IMG/VR virus record: IMGVR_UViG_3300045256_000094
Origin: a virus
Reading direction: 5' to 3' (one strand)
Length of the DNA: 64,000 nucleotides
The translations under genes were made by a program, and so were the position numbers. Below, one piece after another: positions 1 through 64,000 of this stretch (positions are counted from its first letter, which is position 1; each line of letters opens with the position of its first letter). The notes beneath the pieces were generated by a model, which worked only from the letters and a program-made list of their open reading frames with translations, searched no databases and was not told the DNA's origin.

Positions 1-214
1 CGCATCGCAGTCGGGGCACTGCCATGCGCAAATCTCGCCGTTGTTCTCGAACCACGTCCAACCCTTTTCGGGTTGAAACGTCTCCATCCCAGCGGCGGTG
101 GTCGGGTAGTTCGGCATCTGCTTGTCGCAGTCGAGGCATCGGCCCTCCACGAGAGAGCGGGCGTGCCGTTCCTCAATCCGTTGCAACATCTCCGCAACGC
201 CCTCGGGCAAGGCG

Positions 215-538
215 TCAGGCGGCATGTCCCCCACACAGATCACCTGACAGCCCGGATGCCGCTTCTGGAGTTCTTCCAGAATCACCGGCGGCACATCCGC
301 TGCCTTCGCAGGCTGCATCAGAGTCAGGTCGTCGTGCGGCGGCATTGGTGCGTACCTCGATGGCTTCCATCTCGTCTTCGGAGATGTCGTTCTCGATTGC
401 GACTTGTGCGGCGGCGGCGTAGAACGGCTGCATCACCAGACCAAACGTTCGGTCGCTCAGCGAGTCAGCCAGTTCCTCACACCTATCCGCCATTCGGAAG
501 ATCAGTTCCAGTTCCTTGATCGCTTCCTGCTTTGTCAT
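215..538 (-). CDS. hypothetical protein. The N-terminal half is protein-like. The C-terminal half is low-complexity, so a frameshift or over-extension is possible.
   Basis: The ORF overlaps the upstream gene by 56 nt. There is no recognisable motif. Confidence 0.3.
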   Translation of the reverse strand: MTKQEAIKELELIFRMADRCEELADSLSDRTFGLVMQPFYAAAAQVAIENDISEDEMEAIEVRTNAAARRPDSDAACEGSGCAAGDSGRTPEAASGLSGDLCGGHAA

Positions 539-938
539 CCGTGAACCTCAATCCGTTGATGTATTCTTTCAGTTCGGCGATGTCCTTCTCCGCAGCCTCC
601 CTGGAGGAGTAGTCCATCACCGGCAGCATCTCCTGCATGATCGCTTGGATGATGCCTAGCGGCCGGTCCGGCTTGGCGATGATCTTGCCCCGGTAGCCGA
701 GGGCCAGGACCGATTTGTCCCGCTCGTCGCACTGGCCGATTGCGGCCAATTGGACGTAGAGGCGGTTCGTCCGTTTGATCTCCGTGCTGGTATCCACGAC
801 GCCCGCCACCGGCTCAGGCTTCACCGCCTTCATCGGCTTCTTACACTTGTCACACCGGGGTGTGCCCATGTAGTCGGCCGGGACTTTCTGTTCCGCCTTG
901 CAGGTCGGACAGCGGTACGTCGTCTTCTTGGACATCAC
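483..938 (-). CDS. hypothetical protein with an N-terminal zinc ribbon
   Basis: The motifs CPTC and CDKC sit in the first 35 aa. A 4-nt overlap (ATGA) with the upstream LCCL-domain gene suggests translational coupling. Confidence 0.5.
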   Translation of the reverse strand: MMSKKTTYRCPTCKAEQKVPADYMGTPRCDKCKKPMKAVKPEPVAGVVDTSTEIKRTNRLYVQLAAIGQCDERDKSVLALGYRGKIIAKPDRPLGIIQAIMQEMLPVMDYSSREAAEKDIAELKEYINGLRFTDDKAGSDQGTGTDLPNGG

Positions 939-1846
939 TCCCTCACGAATTCGTATGCGCCCGTCGGGAAGTTACCGTACTGGATTGTCGTGACCCCGTT
1001 GTTCGTGGTCGCCTCGAACGTGGCGGGCGAGTTGACGATGCGAATCCTCAGCACCTTCGTCTCGCCGACCTGCAAAAGACCACCGTGGACAGCAGCCACG
1101 GCAATCTTCGAGTCTAGCGTGTAAGGCCCGCTCCCCCAGACGCCAGCCCCGCTTGCTTCCGGGGCGGCACCTGTCACCTTGAACCAGAACTCTGTCCCGA
1201 ACTTGCTCTGGTAGTCCGGGGTGTTCAAGTTGGTCGGGGCGGGTTTGGCGTTCTCCTCCACGGCGTTCGGGAGCTTGATCTTGTCGATATCCCACAGGCG
1301 GACCGTTTGCTCGCCGAACGGCCCGGTCTTCACCTTCAGTGAATCCGCCTTGATCGTCCCGGCGATCTTCGAGTCCTCGGTGATGACCACATCCAGCGGC
1401 CGGACTGTCAGGTTGCTGTGCCGCCCCTTCAGGTAAGTCACCACTTCACCGGCCCGCCGTGAAACCTCCGGGTCGCTGCTCTTGGCGGCTGTCTCCGAAC
1501 AGACCGGGAAGGCACGAGGGCCGATCTTCTTCAGGGCCAGCGTGGCGTCCTCTCGGGCGGCGAAGTCGGGGTGGCCCAGCTTCGACACGCACTTGGCGAT
1601 GTCGTCCTGCATGGCGGGCGACGTGCGGGTGGCGAACTCGATCCCCTTCACTAAATGCGAAGGCACCTTCAACTCGCCGTACTTCGTATTCAGGGTGATG
1701 GACTCGTCCAGCAACGTCACACGGACGTGGCTGCCGTCCACACAGACTACCTCGACCAGTGGCGGAACCACGGCCTCCTTTTGTTGCGGGGGTGCGGGGG
1801 TCGCACACACGAGGGTCGAGAGAAGCAGGGTGGAAGTCAACATCAC
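935..1846 (-). CDS. secreted protein with a C-terminal LCCL-like domain
   Basis: There is a hydrophobic N-terminal signal (MMLTSTLLLSTLVCA). The C-terminal motif YTLDSKIAVAAVHGGLL matches the LCCL signature YTxDSxxCxAAVHxG. Confidence 0.55.
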   Translation of the reverse strand: MMLTSTLLLSTLVCATPAPPQQKEAVVPPLVEVVCVDGSHVRVTLLDESITLNTKYGELKVPSHLVKGIEFATRTSPAMQDDIAKCVSKLGHPDFAAREDATLALKKIGPRAFPVCSETAAKSSDPEVSRRAGEVVTYLKGRHSNLTVRPLDVVITEDSKIAGTIKADSLKVKTGPFGEQTVRLWDIDKIKLPNAVEENAKPAPTNLNTPDYQSKFGTEFWFKVTGAAPEASGAGVWGSGPYTLDSKIAVAAVHGGLLQVGETKVLRIRIVNSPATFEATTNNGVTTIQYGNFPTGAYEFVRE

Positions 1847-2121
1847 AGAATCCTTTCTGACTTCGCCTCTACAAACGGCGGATCAGTGTGAGGAAAAAGG
1901 GTAACACCTTCTCCGTGCGGGTGACACTTCTTCGTCGGTGTTACGACGAACGCCCTGGACGATTGATTCTTCGGGTCGCCCAGACCCTACCCGTTCATCA
2001 CGGGACGCATAGAACTCGTGAAGGCCGGACGCACTTTCGCTGGCCCGTCATAACCTCCCGTTCCTACGAGCGGTACGGACGGCTGTTCGGGGTTTTGACC
2101 CAGCGAGTTACATCTGACCAG

Positions 2122-2192
2122 TGGAGCTACCGGGATTCGAACCCGGAATACCACAATGCCATTGTGGCGTGATCCCGTTTCACTATAGCCCC
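2122..2192 (-). tRNA. tRNA-Ala (anticodon GGC), with an encoded CCA
   Basis: Hand-folded cloverleaf. It carries the G3:U70 Ala identity pair and the anticodon loop AUGGCAU. The plus strand shows the reverse complement of the T-arm (GGGATTCGAACCC). Confidence 0.7.
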
Positions 2193-2334
2193 ATCTTACA
2201 CTATCTGCCCATCAGCGGCAGGCATCCAAACACAAACACACTCGGCACCAACACAGCACCGACGAACACACCGATCCAGAAGTACCCGCTCGACAGCATG
2301 TCGAGGAATGCGGCGAAGATCATAGCTACCTTTC

Positions 2335-2556
2335 TTACACTTCGAATTTCTGGTCGAAGTGTTGTATTACGTCTTGTACCATACCACGCAGGTCTTCAAT
2401 TGGCAACCCAAATTGACCTGCGACTGCGGCGATCTTGTTGTGCCCGGAGTAGTCCACCATCTCTTGTAAGAGTTGGGCGACGGTGAGGCGGTGCCCTCGG
2501 AGGCAAGGTCTGCCGCCACACCGATCCGGGTCAGTCCATATGTACTTCGTGTTCAT
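2335..2556 (-). CDS. DUF433-family protein (antitoxin-like)
   Basis: The N-terminus MNTKYIWTDPDRCGGRPCLRGHRLTV is typical of DUF433. Confidence 0.5.
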   Translation of the reverse strand: MNTKYIWTDPDRCGGRPCLRGHRLTVAQLLQEMVDYSGHNKIAAVAGQFGLPIEDLRGMVQDVIQHFDQKFEV

Positions 2557-2750
2557 GACCGGATGTAAATCTCGCCGCAGTCCTTACACCCGTAGGACAG
2601 GTTGTCCGTCCACAGGTTCTTGCTCCCGCACTTCATGCACCGGCCGGTGTAGTCGCCGGTCGGCTCGTTGCGGGGGTTGTTCTTCCGCCGCTGGTAGTCC
2701 AGGTCTTTGTCCGGCGGCGGACCCATGTCCCCGAATTCGTCGTCCATCAC
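2553..2750 (-). CDS. zinc-ribbon protein
   Basis: It has CMKCGS and CKDCGE motifs. It overlaps the downstream gene by 4 nt. Confidence 0.4.
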   Translation of the reverse strand: MMDDEFGDMGPPPDKDLDYQRRKNNPRNEPTGDYTGRCMKCGSKNLWTDNLSYGCKDCGEIYIRS

Positions 2751-3280
2751 TTTGCCTTCAGTTGGACGTAGATGAACTTCGGTGCTTCTTCAGTGAAGTA
2801 GAGCCGAAGGGCCGGGCACAGCCAGCACTCCTCGCCCTCCATCATACCCGGCGTCACCGACTTGTAAACGTCGCCTTTCCGCTCGTGCCGCTGCCATTCG
2901 AGGACGATCTGGTTGCCGGGGAAGGGCACGGCCGAGAACAACATTACGAAGTCCTTCTTTCTGCCCAAAAGAGCCAGAGCCGCCGTCTCGATCATCGTGT
3001 CGGCACCGGCGACGAACGGCTCCTTGTCGAGCAGCCGTGCCTCGTCGTCGAAGACCCACAGCCCGTTCCATTCGTAGGGGGCGATGGCGAAGATGCTGTT
3101 CATGGTCGGAGTCCTTTCCTCTTCTGACCACGACGGCCTCGCATGAACAGCGAGGATGCCGATGGTCAGGATAAACAGCCCGTAGAAGGGCCAGAACAAG
3201 TAGTTGATCCACGGGTGGGACTCGCCGTAGGCGATCCACACCACTTCAACGAGAAGGGCTACGATGGAAACGTAGCCCAT
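2747..3280 (-). CDS. membrane protein, hypothetical
   Basis: There are hydrophobic N-terminal segments. The start was moved to an internal Met to avoid a 47-nt overlap. Confidence 0.4.
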   Translation of the reverse strand: MGYVSIVALLVEVVWIAYGESHPWINYLFWPFYGLFILTIGILAVHARPSWSEEERTPTMNSIFAIAPYEWNGLWVFDDEARLLDKEPFVAGADTMIETAALALLGRKKDFVMLFSAVPFPGNQIVLEWQRHERKGDVYKSVTPGMMEGEECWLCPALRLYFTEEAPKFIYVQLKAK

Positions 3281-3290
3281 GTAAGTCAGG

Positions 3291-3917
3291 TTAGCATTTG
3301 ATGTCGTCGAGACATCCGTGGACGTAGGAGTCTTCATAGCGACGGCGGTACTCTTCGAGGAAGTCGGTCAGTTCCCGGTCGGTCATCTTCTGAAGGTCTT
3401 TGCCCTTCGTCGTGACGACGCTCTCGTGGTGAACACCCGGAGGCCAGGGCTGGCCGTTCAACATCAGAGTATACACTTCGCCGCCGAGCGGCGTAACGGA
3501 GTGCCACGCCTTCGGATCGACGATCTCGTACCGGCTGCCCGATACTTGGAGTTGACGGTAGACCGGCCACGGCGTCTTCTGATCCAGGGTCGCCGTGTAC
3601 CCGACGTTCATCAGGTACTTGCCGTGGATGATACAGAACGCACCGGGCCACGGGTGCGGGTGCATGAACGACTCGCTCTCGTCGCACTCCTCGAACTTGT
3701 GCAGGCAGACCCGGTAGTTCCCGAACTGGCAGAACACCCGGTATGTGTGCGGCTTGCGGCGATTGATGATGAGCGAGTTCCAGTCGCTCAGCTTCACTGT
3801 GTACAACAGCATCGGCAGCTTCGCTACGACGTAGTTCAGCTTCCCGAGGTAGGTGGGGATGGCATCAAGCTCGTCCCCGAGCCGGTACTGAAGGTCTTCA
3901 TCCAGTTCGATCATCGC
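3291..3917 (-). CDS. hypothetical protein, possibly a cupin-like fold
   Basis: His-rich motifs HPHPWPGAFCIIHGKY and WHSVTP are present. The assignment is weak. Confidence 0.35.
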   Translation of the reverse strand, partial: AMIELDEDLQYRLGDELDAIPTYLGKLNYVVAKLPMLLYTVKLSDWNSLIINRRKPHTYRVFCQFGNYRVCLHKFEECDESESFMHPHPWPGAFCIIHGKYLMNVGYTATLDQKTPWPVYRQLQVSGSRYEIVDPKAWHSVTPLGGEVYTLMLNGQPWPPGVHHESVVTTKGKDLQKMTDRELTDFLEEYRRRYEDSYVHGCLDDIKC

Positions 3918-3981
3918 TCGCTCCTTCGTCCTGGGCGACTCCTTTAGTGGGTACAAGCCCTGGACAGCTATCTTTCAAAAA

Positions 3982-4075
3982 TGCGGAGGCGTGGGATTCG
4001 AACCCACGCTTCGGTGGCACCACCCATAGGGTTGTGGACGGGACTCGACCCCCGTCACGGTTGCGCTCCACCTAC
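3982..4075 (-). ncRNA. tRNA-like element(s). There is a canonical T-arm and 3' acceptor strand (GUGGG-UUCGAAU-CCCAC-GCCUCCG). The core is aberrant and a second degenerate T-arm hairpin follows.
   Basis: The acceptor CGGGGGU/GCCUCCG pairs. No canonical D or anticodon arm could be folded by hand. Confidence 0.35.
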
Positions 4076-4091
4076 ACCGCCGGTAATACCC

Positions 4092-4424
4092 TCAACCGGC
4101 CCCGCTCGGCTCCGGCTTGTTGCCGTGTTCCATGAGTTGCAGTGCCGCAATGAGCGGCAAGGCGAACGCCCAAAGGAGGGTGAAGACGAAGCCCTCCAGA
4201 ATGTAACCCCAGCCCGGCCAGCGAGGCTTGAAGTCGCTCCACTTGGCGTTCTTCCAATCGTTGATCTCGTACTGAATCCAGCCCATCGCCGCTTTGGCAT
4301 CGTCCGTCAGATGCTTCTTGGCGATGGTGCCGAAGGCGACGGCGTTCGACTTCAGGCCGTGCCCGCCGTCGCTGTTCTTCAAATAGGTCTGGTAGTCTTT
4401 GTGCGTTTCGTTAAGCATGTTCAA
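4092..4424 (-). CDS. membrane protein, hypothetical
   Basis: A GGAGG RBS lies 6 nt upstream. The C-terminal half is hydrophobic. Confidence 0.5.
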   Translation of the reverse strand: MNMLNETHKDYQTYLKNSDGGHGLKSNAVAFGTIAKKHLTDDAKAAMGWIQYEINDWKNAKWSDFKPRWPGWGYILEGFVFTLLWAFALPLIAALQLMEHGNKPEPSGAG

Positions 4425-4581
4425 CCTCCGTGTCGGTGGATGTGTTATATCCTAGTTTCGCCCCTAAATCAACGCCTCCGAGAATCCCACAAAAGTGCGG
4501 GCCACATCAGGGGGCAGACGACACAGAGGATGGAGTACGCCATCACGAGGACGACGAGCCAGAAAACGAAGAAACGCCGCA

Positions 4582-4773
4582 TCAAAGACTCCACGGGCCG
4601 TACTTGCGTTCCCGTTCGTCTTCGGCGGCTTGCCTGACAGCAGATGATTTGGCTTGTTTGCGACCGGCTTCGTAGGCCATCTTCATGAAAGCCTTGACCG
4701 CATCGGCGTTGTAGGTGCCGGGGTCTGGGGCGTTTTCCTTAAGCCACTGGTCACGTTCGAATTGATCTAACAC
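4582..4773 (-). CDS. hypothetical small protein
   Basis: The ORF lies immediately downstream of tRNA-Pro. Confidence 0.3.
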   Translation of the reverse strand: MLDQFERDQWLKENAPDPGTYNADAVKAFMKMAYEAGRKQAKSSAVRQAAEDERERKYGPWSL

Positions 4774-4797
4774 AATCTGCCTCCATGCAGAAATCAG

Positions 4798-4871
4798 TCA
4801 GGGTGACAGGATTTGAACCTGCAACATCCTGCTCCCAAAGCAGGCGCTCTACCAAGTTGAACTACACCCTG
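4798..4871 (-). tRNA. tRNA-Pro (anticodon UGG)
   Basis: It has C1-G72, which is typical of Pro, the anticodon loop UUUGGGA and the T-arm GCAGG-UUCAAAU-CCUGU. Confidence 0.7.
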
Positions 4872-5134
4872 TTCTCTAACCTGTCCGTGACTTCATCATA
4901 GCGAGTTTCGAGTTTTTCAACAAGAATTTCGTCACGACGAATGGCAGCGGCATCGGCTAGACATTCTTCTTCAGTCGGACCTTCACCGGCGTTGACCATC
5001 CTGATCGCCTCGGTGAAATCCGCATCGCACTTCTCGCACCCGCCGCCGCTGCACGAGATGTTGCCGCACTCGGGGCAACGGATTCTTGGGCAGCGGCAGA
5101 GGCTACACCAAACCCAACGTCCTGCAAACTTCAT
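4862..5134 (-). CDS. zinc-ribbon protein
   Basis: Several CxxC motifs are present (CPECGN, CEKCD). Confidence 0.35.
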   Translation of the reverse strand: MKFAGRWVWCSLCRCPRIRCPECGNISCSGGGCEKCDADFTEAIRMVNAGEGPTEEECLADAAAIRRDEILVEKLETRYDEVTDRLENRV

Positions 5135-5349
5135 AGGCAGTGGTCGTATGTGTAAGTGTCCGGTAAGTAGATATACCGCTTGCGGTGACTTTTCGGCTTC
5201 TTGCCGTACACCCGCTCACGGAAGGACTTGTCTCGTCCGCACACCGGGCACTCCCCGACGTGCATCCTGTACCAATGTTTCTTTACCGGCTTACGTTTTG
5301 TAGCGGGCATTGGCGATCCTTGCCTTGTGTTCGAAGTAGCGTTTCTCAA
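5131..5349 (-). CDS. basic zinc-ribbon protein
   Basis: It contains CPVCGR and is Lys/Arg-rich. Confidence 0.35.
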   Translation of the reverse strand: MRNATSNTRQGSPMPATKRKPVKKHWYRMHVGECPVCGRDKSFRERVYGKKPKSHRKRYIYLPDTYTYDHCL

Positions 5350-5640
5350 CGTCGGTGGTCAAGTCCTTGAGCGGGATGTAAAGGCCGACCAGCCCCTCCC
5401 GCTTGAGTTCTTCGACCGTCGGTCCTTCGTGGACATACGGCTCGACGCCTTCGGGCAATCGGGACGCAGCCACCGGGTCTACCCAGGTTGACTGCCTCGG
5501 CTCGCCCAGGAACTCAGAGCCTTGAATCTCGAAGGTCGGAAGCACGTTGCCGACGTGGTAAACAGTCACAACGCACTCCTGTTTCGTGGGACTAGCAGCT
5601 TGGCATCCTGCCTCACGGGGTCGTCCCTTAGTTTAGTAAA

Positions 5641-5715
5641 AGTGGACGTATCCGGCCTCGAACCGGAACAACGGGTGTAGCACCACGGCATTTATGACCA
5701 CAGCCCGGTTAGGTC
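5641..5715 (-). ncRNA. degenerate tRNA-like element. It has a T-arm (UCCGG-UUCGAGG-CCGGA) but no matching 5' acceptor strand.
   Basis: The 3' acceptor-like strand pairs instead with a downstream hairpin. Confidence 0.25.
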
Positions 5716-5953
5716 AGTGGGGAACCCGACTTACGCCCATAGCTTTGAGGACGGCCGCTTCCTGATCTCGCAGGCGAACGTAGTCCTTTGCCATCGCAAC
5801 CAACAGTTCTTTCAACTCGGGAGAATCGCCGCCGAGAGCCTTGCAGTGGATGGAGATGTTGCCCCAATCCATTACAATCTCGGAGTTACCGCCGGTGCGG
5901 TCATCCATCTCTCGTGCGAGATGGTACATCCGGTCTTCCATCCTAGAAGCCAT
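5714..5953 (-). CDS. hypothetical protein
   Basis: ORF only. Confidence 0.35.
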   Translation of the reverse strand: MASRMEDRMYHLAREMDDRTGGNSEIVMDWGNISIHCKALGGDSPELKELLVAMAKDYVRLRDQEAAVLKAMGVSRVPH

Positions 5954-6194
5954 GCTCTCTCCAGTTGTGGACAGGTTCTTTCTGTTCCACTTCCAGTTTG
6001 CAGTTCTGGCAGACGACGAGCTTTTCTTCGTCCCACCAGTACATGTCCACCCACTCTGCCTCGGCCCAGACGTTTCTTGTGTAGTCGATCTCGCCGCAAA
6101 AACAGATGTCGCAACAGCGAGGAGACTTCTCCGGGTCAGAGAACAGGAGAGTGAACACTGAGTAGCCCCATGAGGAATCGAACCCCGTAAGCAA
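5943..6194 (-). CDS. zinc-ribbon protein ending in the shared C-terminal tail HNWREHGF
   Basis: It contains CCDICFCGE and CQNCK. Its C-terminal tail is shared with three other small proteins at 57.6-59.1 kb. Confidence 0.4.
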   Translation of the reverse strand: MLTGFDSSWGYSVFTLLFSDPEKSPRCCDICFCGEIDYTRNVWAEAEWVDMYWWDEEKLVVCQNCKLEVEQKEPVHNWREHGF

Positions 6195-6232
6195 CTTTAG
6201 AAGAGTCGCCGCTGCCCAGCAGTGAGGCCATG

Positions 6233-6349
6233 TTTATTTAACCAACAACCAGATGATTACCCCGATCAGGCCGAGGATAATCGCCGCCACTACGACCAGG
6301 AAGATTCCGAATCTCGTCGCCAGGGCGTGAATGATCGCTTCAGGAACCA
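6233..6349 (-). CDS. small tail-anchored hydrophobic peptide (~38 aa)
   Basis: It translates as MVPEAIIHALATRFGIFLVVVAAIILGLIGVIIWLLVK. It has two neighbouring paralogs. Confidence 0.3.
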
Positions 6350-6351
6350 TG

Positions 6352-6474
6352 TTATCTCACAAGCAAGTATATCACGACTGCGATCAGGACGATGATGATC
6401 CCTATGAGGGCGGCGATCAGCCGGGCCACGCCCTCGATCAGATCACCGATGCCGTCGAAGATGAACTTCGGGAT
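6352..6474 (-). CDS. small tail-anchored hydrophobic peptide (paralog)
   Basis: It translates as MIPKFIFDGIGDLIEGVARLIAALIGIIIVLIAVVIYLLVR. Confidence 0.3.
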   Translation of the reverse strand: MPKFIFDGIGDLIEGVARLIAALIGIIIVLIAVVIYLLVR

Positions 6475-6740
6475 CATAGCTCGACCACTCCATGTTCCAT
6501 CAGGACGCACATTATCATGTACTTCACGGACTCGTCGAAGCTGACTGTCCGTGAAGCCGAAGGAGTCCACGTCTTGAGGATGTCCTTCAACAGTTCCAGA
6601 TCGTCGTCGGCGTGCTTCTCGGTGTACTCTTCACTGAACTCAATCCCGCCGGTCTTCAGCCCGTGCAGTTTGAGGCAGATGTCGCACACCGAGCGGCCTG
6701 CTTGTCGAACCCGGCAGTCGCCACGACTGATCTGTAACAT
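6474..6740 (-). CDS. hypothetical protein
   Basis: ORF only. Confidence 0.35.
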   Translation of the reverse strand: MLQISRGDCRVRQAGRSVCDICLKLHGLKTGGIEFSEEYTEKHADDDLELLKDILKTWTPSASRTVSFDESVKYMIMCVLMEHGVVEL

Positions 6741-6745
6741 CCTGT

Positions 6746-6868
6746 TACCTCACACAGATGTAGATCACCAGACCGATGACGGTCAAGCCGAGCAGGACGA
6801 TCAGCCCACACCCGAACTTGAACATCTTGTCCAGACCTTCACCAATCCCATCCGCAAAGCTCGCCATC
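6746..6868 (-). CDS. small tail-anchored hydrophobic peptide (paralog)
   Basis: It translates as MASFADGIGEGLDKMFKFGCGLIVLLGLTVIGLVIYICVR and shares the DGIG(D/E) motif with its neighbour. Confidence 0.3.
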
Positions 6869-7399
6869 TTCGTCTACCTCGTTGATAGTTGCCGGGTCGA
6901 TACAGGACTCAGCATACAACGAAGCGACGAAAGCGTCAACAGCGGGGTTGTTGTACTTGGCTGCCCGCTCGCTGAGTTCTCTCAGGAACTTGCGGCCCGC
7001 CGCCCCCTTGCTCAGAGCCACGGCCTCGTCCACGCTTTGCACGTTGTCGTACAACGAACACCGCTCGCACAGCCCTTCCTGGCGAATCTGACCGCACTGC
7101 ACGGGGCAGTCGTCGTAGCCGTACTTGCAGCCGTGGTAGGCACAGCAGTGGGACGGGCAGCAGGGGTGTTTTTTGACGAGAAGTTCGTACTCAGTGAGCG
7201 AACGAAGCTGGGCTTCGAACGCCACCATATCGAACTCGGGGTCGTTCTTCGCTTGATACTGCCGCTCGTCGGCGACGAGTTCTTGGATGAGTTGTTCCCG
7301 AAACTCGATGAGTTCTTCTTTGTGTTCGAAGTTCGGGTTGAACAAGATTTGCAGTTCGGCGGCTCGAATCTGCCGCTTCTTTTCTTCGAAGTCGTCCAT
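6839..7399 (-). CDS. Cys-rich hypothetical protein
   Basis: It contains the cysteine-rich stretch CCPSHCCAYHGCKYGYDDCPVQCG...CERC. Confidence 0.4.
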   Translation of the reverse strand: MDDFEEKKRQIRAAELQILFNPNFEHKEELIEFREQLIQELVADERQYQAKNDPEFDMVAFEAQLRSLTEYELLVKKHPCCPSHCCAYHGCKYGYDDCPVQCGQIRQEGLCERCSLYDNVQSVDEAVALSKGAAGRKFLRELSERAAKYNNPAVDAFVASLYAESCIDPATINEVDEDGELCGWDW

Positions 7400-7411
7400 G
7401 ACTTACTCCAG

Positions 7412-7482
7412 AGCTAGATGAGAGGATCGAACTCTCGATTCAATCTTACCAAGATTGCGTGATACCACTTCACTAATCTAGC
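7412..7482 (-). tRNA. tRNA-Thr (anticodon GGU)
   Basis: The acceptor is GCUAGAU/AUCUAGC. The anticodon loop is UUGGUAA and the T-arm is GAGAG-UUCGAUC-CUCUC. Confidence 0.7.
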
Positions 7483-7487
7483 ATAAG

Positions 7488-7559
7488 TCGGCGATGAGGG
7501 AATCGAACCCCCGACTCATCCGTGTAAAGGATACGGGTTGCCACTACCACCAATCGCCG
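7488..7559 (-). tRNA. tRNA-Val (anticodon UAC)
   Basis: The acceptor is CGGCGAU/AUCGCCG. The anticodon loop is UUUACAC. The D-stem is weak. Confidence 0.55.
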
Positions 7560-7986
7560 ATCTGAGCTTCCTTTCCAGGTCGCCAATCCAGATGCCGTTA
7601 TCTACGCACACCTGGAGATAATCCATTCCGATTTCTCTCGCCCCACCGTCGCACCGCTCGCTGTCGCCAACCATCAGGCACTTCTTCGGGTCAACCTGCA
7701 TGAAGTCAGTGACACGCCGGAAGGTCGCCGGGTTCGGCTTTACCTCTTCGTCCTTGTAGACGCCGAGGATCAGTTCGAAGTACCTGAGCAGGTCGTAACT
7801 TTGCAGTTTCGTCCGCAGCCACAGGCTGTCGGAGTGTTGCTGCGTGTTACTGATGACCGCCAGCCGGTAGCCCCGATGGTACAGGCTCGGGATCAGCCCG
7901 TGCAACTCGTGCGGGACGTTGAGGAACTTGCTCTTGTCGAGGAAACCCAGCGTGCCGCCGTAGTCGAAAATAATCGCTTCGTACAT
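7516..7986 (-). CDS. HAD-superfamily hydrolase
   Basis: It has motif I FDYGGTL and motif IV VGDSERCD. Its 3' end runs 44 nt into tRNA-Val. Confidence 0.6.
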   Translation of the reverse strand: MYEAIIFDYGGTLGFLDKSKFLNVPHELHGLIPSLYHRGYRLAVISNTQQHSDSLWLRTKLQSYDLLRYFELILGVYKDEEVKPNPATFRRVTDFMQVDPKKCLMVGDSERCDGGAREIGMDYLQVCVDNGIWIGDLERKLRSAIGGSGNPYPLHG

Positions 7987-8070
7987 AGTTCATTAGGGGT
8001 GCAGGACTCACACCTGTCTTCCTCCCGTCTAGCCGACGGGCGTGCTTGATTGCTATACACCAACCCCCAG

Positions 8071-8142
8071 AGCGACGTGCGGGAGTCGAACCCGCCTTAA
8101 CCTACTTGGGAAGCAGGTGCCCAGCCGCTAGGCCAACGTCGC
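8071..8142 (-). tRNA. tRNA-Gly (anticodon CCC)
   Basis: The G1-C2-G3 acceptor and U73 are typical of Gly. The anticodon loop is UUCCCAA. Confidence 0.7.
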
Positions 8143-8143
8143 A

Positions 8144-8365
8144 TTATTTGCAGATGGCGTATCCAATCGCCACCACCAGTCCGATCACCAGCAGGATGAT
8201 CGTCACGCCTGCGATCAGCAGGCAGCCCAGGAGTCCCTGGAACAACCGGAATCCGCCTTCAATGAAGTCAACCGGGTCGTCCAGCGGGTTCGGCTCAGAG
8301 AAGCAACGTACCCCTGGCTGCATCCAACCGATCAACAAAAACGGTAGAATCCAAGTCATCGACAT
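8144..8365 (-). CDS. tail-anchored membrane protein (same family as the 6.2-6.9 kb peptides)
   Basis: It has an FIEGGF motif and a C-terminal transmembrane segment. Confidence 0.35.
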   Translation of the reverse strand: MSMTWILPFLLIGWMQPGVRCFSEPNPLDDPVDFIEGGFRLFQGLLGCLLIAGVTIILLVIGLVVAIGYAICK

Positions 8366-8491
8366 CCTCCGTGACTTTCGGACAGCCGAGTGCCTTGAAG
8401 CACGACCAACAGGCTGCCGTCATCTCGCCGTCTTTCTTGACGGCGAACTGGTCTGTGTAATCTTCACAGACTCCACAATTGTAACAAACGC

Positions 8492-8923
8492 TCAACAACA
8501 CCCCTTCACACCGCACTTGTCCGGGGCGAGGCAGGCAGTGTTCTTCAAACTCGTTATCAGGTTCAGTCCCCGGTTCTCCGTCAAATGAGTAGAGAACAAC
8601 GAGTAGACCCCCAGCGTCTTTCCATCCGCCTGATACTCGACCGTCACTTCGGTATCGAGATCAATGAACTTGACGGCGTGCCGCAGAATGTCCAAAAACT
8701 TCTTCGCCTTCAGGCGATGATCCGTGTCGTTCGCCACCCAAATCTGGAGGGCACACGTTGTCGTCTCACGCATCGAGCCGCCGCAGTCCACAAACTTCTT
8801 CGTAACCAACCCGACTTCCGTTAGATGGAAATGGGCCGGAGCGAAGCCTGCATCCGGGAAGTAGATGTTTACCGGCAGGTCGTCTGCACGAGAGAGTGCG
8901 TCAACCAGATCGATCAGTTTCAT
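8492..8923 (-). CDS. hypothetical protein
   Basis: A 143-aa ORF with no confident motif. Confidence 0.4.
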   Translation of the reverse strand: MKLIDLVDALSRADDLPVNIYFPDAGFAPAHFHLTEVGLVTKKFVDCGGSMRETTTCALQIWVANDTDHRLKAKKFLDILRHAVKFIDLDTEVTVEYQADGKTLGVYSLFSTHLTENRGLNLITSLKNTACLAPDKCGVKGCC

Positions 8924-8936
8924 AACAATTCCTAAG

Positions 8937-9007
8937 AGCGGGATAGGGGAATCGAACCCCTCTCTGTAGCTTGGAAGGCTACGGCACGGCCACTATACCA
9001 ATCCCGC
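8937..9007 (-). tRNA. tRNA-Gly (anticodon UCC)
   Basis: The acceptor is GCGGGAU and the anticodon loop is CUUCCAA. Confidence 0.7.
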
Positions 9008-9216
9008 ATTATTCAATGTAAGGCCCGACGAATCCGCACTTCACACAGTAGAGGCAGGGCAAGTCGCCTTCTTCTTCTATGTGACCGCCCTCTTCAAAAA
9101 GCCGAGCCTTGCACTTCGGACATCGCTCGTCATCGCCTAACAGTTCACGCTTGATCTTGTCTTCAGGCCCGTACTTGATCCCGTTTTTGACGAAGTAAGG
9201 CATGATGTCCCAGCCT

Positions 9217-9510
9217 TTACTTGATGAGCATCGACGCCAGCCCGAGTAGCACCGCCATCAGTAGCACGATGATCCCGAACGTCGGCTTCGGCTCGACCTG
9301 GGCCTGCTTGTTCTCGTACTCTTCGGCACAGCGAGGGTCGTAGACGAGGTTGAAGGCCCAATCCAGGTCTTCTTCCGCCAGCCGACCCCAATCTTCGTTG
9401 AGTTCGTAGATCATGGCGAGGACTGCCGCCCTGGTGGCGACTTCTTCCTCGGGTGCTTCCTTTAGGATCAGGATGCCCGTGCGGATCGCATTCCTTACGT
9501 TATCCGGCAC
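9217..9510 (-). CDS. tail-anchored membrane protein, hypothetical
   Basis: It has a C-terminal transmembrane segment. Confidence 0.35.
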   Translation of the reverse strand: MPDNVRNAIRTGILILKEAPEEEVATRAAVLAMIYELNEDWGRLAEEDLDWAFNLVYDPRCAEEYENKQAQVEPKPTFGIIVLLMAVLLGLASMLIK

Positions 9511-9516
9511 TATTGT

Positions 9517-9714
9517 CTACTCCATGACAAGGTTGAGCAGGGCTTCGCAGGCAAGCCAGATCACAGTGAAGACGACGAGCAGCAGGTACGGTATCCACAC
9601 TATGATGGCGAACGACCATATCTGCTTGGCGTATTCCTTAACCGGAGAGCCGTATTCTGGTGGCGTGATCCCACGTTTCAGATGGAACCAGAACCACTTC
9701 AGGACACGCTTCAT
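9517..9714 (-). CDS. small membrane protein
   Basis: The ORF has a hydrophobic core. Confidence 0.3.
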   Translation of the reverse strand: MKRVLKWFWFHLKRGITPPEYGSPVKEYAKQIWSFAIIVWIPYLLLVVFTVIWLACEALLNLVME

Positions 9715-9729
9715 GCTCTCATCCTTAAG

Positions 9730-9802
9730 AGCGGGTGATGAGACTCGAACTCACGACATTCACGTTGGCAACGTGACGCTCTACCAACTGAGCTACACCC
9801 GC
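9730..9802 (-). tRNA. tRNA-Gly (anticodon GCC)
   Basis: It reads GCGGGUG-UA-GCUCAGUUGGUAGAGC. The anticodon loop is UUGCCAA. Confidence 0.75.
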
Positions 9803-9804
9803 AT

Positions 9805-10110
9805 TTACTTCGAATGCTCCCCATGCTCGACGTAGTATAACTCTTCGCCCAGGTCAGGGAACTTCTTCTTGTACTTATCGACCAGGGCGAGCAGCCGTCT
9901 GGTCTGAGCCATCTTCTCTTCGGCCTCGGTCGGCGTCGTCACGCTCTCGATAATCATGTGGACATCGACGAGTTGCCCGTCCATGTTCCAACGTACCGTG
10001 AGCCGGTTCCCCACCAGGGTGACGCCGAACTCCTTACCGACCTTCTGCCTCATCTGTTCCAGAACATAAGCAACTTCCTTGCTATGTTCCATCTCGTAGA
10101 CTGAAGGCAT
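9805..10110 (-). CDS. hypothetical protein
   Basis: ORF only. Confidence 0.35.
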   Translation of the reverse strand: MPSVYEMEHSKEVAYVLEQMRQKVGKEFGVTLVGNRLTVRWNMDGQLVDVHMIIESVTTPTEAEEKMAQTRRLLALVDKYKKKFPDLGEELYYVEHGEHSK

Positions 10111-10127
10111 GTCAGACTCCGATTAAG

Positions 10128-10198
10128 AGCGGCATAGGAGAATCGAACTCCTGTCACTAGCATGGCAAGCTAGGGCACAACCACTATACCAATGCCGC
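10128..10198 (-). tRNA. tRNA-Gly (anticodon GCC), second copy on a different scaffold
   Basis: The acceptor is GCGGCAU and the anticodon loop is UUGCCAU. Confidence 0.65.
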
Positions 10199-10205
10199 AT
10201 CTGAG

Positions 10206-10277
10206 AGGCCCGAGTGGGAATCGAACCCACGATTGACGATTTTGCAGACCGCCGCCTTACCACTTGGCTACCGGGCC
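10206..10277 (-). tRNA. tRNA-Cys (anticodon GCA)
   Basis: U73 is the Cys discriminator. The anticodon loop is CUGCAAA. Confidence 0.7.
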
Positions 10278-10288
10278 ATCACTACTAT

Positions 10289-10750
10289 CTAAGTTATCAC
10301 ACCTGCTTTTTGTTCGCAAGACTGATGAGGACATTTCCCGTAAATGGCAATCGCCATATTACAGTTGTGACACAGCACCCGCAGGTCTTCTCTAATCTCT
10401 TCTCTCCGCAACTTCAAGAACCAAGAGTAGGTGGAGTTTTGGTTTCTACCATACAACGCCCTTCTCTCAACGTTCCCGTCGTTGTTTTTGTGGTCTATGG
10501 CAAGGAACTCGACACGAGCTTCTTGACAACACTCACACTTGCCGCCGTATTTTTCAAGAACCTCGCACTTGATCTTGTGCCGATATTCTTTCTGTTTCGG
10601 CTTAACACGGTCAACGTGTTTGGCATTCCACTCTACAAAGTAACGAAGACACGCTTCGCACTTCTTTCTGCCTTCCTTTGGCTCAGCTTTACCGCATTTG
10701 TTACACAAGCCTGCGGCTTCTAGCTTTTGACGACGATCTGGACTTCCCAT
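10289..10750 (-). CDS. HNH endonuclease
   Basis: The HNH zinc-finger pattern CxxC...FLAIDHKNNDG...CHNCN is present. Confidence 0.65.
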   Translation of the reverse strand: MGSPDRRQKLEAAGLCNKCGKAEPKEGRKKCEACLRYFVEWNAKHVDRVKPKQKEYRHKIKCEVLEKYGGKCECCQEARVEFLAIDHKNNDGNVERRALYGRNQNSTYSWFLKLRREEIREDLRVLCHNCNMAIAIYGKCPHQSCEQKAGVIT

Positions 10751-10765
10751 GTCCTATCTATGCTT

Positions 10766-11152
10766 TCAAGTGCCGTTCGCACTTAAATCTTTACGATTTG
10801 CCACCGTTATGTGAAACTTGTTTCTCCACCACGGGAACGGGGCAAGACCAAGTTCGACCCTGATCTCGCACAACCGCTGGCATTGCACATTCAGCCAGTA
10901 ATACCGTTCGTCCCAGACGATCTCCGGGCTATACTCGATCTCAACCTCGTGACCGTCGTACTTCTTCCACACGTCCATGTTCGGCGGCTGTTCCCGCCGC
11001 ACCACGCTGACGTGAGCCTGATACCGCTGCGGGTTCCGGGGCCACGCCCTCGGGATCAGTGAGCGGTAAAAGTCTGCGATGCCCTGATCGACATTCAACA
11101 CCACCCGATTCGTAGTCGGGCCGTATTCCAGAATGCCGACCGCCTTGTGCAT
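10766..11152 (-). CDS. hypothetical protein
   Basis: ORF only. Confidence 0.4.
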   Translation of the reverse strand: MHKAVGILEYGPTTNRVVLNVDQGIADFYRSLIPRAWPRNPQRYQAHVSVVRREQPPNMDVWKKYDGHEVEIEYSPEIVWDERYYWLNVQCQRLCEIRVELGLAPFPWWRNKFHITVANRKDLSANGT

Positions 11153-11158
11153 CGTTCC

Positions 11159-11617
11159 TCACTTCAGGACGATGATCTCGTCCACAATCTCTGCCCCGCA
11201 CGCCCTGGCGGTGCGGTAAATGTTCGTGGCGGCGTCAAACACCTTCGGCACGAACGTGTACCCTTTCTCTGTCTTCAGGAACATCAGGGAGTCGCCCATG
11301 ATGCTGATGAGCTTGTTGCCCTCTTCCTTCGCCGCTTCGAGCGTGTCGAAGTAATGCGGCACGAAGTCGAAGCCCGTTACCGTCAGGTTGCCCTCTTTGC
11401 GGCTGCCCTGCTTGTAATACTTGGCCTTGAACCGTGCCTTGATGCGAGGTAGTTCTTCGATCATCGGCTCGTAGCTCCAGGGCTTGACCTTCTTGCCGGT
11501 CGCCTTCTCGTGTTCCCGGATGATCCGGTCGGCGACCAGAGTCATCGGGTCGCACGTCGTCTGTCCGTTCATGAACTCAATGTTCATTTGGCGGAACAGC
11601 GGGTCTGTTGTTCTCAT
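11159..11617 (-). CDS. hypothetical protein
   Basis: The start was trimmed to MRTTDPLF so the CDS abuts tRNA-Lys with a 3-nt gap. Confidence 0.45.
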   Translation of the reverse strand: MRTTDPLFRQMNIEFMNGQTTCDPMTLVADRIIREHEKATGKKVKPWSYEPMIEELPRIKARFKAKYYKQGSRKEGNLTVTGFDFVPHYFDTLEAAKEEGNKLISIMGDSLMFLKTEKGYTFVPKVFDAATNIYRTARACGAEIVDEIIVLK

Positions 11618-11619
11618 AG

Positions 11620-11691
11620 TGACCCCGGTCGGACTCGAACCGACAACCTCGGAGTTAAAAGCTCCTTGCTCTGCCATTGAGCTACGGAGTC
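11620..11691 (-). tRNA. tRNA-Lys (anticodon UUU)
   Basis: The anticodon loop is CUUUUAA and the T-arm is GUCGG-UUCGAGU-CCGAC. Confidence 0.7.
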
Positions 11692-11698
11692 AGGTCAC

Positions 11699-11875
11699 TA
11701 GCTCATCCAGCGTGCAGCCGTTGAAGCTGTCGAAGCACTTCTCGCAAACGTCGCCCCGGTCGAACGACCTGTCGAGCTTGACGCCGCAGTCGATGCACCG
11801 TCGAAACAACCAGCGAATCCAGGCTTTGACCTTCCCGCACTCTGTCGGGGTAGAACCCATCTCGAACCAGCCCAT
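11699..11875 (-). CDS. small zinc-ribbon protein
   Basis: It has CIDCG and CEKCFDSFNGC motifs. It lies between two tRNAs. Confidence 0.35.
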
Positions 11876-11877
11876 AG

Positions 11878-11950
11878 TACCCCGTGTCGGGATCGAACCG
11901 ACCGTCTTTCGATTAAAAGTCGAAGCCTTCACCGTTGTAGGAAACGGGGC
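11878..11950 (-). tRNA. tRNA-Lys (anticodon UUU), second copy
   Basis: It has a G1-U72 pair. The anticodon arm is UUCGA-CUUUUAA-UCGAA. Confidence 0.65.
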
Positions 11951-11960
11951 GTGTAAATTT

Positions 11961-12041
11961 AGTCGGGGACCAGGGAAGAAAGAGAATGTGCTTTCGCACA
12001 TCATTAACAGTGATGTATTCCCTTTCAAGCATTCCCCGACT
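11961..12041 (-). ncRNA. non-canonical tRNA-like RNA. It has a 9-bp terminal stem, an Asn-type anticodon stem-loop (CAUCA-CUGUUAA-UGAUG) and a GAAA-tetraloop hairpin. There are no D or T arms.
   Basis: Hand-folded from AGUCGGGGA...UCCCCGACU. Confidence 0.35.
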
Positions 12042-12044
12042 AAG

Positions 12045-12119
12045 AGCGGCTGCCCGGATTTGAACCGGAACCTCCATCTTGGCAAGATGGCGTGCAGAGG
12101 GCCACTACACCACAGCCGC
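12045..12119 (-). tRNA. tRNA-Gly (anticodon GCC), third copy
   Basis: The acceptor is GCGGCUG and the anticodon arm is CCAUC-UUGCCAA-GAUGG. Confidence 0.65.
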
Positions 12120-12345
12120 ATGAGCCTTTCGGCTCTTGTATCAATCACCAATAATCATCAGGATCGGTGCCAGGGGCCACGCCACGAGGGACAGGCCGAA
12201 CAGGAACAACCGACCACCCGGATTCATGTCGTACCACTCACGCTTCGACGCCATGAACACCGTCAGTCCGGCCCACAGGTACACCAGCACGAGAGCGATC
12301 CACATACTCGACTCCATTCGAGGTTTTACTGAATCCATCCGTCAG

Positions 12346-12418
12346 TGGTCTGTGCCGGGATCGAACCGGCCATCATCTGCTTAAGAGGCAGCGCCTTCAC
12401 CATTGTAGGAAACAGACC
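12346..12418 (-). tRNA. tRNA-Lys (anticodon CUU)
   Basis: The anticodon loop is CUCUUAA. It uses the same scaffold as the Lys(UUU) copy at 11878. Confidence 0.65.
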
Positions 12419-12423
12419 TTCAG

Positions 12424-12496
12424 TACCCCGTGTCGGGATCGAACCGACCGTAACCTGATTAAGAGTCAGGCGCTTCACCATTGTAGCAAACGGGGC
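12424..12496 (-). tRNA. tRNA-Lys (anticodon CUU), second copy
   Basis: The anticodon arm is CCUGA-CUCUUAA-UCAGG. Confidence 0.65.
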
Positions 12497-12713
12497 ATGT
12501 TTTGTTCAACTTCGCAACCATCGCCTTCACTTCCTTCTCGACGGCTTCCGTCTCGGCGGCTGACTTCTTGTAGGTGTCACCCACCACGAACTCACCGCCG
12601 CTGACCCGATAGAACCCGGTCTTCTTCCCGTTGAACAGAAGGAAGAAGTACACTTCGTCCATGTAGTAGCCGTAGTCGTCCTTGCAGAACGTCTGCTTCT
12701 CGTAGGTGAACAT
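12459..12713 (-). CDS. hypothetical protein. Its 3' end overlaps tRNA-Lys by 38 nt.
   Basis: ORF only. Confidence 0.35.
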   Translation of the reverse strand: MFTYEKQTFCKDDYGYYMDEVYFFLLFNGKKTGFYRVSGGEFVVGDTYKKSAAETEAVEKEVKAMVAKLNKTCPVCYNGEAPDS

Positions 12714-12722
12714 CCTGTCCTC

Positions 12723-13215
12723 CTAGTGCGAGTAGCTGACGACCCGCAGTCGCTTGTTCTTCGGCATCGTGTTCTTGAACGCATTCAGCATCGCCAGGGC
12801 GATCACCGAGAACCTGTTCTCAGTCCGCTCGGTGTCAGCCACCAGGGCGGTAATCATCTCGTCCAGGGTGAACACGCCCAGGTAGTACCCGTAAGGGTCG
12901 CTGGTGATGTACCCGCTCTCGATGTCGTTCGCCAGTGTGCCCACGTCGCCGGGACAGGCGAGGTTCGCCAGTGCGTCTGGCGTCTCTGCCAGTTCTCGAA
13001 GAAGCTCGACCGCTTCCTCTTGTCGGTCAGGCGTCCGGGGCCAGAGGGCGAACGGCGGGTCGCCGTCACCTTTCTTCTTGATCCGGCTCTGCACCAGATC
13101 GTACACCGGGCCTTCGCCGCACTTGCCGAGTTCGATCATGGCAAGTTCGGTGCCGGTATTCGGGTCGGCGTCTCGGTAGTGTTCTTCAACAACTACAAGG
13201 CGGATTTCATATCCC
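12723..13215 (-). CDS. hypothetical protein
   Basis: It starts at GTG with a GGAGGG RBS. The ORF finder's N-terminus overlaps tRNA-Ala. Confidence 0.45.
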
Positions 13216-13238
13216 ACAGCCAACCCTCCGTGGCGAAG

Positions 13239-13311
13239 TGGAGTGTAAGGGACTCGAACCCATAACATCCTGCTTGCAAAGCAGGCGCTCTCCCAATTGA
13301 GCTAACACCCC
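13239..13311 (-). tRNA. tRNA-Ala (anticodon UGC)
   Basis: It has G3:U70 and the anticodon loop UUUGCAA. Confidence 0.7.
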
Positions 13312-13316
13312 GTCAG

Positions 13317-13388
13317 TGGACCGCCGGGGAATCGAACCCCGATCTTCTGCGTGCAAAGCAGACATGTTCCCGTTGTCACCAGCGGCCC
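13317..13388 (-). tRNA. tRNA-Ala (anticodon UGC), second copy
   Basis: It has G3:U70 and the anticodon arm UCUGC-UUUGCAC-GCAGA. Confidence 0.65.
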
Positions 13389-13705
13389 GTTTTCAGTAGT
13401 TGAAGTCGTCGTCTACCTCTCTGTGGATCAACCAGTCCAGCAGAGCCATCACGGCGAACACTACAATCGCCGGGAGAATCAGTCCTTCCATTACGAAATC
13501 CTTTTCGTTAGTGCGACTGGCTGGTTCGACCCAGCTATCACTACACTGCTTGTCGCCTTCGTGTATACCCTCCGGCGGACAGTGCGGCGATCTCCTCTTG
13601 CCGGAATGGCGAAGGTGTCACACCACACTCGCAGTCGCATTACATGTCCGTGATGTAAACAAACAGCACGGCCATCATCACGAGAACTTCCATTGTTCTC
13701 TCCAG

Positions 13706-13779
13706 TAGCGGTGGTCGGGATCGAACCGACGTACTCCTCGTTATGAGCAAGGCGCTTGAACCAACTCAGCTACACCGCC
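13706..13779 (-). tRNA. tRNA-Met/Ile2 (anticodon CAU)
   Basis: The anticodon loop is CUCAUAA. Initiator versus elongator versus Ile-lysidine identity cannot be decided. Confidence 0.65.
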
Positions 13780-14063
13780 ATCACTAACTCCGGGATCGTC
13801 CCGAAGATGTTTCGCTTGAACTCGTCAGGGTAGTATACCCGATACTCACCTGGGAGCAAGTCCCTTTTTGCTAGGTAGGCTGCCACCGTGCGGTGGTGCC
13901 CGTTGTTTATGACCCAAAGTCCCCCGTCGAGGTTCACGATCTCGATGGGATGGTCGCAGTCGTCGAAGACTCCTCCTTCTTCAACAAACCTGACCATCTC
14001 CGGGATTTGGTCCCGACGCTTCAAAGTACGCTGCGTCGTCCTCAGCGTTTCGAAAGTAAACAA
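13770..14063 (-). CDS. ParB-like nuclease domain protein
   Basis: It carries NGHHRTVAA, which matches the ParB/Srx DGHHR motif. The stop is the UAG formed by tRNA nucleotides 8-10. Confidence 0.5.
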   Translation of the reverse strand: MFTFETLRTTQRTLKRRDQIPEMVRFVEEGGVFDDCDHPIEIVNLDGGLWVINNGHHRTVAAYLAKRDLLPGEYRVYYPDEFKRNIFGTIPELVMAV

Positions 14064-14064
14064 G

Positions 14065-14137
14065 CGAGCCTGACGGGAGTCGCACCCGCAACCTTCCCCG
14101 TGACAGGGGGATGTTCTACTAACCGAACTCCAGGCCC
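14065..14137 (-). tRNA. tRNA-Asp (anticodon GUC)
   Basis: G73 is present. The anticodon loop is CUGUCAC and the T-loop is the unusual UGCGACU. Confidence 0.65.
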
Positions 14138-14141
14138 ATTT

Positions 14142-14369
14142 TCATTCAGGAAGCATATCGTGGACGATACCCTTCCACCCGCACCGGCACTCCGAGCGGT
14201 TCTCATCCTTGTAGTCTTCCTCCCGCCCGATCACCATGATGTAGCCCATGTAAGTCTGGGTCGTCGATCTGGTGGCCTTGCAGTCGGGGCATCTGGCGTG
14301 GGACTTGTAGTACAACTCCCTTGCCAGCTTCGCCTTTGCCCTCATGTCTTCAATGTCGTATTCTTCCAT
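14142..14369 (-). CDS. zinc-ribbon protein
   Basis: It contains CPDC and CRCG motifs. Confidence 0.4.
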   Translation of the reverse strand: MEEYDIEDMRAKAKLARELYYKSHARCPDCKATRSTTQTYMGYIMVIGREEDYKDENRSECRCGWKGIVHDMLPE

Positions 14370-14372
14370 AAG

Positions 14373-14446
14373 CGGCCATACGGGGAATCGAACCCCGACC
14401 CACTGCTTGACAAGCAGGCATGCAGAAACCACTACACCATATGGCC
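14373..14446 (-). tRNA. tRNA-Asp (anticodon GUC), second copy
   Basis: G73 is present and the anticodon loop is UUGUCAA. Confidence 0.6.
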
Positions 14447-14450
14447 GTAT

Positions 14451-14744
14451 TCAAACACCAACAATCCTCAACACCTTCGAGTCCAGCGAACCGGACACTT
14501 CCACTTCGGGCCGCTCGAACTCCCGAGCGATGTACCTGAAGTCGGGATGGTAGCCCGCACCCGGATGCCGAGGCTCGATCTTCACGAACAACCTTGCCCC
14601 ACCCTTGAACCCGCCGTGGCCGTCGTCGTCCCCGTCGCCGGGGAAGAAGATGAACTTCTCGCCGACCTTCAGGTCACGAACCGTAATCGGTTGTGACAGG
14701 GTGTGCTGAAGGAAGTGCAACCCGTCGAGTACACCAGGGTGCAT
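14451..14744 (-). CDS. hypothetical protein
   Basis: ORF only. Confidence 0.35.
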   Translation of the reverse strand: MHPGVLDGLHFLQHTLSQPITVRDLKVGEKFIFFPGDGDDDGHGGFKGGARLFVKIEPRHPGAGYHPDFRYIAREFERPEVEVSGSLDSKVLRIVGV

Positions 14745-14755
14745 GACGTTCTCCG

Positions 14756-15415
14756 TTAGGCGTCAATCGTTTCTCGGAACAACTTCTTGAACGGCTTGCT
14801 GACCTTCACTAAGGGCACCTTGAAGTACCGTTTCAAGAACTCCGGGCTGCTGGTCGAGAGGTAGGCGTGTATCTCGTCCTTCAGGACTTTCCTACAGTAG
14901 CCGCCACTCCCGAGCAGTTTGTTCTCCATCTGGGTCCGGGCCTTCTCGGGCATCTCGGCGACCAGCTTCAGCATCTTCTTCTTGTACGACCCGTTCAGGT
15001 GGTACAAGCCGTGTGCCACTTCATGAGCCAGCGTTGACTCGTAGCTCCACTCGGCGTCCGGTTCGTAGTGGCCGATCACATAGAACGGCTCGCTGCCTCG
15101 GACCTGATCTGCGAGCAGGTCGTACAGCATCTTCTCCTTCTCCAGCAGCATGCCCTCGAAGGACTTGAAGAAGTTCCGAACCACCTGCCCCGGCACGTTG
15201 AACCCGCCCCAATCGAGCGTGTAAGTGAAGTTCCCCGTCTCCTGGGCGTAGCGATCCATGTACTCTTCGAGAGTGAAGACGCATCCCCGAATGCCCCGGA
15301 AGGGCGACTCGTAGAACTCCTGCAATCTCAGGAACGTCGAACACGTCTCGTACTGGTTTCTAAATCTTAGCGACCAGATGCACTTGCGAAGTTCCTTCTT
15401 CTCAACCTCGAACAT
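14756..15415 (-). CDS. putative zinc metallopeptidase (HExxH)
   Basis: It contains the motif LAHEVAHGLYH. Confidence 0.5.
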   Translation of the reverse strand: MFEVEKKELRKCIWSLRFRNQYETCSTFLRLQEFYESPFRGIRGCVFTLEEYMDRYAQETGNFTYTLDWGGFNVPGQVVRNFFKSFEGMLLEKEKMLYDLLADQVRGSEPFYVIGHYEPDAEWSYESTLAHEVAHGLYHLNGSYKKKMLKLVAEMPEKARTQMENKLLGSGGYCRKVLKDEIHAYLSTSSPEFLKRYFKVPLVKVSKPFKKLFRETIDA

Positions 15416-15441
15416 CCATCACGTCCTTGTGATATCTTAAG

Positions 15442-15513
15442 CTCCCCCGCCTGGACTCGAACCAGGAACCTTCAAGTTAACAGCTTGCCGCTCTACCATT
15501 GAGCTACGGAGGA
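15442..15513 (-). tRNA. tRNA-Asn (anticodon GUU)
   Basis: It has U1-A72 and G73. The anticodon loop is CUGUUAA. Confidence 0.7.
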
Positions 15514-15520
15514 ATACATT

Positions 15521-15724
15521 TCAGAGCATGAACTTGATCGCATCGAACCGCACGTTCACGTCGCTCGACTTCAGGTTCCTCAGTGCCTCCTTCTCATGCT
15601 CAGGAAGGGAGTTGAAGAACTCGCCCGGCTTTCCGGTGTCACGCCTGTTGCCCTTCAGGAAGTAGCCCTGCCAGAAGGCACGCTCGGCGGTTTCAATGAG
15701 GACTTTGTTAGGGTCCATGTTCAA
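15521..15724 (-). CDS. hypothetical small protein
   Basis: ORF only. Confidence 0.3.
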   Translation of the reverse strand: MNMDPNKVLIETAERAFWQGYFLKGNRRDTGKPGEFFNSLPEHEKEALRNLKSSDVNVRFDAIKFML

Positions 15725-15732
15725 CCTCTAAG

Positions 15733-15841
15733 TGGGGAGGGTTGGACTCGAACCAACGCCCTTTCCTGATCCACAGGAACGCTCTACTCGGCTTTCGCCG
15801 GTCCACAGGCCGTACCTGTGAGCCGTCTGAGCTACCTCTTC
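15733..15841 (-). ncRNA. long tRNA-like gene (~109 nt). It has normal T and anticodon arms and a ~38-nt two-hairpin insertion in the D-loop. The anticodon loop GUGGAUC is possibly GGA/Ser-like. The acceptor has two A-C mismatches.
   Basis: It reads GCUC-AG[ACGGCUCACAGGUACGGCCUGUGGACCGGCGAAAGCCGAG]UA-GAGC, then UUCCU-GUGGAUC-AGGAA, then GUUGG-UUCGAGU-CCAAC. Confidence 0.35.
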
Positions 15842-15906
15842 GTTTGCGAGATAGGGAAACTAGCCGATACCCTGCTAGTTTTTAGTGGGTGGAAACCCAT
15901 CTCAAG

Positions 15907-15979
15907 TCGGCGGTAAGGGACTCGAACCCCTGATTTCTTGTGTGTAAGACAAGCGCATTGGCCGCTATGCTAACCGCCG
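15907..15979 (-). tRNA. tRNA-Val (anticodon UAC), second copy
   Basis: The anticodon arm is CUUGU-CUUACAC-ACAAG. Confidence 0.65.
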
Positions 15980-16356
15980 TTTAATCTCTCTTCTTCGTGT
16001 ATCCTGGCGTGGCAGTTGCCACAAACCACGATGCACTTATCCATTTCTGCTTGAAGCTTCTCGATGCTCACATGGTTCCTCACCATCAACGAGATCGAGT
16101 CATCTTTATCACCCTTGCAGTGATGAAAGTGCAGACAAGCCGGATGCTTCTCAATGTACTCCGGGTGGTAGTCCACACACTTCACACAAGGATGCTGGAG
16201 CTTGTACTGAAGAACGTAGTCGAGATTCCGCTTCAAGCTGATCTCTCGATGTTTCTTCGCATTCTCCTTCTTGGCTTTTGCGTTCTCAGGATCAGCGTAC
16301 CACTTCTGGTGATACGCCTTCTGGTAAGCCTTCTTCTTCTCTTTACTATATGGCAT
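15970..16356 (-). CDS. HNH endonuclease
   Basis: It contains CVKCVDYH...HFHHC...CGNCHARIH. Its stop is UAG formed by tRNA-Val nucleotides 8-10. Confidence 0.6.
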   Translation of the reverse strand: MPYSKEKKKAYQKAYHQKWYADPENAKAKKENAKKHREISLKRNLDYVLQYKLQHPCVKCVDYHPEYIEKHPACLHFHHCKGDKDDSISLMVRNHVSIEKLQAEMDKCIVVCGNCHARIHEEERLNGG

Positions 16357-16401
16357 ACCATATAGTAGGGTCTTACACTACATTTTTGCAGTGTAAATCT
16401 T

Positions 16402-16743
16402 TCAAATGTCGGGCATGTCTACTGTCTGCCCCGCCAGCGGGTGACTGCAATCACCCAAGAACTCGATCCGGCCGTCTCGAATGTACGAGTGGCACTGATA
16501 GCAGTTGAACGGTGCCGGGTCGTCCGGCCTTTCCGCATTGAAGGTACACCAGCAGCTTCCCTGGTGGTTCGGGATGTAGTGCCCGCACCGGACCAGGAGG
16601 CTCGGGGAGAAGGTCGGCTTCTCCATGTTCCCGTTGAAGTCCCAGCCTGGGACGGCAACGTGGTGACTGTCTTTACAACCCGGACACTGGAACCCGTAAG
16701 TTACCTTCTCCGCAGTTTGACTAACAACGCTCAACTTCGCCAT
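16402..16743 (-). CDS. Cys/His-rich hypothetical protein
   Basis: It contains CPGC, CGHY, CWC and CYQCH motifs. Confidence 0.45.
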   Translation of the reverse strand: MAKLSVVSQTAEKVTYGFQCPGCKDSHHVAVPGWDFNGNMEKPTFSPSLLVRCGHYIPNHQGSCWCTFNAERPDDPAPFNCYQCHSYIRDGRIEFLGDCSHPLAGQTVDMPDI

Positions 16744-16745
16744 AG

Positions 16746-16816
16746 TTGCCCAAGAAGGATTCGAACCTTCCCTAACTGGTTCAGAGCCAGTCGTGCTACC
16801 GCTACACCATCGGGCA
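16746..16816 (-). tRNA. tRNA-Gln (anticodon CUG)
   Basis: It has U1-A72 and the anticodon loop CUCUGAA. Confidence 0.7.
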
Positions 16817-16822
16817 ATAAAG

Positions 16823-16895
16823 CTGCGGAGGAAGGAGTCGAACCTTCATTAGCCTCGTTCAAAGCGAGGGTTCCTACCAATTAGAAGACTCCGCA
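16823..16895 (-). tRNA. tRNA-Gln (anticodon UUG)
   Basis: G73 is present and the anticodon loop is CUUUGAA. Confidence 0.7.
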
Positions 16896-16898
16896 ATG

Positions 16899-17126
16899 TT
16901 ACATGTCGGGAGACATCCGTTGACCGCTCCTCGGCAACTCCCGCTTCTTCTCCGGCTTGTCGGCTGGCTTGAAGGCGAACAACAGTGCGACCAAGATCGC
17001 CAGCGTCACCAGGAAGACCAACAGACCCGCCATCCATGTGTCCCAGAAGCTCGGCTTCCGGGGCGGCGTGTAACCGCCGCATTTCTGGGCGGCAATCACC
17101 GCCCCGATGTTCGTGTAGAAAGACAT
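16899..17126 (-). CDS. small membrane protein
   Basis: ORF only. Confidence 0.3.
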   Translation of the reverse strand: MSFYTNIGAVIAAQKCGGYTPPRKPSFWDTWMAGLLVFLVTLAILVALLFAFKPADKPEKKRELPRSGQRMSPDM

Positions 17127-17139
17127 CCTGTCTCCTTAG

Positions 17140-17210
17140 TTGCCCATGATGGATTCGAACCATCACTAACTGATCCAAAGTCAGTCGTGCTACCATTACA
17201 CCAACGGGCA
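17140..17210 (-). tRNA. tRNA-Gln (anticodon UUG), second copy
   Basis: The anticodon arm is ACUGA-CUUUGGA-UCAGU. Confidence 0.6.
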
Positions 17211-17211
17211 A

Positions 17212-17433
17212 TCAGTAAGTGTTTCCGCCGCAGTTGGTGCAGTAGCCGCCTCCGAACTGGTAGTACACATAGTTCGGGTTCTTACACACGCACCAGCCGT
17301 CTTTGTCCGGCTTGGGCTTCTCCACTTCCTTAACGGGAGGGTGGAGGGCGTTCTGGATCGCCTGGGTTGCCAGTTGGGTCAACTCCTCGGGCGTCCGGCC
17401 ATCGTCCTCGACCGTTACCGTGATCTTAGCCAT
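17212..17433 (-). CDS. hypothetical protein
   Basis: It starts at MAKITV and has a C-terminal Cys cluster. Confidence 0.35.
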   Translation of the reverse strand: MAKITVTVEDDGRTPEELTQLATQAIQNALHPPVKEVEKPKPDKDGWCVCKNPNYVYYQFGGGYCTNCGGNTY

Positions 17434-17617
17434 GATACCGTCTCCTGATCTCGCAGTACCCGCACGAGCGATTCTCGCACATCCAGGTGTTGCTGTCAAT
17501 CAGGCGGTGCATCTCGCTGTTACACTTGGGGCACCGGCCGAGCTTGTACAACATCATCGCCACGAAGTAGGCGGCGAAGATTAAGACTGCGGCCCAAAGT
17601 ATCGGCTGACTCTCCAT
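17426..17617 (-). CDS. small membrane/zinc-ribbon protein
   Basis: It contains CPKC and CGYC motifs. Confidence 0.3.
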   Translation of the reverse strand: MESQPILWAAVLIFAAYFVAMMLYKLGRCPKCNSEMHRLIDSNTWMCENRSCGYCEIRRRYHG

Positions 17618-17640
17618 AAACACATCCTTGTGTTCTAAAG

Positions 17641-41885: not shown

Positions 41886-42224
41886 CTAGCAGTTCTCCGC
41901 ATCCGCTGCAATGGCCTGCTCGTAGGACGAGCCGATCTTCTGGTAGAGTTCGTCCGGCCAGAACCCCGGCTCCGGCTCGACATTCATGTGGTAGGCTTCC
42001 GCCTTCAGGTGGCACTCGTCGCAGACGGAGATGCCGTTCTCCAGAACGTAGCCGCCGTTCGGGAATTCATGCCGGTCCGTAATGTGGTGGGCGTCGAGCG
42101 CAACCCCTTTGCCGCCTTCCTCTTGCCGGTCGTGACCCGGCGTGCCGCAGCATTCGCAGCGGTACTTCGCCCGGCCGAACACGGCGTAGCGGAAGGCAGC
42201 CCGTACCTCTTTCTTCTTGCTCAT
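41886..42224 (-). CDS. HNH endonuclease
   Basis: It contains CECCG...HHITDRHEFPNGGY...CDECH. Confidence 0.6.
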   Translation of the reverse strand: MSKKKEVRAAFRYAVFGRAKYRCECCGTPGHDRQEEGGKGVALDAHHITDRHEFPNGGYVLENGISVCDECHLKAEAYHMNVEPEPGFWPDELYQKIGSSYEQAIAADAENC

Positions 42225-42277
42225 GATTTCACCCCTATCAATGTTACATACCAGAGAGGACTCTGTAAGGGGGATTT

Positions 42278-42658
42278 ATGGACTTTACTTACGTTGCGGG
42301 CGGATCAATCTCGGTGGGCGGCTGTTCAGTCGCCACCTGGGCCGAGGCCGTCGTCGCCCTTTACGCAGTGAACGATGTCGTCTACCTGAAGTACAAAGCA
42401 CGCAAGGGCGTGCTGGAACGGATTTGCATCAAAGAACTGGTCTACGGCAAGTACAACTACGTCACCGACGTTTACGGCAAGAAGGTCTGCCGGTTGTGTA
42501 ACTTTGCCCCGACCTACCGTGACAACCTGAACTCCCTCTACAACGAGGACGAGTTGTGCGACGAGGAGACGGCTCTGGCCCTCGCCGAAGCCGCCATCAT
42601 CAAAGAACGGCGGCAGATCGAACGGCTCGCCCAAACCTGCGGCGAGTCCGCCGTCTGA
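42278..42658 (+). CDS. hypothetical protein
   Basis: A strong AAGGGGGA RBS is present. Confidence 0.45.
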   Translation: MDFTYVAGGSISVGGCSVATWAEAVVALYAVNDVVYLKYKARKGVLERICIKELVYGKYNYVTDVYGKKVCRLCNFAPTYRDNLNSLYNEDELCDEETALALAEAAIIKERRQIERLAQTCGESAV

Positions 42659-43528
42659 TTACTTCATCAACTTCTCGTACTCTTCGTCGGACATCCGCCA
42701 CTTGCGGCTCTCTTCGAGGGCCGCTTCGAGCGTGTTCTTCTTCTGCTGGGCCTGGACTTCCTCTTCGGTCGGTCCGGCCTGAGCCGCACTCTTGGGAATG
42801 TGGTGATCCATGCTGAAGCCTTCGGCGGCGTCCATGATCGCCTTGATCTCCTCGAAGGAGAACGGGCGGAACTCGCCGAGCAGCTTGTAGGCGTTGTCCA
42901 CGCCCACGTCCATCGACCGACGACCGGCCATGTTCTTGTTCATCCACGGCTCGGCCCCGGCGTGGCTGTGGCCGTAGAGTTGCCAGACGCCACGGTGCGA
43001 GCCGTTCCAGACCGCCATTGCGTAATGGCAGAGGACGATCTTCTGGCCGTTCGGCTGGACCGTGAACAGGTCGTGGTCGCTGGAGAACAGGTTGCGGATG
43101 TTTCGCTCGTCGTGGTTGCCCCAGACGAAGTGGACGTTCCGGCACTTGATCCGGTCCCTGTACTGACGGCACTTCTCGTAGTACGCCTGCTTGCCGGGCA
43201 TGGCGAAGTCGCCCAGGTGGTACAGCGTGTCGTGTTCGCCGACCGTCTTGTTGATGTTGTTGACCAGCGTGTCGTCCATGATCTTCACGGACTCGTAGCT
43301 GATGCGGTGGTCGCTACTGCCCCGACCCTTCCAGTCGCCGTTGTGCCAGGAGCGGCCGTTGGCCTCCCACACTTCCTTGTCGGCGGCACACAGGAACGGC
43401 CGGTTACAGTATTTGATGATGTTGTTGTGCCCGAAATGGGTATCTGATGTGAAATAGAACTTCATGTTTTTTCCTTTTTCCTTTTCCTCTTTTTGACTAA
43501 AGCCTAACAGGCTTGGATAAAAAATCAA
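42659..43528 (-). CDS. calcineurin-like metallophosphoesterase (Ser/Thr phosphatase-like)
   Basis: The motifs DTHFGH, GDxxDRG-like and GNHDE are present. Confidence 0.65.
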   Translation of the reverse strand: MIFYPSLLGFSQKEEKEKGKNMKFYFTSDTHFGHNNIIKYCNRPFLCAADKEVWEANGRSWHNGDWKGRGSSDHRISYESVKIMDDTLVNNINKTVGEHDTLYHLGDFAMPGKQAYYEKCRQYRDRIKCRNVHFVWGNHDERNIRNLFSSDHDLFTVQPNGQKIVLCHYAMAVWNGSHRGVWQLYGHSHAGAEPWMNKNMAGRRSMDVGVDNAYKLLGEFRPFSFEEIKAIMDAAEGFSMDHHIPKSAAQAGPTEEEVQAQQKKNTLEAALEESRKWRMSDEEYEKLMK

Positions 43529-43553
43529 GGGGGCACCGGCCCCCTTGAGTACG

Positions 43554-44084
43554 TCAGAAGACGTGTTCGTCTTCTCCGTTTGTTTCGTAAATGAAGTGGT
43601 AATCGTCCTTTACCACCGTCGCTTTCATCTCGTTGAATTGCAAGAACTGGTGGGCGGTAAGCTCCGAGTCGGGCACCACCACTTCCAGCTTGCGTCTGCG
43701 GTGACTCGCCAGCTTTCGCTTCAGTTTCGTCACCATCTGTGTTCCGATCCGGGACCGTCGCCAGTCCGGGTGAACCGCAAGGTTCAGCAACCGAACTCGG
43801 TCTTCGTCTAGCTCGTAGACCATGAACCCGAGAATTTGGGTGAACTTCTCGGCGACCATGCCGATGACTTCACGCCGCCTGAGTTGAGTCAGAAACTCGT
43901 TCTCGGTCCAACGCTGGTCGATGCTCAGGACGGCGGGCATGTCCTTTCGGACCAGCCACCGGATGTGAACCAAGTTGTCGAGCGGCGAGAGTTTGTATGT
44001 GCCTAGAGTTTCCATTCGGAATCCTTTCCTATAACCAGAGTGGTTCTCCCAGATCGAGGAACGACTTGGTTTGGTTTGGGGCAA
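43554..44084 (-). CDS. GNAT N-acetyltransferase
   Basis: Motif A is RRSRIGTQMV. Confidence 0.55.
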   Translation of the reverse strand: MPQTKPSRSSIWENHSGYRKGFRMETLGTYKLSPLDNLVHIRWLVRKDMPAVLSIDQRWTENEFLTQLRRREVIGMVAEKFTQILGFMVYELDEDRVRLLNLAVHPDWRRSRIGTQMVTKLKRKLASHRRRKLEVVVPDSELTAHQFLQFNEMKATVVKDDYHFIYETNGEDEHVF

Positions 44085-44643
44085 CCAGGGTTTGTCGGAT
44101 GAACGCTTCGTCCTTGAACTCGAAAACCGACAACCACCCTTTGCTTACGAGGTTGGCTCCTTCGTAGTTCGGCTCGATCACGACCCCGTTGTAGTTAGTG
44201 AAGCCGAACAGAAATCTCATCAACGCCTTCCGGGTTCTCTTCAGGTACTCGTGGCTGAAGAGGGCTTCCTGAAAGTTGTCCTTGTCGGACTCGTAGACGA
44301 TACCGGACCGCAGGATGCAGGTCAAGAGCGACCGACGCATCGAACACTGCTTCCAGAACGGGGCGGGTTCGACCCACAGGATGTGCGGCCGGTTGGTCAG
44401 GGCGAAAGCCGACCGTTCTTTAAGTTCCAAAACCTCTTCGACACGTTCGAGGAACCGGGCCAAATCCCGGCCCTTCCCCTCGAAGTGCATGACGTAGAAG
44501 CCCTGGGTCGTCTCGGTGAAGGAGGCGGCGAACCGCTCCCGACACTTCTCGAAGGCGACGGGACAGGCGGGCGAGAACCAGCCAGCCTCCCCGTCAATGG
44601 TGGGAGAGGTTATGATCTGTCTCTCCTTGAACTCCGGCATCGT
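44029..44643 (-). CDS. hypothetical protein
   Basis: The start is trimmed to MPEFKE. Confidence 0.4.
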   Translation of the reverse strand, partial: TMPEFKERQIITSPTIDGEAGWFSPACPVAFEKCRERFAASFTETTQGFYVMHFEGKGRDLARFLERVEEVLELKERSAFALTNRPHILWVEPAPFWKQCSMRRSLLTCILRSGIVYESDKDNFQEALFSHEYLKRTRKALMRFLFGFTNYNGVVIEPNYEGANLVSKGWLSVFEFKDEAFIRQTLVAPNQTKSFLDLGEPLWL

Positions 44644-45529
44644 CTTCGCCTCCAACTGTCTTGCACCCGTCGTCCAGGTTCTTAAACTCGATCTCGTGCA
44701 GCGAGATCGAGCGACAAACCGGGCCGTGAAACTGCGGCCTCTGCGGCATCGCCACCATTCGGTACTGAACATCCCGCATGGCCTGTTCCGTCTCTTCCTT
44801 GTACCGCTGGTGAACGTCGATGTAGACGTTCACGCACGCATCCCCGGCGACCTGCCGCCGCCGGAAATTGAGTTGCCCGAGGTACAAACCCCGCTCGCAG
44901 TTCGGCAGCAGGGAGAGGACTTCCCGCTCGCAGCGGAACCAAAAGTGGTGCTGCATGGCGTTGCCGTCCTGGGAGTGTTCCATCATGTTGAACGGGTAAC
45001 ACTCGACGTTATTATTTTGCAAGTAGGCACTGTAAATGAATCGGTATCCGATCTCTTCCATGCCGACGTGATCCTTGCCGGGTATCCACCGCCAGTCCCA
45101 CTTGTTTTCGAACGTCGGCATCCCGTCGGTGACGAGGACGACTTCGAGGAACTGGAACGGCTTGATGCGGACCGACTCGTACATCGGCGACACGACGGTG
45201 ATCGTGTTCTTGTACGGCGTGGTGTCGTTGTTCTGGTAGAGGATGAGGCTGGAGTCCCGGCCGACCTGGACTTGACCGAGGAAGAACGTGGAGCAGGAGT
45301 TCTTGCCCTGGGCCAGCGGCGTCTGCTCGATGTCGTAGTCGATGTACTTGGAGTCCTCCGACATCCTGCACTGAAGGTACTTGCTGTGTGCATGGACGGT
45401 CGGATGCGCCCACCGCTGCTTCGTCAGCCGGAGCTTGACGTTCTGGGCGGGGTGCAGCCCGACGATCTGACAGCGTGCATCCGGGTCGATGATGTTCACG
45501 CACTTGTGTTTGCTAACTTCGCCAGCCAT
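44594..45529 (-). CDS. hypothetical protein
   Basis: A 311-aa ORF with no confident motif. Confidence 0.4.
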   Translation of the reverse strand: MAGEVSKHKCVNIIDPDARCQIVGLHPAQNVKLRLTKQRWAHPTVHAHSKYLQCRMSEDSKYIDYDIEQTPLAQGKNSCSTFFLGQVQVGRDSSLILYQNNDTTPYKNTITVVSPMYESVRIKPFQFLEVVLVTDGMPTFENKWDWRWIPGKDHVGMEEIGYRFIYSAYLQNNNVECYPFNMMEHSQDGNAMQHHFWFRCEREVLSLLPNCERGLYLGQLNFRRRQVAGDACVNVYIDVHQRYKEETEQAMRDVQYRMVAMPQRPQFHGPVCRSISLHEIEFKNLDDGCKTVGGEDDAGVQGETDHNLSHH

Positions 45530-46110
45530 TCTGAATAGTTGTTTTTCTCTGCGTAAGGAAGGATCACGGTCTGCAAGGCCGAGAACGCCGACGAGTGATC
45601 CTCCAACATGTCCATTGCGTAAAGGTAGCTGTCCCGCCGCTCAACCAGCGGCACGCCCGGCATGGTGCTGCCCATGACGAGATCGAAGAACTTGCCGTCC
45701 ATGTTCTCGGCCAGCCACTTGTCGTGGGTGTAAAGGAACATCTCCCAGCAGGCCAGTTCCGCCTCCCGCTGTTCCTCGACTGCGGAGAAACCCCGCAGCC
45801 GCAGGCTGTGACACTTCCTCACCCAATCGTAGACGAACCGCTCGAACTCGTCCCAATAGATGACGGTCTGCTCCGTCACCGATTCGAGGTACTTCGACTG
45901 GCCGTACCCCGACCGCTCGCACCCGTTGTGGATCGGGCGGAACATCTGGAAGACGTAGAAGCCGGGGTGCAGAGTCGGCGGACGCCACTCCCCGTGCAAG
46001 ACAAGCCACTGGAAGTTGTTCGACCGAAGGACGAGGTTGATGATCTCGTCGTAGACGGCGTGTTTCACTTCCAACCCGTGTCGCTTCAGATACTCTTGGG
46101 ACAAGTACAT
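45496..46110 (-). CDS. hypothetical protein
   Basis: ORF only. Confidence 0.4.
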   Translation of the reverse strand: MYLSQEYLKRHGLEVKHAVYDEIINLVLRSNNFQWLVLHGEWRPPTLHPGFYVFQMFRPIHNGCERSGYGQSKYLESVTEQTVIYWDEFERFVYDWVRKCHSLRLRGFSAVEEQREAELACWEMFLYTHDKWLAENMDGKFFDLVMGSTMPGVPLVERRDSYLYAMDMLEDHSSAFSALQTVILPYAEKNNYSEWLAKLANTSA

Positions 46111-46494
46111 TCACTTACCATACGTCGGGCCAACCACCCGGCCGGGGAGGACATCGCTCGGGCGGATCATCCACTCGTCCTTCTCCTTTTTCGCACGGAG
46201 CGGCGGTGGGCAGATATCTTCCTGTTTTTGGACAGCTTTTGCAACATCAAGTCGCTTCAGGTCGTAAACTTTCCCGGTGTACTGGACGTGCCCCCGGTAA
46301 TCGTAATCAATCCTGTCCGTCCCGTCACTGTTCGTTCCGACCTTGATCCTGGGCATGTAGCCGTTCAGGATCGGCACTCGGAGTTGCTTGCCACTCGTCA
46401 GGTCGTCGATGATGGCGTAGGCACGGGTCTGGATCGGCTCGTCGATCTGTACCGCCCCTGCCGCCAAGATGACGACGGAGAACATTCGGTTCAT
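46111..46494 (-). CDS. secreted hypothetical protein
   Basis: It has an N-terminal signal-like segment. Confidence 0.4.
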   Translation of the reverse strand: MNRMFSVVILAAGAVQIDEPIQTRAYAIIDDLTSGKQLRVPILNGYMPRIKVGTNSDGTDRIDYDYRGHVQYTGKVYDLKRLDVAKAVQKQEDICPPPLRAKKEKDEWMIRPSDVLPGRVVGPTYGK

Positions 46495-46739
46495 TTCGCC
46501 TCAATGGTCTTGTTCTTGCTCTGAACAAGGTCGGTCGTCACCCAGCGGCGGGAATCGTGGTCCCACACGACGGGCAACTCCGGCATGCTCTCCATGATGT
46601 CGAACAACTCGCCGTTGGTCTTGGCGTGTTCGACGCTCCGCTGGAAGAGGAGCGGGTGTTTGTCTTTGTACCTTTCTCGCAGAGCAAGCTTCGTTTTGTC
46701 CATTATAGCACCTAGATAATAAAGTATGACTACATTCAA
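46491..46739 (-). CDS. hypothetical small protein
   Basis: ORF only. Confidence 0.35.
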   Translation of the reverse strand: MNVVILYYLGAIMDKTKLALRERYKDKHPLLFQRSVEHAKTNGELFDIMESMPELPVVWDHDSRRWVTTDLVQSKNKTIEAK

Positions 46740-46953
46740 AGAGTTTCTTCGTCAGTTTGAGAATCTGTGGGGAGAGATTCCCGGCAACCCGGCGTTCGGC
46801 GGTAAGAAGCCGTCCGACGGCAATGGAGTCGATCCCTACAACGTCAACCGACCGGGGGCCGCAGGCGGGGCCAGTTCCCCGCCGCCGGGCGCTCGCATGA
46901 TGAAAAAGAAAATGAAGAAGGGATAAATACCATTCTCAAGAGGAGGTTCCATT

Positions 46954-47370
46954 ATGGAAGAAAAGAGTAACAACACCACGCTCGTAGTAGCACTGGTGGC
47001 CGCTCTCATGTTCATGATCGCTCTGCCGGTCGTGTTCTTCCTTGTCAAAGACAAGGACCGTGGTCATCACCACGATTTCCGCCCGGTGCAACAAGCCCCG
47101 GTGCAACCTCAACAGCCGCAACCGGCTCCCCAGCAGCCAGTTGCACCACCGGCCCAACCGCCGGTCGTCGTCGTGCCGGTCCCGACTCCAGTTGTCCCTC
47201 GGGATGTCTCTCGTGACCTGTACGTTAAGGGGTGGGAAGACGCCCACTACGGTCGCCGTCCTGATCCGCTACTGCGGGACAACCCGCACTACGCTCGGGG
47301 CTACCGGGACTACTACCACGCCCACAAGCCGGGGGTCCACATCGACTTCGGCATTGGGTTCCGCTGGTAA
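46954..47370 (+). CDS. membrane-anchored Pro/Gln-rich protein
   Basis: An AGGAGG RBS is present. It has an N-terminal transmembrane segment and PQQP repeats. Confidence 0.45.
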   Translation: MEEKSNNTTLVVALVAALMFMIALPVVFFLVKDKDRGHHHDFRPVQQAPVQPQQPQPAPQQPVAPPAQPPVVVVPVPTPVVPRDVSRDLYVKGWEDAHYGRRPDPLLRDNPHYARGYRDYYHAHKPGVHIDFGIGFRW

Positions 47371-47384
47371 ACAGTGACGTAATG

Positions 47385-47419
47385 AAAAAAGAGGAGGCTT
47401 CGGCCTCCTCTTTTCGTTT
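47385..47419. terminator. bidirectional intrinsic terminator
   Basis: The sequence is aaaaaa-GAGGAGGC-ttcg-GCCTCCTC-ttttcgttt. Confidence 0.6.
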
Positions 47420-48320
47420 ACTTGGCTTTGATCTGCAAGTAAGAGTCTGGTGTTTTCTGAGCCACCACGTCGTTACTCAAGTCCGTCATAAACCTGATGT
47501 AACTCTTATCGAACTGCTCGTGGCTGGCGAACCCGAACGCCCCGAGTCCCTTCACCGGATCGCCCTCCTTGATGCACGTCAGGTACTTGTCCTGGCCGAA
47601 CTCCTTGCGGAGCAGCAGGCACAGGGCGACGGCTTGGTTGTCGAACAACTGGCGGCGTTCCGGCGTCTCCTTCCAATACCCGTCCTCGGTCATGTTCATC
47701 ATGCCCTTCGAGCCGTACACTTGGCCGTTGGCTCGCAGCACCGGCTGTAGCTCGGCCACGCTCCGACGAATCGACCCCAAGTCGCCGTTGAGCAGGCTCA
47801 TGCCACGGATCGACCACCACGCCAGCTTGATGTTGTTCTGCTGCTCCCACTCGGCCAACACCGCCTGCGTCACCGGGACGGGCACGGTCTTGGCGGGGCT
47901 TTCGTTGAGCAACATGAAGATGACGGTCAGCTTGATCTTGCCGTCCTGGCGACGGACTTCGACCTTCGTCGTGTCCAGGCCGAACAGCTTCTTGTACAGG
48001 GCGGCGTCGTCCACACAGATCAGGCGACACTCGCCGGAGAAGTTGACATCGTTCAAGCCCCAGCGGGTGAGGCTCCACGTCTTGACCTTCTCCAAGTTCT
48101 GATTCAGGAATTGGGCCTGCGTGTCGTTCAACGAGCAGACCACGAAGTTTTTGCTAGTCCAGCGGTTCCACACCTTACCTTGAATGTCGGCGTCGGGGGC
48201 ACCACGGTATTCGGCTTTGACTTGATCGGGGAAGGCAACCCGCTCGATGGGCGGCTGAGCCGCAGCCAAGCCGACCATCGAGAGGATGCCGCAAACAACG
48301 AACAGGAAGCGTTTCATCAT
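47418..48320 (-). CDS. secreted hypothetical protein
   Basis: It has a signal peptide MMKRFLFVVCGILSMVGLAAA. Confidence 0.5.
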   Translation of the reverse strand: MMKRFLFVVCGILSMVGLAAAQPPIERVAFPDQVKAEYRGAPDADIQGKVWNRWTSKNFVVCSLNDTQAQFLNQNLEKVKTWSLTRWGLNDVNFSGECRLICVDDAALYKKLFGLDTTKVEVRRQDGKIKLTVIFMLLNESPAKTVPVPVTQAVLAEWEQQNNIKLAWWSIRGMSLLNGDLGSIRRSVAELQPVLRANGQVYGSKGMMNMTEDGYWKETPERRQLFDNQAVALCLLLRKEFGQDKYLTCIKEGDPVKGLGAFGFASHEQFDKSYIRFMTDLSNDVVAQKTPDSYLQIKAK

Positions 48321-48334
48321 GTGTCACACACCTT

Positions 48335-48859
48335 TTAAGCGGCCATCAATGCGGACAATTCGCTTGCCTTCCAGTGCTGGCGAATCTGTTCCTTGTACTT
48401 AGTGAACAATTGGCAGACCCGGCTCTCACTGACTCCCATCTTGGACCCGATCTCCTTCAGATCGCAGTTGTCCAAAAAGTAGAGCTTCAACATTTCTGAA
48501 CCCGCCCGGCCCACAACCCGCTCGACAACCTCGAAGTTTTGTTCGTGTTGCTTTTCGGGCTTCGCCGGAACAAGTTCGGCCTTGCTCAGTCCGGTGTCGG
48601 CGTCCTCAGTGTCCAGGCTAATCGAGTAGCCGATGGACCGGAGGTAGTCGTCGATGGCTCCCTTGATTCTACGGAAAGAGTAGGTCTTGAAACAGACATT
48701 TCTCTCGCTTTCGAACCTCGTCGCCGCCTCGGTCAGACCGAGGTATGCTGCCGACAACAATTCGTCTACGTCAATGTGCTTGGGTAACGCACGCTTCCGA
48801 GCGTAAGCGATCTTACGGGCATAAGTCATGTGCCCCAGCACGAGTTCTTGCATGGTCAT
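48335..48859 (-). CDS. sigma-70 family RNA polymerase sigma factor
   Basis: Region 2-like YLGLTEAATRF...FKTYSFRRIKGAIDDYLR and region 4 HTH LKEIGSKMGVSESRVCQL are present. Confidence 0.6.
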   Translation of the reverse strand: MTMQELVLGHMTYARKIAYARKRALPKHIDVDELLSAAYLGLTEAATRFESERNVCFKTYSFRRIKGAIDDYLRSIGYSISLDTEDADTGLSKAELVPAKPEKQHEQNFEVVERVVGRAGSEMLKLYFLDNCDLKEIGSKMGVSESRVCQLFTKYKEQIRQHWKASELSALMAA

Positions 48860-48976
48860 TGTAAAGTCCTAGTTGGTTGTAGTTAGTCACTGTTACGGTC
48901 ACGGTTAAGTGCTTCGGTTATCAGTTGGTTAATCGAGTGTCCCCGGAGGAACACTCCATTTGTTATTCTATATTTA

Positions 48977-49954
48977 TCAGATTCGACCGATGTATTCAAG
49001 CAAATCGGTCGCACGTTTGGCTAATTTCTTGAGAGTTGCGTTCCTCGCAACACGTTGTAAGAACCAGACTTTCGTCTCGTGCAGCGGGCCGTCCAAGATT
49101 TGAAACTCCCCATCCTCCCCAGCCAGCCCCATGTAAATCAACGCCTCGTCCAGCGTCTTCGCCGGGTCCAGGTTGGAGGGGAAGTCCTTGTACAAGGACG
49201 AGTCAACGAAGTTCAAGAACCACAAGCCCCAATAGTAAACGTGATCGGGTTCAAGGATGCACTCGGGCAGCCGGAGTTCGACCGTAGAACGGTCGTTGAA
49301 CTCCTCGTTCACCGTCCGGGCGAAGTTGATGACGTTCAGCGTCACCCGCTTCTCGTAGTTCTCGTGGATGGACAGGTTCTTCGGCCGCATCCAGAACCAG
49401 AACCGCTCGGCCGTGTCGATGGGGAATATCCCCATCTGCGTCTTCTTCGGCAACTTGTTACGGAGCGGGCGGCACCACTTGTTATTCTTCCGGGACGTGG
49501 GGACGGACTGGAGGAGGATGTGTTCGAACTTGAGCCACCGGGCCATGAGGATCGACACGTCCTCCACGTCCATGTCCGAGACGGAGGCGTGGTAGTGGAG
49601 GCCGCAGTTGTCGTTCACCTTGCAGCCGATATCTCGGACCGTCCGGGTGCCGTTGGCGACGTGTCGCAAGTCCTTTTCGTCGAACCCGACGAAGGAGGCG
49701 ATCTCCCAGCCGTGGTCGATCTTGTAGCCGACGGGACCGCACGAACTGTCGTACTTGACGTGCCAGTAGTCGTTGTTGCGGCTCTCGGCCCAGCCCTTCG
49801 GCCCGTCCTCGACGTGTACCATCCGGGGGAATTCCTGGCTGCACTCGAAGTTTAACAGCCCGACCCCGATGTCCTTTTTGGGAACCTCCGGCCCGACTTC
49901 CAACTCCACGCCGAACCCCCGGTTGAACCCGGAGTGTCGATACTCGATCTGCAT
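48977..49954 (-). CDS. hypothetical protein, possibly amidoligase-like
   Basis: It begins GFGVELEVG. The assignment is weak. Confidence 0.35.
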   Translation of the reverse strand: MQIEYRHSGFNRGFGVELEVGPEVPKKDIGVGLLNFECSQEFPRMVHVEDGPKGWAESRNNDYWHVKYDSSCGPVGYKIDHGWEIASFVGFDEKDLRHVANGTRTVRDIGCKVNDNCGLHYHASVSDMDVEDVSILMARWLKFEHILLQSVPTSRKNNKWCRPLRNKLPKKTQMGIFPIDTAERFWFWMRPKNLSIHENYEKRVTLNVINFARTVNEEFNDRSTVELRLPECILEPDHVYYWGLWFLNFVDSSLYKDFPSNLDPAKTLDEALIYMGLAGEDGEFQILDGPLHETKVWFLQRVARNATLKKLAKRATDLLEYIGRI

Positions 49955-50187
49955 ACGTTATTGGTCTTTCACAATTACAAGCCCCTGTGAGGGTTCGGGT
50001 AAACCGACCTGGGCGTAATTGGGGACTTGCGGAAGATCGACCAGTCCTGCTTCACGAGATGGGTTCGGCTTAGCCCTGAGCTTACTGGCCCGGTCCACCA
50101 ACCTCACGAGGATGTTGGCGACCGCTGCCAGTAGAACAAGATTACCCACTTGAAAGAGTAAGATCAAGACGAGAAGGAAGGTTTCCA

Positions 50188-53100
50188 TCAGGCTCCAATG
50201 TTGACAACGAATCTCGGGATCGGGTCGGGCACGCCCGTCTGGCTGATCTGAATCTGGATGTCCGGGTTCAGGGTCCAGTAGTCGTTCTTAAACAACCCGA
50301 TGTTATCATAGAGTAGTTGCTGATAAACTACCGATGTCGGCGTCACGGAAACCAAGTTCTGCGACGTGTCAATCGTGATCGACGCATTGAAGTCACCGTT
50401 CAAACAAATCCGGTCCGGGATGAACGCCACCAGCAGCCGGGTGTCGTAATCCTCCAGGGTGGACAAGTTCTTCTGCAAGTAGTGAACGCCGAACCGCCAC
50501 ACGTTCTGCCCGATCTCGTCGCCGTCCACGTTGCTCGTACACTGAAGGTCGAACACGATGTCCCACGACTCCAGGCTGTTGCTCTGTGCCGACCGCCCTT
50601 TGAAGTGCAGGTTGGCCTGCCACGAGTCATTCGGCTCGTTGTAACTCAAGTTGATGACACGGGCCACCGACAGGCCGTTCCGGTTGAGGAACTGCGTCAG
50701 CTTATTGCTCGTGAACATGTTGTGCGAGAACGGCACCAACAGCGGCATGCCGTTGCAGTTACATCTCGTGATCGTCGTCGTCAACTGCTCCAACGTGTCC
50801 GTGCTGTCGTCCTCCGGGAAAGTCAACAACACGTCTTCCACAAAGGCCGTCGCCCCGATGTCAACCATCAGGGTGCCGAAGTCCGAGTAGTTGATGTCCG
50901 CCCCACCGCCGATGAAGATGGCGTTTCCGTCGCTCACCCACTTGAACGCACTCGACCGAATTCTCGGATTGCCGTCCAGCGTCAGCCCGCCCGTCGCAAC
51001 ATAGTTGAACGGCAGCCGTGGGTTGACCGTGCCGTCCAGGGCCACGCCGCCGGTCGGCCGGTACTTGAATCTGTTTCTCAATCCGGCCGAGCCGCCGAGC
51101 GTGAAGCCGCCGTTCATCGTCCAACTGTAGCTGGACGACCGCACCCGTGCCTCGCCGCCGATCTCTACTTCGCCATCGGCGACGGTTCTCCAGTCAGTAG
51201 ACTTGATGTCCGCTACGCCGCCCACTTCCACTTCACTGTCCGTCGGGTCGTAATGCAGATTGAGGGCATACTGACCACCCATACGGATTGCTGCGAACTC
51301 CGGCCCGAGGCTGCCCCGGCCGGTGTTGAGAACCCGGCGGTGGACCCGCAGCCCGGCACTGCCCTGGCTGACTGTTACACTACCAGTGCCGGTGTACCCG
51401 TAGTTGGACGACTTCACCAACGCCTCGCCGCCGGTCCGTAGCGACTGCGTGTCCGAATTCTCCTCGGTGTAGACGTAGAGGTTGATATTGTCGATGAAAG
51501 CCGTGATGCCCGACCCGATCAAGTCCGGCGACACACGGATCGCCACGCCGAAGTCCGGGTCGGCCACGTCGTTGATATCCCACTCGCCCAGGTAGTCCGG
51601 GTCGTCGGGGTCACGCCACTGCTCGAAGGTGCCGCCGTAGGTCTTCACTGAGGCAACGCCGAGCGGCCACGTCGTTGACGTGTCGGCCATGTTGTCCGAG
51701 ATGATCTCGTCGTCCAACACCAAGTAAACCTCGGAGTCCCGGACCGTCGAGTTGGAGTATCGGTTGATCTCCACCTTGAAGCCCAGCACCCGCACGTTGT
51801 CCCCCAGGCCCAGGTTGAAACCCTTGACCACCAGGAACATACTCTTCCGCCCGAAGCTCAGGTCAACGCTGGCCGTCAGGCCGTTGTTCACCAACGCCCG
51901 GTTCGGCTGGAACCACGCTTGGTCGGACGGCAGGTCTTCGAACTGGTCGGTGGTCGTGCCGCTGAACTTGGCGTTCACATACGGCCACACGCCGCCGACG
52001 TAGCTCCAGTTGCTCGCCCGGATGCCCGGCGTGCCGCCCGTCTCCACCCCGCCTTCCGCAACGTGGCGGTAGGCGCTGGAGATGACCGTGGCCTCGCCGC
52101 CGATCTCGATCTCACCTTCGCCCTCGGCCGTGAAGTCGATACCGTTTCGCAAGAAGCTGGCGTCGGCCGACCCGCCCATGAACACGGAACCCGTGCCCGT
52201 CCAGTCCTTGAACGAGTTGACCTGGACGGTGGTGCCCACGCCCCAGCGGTCGATCAAGTCGTACTGAACGCAGAAGTCGGCACACACCGGGTTCTTACAG
52301 ATTTCGACCGGCTCCAACTTGTTACAGTCGTGGTTGATGCCGTTCGCCTCGTCCTGGGCCACGGCGTCGTTCTCGGCCGGGCGGCTGAACCGCTCGACGG
52401 ACGCAATCGGCCACTTCCACTTCCGCTCCTTCAGCTTGCGGCACAAGTCCTCAATGGACCGGGCCTGCACGTTCATGATGAACTTCAGGCAGCACGGGTC
52501 GTTAGTCTGGATCGGGTCGCACTGCTCGTCCTTCGCCCGGCCGACCACACGATACCAATACTGACGCACCTTGCCGACGTTCCACAAGAACGTGTAGTCC
52601 TTGAAGACGTAAGAGGCGATATTCCAGGCGAACTTGAAGTCCAGGTTGAACGTCAACTTCACCGTGGTCGGGTTCAGGTGGTTCAAGTACCCGACGCTCA
52701 CCCCGGCGAAGTCCGGCGGGGCGTCGGCACTGTTGCCGGACGGCAGATAGCGACGACCCACCTTGATCCGTGTCTCGCTGTCCAGCGTCACGCCGCCGGA
52801 CGCCGAGTTGCTGTAGGTCACGGCTAGGTCCGGCGTGCCGCCCATCGTCAACGGGGCAATCGGCACGTCCGGCAAGTTCGGGTAGTGGTAGACGGGCGAT
52901 TCTTTAAGAGCCTGCCCGGCACCCTGAATGCCGCCGCTCGGGATGAAGTTCGCTTGGTATGTGTCAACCGCACTGCCGCCACCGGAAACCCCGGCCGACG
53001 AGAGAGTGATCGGAATCACCTTCCGAACCGAGGCCGTGCTGCCGCCTCGGATGCCCGCCGAGGTAACACTGACGTTGGCTTGGTAGGCTGCCACACCGGC

Positions 53101-53946
53101 ACCGGCCACCTGGGCACCGCCGTTGAGTTCTACTTCAATCGGCGGGACGAAACCGCCACTGAGTACGAAGAAGCTGTTGGTTCCACCGAACGTCGTAAAG
53201 ACGTAGTTACCCGTGGTCGGGTCGATGGACGCCCCTTCGGCGTTCGTCAACCCCGTCACCATCGGCCGGGCCGAGGAGATAGTCGGGAAGCCGTTGGTGT
53301 CCAACTCGTAGGCGACCACCCGCCCGCCGGTGTATTCCGTAACAAGGATGGACGGGTTGGTGAACTGAGTCGAACCAATCGGGACGTAGACGTAGCCTTC
53401 CGGTCCGCCCGGCAGGCTCGGCCCGGTCGAGGCCAGGGAGAGGTTGTACGTCCCGCTCCCGTCGGCCGTCATGTTCAGGAAGTAGCAGTTACCGCTCGGC
53501 CAGGACACGACCATGAGCTTCCCGGCACCGGGATACCCAGGCGGGATGAAGCCGAGCGAGCCGACCGACGACGCAACACCCAGGGCGGTCAGGCTCACCG
53601 TCTTGTCCGGGCTGGTCGAACCCGGCTTGAATTGGTGAATCTGGTTGGCACTGTAGGCGGTGCAGAACAGGACGCCGGACGGGTGGTAGGCCACGCCGCC
53701 GTCGATCTGCGGCACGTTGATGGCTAAGGTCGCCGACCCGACGCCGGTTATTAAATCGGACAGGTTCCGTGTGACCGGGACTTCGTACAACGCACCGGAA
53801 AGCTGGTTGCCGTTGCCGCCAACCAGGATCGTGTCGGGATCACCATTTTTGAAAACCAACCCGGCGTAGGGCGTGGGGAGGCCGGTTGCCGCACCGATCT
53901 GGGCAATGGTGTAGTCTGAGTTAAACGGGCTTACGACGGTCGCCAT
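50188..53946 (-). CDS. large structural protein (1252 aa) with a beta-propeller-like N-terminus and Gly-rich repeat blocks (tail-fibre-like)
   Basis: It shares repeats with the 484-aa protein (SAGIRGGSTASVRKVIPITLSSAGVSGGGSA). Confidence 0.6.
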   Translation of the reverse strand: MATVVSPFNSDYTIAQIGAATGLPTPYAGLVFKNGDPDTILVGGNGNQLSGALYEVPVTRNLSDLITGVGSATLAINVPQIDGGVAYHPSGVLFCTAYSANQIHQFKPGSTSPDKTVSLTALGVASSVGSLGFIPPGYPGAGKLMVVSWPSGNCYFLNMTADGSGTYNLSLASTGPSLPGGPEGYVYVPIGSTQFTNPSILVTEYTGGRVVAYELDTNGFPTISSARPMVTGLTNAEGASIDPTTGNYVFTTFGGTNSFFVLSGGFVPPIEVELNGGAQVAGAGVAAYQANVSVTSAGIRGGSTASVRKVIPITLSSAGVSGGGSAVDTYQANFIPSGGIQGAGQALKESPVYHYPNLPDVPIAPLTMGGTPDLAVTYSNSASGGVTLDSETRIKVGRRYLPSGNSADAPPDFAGVSVGYLNHLNPTTVKLTFNLDFKFAWNIASYVFKDYTFLWNVGKVRQYWYRVVGRAKDEQCDPIQTNDPCCLKFIMNVQARSIEDLCRKLKERKWKWPIASVERFSRPAENDAVAQDEANGINHDCNKLEPVEICKNPVCADFCVQYDLIDRWGVGTTVQVNSFKDWTGTGSVFMGGSADASFLRNGIDFTAEGEGEIEIGGEATVISSAYRHVAEGGVETGGTPGIRASNWSYVGGVWPYVNAKFSGTTTDQFEDLPSDQAWFQPNRALVNNGLTASVDLSFGRKSMFLVVKGFNLGLGDNVRVLGFKVEINRYSNSTVRDSEVYLVLDDEIISDNMADTSTTWPLGVASVKTYGGTFEQWRDPDDPDYLGEWDINDVADPDFGVAIRVSPDLIGSGITAFIDNINLYVYTEENSDTQSLRTGGEALVKSSNYGYTGTGSVTVSQGSAGLRVHRRVLNTGRGSLGPEFAAIRMGGQYALNLHYDPTDSEVEVGGVADIKSTDWRTVADGEVEIGGEARVRSSSYSWTMNGGFTLGGSAGLRNRFKYRPTGGVALDGTVNPRLPFNYVATGGLTLDGNPRIRSSAFKWVSDGNAIFIGGGADINYSDFGTLMVDIGATAFVEDVLLTFPEDDSTDTLEQLTTTITRCNCNGMPLLVPFSHNMFTSNKLTQFLNRNGLSVARVINLSYNEPNDSWQANLHFKGRSAQSNSLESWDIVFDLQCTSNVDGDEIGQNVWRFGVHYLQKNLSTLEDYDTRLLVAFIPDRICLNGDFNASITIDTSQNLVSVTPTSVVYQQLLYDNIGLFKNDYWTLNPDIQIQISQTGVPDPIPRFVVNIGA

Positions 53947-53970
53947 ACTGTATTTAGAACTTTGTCAACT

Positions 53971-54816
53971 TTAATGCCGCATATCGTGGGAGTAGAGTTC
54001 GTATTTTCCGTCCTGGTATTCCATGATGGCGGTGCAGGACTCCACCCAATCGCCGCAGTTGTAGTAGTTCACTCCCTTCAGGGGCTTCAATGCCGGTGTG
54101 TGGATGTGCCCACAGATCACGCCCTGACAGTCCCGCTCGTTGGCGTAGTCCGCTAATAACGTCTCGAACCCGCTCACGAAGCTGGTCGCCCCCTTCACGG
54201 ACTTCTTGACGGCTTTACTGAGTGACCAGTAGGGCAGGCCGAACTGTCGCCTGAACCAGTTGACGAAGGTGTTTGCCCGGATGAGCAGGTCGTAACCGAT
54301 GTCGCCGAGACGGAGTAGCCATCGGGTGTAGTTCATCATGAACTGGATGGCGGTGTCGAAGCGGTCCCCGTGGATGACGAGATTCTTCTTTCCGTCCGGG
54401 GTGGTGTGAACGAATTCGTCGGCAATGTATATATTGCCCAGGTCGATGTGAAAATCGTGGATGAAACTGCGAAGGAATTCGTCGTGGTTCCCGGCGACGT
54501 AGTACACCTTCGTCCCGTGCTTCACGAAGCTCAGAATCTTGCGGACGACCAGGGTGCAGTTGTTGTCCCAATACCAGTTCCTCTTCAACTTCCACCCGTC
54601 GATGAAGTCGCCGACGAGGTACAGGTTCTCCGGGTTTTGCTCCCTGATCTCCTTCAAAAACTCAAGCAGGAGGCCCGTTTTAGCGAACCTCCCGCCCAGA
54701 TGCACGTCCGAGATAAAGACCGACCGCAGCTTACTCATTCGAAGTCCTTTAACATGTAGGTGTTCGATTTCTTCGGTATGTAGTAAGTATGATTCTGGCT
54801 CAGGAACCAGTACCAC
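53971..54816 (-). CDS. LpxH-like calcineurin-type phosphoesterase
   Basis: The motifs DVHLG, GDFIDGW and GNHDEF are present. Confidence 0.55.
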   Translation of the reverse strand: MVLVPEPESYLLHTEEIEHLHVKGLRMSKLRSVFISDVHLGGRFAKTGLLLEFLKEIREQNPENLYLVGDFIDGWKLKRNWYWDNNCTLVVRKILSFVKHGTKVYYVAGNHDEFLRSFIHDFHIDLGNIYIADEFVHTTPDGKKNLVIHGDRFDTAIQFMMNYTRWLLRLGDIGYDLLIRANTFVNWFRRQFGLPYWSLSKAVKKSVKGATSFVSGFETLLADYANERDCQGVICGHIHTPALKPLKGVNYYNCGDWVESCTAIMEYQDGKYELYSHDMRH

Positions 54817-55976
54817 CTTTCCGGGATGGCCGGGTTGACGCTGCTCCCCCAGCCGTCGGTAATCACGAACACCGCCTTCGGGTACGGCTCCTCGTTCTTC
54901 TTCATGTACTGCTGGATGTAGTTCTCAATCGGCTGGAACGCCGTCCCGCCGAACCCGTACAATTTCTTGCTCTCCAGCGTCGTCTCGTACACCGCCGTGT
55001 CGAAGCAGTGCATCTTCACGTCGAACCGGGCCGGGTTCAAGCTCATCGCCGCCTTGAAGAACCGATCCCGGAAGTGCGCACAACTCCCCGACGTGTCCTG
55101 AAAGAACCACACCTGGATGCGGCCCTCCGTCTCGAACTCAACCTCCATCTCCGTCGGCAGCATCAGCCCCTCGGCCATGTTCACGAACCGCCGGTTAAGC
55201 CGTGCCCACTGTTCCACGTCCCTAAGATCGGGCCGGTCGTACTTCCTGGCCCACTTCTTAATGACCGTCTCCCACTTCTGCTTCTTCTTAACCTCGCCGA
55301 CCTGGGCGAAGGTGAACACCCCGCCCTGGCCCGTCCCCGCCTTCTGCGGACCGTCCTTGTCCTTCTGCTCGAAGTGTTTCTCGATCATGTCCTTGATCGA
55401 GTTCTTCTCGTCGTCGGACAGCTTGCCGTTGAGCTTGTCGATCACTTCGTCCCAATCGCTGTTCGCCAACCCGTCGTGCCCCTCGGCCCCTTCGACCAGT
55501 ACGGCCACGATGTACTCCGGCTCCGGCAACTTGGTGTAATAGAACTCGAACGCCTGATCGGTCGGCATGTCCTTCTCTTCGGGGAAGACGGTATCCACCC
55601 AGCAGTACGTCTCCTGGTTCTGAATCTTCTTCCGGTCGAACTCGAAGCTCCGGGTCAGGGTGTGGTTGACCACCACGTCCAGGGCGTAGTTGCACCCCTT
55701 GCGGTCCTTCGTGTCCCGGCACCGCAGCCCGTGCTTCAGGATGACGTGCAGGGACTCGTGGCAGATGACGAACAGTCGGGTGTAGTCGTCGCTCTCCTCC
55801 CAGAACTTCGGGTTGAAGAGGAACTGGACGTACTGGCCTTCCTTGTTGAAGCTCACCGCCGCCGTCTCGATGGAATCAGTGAACACCGGACGGCCCATCT
55901 CCCACAGGGCGTAGAAGATGGCGTGGTGCTGCTCCAGGGCACGGCTGATGGAGAGGAACTGTTCGTTGGTAATCAC
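54735..55976 (-). CDS. vWA-domain protein with an N-terminal HExxH metallopeptidase-like motif
   Basis: It contains CHESLHVILKH and the MIDAS-like motif FQDTSGSC. It is adjacent to the AAA+ ATPase. Confidence 0.5.
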   Translation of the reverse strand: MITNEQFLSISRALEQHHAIFYALWEMGRPVFTDSIETAAVSFNKEGQYVQFLFNPKFWEESDDYTRLFVICHESLHVILKHGLRCRDTKDRKGCNYALDVVVNHTLTRSFEFDRKKIQNQETYCWVDTVFPEEKDMPTDQAFEFYYTKLPEPEYIVAVLVEGAEGHDGLANSDWDEVIDKLNGKLSDDEKNSIKDMIEKHFEQKDKDGPQKAGTGQGGVFTFAQVGEVKKKQKWETVIKKWARKYDRPDLRDVEQWARLNRRFVNMAEGLMLPTEMEVEFETEGRIQVWFFQDTSGSCAHFRDRFFKAAMSLNPARFDVKMHCFDTAVYETTLESKKLYGFGGTAFQPIENYIQQYMKKNEEPYPKAVFVITDGWGSSVNPAIPERWYWFLSQNHTYYIPKKSNTYMLKDFE

Positions 55977-57493
55977 TTGGCCTTCCCCTTCACCTTTTCC
56001 TTCTCCTGGGCCTTCTCGATGTTCTTCCCGGCGACGAACAGCCCCTTGCCGAGAACCGCATCGAACTCGAACTTTCTCAGGAGATTGTGGAAGTTCTTCC
56101 TGTACGTTTTCACGATGTCGTCGTGAACCATCTTCTCCTTCTCGGCGATGGTCCGCAGGCAGTGGTTGACGATCCCGACAAAATCCTTCAAGTTCTGGAG
56201 GGTGGACGCCTGGGAGTTACTGGCGATGGTGTCGAGGATGCTCAAAGTCCTGACGGCTTGGGCGGTCGTGATCTTCTCCGGGAAGTCCTCACGCAGCCGC
56301 TTGTAGATGCCCCGCCGGTCCTGGGTGGTGTGGTACTTCTTCCCCTTGAAGAAGTCCTCCCAGGCGGTCAGGTACTTGTCGTAGTCCTTCTCGTCCGCCT
56401 TCTTGTTCCACCAAGACGGCTCCGGGTTGATCCCGAGGCAGAACTGTTCGAGCTTCGGCCCGTTCAGCCCGAGGATGTTACCCAACTTGTCGTCCTTCTT
56501 AACCTCTCGCTTGATGCGGTTAACCCGCAGCTTGTTGGTGTTGGCCTGGAGGATGTCGAGGACGATCTGCTTGAAGTTCGCCTTCTCGATGTTCTTCATC
56601 ACCACGTCGTAGGCCATGTCGTTCGAGGCGAACAGGCTGGACACCTTCTCGTTCGGCATGAGCGGCAGGAAGAACTCGATCCGGTCCTTTCGCTTCAGGA
56701 TGAACGGCTCGGCGGCGGCGTAATTGTTCTCCACCGCCAGGAACGCCGTCGCCCCCTGCACGTCGTTCTTCTCCATCAGCTTCGTGAGGGCTTCACTGAC
56801 GGGACCGTGCTTGATGGTGGTCAGCAGCTTGTTGACGTTGGAGTTGGACGGCAGGACGAACCGGATGTCGCCGTCCTTTTGGAATACTTCCAGGGCGTAG
56901 TCGAGCCGCCGGGGAGTGACCTTCATCTTCACTTCCTTCGGCAGTTCGCCCCACCACGCCAGGGCGGACTTCGCCAGCGTCTCGCCGTACTTCTTAGTGA
57001 AGTAGCCCTTGTCGGCCTCGTAGGGGGCGTGGACGTGAATCTGGAAGCGGTCCTCCTGGGCCGGGTCCAGGGGTTCCACGTCGTAGTTGCCGTCGTCGGC
57101 CGGGTTGACCGCCGCCCAGATGAAGCGGAGGTTGTTGAATTTCTTGCCGTTGATACTCTTGAATTGAAGTAGTTCCATGACGGCGTTCCGCACCTTCTTG
57201 TGGGCACGGTTGAATTCGTCGAAAAACAGGCACTCCACTTCGTCGTTCTGGAAGTCCTTCGGCCGGATCAGTTCCAGATAAACGTTCCCCTTGTCGTCCT
57301 CGACCTTCTGCGGGACGCCAACGAGATCAACCCACGGGTCCATCGTGGCGGCAGAGTAATACCGCCACTTGAGGCCGTGCCGCTCAAAAGCATCTTTCAC
57401 AATCGAGGTTTTACCGATCCCGGCGTGCCCGACGAAAAGGACGTTGAGGTTATTCCTAATCCAAAAGTCTAGGTGGTCGTTCCTGACAAACAT
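55973..57493 (-). CDS. AAA+ ATPase (MoxR/AAA_5-like)
   Basis: The Walker A motif GHAGIGKTS is present. A 4-nt overlap with the vWA gene is present. Confidence 0.65.
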   Translation of the reverse strand: MFVRNDHLDFWIRNNLNVLFVGHAGIGKTSIVKDAFERHGLKWRYYSAATMDPWVDLVGVPQKVEDDKGNVYLELIRPKDFQNDEVECLFFDEFNRAHKKVRNAVMELLQFKSINGKKFNNLRFIWAAVNPADDGNYDVEPLDPAQEDRFQIHVHAPYEADKGYFTKKYGETLAKSALAWWGELPKEVKMKVTPRRLDYALEVFQKDGDIRFVLPSNSNVNKLLTTIKHGPVSEALTKLMEKNDVQGATAFLAVENNYAAAEPFILKRKDRIEFFLPLMPNEKVSSLFASNDMAYDVVMKNIEKANFKQIVLDILQANTNKLRVNRIKREVKKDDKLGNILGLNGPKLEQFCLGINPEPSWWNKKADEKDYDKYLTAWEDFFKGKKYHTTQDRRGIYKRLREDFPEKITTAQAVRTLSILDTIASNSQASTLQNLKDFVGIVNHCLRTIAEKEKMVHDDIVKTYRKNFHNLLRKFEFDAVLGKGLFVAGKNIEKAQEKEKVKGKAK

Positions 57494-57619
57494 GCTGTGT
57501 TCCTCCAGCAGTGGAGTATACAGGCCGCTGCGGAGCGAGTCAATTTTGTTTCGAAACTTGAGCGGCAGGAAGGGATTGTGTAATATGTACCAGATTGTTT
57601 AACTTCTGGAAAGGGCAAA

Positions 57620-57949
57620 ATGGAAAACGAGGAGCTTACCTACATACCCCTGGAAACCAACGACGAGTTCTTCGACGGGTTTCACGGTGCTTACGACGAA
57701 GTGATGGAAGCGATCTTCGTCATTCTCGCCATCCCTTCCGAGTTATACAACAGAAACGGTAACAGCTACCCGGCGAACGCCCTCGCCTCCATACTGCTTA
57801 CACAACCACTGATGCTCCGGCACGAGGCTCGAATGGCACTACCAAATCTCGACTTCTCCGACCTTGTTGGCGATTACCCCGAATTCGAGGACATCGCAGA
57901 GGATGAGGAAGTGTTCACCAAAGTAAATTGGAAAGAGGAGGGGTTTTGA
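57620..57949 (+). CDS. small acidic protein ending in VNWKEEGF
   Basis: ORF with the shared C-terminal motif. Confidence 0.4.
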   Translation: MENEELTYIPLETNDEFFDGFHGAYDEVMEAIFVILAIPSELYNRNGNSYPANALASILLTQPLMLRHEARMALPNLDFSDLVGDYPEFEDIAEDEEVFTKVNWKEEGF

Positions 57950-58464
57950 ATCCCAACGACAAGTCTATCATCATGCTGATCTTGGCTTACCCCGACATGC
58001 AAGTCACCGAGCGGGATCAGCTATTCACACAACTCCACGACACATCCTTGAAAAATATCTGCTTAGTTGCCCTCGGCGAGCTAGATATAGAAGTCCTTGA
58101 CGAACCCGACCGCAGTTGCGCTATCGAACTGGCTCGGGAGGCGAAGGCGAGAATCGAAAGAATCCGCCAGCAGCAGATCAAGGCCAGGAGAGAGAACGTG
58201 ATGACGCCGCTTGCCGAGAAACTGACTCGGCTCCACCGCCAGGGCAAAGTGCCCGAGAAGATGTTAATCATCTACGGGGTGTCCGGCACCATCCCGTTCC
58301 GCCACCCGGTCGAAAACCGGAACCTGACCTACGAAGAGAAGGTCGCCGTCCTGCAACAGCGAATGGAGCGGCGGTTCGGCGTCCGGTGGCGTGAGCGATT
58401 CCACGAACTACCCGAATGGCTGGGTGGTGGAGAGAAAACCAATTGGGTTAACGAGGGGTTCTGA
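57946..58464 (+). CDS. hypothetical protein ending in NWVNEGF
   Basis: An AGGAGG RBS is present. A TTG start is inferred, so the start is uncertain. Confidence 0.35.
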   Translation: MNPNDKSIIMLILAYPDMQVTERDQLFTQLHDTSLKNICLVALGELDIEVLDEPDRSCAIELAREAKARIERIRQQQIKARRENVMTPLAEKLTRLHRQGKVPEKMLIIYGVSGTIPFRHPVENRNLTYEEKVAVLQQRMERRFGVRWRERFHELPEWLGGGEKTNWVNEGF

Positions 58465-58862
58465 TGACATTCCGTGAATTCATGCAGCTTGATGAACAGC
58501 CCAACGTGCTGTTCGACCAGCCGGTTCAGATCGTCGTGGACATTGACGGCAAACCGCAGAAGTTCACCGTTGACATCATTGACGTGCGGGCCGAGGACTG
58601 GACCCAGACCCAGGTCCGCACCGCCGACGGGATCGTAATGTCCACCGCCCCGAAGACCCTCTCAGGCTTCCAGCCGTTCTCCCTGCCCCTTGCCAACGGC
58701 CAGTTCATCAACCACGACGCCTGGAGCGGCAATACCATCAGTGCAGAACCACTGAAGACCATCGCCCGGAAGGATTGGGCGAAGTTCGCTCAGTTCGTTC
58801 TCGGCGACAAGGTGGTGAAAGGTCCGCTGGCCCAACGTGACTACGATGCGAAGGTCGGCTAA
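58464..58862 (+). CDS. hypothetical protein
   Basis: ORF only. Confidence 0.4.
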   Translation: MTFREFMQLDEQPNVLFDQPVQIVVDIDGKPQKFTVDIIDVRAEDWTQTQVRTADGIVMSTAPKTLSGFQPFSLPLANGQFINHDAWSGNTISAEPLKTIARKDWAKFAQFVLGDKVVKGPLAQRDYDAKVG

Positions 58863-59137
58863 AAGCCTTCGTCCTTCCAATTGACGTGTTCGACCGTTTC
58901 GATCTTCCGCCGGTTCTGAAACCGCACCAGTGCGATGCGTGCCATCGCCAGAGCGTACAGGTTCCGGCGGGTATACTCTTCGTCTATGATCGCCTGCCGC
59001 CGCCGGTCCTCGGCGTCCCGCTGTTCACGCTCTCTTCTCTCCCGCCGCTCCTTGAAGTAATGTAAGACGCCCTGGTAGATGACGAAGGTCATCATCCAGA
59101 TGGCGAACACGATGATCGTGGGTGCGTCGAGGGTCAC
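58859..59137 (-). CDS. membrane protein ending in VNWKDEGF
   Basis: It has an N-terminal transmembrane segment and a charged middle region. Confidence 0.4.
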   Translation of the reverse strand: MTLDAPTIIVFAIWMMTFVIYQGVLHYFKERRERREREQRDAEDRRRQAIIDEEYTRRNLYALAMARIALVRFQNRRKIETVEHVNWKDEGF

Positions 59138-59643
59138 GGTTTAACTGAGTAAAACACAAGGCGGGCCTATACCCAGGGTTCTGTTCCGGTTTCCCGGCAG
59201 GTTACATTTATCTCGGCCTTGCGACCGGGCAGTCTATTACGACACGCCTGCACCAACCCGCATCTATAACGTGCCGCTCACGCACACGATGCTGTTTGGC
59301 TTGCCACGGCTGTAGTCAAAGCGATACTCCCTTTCGGTTTCTCTCCTACAGCGAGCGGAGTGGCCCTGAAGTTCCTCTAGGCTTGACGCCCAGCGTAACC
59401 TCGGCCCGCCTTGTGTACCCCAGAATACACGATTTGGAAAAAAAGTAAATCGCCGCTTTACTTCGTCCCGGTGTCAGCTACTATAGGGATGTCTCGCCGA
59501 CTACTCGTCCCGGCGGGCTGGGCCTCGAAACCCAGCGGGGAATGCTGGTGGGACTACATAACGACGTGCCATAGGGGGAACCCGCCATGAAGAACACCGA
59601 ATTCACCTAGAACGACAACAACCTCGCCGCCCTGGTCCCGGCG

Positions 59644-60204
59644 ATGCTCCACTGTGAGCAGACAAAGGGCCAGACTGTATTTCAGCACGGCATGTCCGTC
59701 CAACAGATGACCCTGGAACTCCTGGGGCACTTGTCGGACGGACTCGACATTTCTGGCTGGCGAATCCCGGACTGGCTCACCGCCAACAGGTCCGAGATCG
59801 CATCCAACCTTCACTCACTCGAAGACATCGGCTGCTACACCCTCTACCACGACTGCGGTAAGCCGCTCTGTCGTGTCGTAGACGCTGAGGGCAAGGTTCA
59901 CTTCCCCGATCACGCCGCCGTCTCCCGCCGTGCCTACCTTGAGGCCACCGGCGACGAGAAGGTGGCGAACCTGATCGGCTGGGACATGTGCCTCCACACC
60001 TGCACCGCCGACGAACTCACGAACCTACTGAAGACCTGGACGAAGCAGGACGCCTACACCCTGTTAGTGGTTGCGCTCGCCGAAGTCCACAGCAACGCCC
60101 GCATGTTCGGGGGTCTGGATTCCACGTCCTTCAAGATCAAGTGGAAGCAACTCGACAAGCGGGGCAAGCAGATTCTCAAACACTACACGGGAGGGCAGTC
60201 ATGA
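59644..60204 (+). CDS. HD-domain phosphohydrolase
   Basis: It contains H...LYHDCGKP...HFPDH. A strong RBS with an ATG lies 57 nt upstream in frame, interrupted by a TAG. Confidence 0.5.
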   Translation: MLHCEQTKGQTVFQHGMSVQQMTLELLGHLSDGLDISGWRIPDWLTANRSEIASNLHSLEDIGCYTLYHDCGKPLCRVVDAEGKVHFPDHAAVSRRAYLEATGDEKVANLIGWDMCLHTCTADELTNLLKTWTKQDAYTLLVVALAEVHSNARMFGGLDSTSFKIKWKQLDKRGKQILKHYTGGQS

Positions 60205-60593
60205 TCGTCATCTTCAGCTACCGAGAGTCGTACACGCAGACGGACCGCTGCGGCTACGTCACCAACACCAGCCAGTCCGACTTCCGCATGCACGCCTGCG
60301 AGACGGAAGAGGATGCGGCCGAATGGATCGCCGACCGGATCAAGGAAGACCCCAGGGCCGACTACAACCACATCATCGTGGACGACTGGAAGACCCTGGA
60401 ACACATGGCCCAGCACGGGTACATGAACAGCCCCAGCAGCAAGGAGAACTCGATCACCCTGCCCTGGACGCACGAGGACAAGTACGGCGACGACTACGAA
60501 GCCTACCAGCAGCAGGAGCAGCGTAACGGGGAACTGCACGCCAGGGTCACGGAGTTGGTGAAGGAAAAGTTGGTTCCGCCGAAGTGGTGTTAG
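60201..60593 (+). CDS. hypothetical protein
   Basis: It is ATGA-coupled to the upstream gene. A GGGAGGG RBS is present. Confidence 0.45.
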   Translation: MIVIFSYRESYTQTDRCGYVTNTSQSDFRMHACETEEDAAEWIADRIKEDPRADYNHIIVDDWKTLEHMAQHGYMNSPSSKENSITLPWTHEDKYGDDYEAYQQQEQRNGELHARVTELVKEKLVPPKWC

Positions 60594-60601
60594 TAAAGAC
60601 T

Positions 60602-60639
60602 CCGACCCCACAGGTGTTTGGCCTGTGGGGTCGGAGCGA
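60602..60639. terminator. 15-bp perfect hairpin between convergent genes
   Basis: The sequence is CTCCGACCCCACAGG-tgtttggc-CCTGTGGGGTCGGAG. No U-tract follows. Confidence 0.35.
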
Positions 60640-60764
60640 ACCTGCCAGTCCTTGAAACCTGTGTCTCATCCTTGAGACTCTACTTCGTCGGTCAGGGCGA
60701 CACGGGTTTTTGGCCCGTTTCGTTAAGACAACTATAACACAGGACATCGGGCGATGCAAGTTGC

Positions 60765-61829
60765 CTAGACTGCGGGGACGGAGAATTTGGAGCAGAAAGC
60801 ATCCGCCACCCGCATCACCTTTTCATAATCCTTTAACCCATCACGCAGCCAGGGTTGCGAGTCGAAAATGCCCCGCCCATTAAGCGCACCGAGCATCCCG
60901 CCGACGAAGCTGGCGTTGCTGTCCGTGTCACCACCGGCCAGGACCGCCTCGAACATCGCCTCCACGCTCGTCGGCTTTCGGGCGAAATATGCGTAGGAGA
61001 ACGGAAGGCTGTGATAGACAGGGTACGACCCCCGGCCGAACTCCTCGTCCATCTGGTCGTCGGCCCAGCCCTCGTCGAGAAACGCCCTGAGCTTCATCAT
61101 CTCGAACTCCAGGTTGTGCCCGGTGTTCGTGACATGCTTGATGGTGTAAGACTCGGGGATGTCCAAGTCCTCGCAGTTGCCGAACGTGCATTCGATCACG
61201 TCGAGGAAGTCCCACATCGGGTCGAAGTCCACGCCGGAGTGCCGCAGCAGTTCGACCAGGACCGCCGTGTGAACCACGCCGCCGAGAACGGCCACCTGGG
61301 CGTCGTGCGTCATCCGCCCGAACGCCACCACGTTGTTGTAGAAGTCCTTGCGGATGCTGTCGGAGTAGGCGATGGGAGAGAGATACCATGCGGCGAGCGG
61401 GGCCACCTTCATCGGCACGCCGTTCCCGAGGCCACGCTTCTTGCCGTCGGTGTAGACGCCGGATTGGCTCCAGTGCGTCCCGGCGATCAGCCTATTGATG
61501 GCGTCCTTCGTCGTGTTCCCCATCCCGGTTGGGGACTCCTTGATGGCCCGGCAGTGGTGGCGGGCGATGGCGTCCATGCAGAACGTCCCGGCCTCGATCA
61601 GTGCCTCAGCCGTGATCCCGGTCAGGCACCAGTCGTCGGTCGTCGTCCCGGCTTCGTTGCCGTCGAAATACTTGTGGCCGTCGGGCCGGAAGTATTTCAG
61701 GTCGGCGATGCTCGGCACCTTCTCCTTGATCTCGGCACGGGACATGCCCTCGAACGGCATCCCCAGGGCGTCCCCGTAGGCGATCCCCAGAAACATCCCC
61801 TCGACCTTCGACTTGGTGAGCGTGGACAT
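60765..61829 (-). CDS. ADP-ribosylglycohydrolase (ARH/DraG family)
   Basis: It contains GIAYGDALGMPFEG and GGDTDSNASFVGGMLGA. The start is set at MSTLTK with a GGAG RBS. Confidence 0.7.
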   Translation of the reverse strand: MSTLTKSKVEGMFLGIAYGDALGMPFEGMSRAEIKEKVPSIADLKYFRPDGHKYFDGNEAGTTTDDWCLTGITAEALIEAGTFCMDAIARHHCRAIKESPTGMGNTTKDAINRLIAGTHWSQSGVYTDGKKRGLGNGVPMKVAPLAAWYLSPIAYSDSIRKDFYNNVVAFGRMTHDAQVAVLGGVVHTAVLVELLRHSGVDFDPMWDFLDVIECTFGNCEDLDIPESYTIKHVTNTGHNLEFEMMKLRAFLDEGWADDQMDEEFGRGSYPVYHSLPFSYAYFARKPTSVEAMFEAVLAGGDTDSNASFVGGMLGALNGRGIFDSQPWLRDGLKDYEKVMRVADAFCSKFSVPAV

Positions 61830-61887
61830 AGCATCTCCGTAGTGGATGAATCCTCTAAAGTCTACCCGGATTACGGCCGGTGTAAAG

Positions 61888-64000: not shown

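Follow-up and report, generated by a model that had tools for sequence, protein, structure and literature searches.

Viral and metagenomic contigs encode more than 80 small, mutually unrelated proteins (median 143 aa) that end in the same short peptide, with the consensus (V/I/T)-(N/D)-W-x-x-E-G-F-COOH. The tail looks like a previously undescribed 'address tag' that docks its carriers on a common partner. We propose that it acts as a short linear motif, selected as a peptide and held by a flexible linker at the very C-terminal end, so that many unrelated small accessory proteins would share one docking or targeting peptide. The probability of such a docking-tag mechanism, taken in general, we put at roughly 80%.

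Huge-phage genomes consist mostly of small ORFs without known function. A portable seven-residue tag assigns dozens of these in each genome to a single functional class and offers an experimental handle on them.

Four tail proteins in a 64-kb window

The window, that is, the whole 64-kb stretch of DNA that was analysed, belongs to a huge phage. The first-pass annotation had listed four ORFs in it with this ending, and all four are present and terminate as described. On the plus strand, p1 (57620..57949, 109 aa) ends in ...VNWKEEGF, with NWKEEGF encoded at 57926-57946, and p2 (57946..58464, 172 aa) ends in ...TNWVNEGF, with NWVNEGF at 58441-58461. Only p3 and p4 lie on the minus strand. The former (58859..59137, 92 aa) ends in ...VNWKDEGF, with NWKDEGF encoded at 58862-58882, and the latter (5943..6194, 83 aa) in ...HNWREHGF, with NWREHGF at 5946-5966.

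A small plus-strand operon begins with the p1 gene, whose stop codon overlaps the start codon of p2 (TTG) and whose tail codons GAG GAG GGG form the Shine-Dalgarno sequence of p2. The third gene of the operon, pX (58464..58862, 132 aa), encodes no tail. Convergent with it lies p3, whose product has a hydrophobic helix at the N-terminus, then a charged helix and finally the tail; no gene follows p3 downstream. The distant p4 is rich in Cys (CxxC...CxxC) and sits within a tRNA-rich region. All four ORFs have a coding-like composition (GC3 0.65-0.80 versus GC2 0.30-0.38).

The recurrence of the tail in the window is confirmed. Six-frame translation yields exactly four NW...GF, all with a stop immediately behind them, and W...GF plus stop likewise gives exactly four matches. 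The DNA pattern AAYTGG-N9-GGNTTYTRR has four matches versus 0.00 expected from 100 dinucleotide-preserving shuffles. It had also been claimed that the codons differ between the copies and that the proteins are otherwise unrelated, and both points hold. AAT/AAC, GAG/GAA/GAC/CAT, GGG/GGC, TTT/TTC and the stops TGA/TAG all vary, and pairwise BLAST of p1-p4 aligns the last 7-13 residues and nothing else, so that the four are unrelated outside the tail.

The p2 protein could be traced furthest. An HMM search returned 62 relatives, and W...GF is kept in 63 of 67 p2-family sequences (one of the 67 has a variant one residue shorter), which at the sequence level amounts to deep conservation of the tail. 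In this family the linker preceding the tail varies in length by about 8-25 residues. The AF2 model of p2 is all-helical with a pLDDT of 91.7, and across the last ~12 residues the value falls from >90 through 65 to 43; the tail is thus predicted to be flexible. The protein belongs to a new family; it matched nothing in PDB, by fold or by sequence, nor in Pfam or PHROG. A tblastn search of 50,697 phage records with p2 and with a 459-aa neighbour gave no match, and a PDB search gave none for a neighbour of 1252 aa.

Carriers and distribution of the tail

Carriers are diverse. They include MORN-repeat, DnaC-like (in locus L204), Zn-ribbon and transmembrane-anchored proteins, all small and hypervariable, and 63% are net acidic. 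Their genes lie among accessory genes, such as those for ADP-ribosylglycohydrolases or macrodomain proteins, and may form tandem arrays (27 tail genes in L210, 24 in L261). About 10% of the carriers have an N-terminal transmembrane helix with the C-terminus in the cytoplasm: the window p3, its syntenic counterpart p3' in L254, a 63-aa protein in L266, and carriers in L006, L013, L172, L222 and L226. Of the carriers seen none exceeds ~350 aa, hence none is a polymerase, and a sliding-clamp tail (the T4 gp43/gp55/gp33 paradigm) was for this reason set aside. When the neighbours in 42 tail loci were clustered all against all, no partner family recurred. pX was considered as a universal receptor and rejected: it occurs only in the lineages of the window, L254 and L258. 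It has homologues in L254 and L258 and a weak one in L266, adjoins p2 in only some of the relatives, and has no homologue in the visible parts of the remaining tail loci.

Both the carriers and their neighbours contain matches to gp23-type capsid proteins, and the phages concerned are T4-type, many of them uncultured T4-like jumbo phages. Several carriers are themselves pieces of the gp23-type major capsid protein, with its N-arm, E-loop/spine or C-terminal motifs, so the tail is associated with capsid-protein fragments. The genes syntenic with p1 encode a tail-bearing fragment of the gp23-type C-terminus (L254, 9447-10004; L266, 9342-9629), and p3' (L254, 11064-11462) joins a transmembrane helix, a gp23 N-arm segment and the tail. 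These fragments are an oddity of their own. A split gene, intron or intein was rejected as their source, because the fragments lie on opposite strands or before unrelated genes; one that is internally permuted or duplicated also counts against it.

The tail proved to be restricted to viruses. Of 25 IMG/VR pattern matches, 21 proved to be real ORF ends. In cellular genomes (596 Gb; 185,579 species genomes) the motif is nearly absent: about 6 of 103 matches end long ORFs, only three look genuine, and no host protein with this ending was found. Three carriers are found in Planctomycetota chromosomes, on non-T4-like elements without visible capsid genes. The motif was found in no cultured phage, and 40-kb pieces of the cultured relatives LR745206, RsoM2USA, XacN1 and LR756511 contained no tails. 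Forty-residue C-termini compared with a database of 5.8 billion proteins yielded no candidates, and a literature search found neither the peptide strings nor such a motif described.

Contigs that bear the tail range in GC content from 33 to 60%, and W, G and F are invariant throughout. The residue after the Trp (position -5) agrees within a genome much more often than expected (concordance 0.55 versus 0.16 under the null, p<0.0005), which suggests a receptor that co-evolves with the tail. We see a slightly better than even chance that NWxxEGF-COOH is a sorting code that is read by one co-evolving receptor and brings tens of unrelated small proteins in each genome to the same place. As we picture it, such a code would span a large clade of uncultured T4-type jumbo phages and a few planctomycete mobile elements, its cargo would include membrane-anchored proteins and domesticated capsid fragments, and it would mirror the T4 capsid-targeting sequence (CTS) at the C-terminus, with a new receptor.

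A terminal peptide under selection

We counted motif positions in 131 kb of loci that had not been ascertained through the motif. There [ND]W...GF was terminal 27 times and never internal; the looser.W...GF was terminal 34 times and internal three times, the internal rate being that of control phage DNA. The tail is therefore strictly terminal, and a free C-terminus is strictly required.

Codon usage in the tails shows synonymous drift (Asn AAT 36/AAC 26; Glu GAA 41/GAG 38; Gly GGA 27/GGT 20/GGG 20/GGC 15; Phe TTT 43/TTC 39), and this demonstrates that selection acts on the peptide. It bears directly on the proposal that the peptide is incidental to a nucleotide signal, GAR-GGN-TTY-TRA-TG, which would combine a Shine-Dalgarno sequence with a stop/start overlap. 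Such a signal would account for the coupled ORF that follows 50 of 82 tails, mostly via TGATG or TAATG, and for the Shine-Dalgarno spacing to the next start in the p1 and p2 tails (GAGGAGGGG, GAGGGG). However, 32 of the 82 tails (32 of 56 outside L210) have no ORF start from -4 to +15 nt downstream, so the tail is more than a Shine-Dalgarno by-product; the EGF ending is still present in 29 of these 32, and p3 has no gene to couple. Nor does a Shine-Dalgarno sequence explain the Trp, the Asn/Asp or the Phe. Variation in the tail is limited to synonymous third positions, and its retention in the p2 family comes from data on proteins only. Translational coupling calls for a downstream gene and for conservation at the nucleotide level, and the tails do not conform to this. 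We regard a nucleotide signal as the least credible of the explanations considered.

Candidate docking partners

The first-pass annotation had suggested that the tail may be a targeting or docking peptide and named two possible receptors. Its general idea of a C-terminal tag stands, given a tail that is strictly terminal, deeply conserved, placed on a flexible linker and shared by so many unrelated proteins, but neither receptor found support. One reading was a cargo-loading tag for the vault-like major vault protein (MVP), the other a recognition tag for an E1/E2/JAB ubiquitin-like (Ubl) system. Genes for MVP (30590-33343), a TROVE/Ro60-vWA protein, ThiF/E1 and Prok-JAB are indeed present in the window, along with a weak Prok-E2 match, and C-terminal tags serve other protein shells. 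No homologue of MVP, ThiF/E1, E2 or JAB was detected, however, in ~0.42 Mb of tail loci from ~47 other contigs (tblastn, E<=1e-4), each visible only in part. In the window the tail genes are at least 24 kb from the MVP gene and more than 27 kb from those for E1/E2/JAB, and close relatives of this MVP were not found in IMG/VR.

Vault cargo docks on MVP via a folded INT domain of ~160 aa, which a flexible tail of 7-9 residues does not resemble; an INT-type domain together with co-occurring MVP was not seen, and the transmembrane carriers are ill-suited to be soluble cargo. Ubls end in GG, whereas the tails end in G-F and p2 is modelled as all-helical; the tail proteins do not combine a beta-grasp fold, a Gly-Gly end and adjacent E1/E2/JAB genes. 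Both receptors are very improbable.

Returning to the docking tag, we infer a single receptor, which would recognise the free Phe-carboxylate at the C-terminus together with the Trp six residues upstream, and would gather all carriers at one place or machine. In our leading reading this receptor would be phage-encoded and belong to head assembly, either as the scaffold core or as the gp23-type shell on its inner face. On this view the tail labels hypervariable small proteins for incorporation into the prohead or attachment to it, and membrane-anchored carriers might tether head assembly to the membrane. We give the full statement, tag plus prohead receptor, somewhat less than an even chance, and we name the prohead as the docking partner only tentatively.

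The closest parallel to this proposal is the T4 CTS, a short terminal peptide that directs hypervariable, unrelated small proteins to the scaffolding core (PMC3012670). T4-type phages are involved in both cases, and the CTS carriers (internal proteins IPI/II/III and Alt), like ours, are hypervariable small proteins that have only a short terminal peptide in common and are encoded in plastic, tandem loci. Unlike NWxxEGF, which is exclusively C-terminal and requires a free end, the CTS is N-terminal, comprises ~10 residues and is cut by the prohead protease at an (L/I)xE site; the two sequences are unrelated, and some NWxxEGF carriers are membrane-anchored. The shared terminal peptide on unrelated small T4-type proteins is thus found here, the N-terminal cleaved position is not, and packaging is likened to that of T4 by analogy.

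Encapsulin cargo-loading peptides offer a second parallel. They too are short C-terminal peptides that follow a flexible linker on cargo proteins unrelated to one another, and they bind the inner face of an HK97-fold shell, the fold of phage capsid proteins. Their consensus is, in contrast, GSL-type and hydrophobic/basic, and encapsulin cargo genes adjoin the shell gene, whereas here there are tens of carriers per genome and no shell gene adjoins tail genes in the window or in 47 loci. The tail could be a functional counterpart of either system. With the prohead as receptor, T4-type phages would have invented cargo targeting anew at the opposite end of the protein, and the tail would be a ready C-terminal encapsidation signal for engineering.

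Some observations speak against the prohead. For the ~10% of carriers with a transmembrane helix, a role as internal capsid cargo is impossible. The Planctomycetota elements with three carriers show no capsid genes, and the CTS differs from the tail in being N-terminal and cleaved. Finally, inspection by eye showed sigma-70-like hexamers ahead of p1-p2 in the window and also in L254 and L258, which, if genuine, would point to early expression and not to late. A formal promoter scan called no plus-strand site in the window.

The same possible promoters fit the idea of one abundant host machine in the cytoplasm (for instance a protease ring/unfoldase, RNA polymerase, ribosome/EF-Tu or the client sites of SSB) to which the tail would tether a varied set of early proteins for host takeover or anti-defence. 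So do the size, acidity, hypervariability and accessory setting of the carriers, the cytoplasmic C-terminus of the anchored ones and the occurrence of the tail on non-T4-like elements in Planctomycetota chromosomes. By analogy, the capsid fragments could act as decoys against capsid-sensing immunity, for which Lit/Gol and CapRel are the basis.

Known tethers of this kind are the SSB C-terminal tip (DDDIPF), the acidic Phe-tails of T7 gp2.5/gp4 and the chemoreceptor NWETF. The first two are docking handles whose disordered, acidic stretch terminates in Phe, its carboxylate free, and our tail looks similar. There, however, one or two replisome proteins bind many partners, while here many proteins bear the tail, and in NWxxEGF the Trp at -6 and the Gly at -2 are invariant additions. 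Although the acidic-plus-Phe end is present, the carriers are not SSBs, and only the DnaC-like protein of L204 resembles a replisome component. NWETF, the tether for CheR/CheB, likewise places Asn-Trp...Phe-COOH on a flexible linker as a pure tether, but with W-x2-F spacing instead of the W-x3-G-F of all our copies; it is confined to methyl-accepting chemoreceptors, and no carrier has a chemoreceptor domain, nor did anything here point to CheR.

Against a host machine stands that no host protein with this ending was found in 185,579 species genomes, so that obvious mimicry is not indicated. The invariance of W, G and F across the GC range and the co-variation at -5 fit a phage-borne receptor equally well or better. 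On balance we consider a host partner unlikely; such a partner would expose a common attack point of host takeover.

Less probable again is a C-terminal degron, by which a host or phage protease would destroy the carriers at a set time, after the manner of ssrA -LAA (ClpXP) or the non-polar tails read by FtsH. It would agree with the need for a free C-terminus and with diverse clients, membrane-anchored ones included. The tail is, however, charged or acidic, and we know of no bacterial C-degron of that character. Retention in the p2 family suggests a need for function beyond turnover alone. A pair of genes for an AAA+ ATPase and a DUF2201 metallopeptidase-like/VWA protein lies beside p1-p3 both in the window and in L254, which would suit a degron, but the pair is missing at the equivalent position in L257 and L266.

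A terminal peptide shared by unrelated proteins

The tail NWxxEGF, which directly precedes a stop codon, is a flexible, strictly C-terminal motif at the peptide level, carried by many small, mutually unrelated proteins within one viral clade and co-varying within genomes. The first-pass annotation had described four such proteins in the window as unrelated and differing in tail codons, and both points hold. The open reading frames exist with the ends as stated: p1 (57620-57949, plus strand; ...VNWKEEGF), p2 (57946-58464, plus; ...TNWVNEGF), p3 (58859-59137, minus; ...VNWKDEGF) and p4 (5943-6194, minus; ...HNWREHGF). BLAST aligns only their last 7-13 residues. In a six-frame translation of the whole window NW...GF occurs exactly 4 times, always directly before a stop, and W...GF plus stop is also found exactly 4 times. 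The degenerate DNA pattern of the tail gives 4 matches versus 0.00 expected from 100 shuffles of the window, which is not a random frequency.

Searching 1.84 billion cluster representatives with a p2-family profile (E<=1e-3) recovered 62 members, which come in a long and a short form. W...GF ends 63 of the 67 collected sequences; the other 4 are one fragment and the near-variants ...DWRSLGL, ...NWKVGL and ...NWKEGF. The tail is joined to the conserved RMExRFGxxWRxxF helix by a linker whose length varies by ~8-25 residues. AlphaFold2 confidently predicts an all-helical p2 (pLDDT 91.7), with values dropping to 65 and then 43 over the last ~12 residues; the model thus shows a tail predicted to be flexible. 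Searches of p2 against PDB (fold and sequence), Pfam, PHROGs and cultured phages gave no match.

Terminality was assessed in loci obtained via protein homology and not via the motif (the window and contigs L254, L257, L258 and L261; 131 kb). There, [ND]W...GF was terminal 27 times and internal 0 times, and the looser.W...GF 34 and 3 times, respectively. The internal rate of the latter equals that of control phage DNA (162 kb), where no terminal copy occurs. Counting back from the C-terminus, Trp(-6), Gly(-2) and Phe(-1) never vary and Glu(-3) is kept in ~95% of tails, with Asn/Asp favoured at -7 and a hydrophobic residue at -8. Synonymous third positions vary freely across 82 tails (Asn AAT 36/AAC 26; Glu GAA 41/GAG 38; Gly GGA 27/GGT 20/GGG 20/GGC 15; Phe TTT 43/TTC 39). 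Residue -5 agrees within genomes (0.55 vs 0.16 between genomes, p<0.0005), as in the three W(I/M)KEGF tails of L254 and the two WKIEGF tails of L258. Such agreement would be the expected product of a co-evolving receptor.

The peptide might instead be a by-product of a Shine-Dalgarno sequence and a stop/start overlap: TGATG or TAATG directly follows many tails, and GAR-GGN codons lie at Shine-Dalgarno distance from the next start, including those of p1 and p2. However, 32 of the 82 tails (32 of 56 outside the L210 array) lack an ORF start between -4 and +15 nt, yet 29 of these 32 still end in EGF. In addition, p3 is convergent with pX, the tail-less third gene of the p1-p2 operon (58464-58862, plus), and Trp, Asn and Phe go beyond what a Shine-Dalgarno sequence can explain. 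The codons do serve both purposes, but the motif does not owe its existence to this dual use.

Distribution of the tail and its genomic setting

Scanning IMG/VR with a DNA pattern for NWx(D/E)EGF plus stop returned 25 loci, about equal to the hand-estimated chance number; 21 of them are true ORF ends (76-192 aa) with the extended consensus (K/E)(V/T/I)NWxEEGF, and some contigs carry several tail ORFs. The same pattern, applied to 185,579 bacterial and archaeal species (one genome per species, 596 Gb), gave 103 matches, nearly all of them short random frames or frames that read through TGG. About 6 of the 103 terminate long ORFs. Two matches (NuoE-like and YraN-like) are clearly housekeeping proteins whose tails are probably due to chance, a further match, whose status is unclear, ends a 76-aa ORF, and three look genuine. 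These three are acidic proteins on Planctomycetota chromosomes (L061 4829-5488, L073 2335-3222 and L082 4284-5255). A macrodomain gene adjoins the carriers at L073 and L082, with an orphan N6/N4 methylase also at L073, and large unknown proteins are among the neighbours. The planctomycete carriers hint at the host range or at tag exchange with other mobile elements.

A metagenome scan added at least 72 ORFs of at least 60 aa ending in W...GF, and the pooled, de-duplicated set holds at least 82 distinct carriers (median 143 aa, range 60-322 aa). Among the 82 listed, 63% are net acidic and most lack a Pfam or PHROG match; the recognisable types are a DnaC-like loader, MORN-type and other repeat proteins, Zn-ribbon proteins and capsid-protein fragments. 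Two related contigs carry tandem arrays of translationally coupled genes: L210 (MDTG01031237.1, 1-12724) has 27 consecutive genes for products of ~160 aa with ends W(Q/E)(Q/K)EGF, and L261 (ENA ERZ28655656 scaffold_170, 1-11468) has 24 tail genes. Across both arrays the products measure ~140-170 aa and share the ending W(Q/E/A)(Q/K/E)EGF; they are mostly faint paralogues, two being unrelated repeat proteins. Our literature search found no papers containing the tail peptide strings or describing such a motif. Common terminal targeting or docking peptides are already known; what is new is the motif itself, where it sits and which proteins carry it.

Four other lineages (L254/L255, L257, L264 and L266), with p2 identities of 30-41%, share synteny with the right third of the window. 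The common order begins with a sigma-70-like gene, Amidoligase_2, a small TM protein and a 1,025-1,252-aa protein, followed in the window and L254 only by a DUF2201 metallopeptidase-like protein and an AAA+ ATPase. It continues, divergently transcribed, with p1, p2 and sometimes pX, and ends with a TM-anchored tail protein, a phrog_14850 protein and an ADP-ribosylglycohydrolase. The phrog_14850 protein distantly ties the clade to XacN1, RsoM2USA, Xoo-sp13, the GAP32/CBB group and an uncultured 635-kb phage; no tails were found in the fetched pieces of three phages so linked, nor in those of LR756511. Divergent neighbours of the p1-p2 pair (L003 9305-10234, L017 475-3207, L264 8664-9572) share an N-terminal domain (..NLxEIKxxRKRxxFLELIKNTExC..W..) and have variable C-termini (VWA with DxSxS, YWTD/NHL-like repeats, other). 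They resemble adhesin or decoration proteins of an exchangeable kind.

Capsid fragments, membrane anchors and the candidate receptor

Three carriers match Pfam Gp23 as fragments only (profile positions 1-48, 148-186 and 303-336), each followed by a linker and then the tail. At the p1 position, L254 9447-10004 and L266 9342-9629 (both plus) join the gp23 C-terminal motif GYxGxxxMDSGYFxxPxxP to the tail; at the p3 position, L254 11064-11462 (minus) combines a TM helix, a gp23 N-arm segment (ISIPLVRRIYPQLIA..VQPL..PTG) and the tail. Besides these L254 and L266 genes, the capsid-fragment carriers include L007 6060-7054 (plus), L025 and L249, and the types comprise an N-arm/'Gol'-like segment, an E-loop/spine segment and the C-terminal motif. 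In 172 phage records the L254 N-arm segment matches genuine major capsid proteins; it shares 61% identity with the intact capsid protein (497 aa) of LR756511, itself without a tail. We take this segment to correspond to the T4 "Gol" region, which binds EF-Tu. Because these pieces are encoded on opposite strands or have unrelated genes after them, with an internal duplication in one, they must be domesticated fragments rather than exons from a split gene for the capsid protein.

An N-terminal TM helix with basic residues behind it is present in about 10% of carriers (in L006, L013, L172, L222 and L226, window p3, its L254 counterpart and a 63-aa protein of L266); this arrangement places the tail on a membrane anchor, at the cytoplasmic side.

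The first-pass annotation had proposed a cargo-loading or docking tag, with MVP as receptor, or a tag recognised by the Ubl machinery. The window does encode MVP (30590-33343), TROVE plus Ro60-vWA (36615-38204), ThiF/E1 (26822-27553), Prok-JAB (27508-28209) and a weak Prok-E2_D match (29331-30539), all on the minus strand. The MVP and Ubl genes, however, lie at least 24 kb from the tail genes, and homologues of MVP, TROVE/Ro60-vWA, E1, E2 and JAB are absent from the ~0.42 Mb of visible parts of tail-bearing loci on ~47 other contigs. Together with the TM-anchored carriers, this leads us to keep the generic targeting or docking idea and to drop MVP and the Ubl machinery as likely receptors.

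A single receptor may read the free Phe-carboxylate together with Trp(-6). Our leading guess, at a probability of roughly 0.35, is that it belongs to head assembly. This guess draws on the T4-type background, on tandem arrays that are hypervariable, on carriers made from capsid fragments and on co-variation within genomes. The nearest known parallel comes from T-even phages, and encapsulin cargo peptides are a C-terminal precedent for HK97-fold shells. The TM-anchored carriers, the tails on planctomycete elements and possible sigma-70-type promoters upstream of the p1-p2 operon, which were read by eye and which a scan did not confirm, make docking onto a host hub almost as likely, if itself doubtful; a degron is retained as a distinctly improbable option.

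Other genes of the window

The window (58% GC) had no megablast match among 50,697 phage records. Nearly all of its ~79 high-GC3 genes are on the minus strand, as are all 53 tRNA genes (2121-35462, ARAGORN), with small ORFs scattered among them; an IF-1-like gene lies at 41565-41837. Vault-like and Ubl-like genes occur together in this one phage (26822-38204, minus). A 2023 bioRxiv preprint (10.1101/2023.11.10.566534) reportedly describes MVPs in phages; we found no close MVP relatives in IMG/VR. A class A RNase P RNA match (RF00010; 59154-59412, minus; 63.7 bits, E=1.9e-18) falls below the gathering score of 100, and model positions 1-367 are covered by only 259 nt. The match appears to be a reduced RNase P RNA-like gene and lies immediately upstream of p3; the same phage carries the 53 tRNA genes, of which three have odd anticodon loops.
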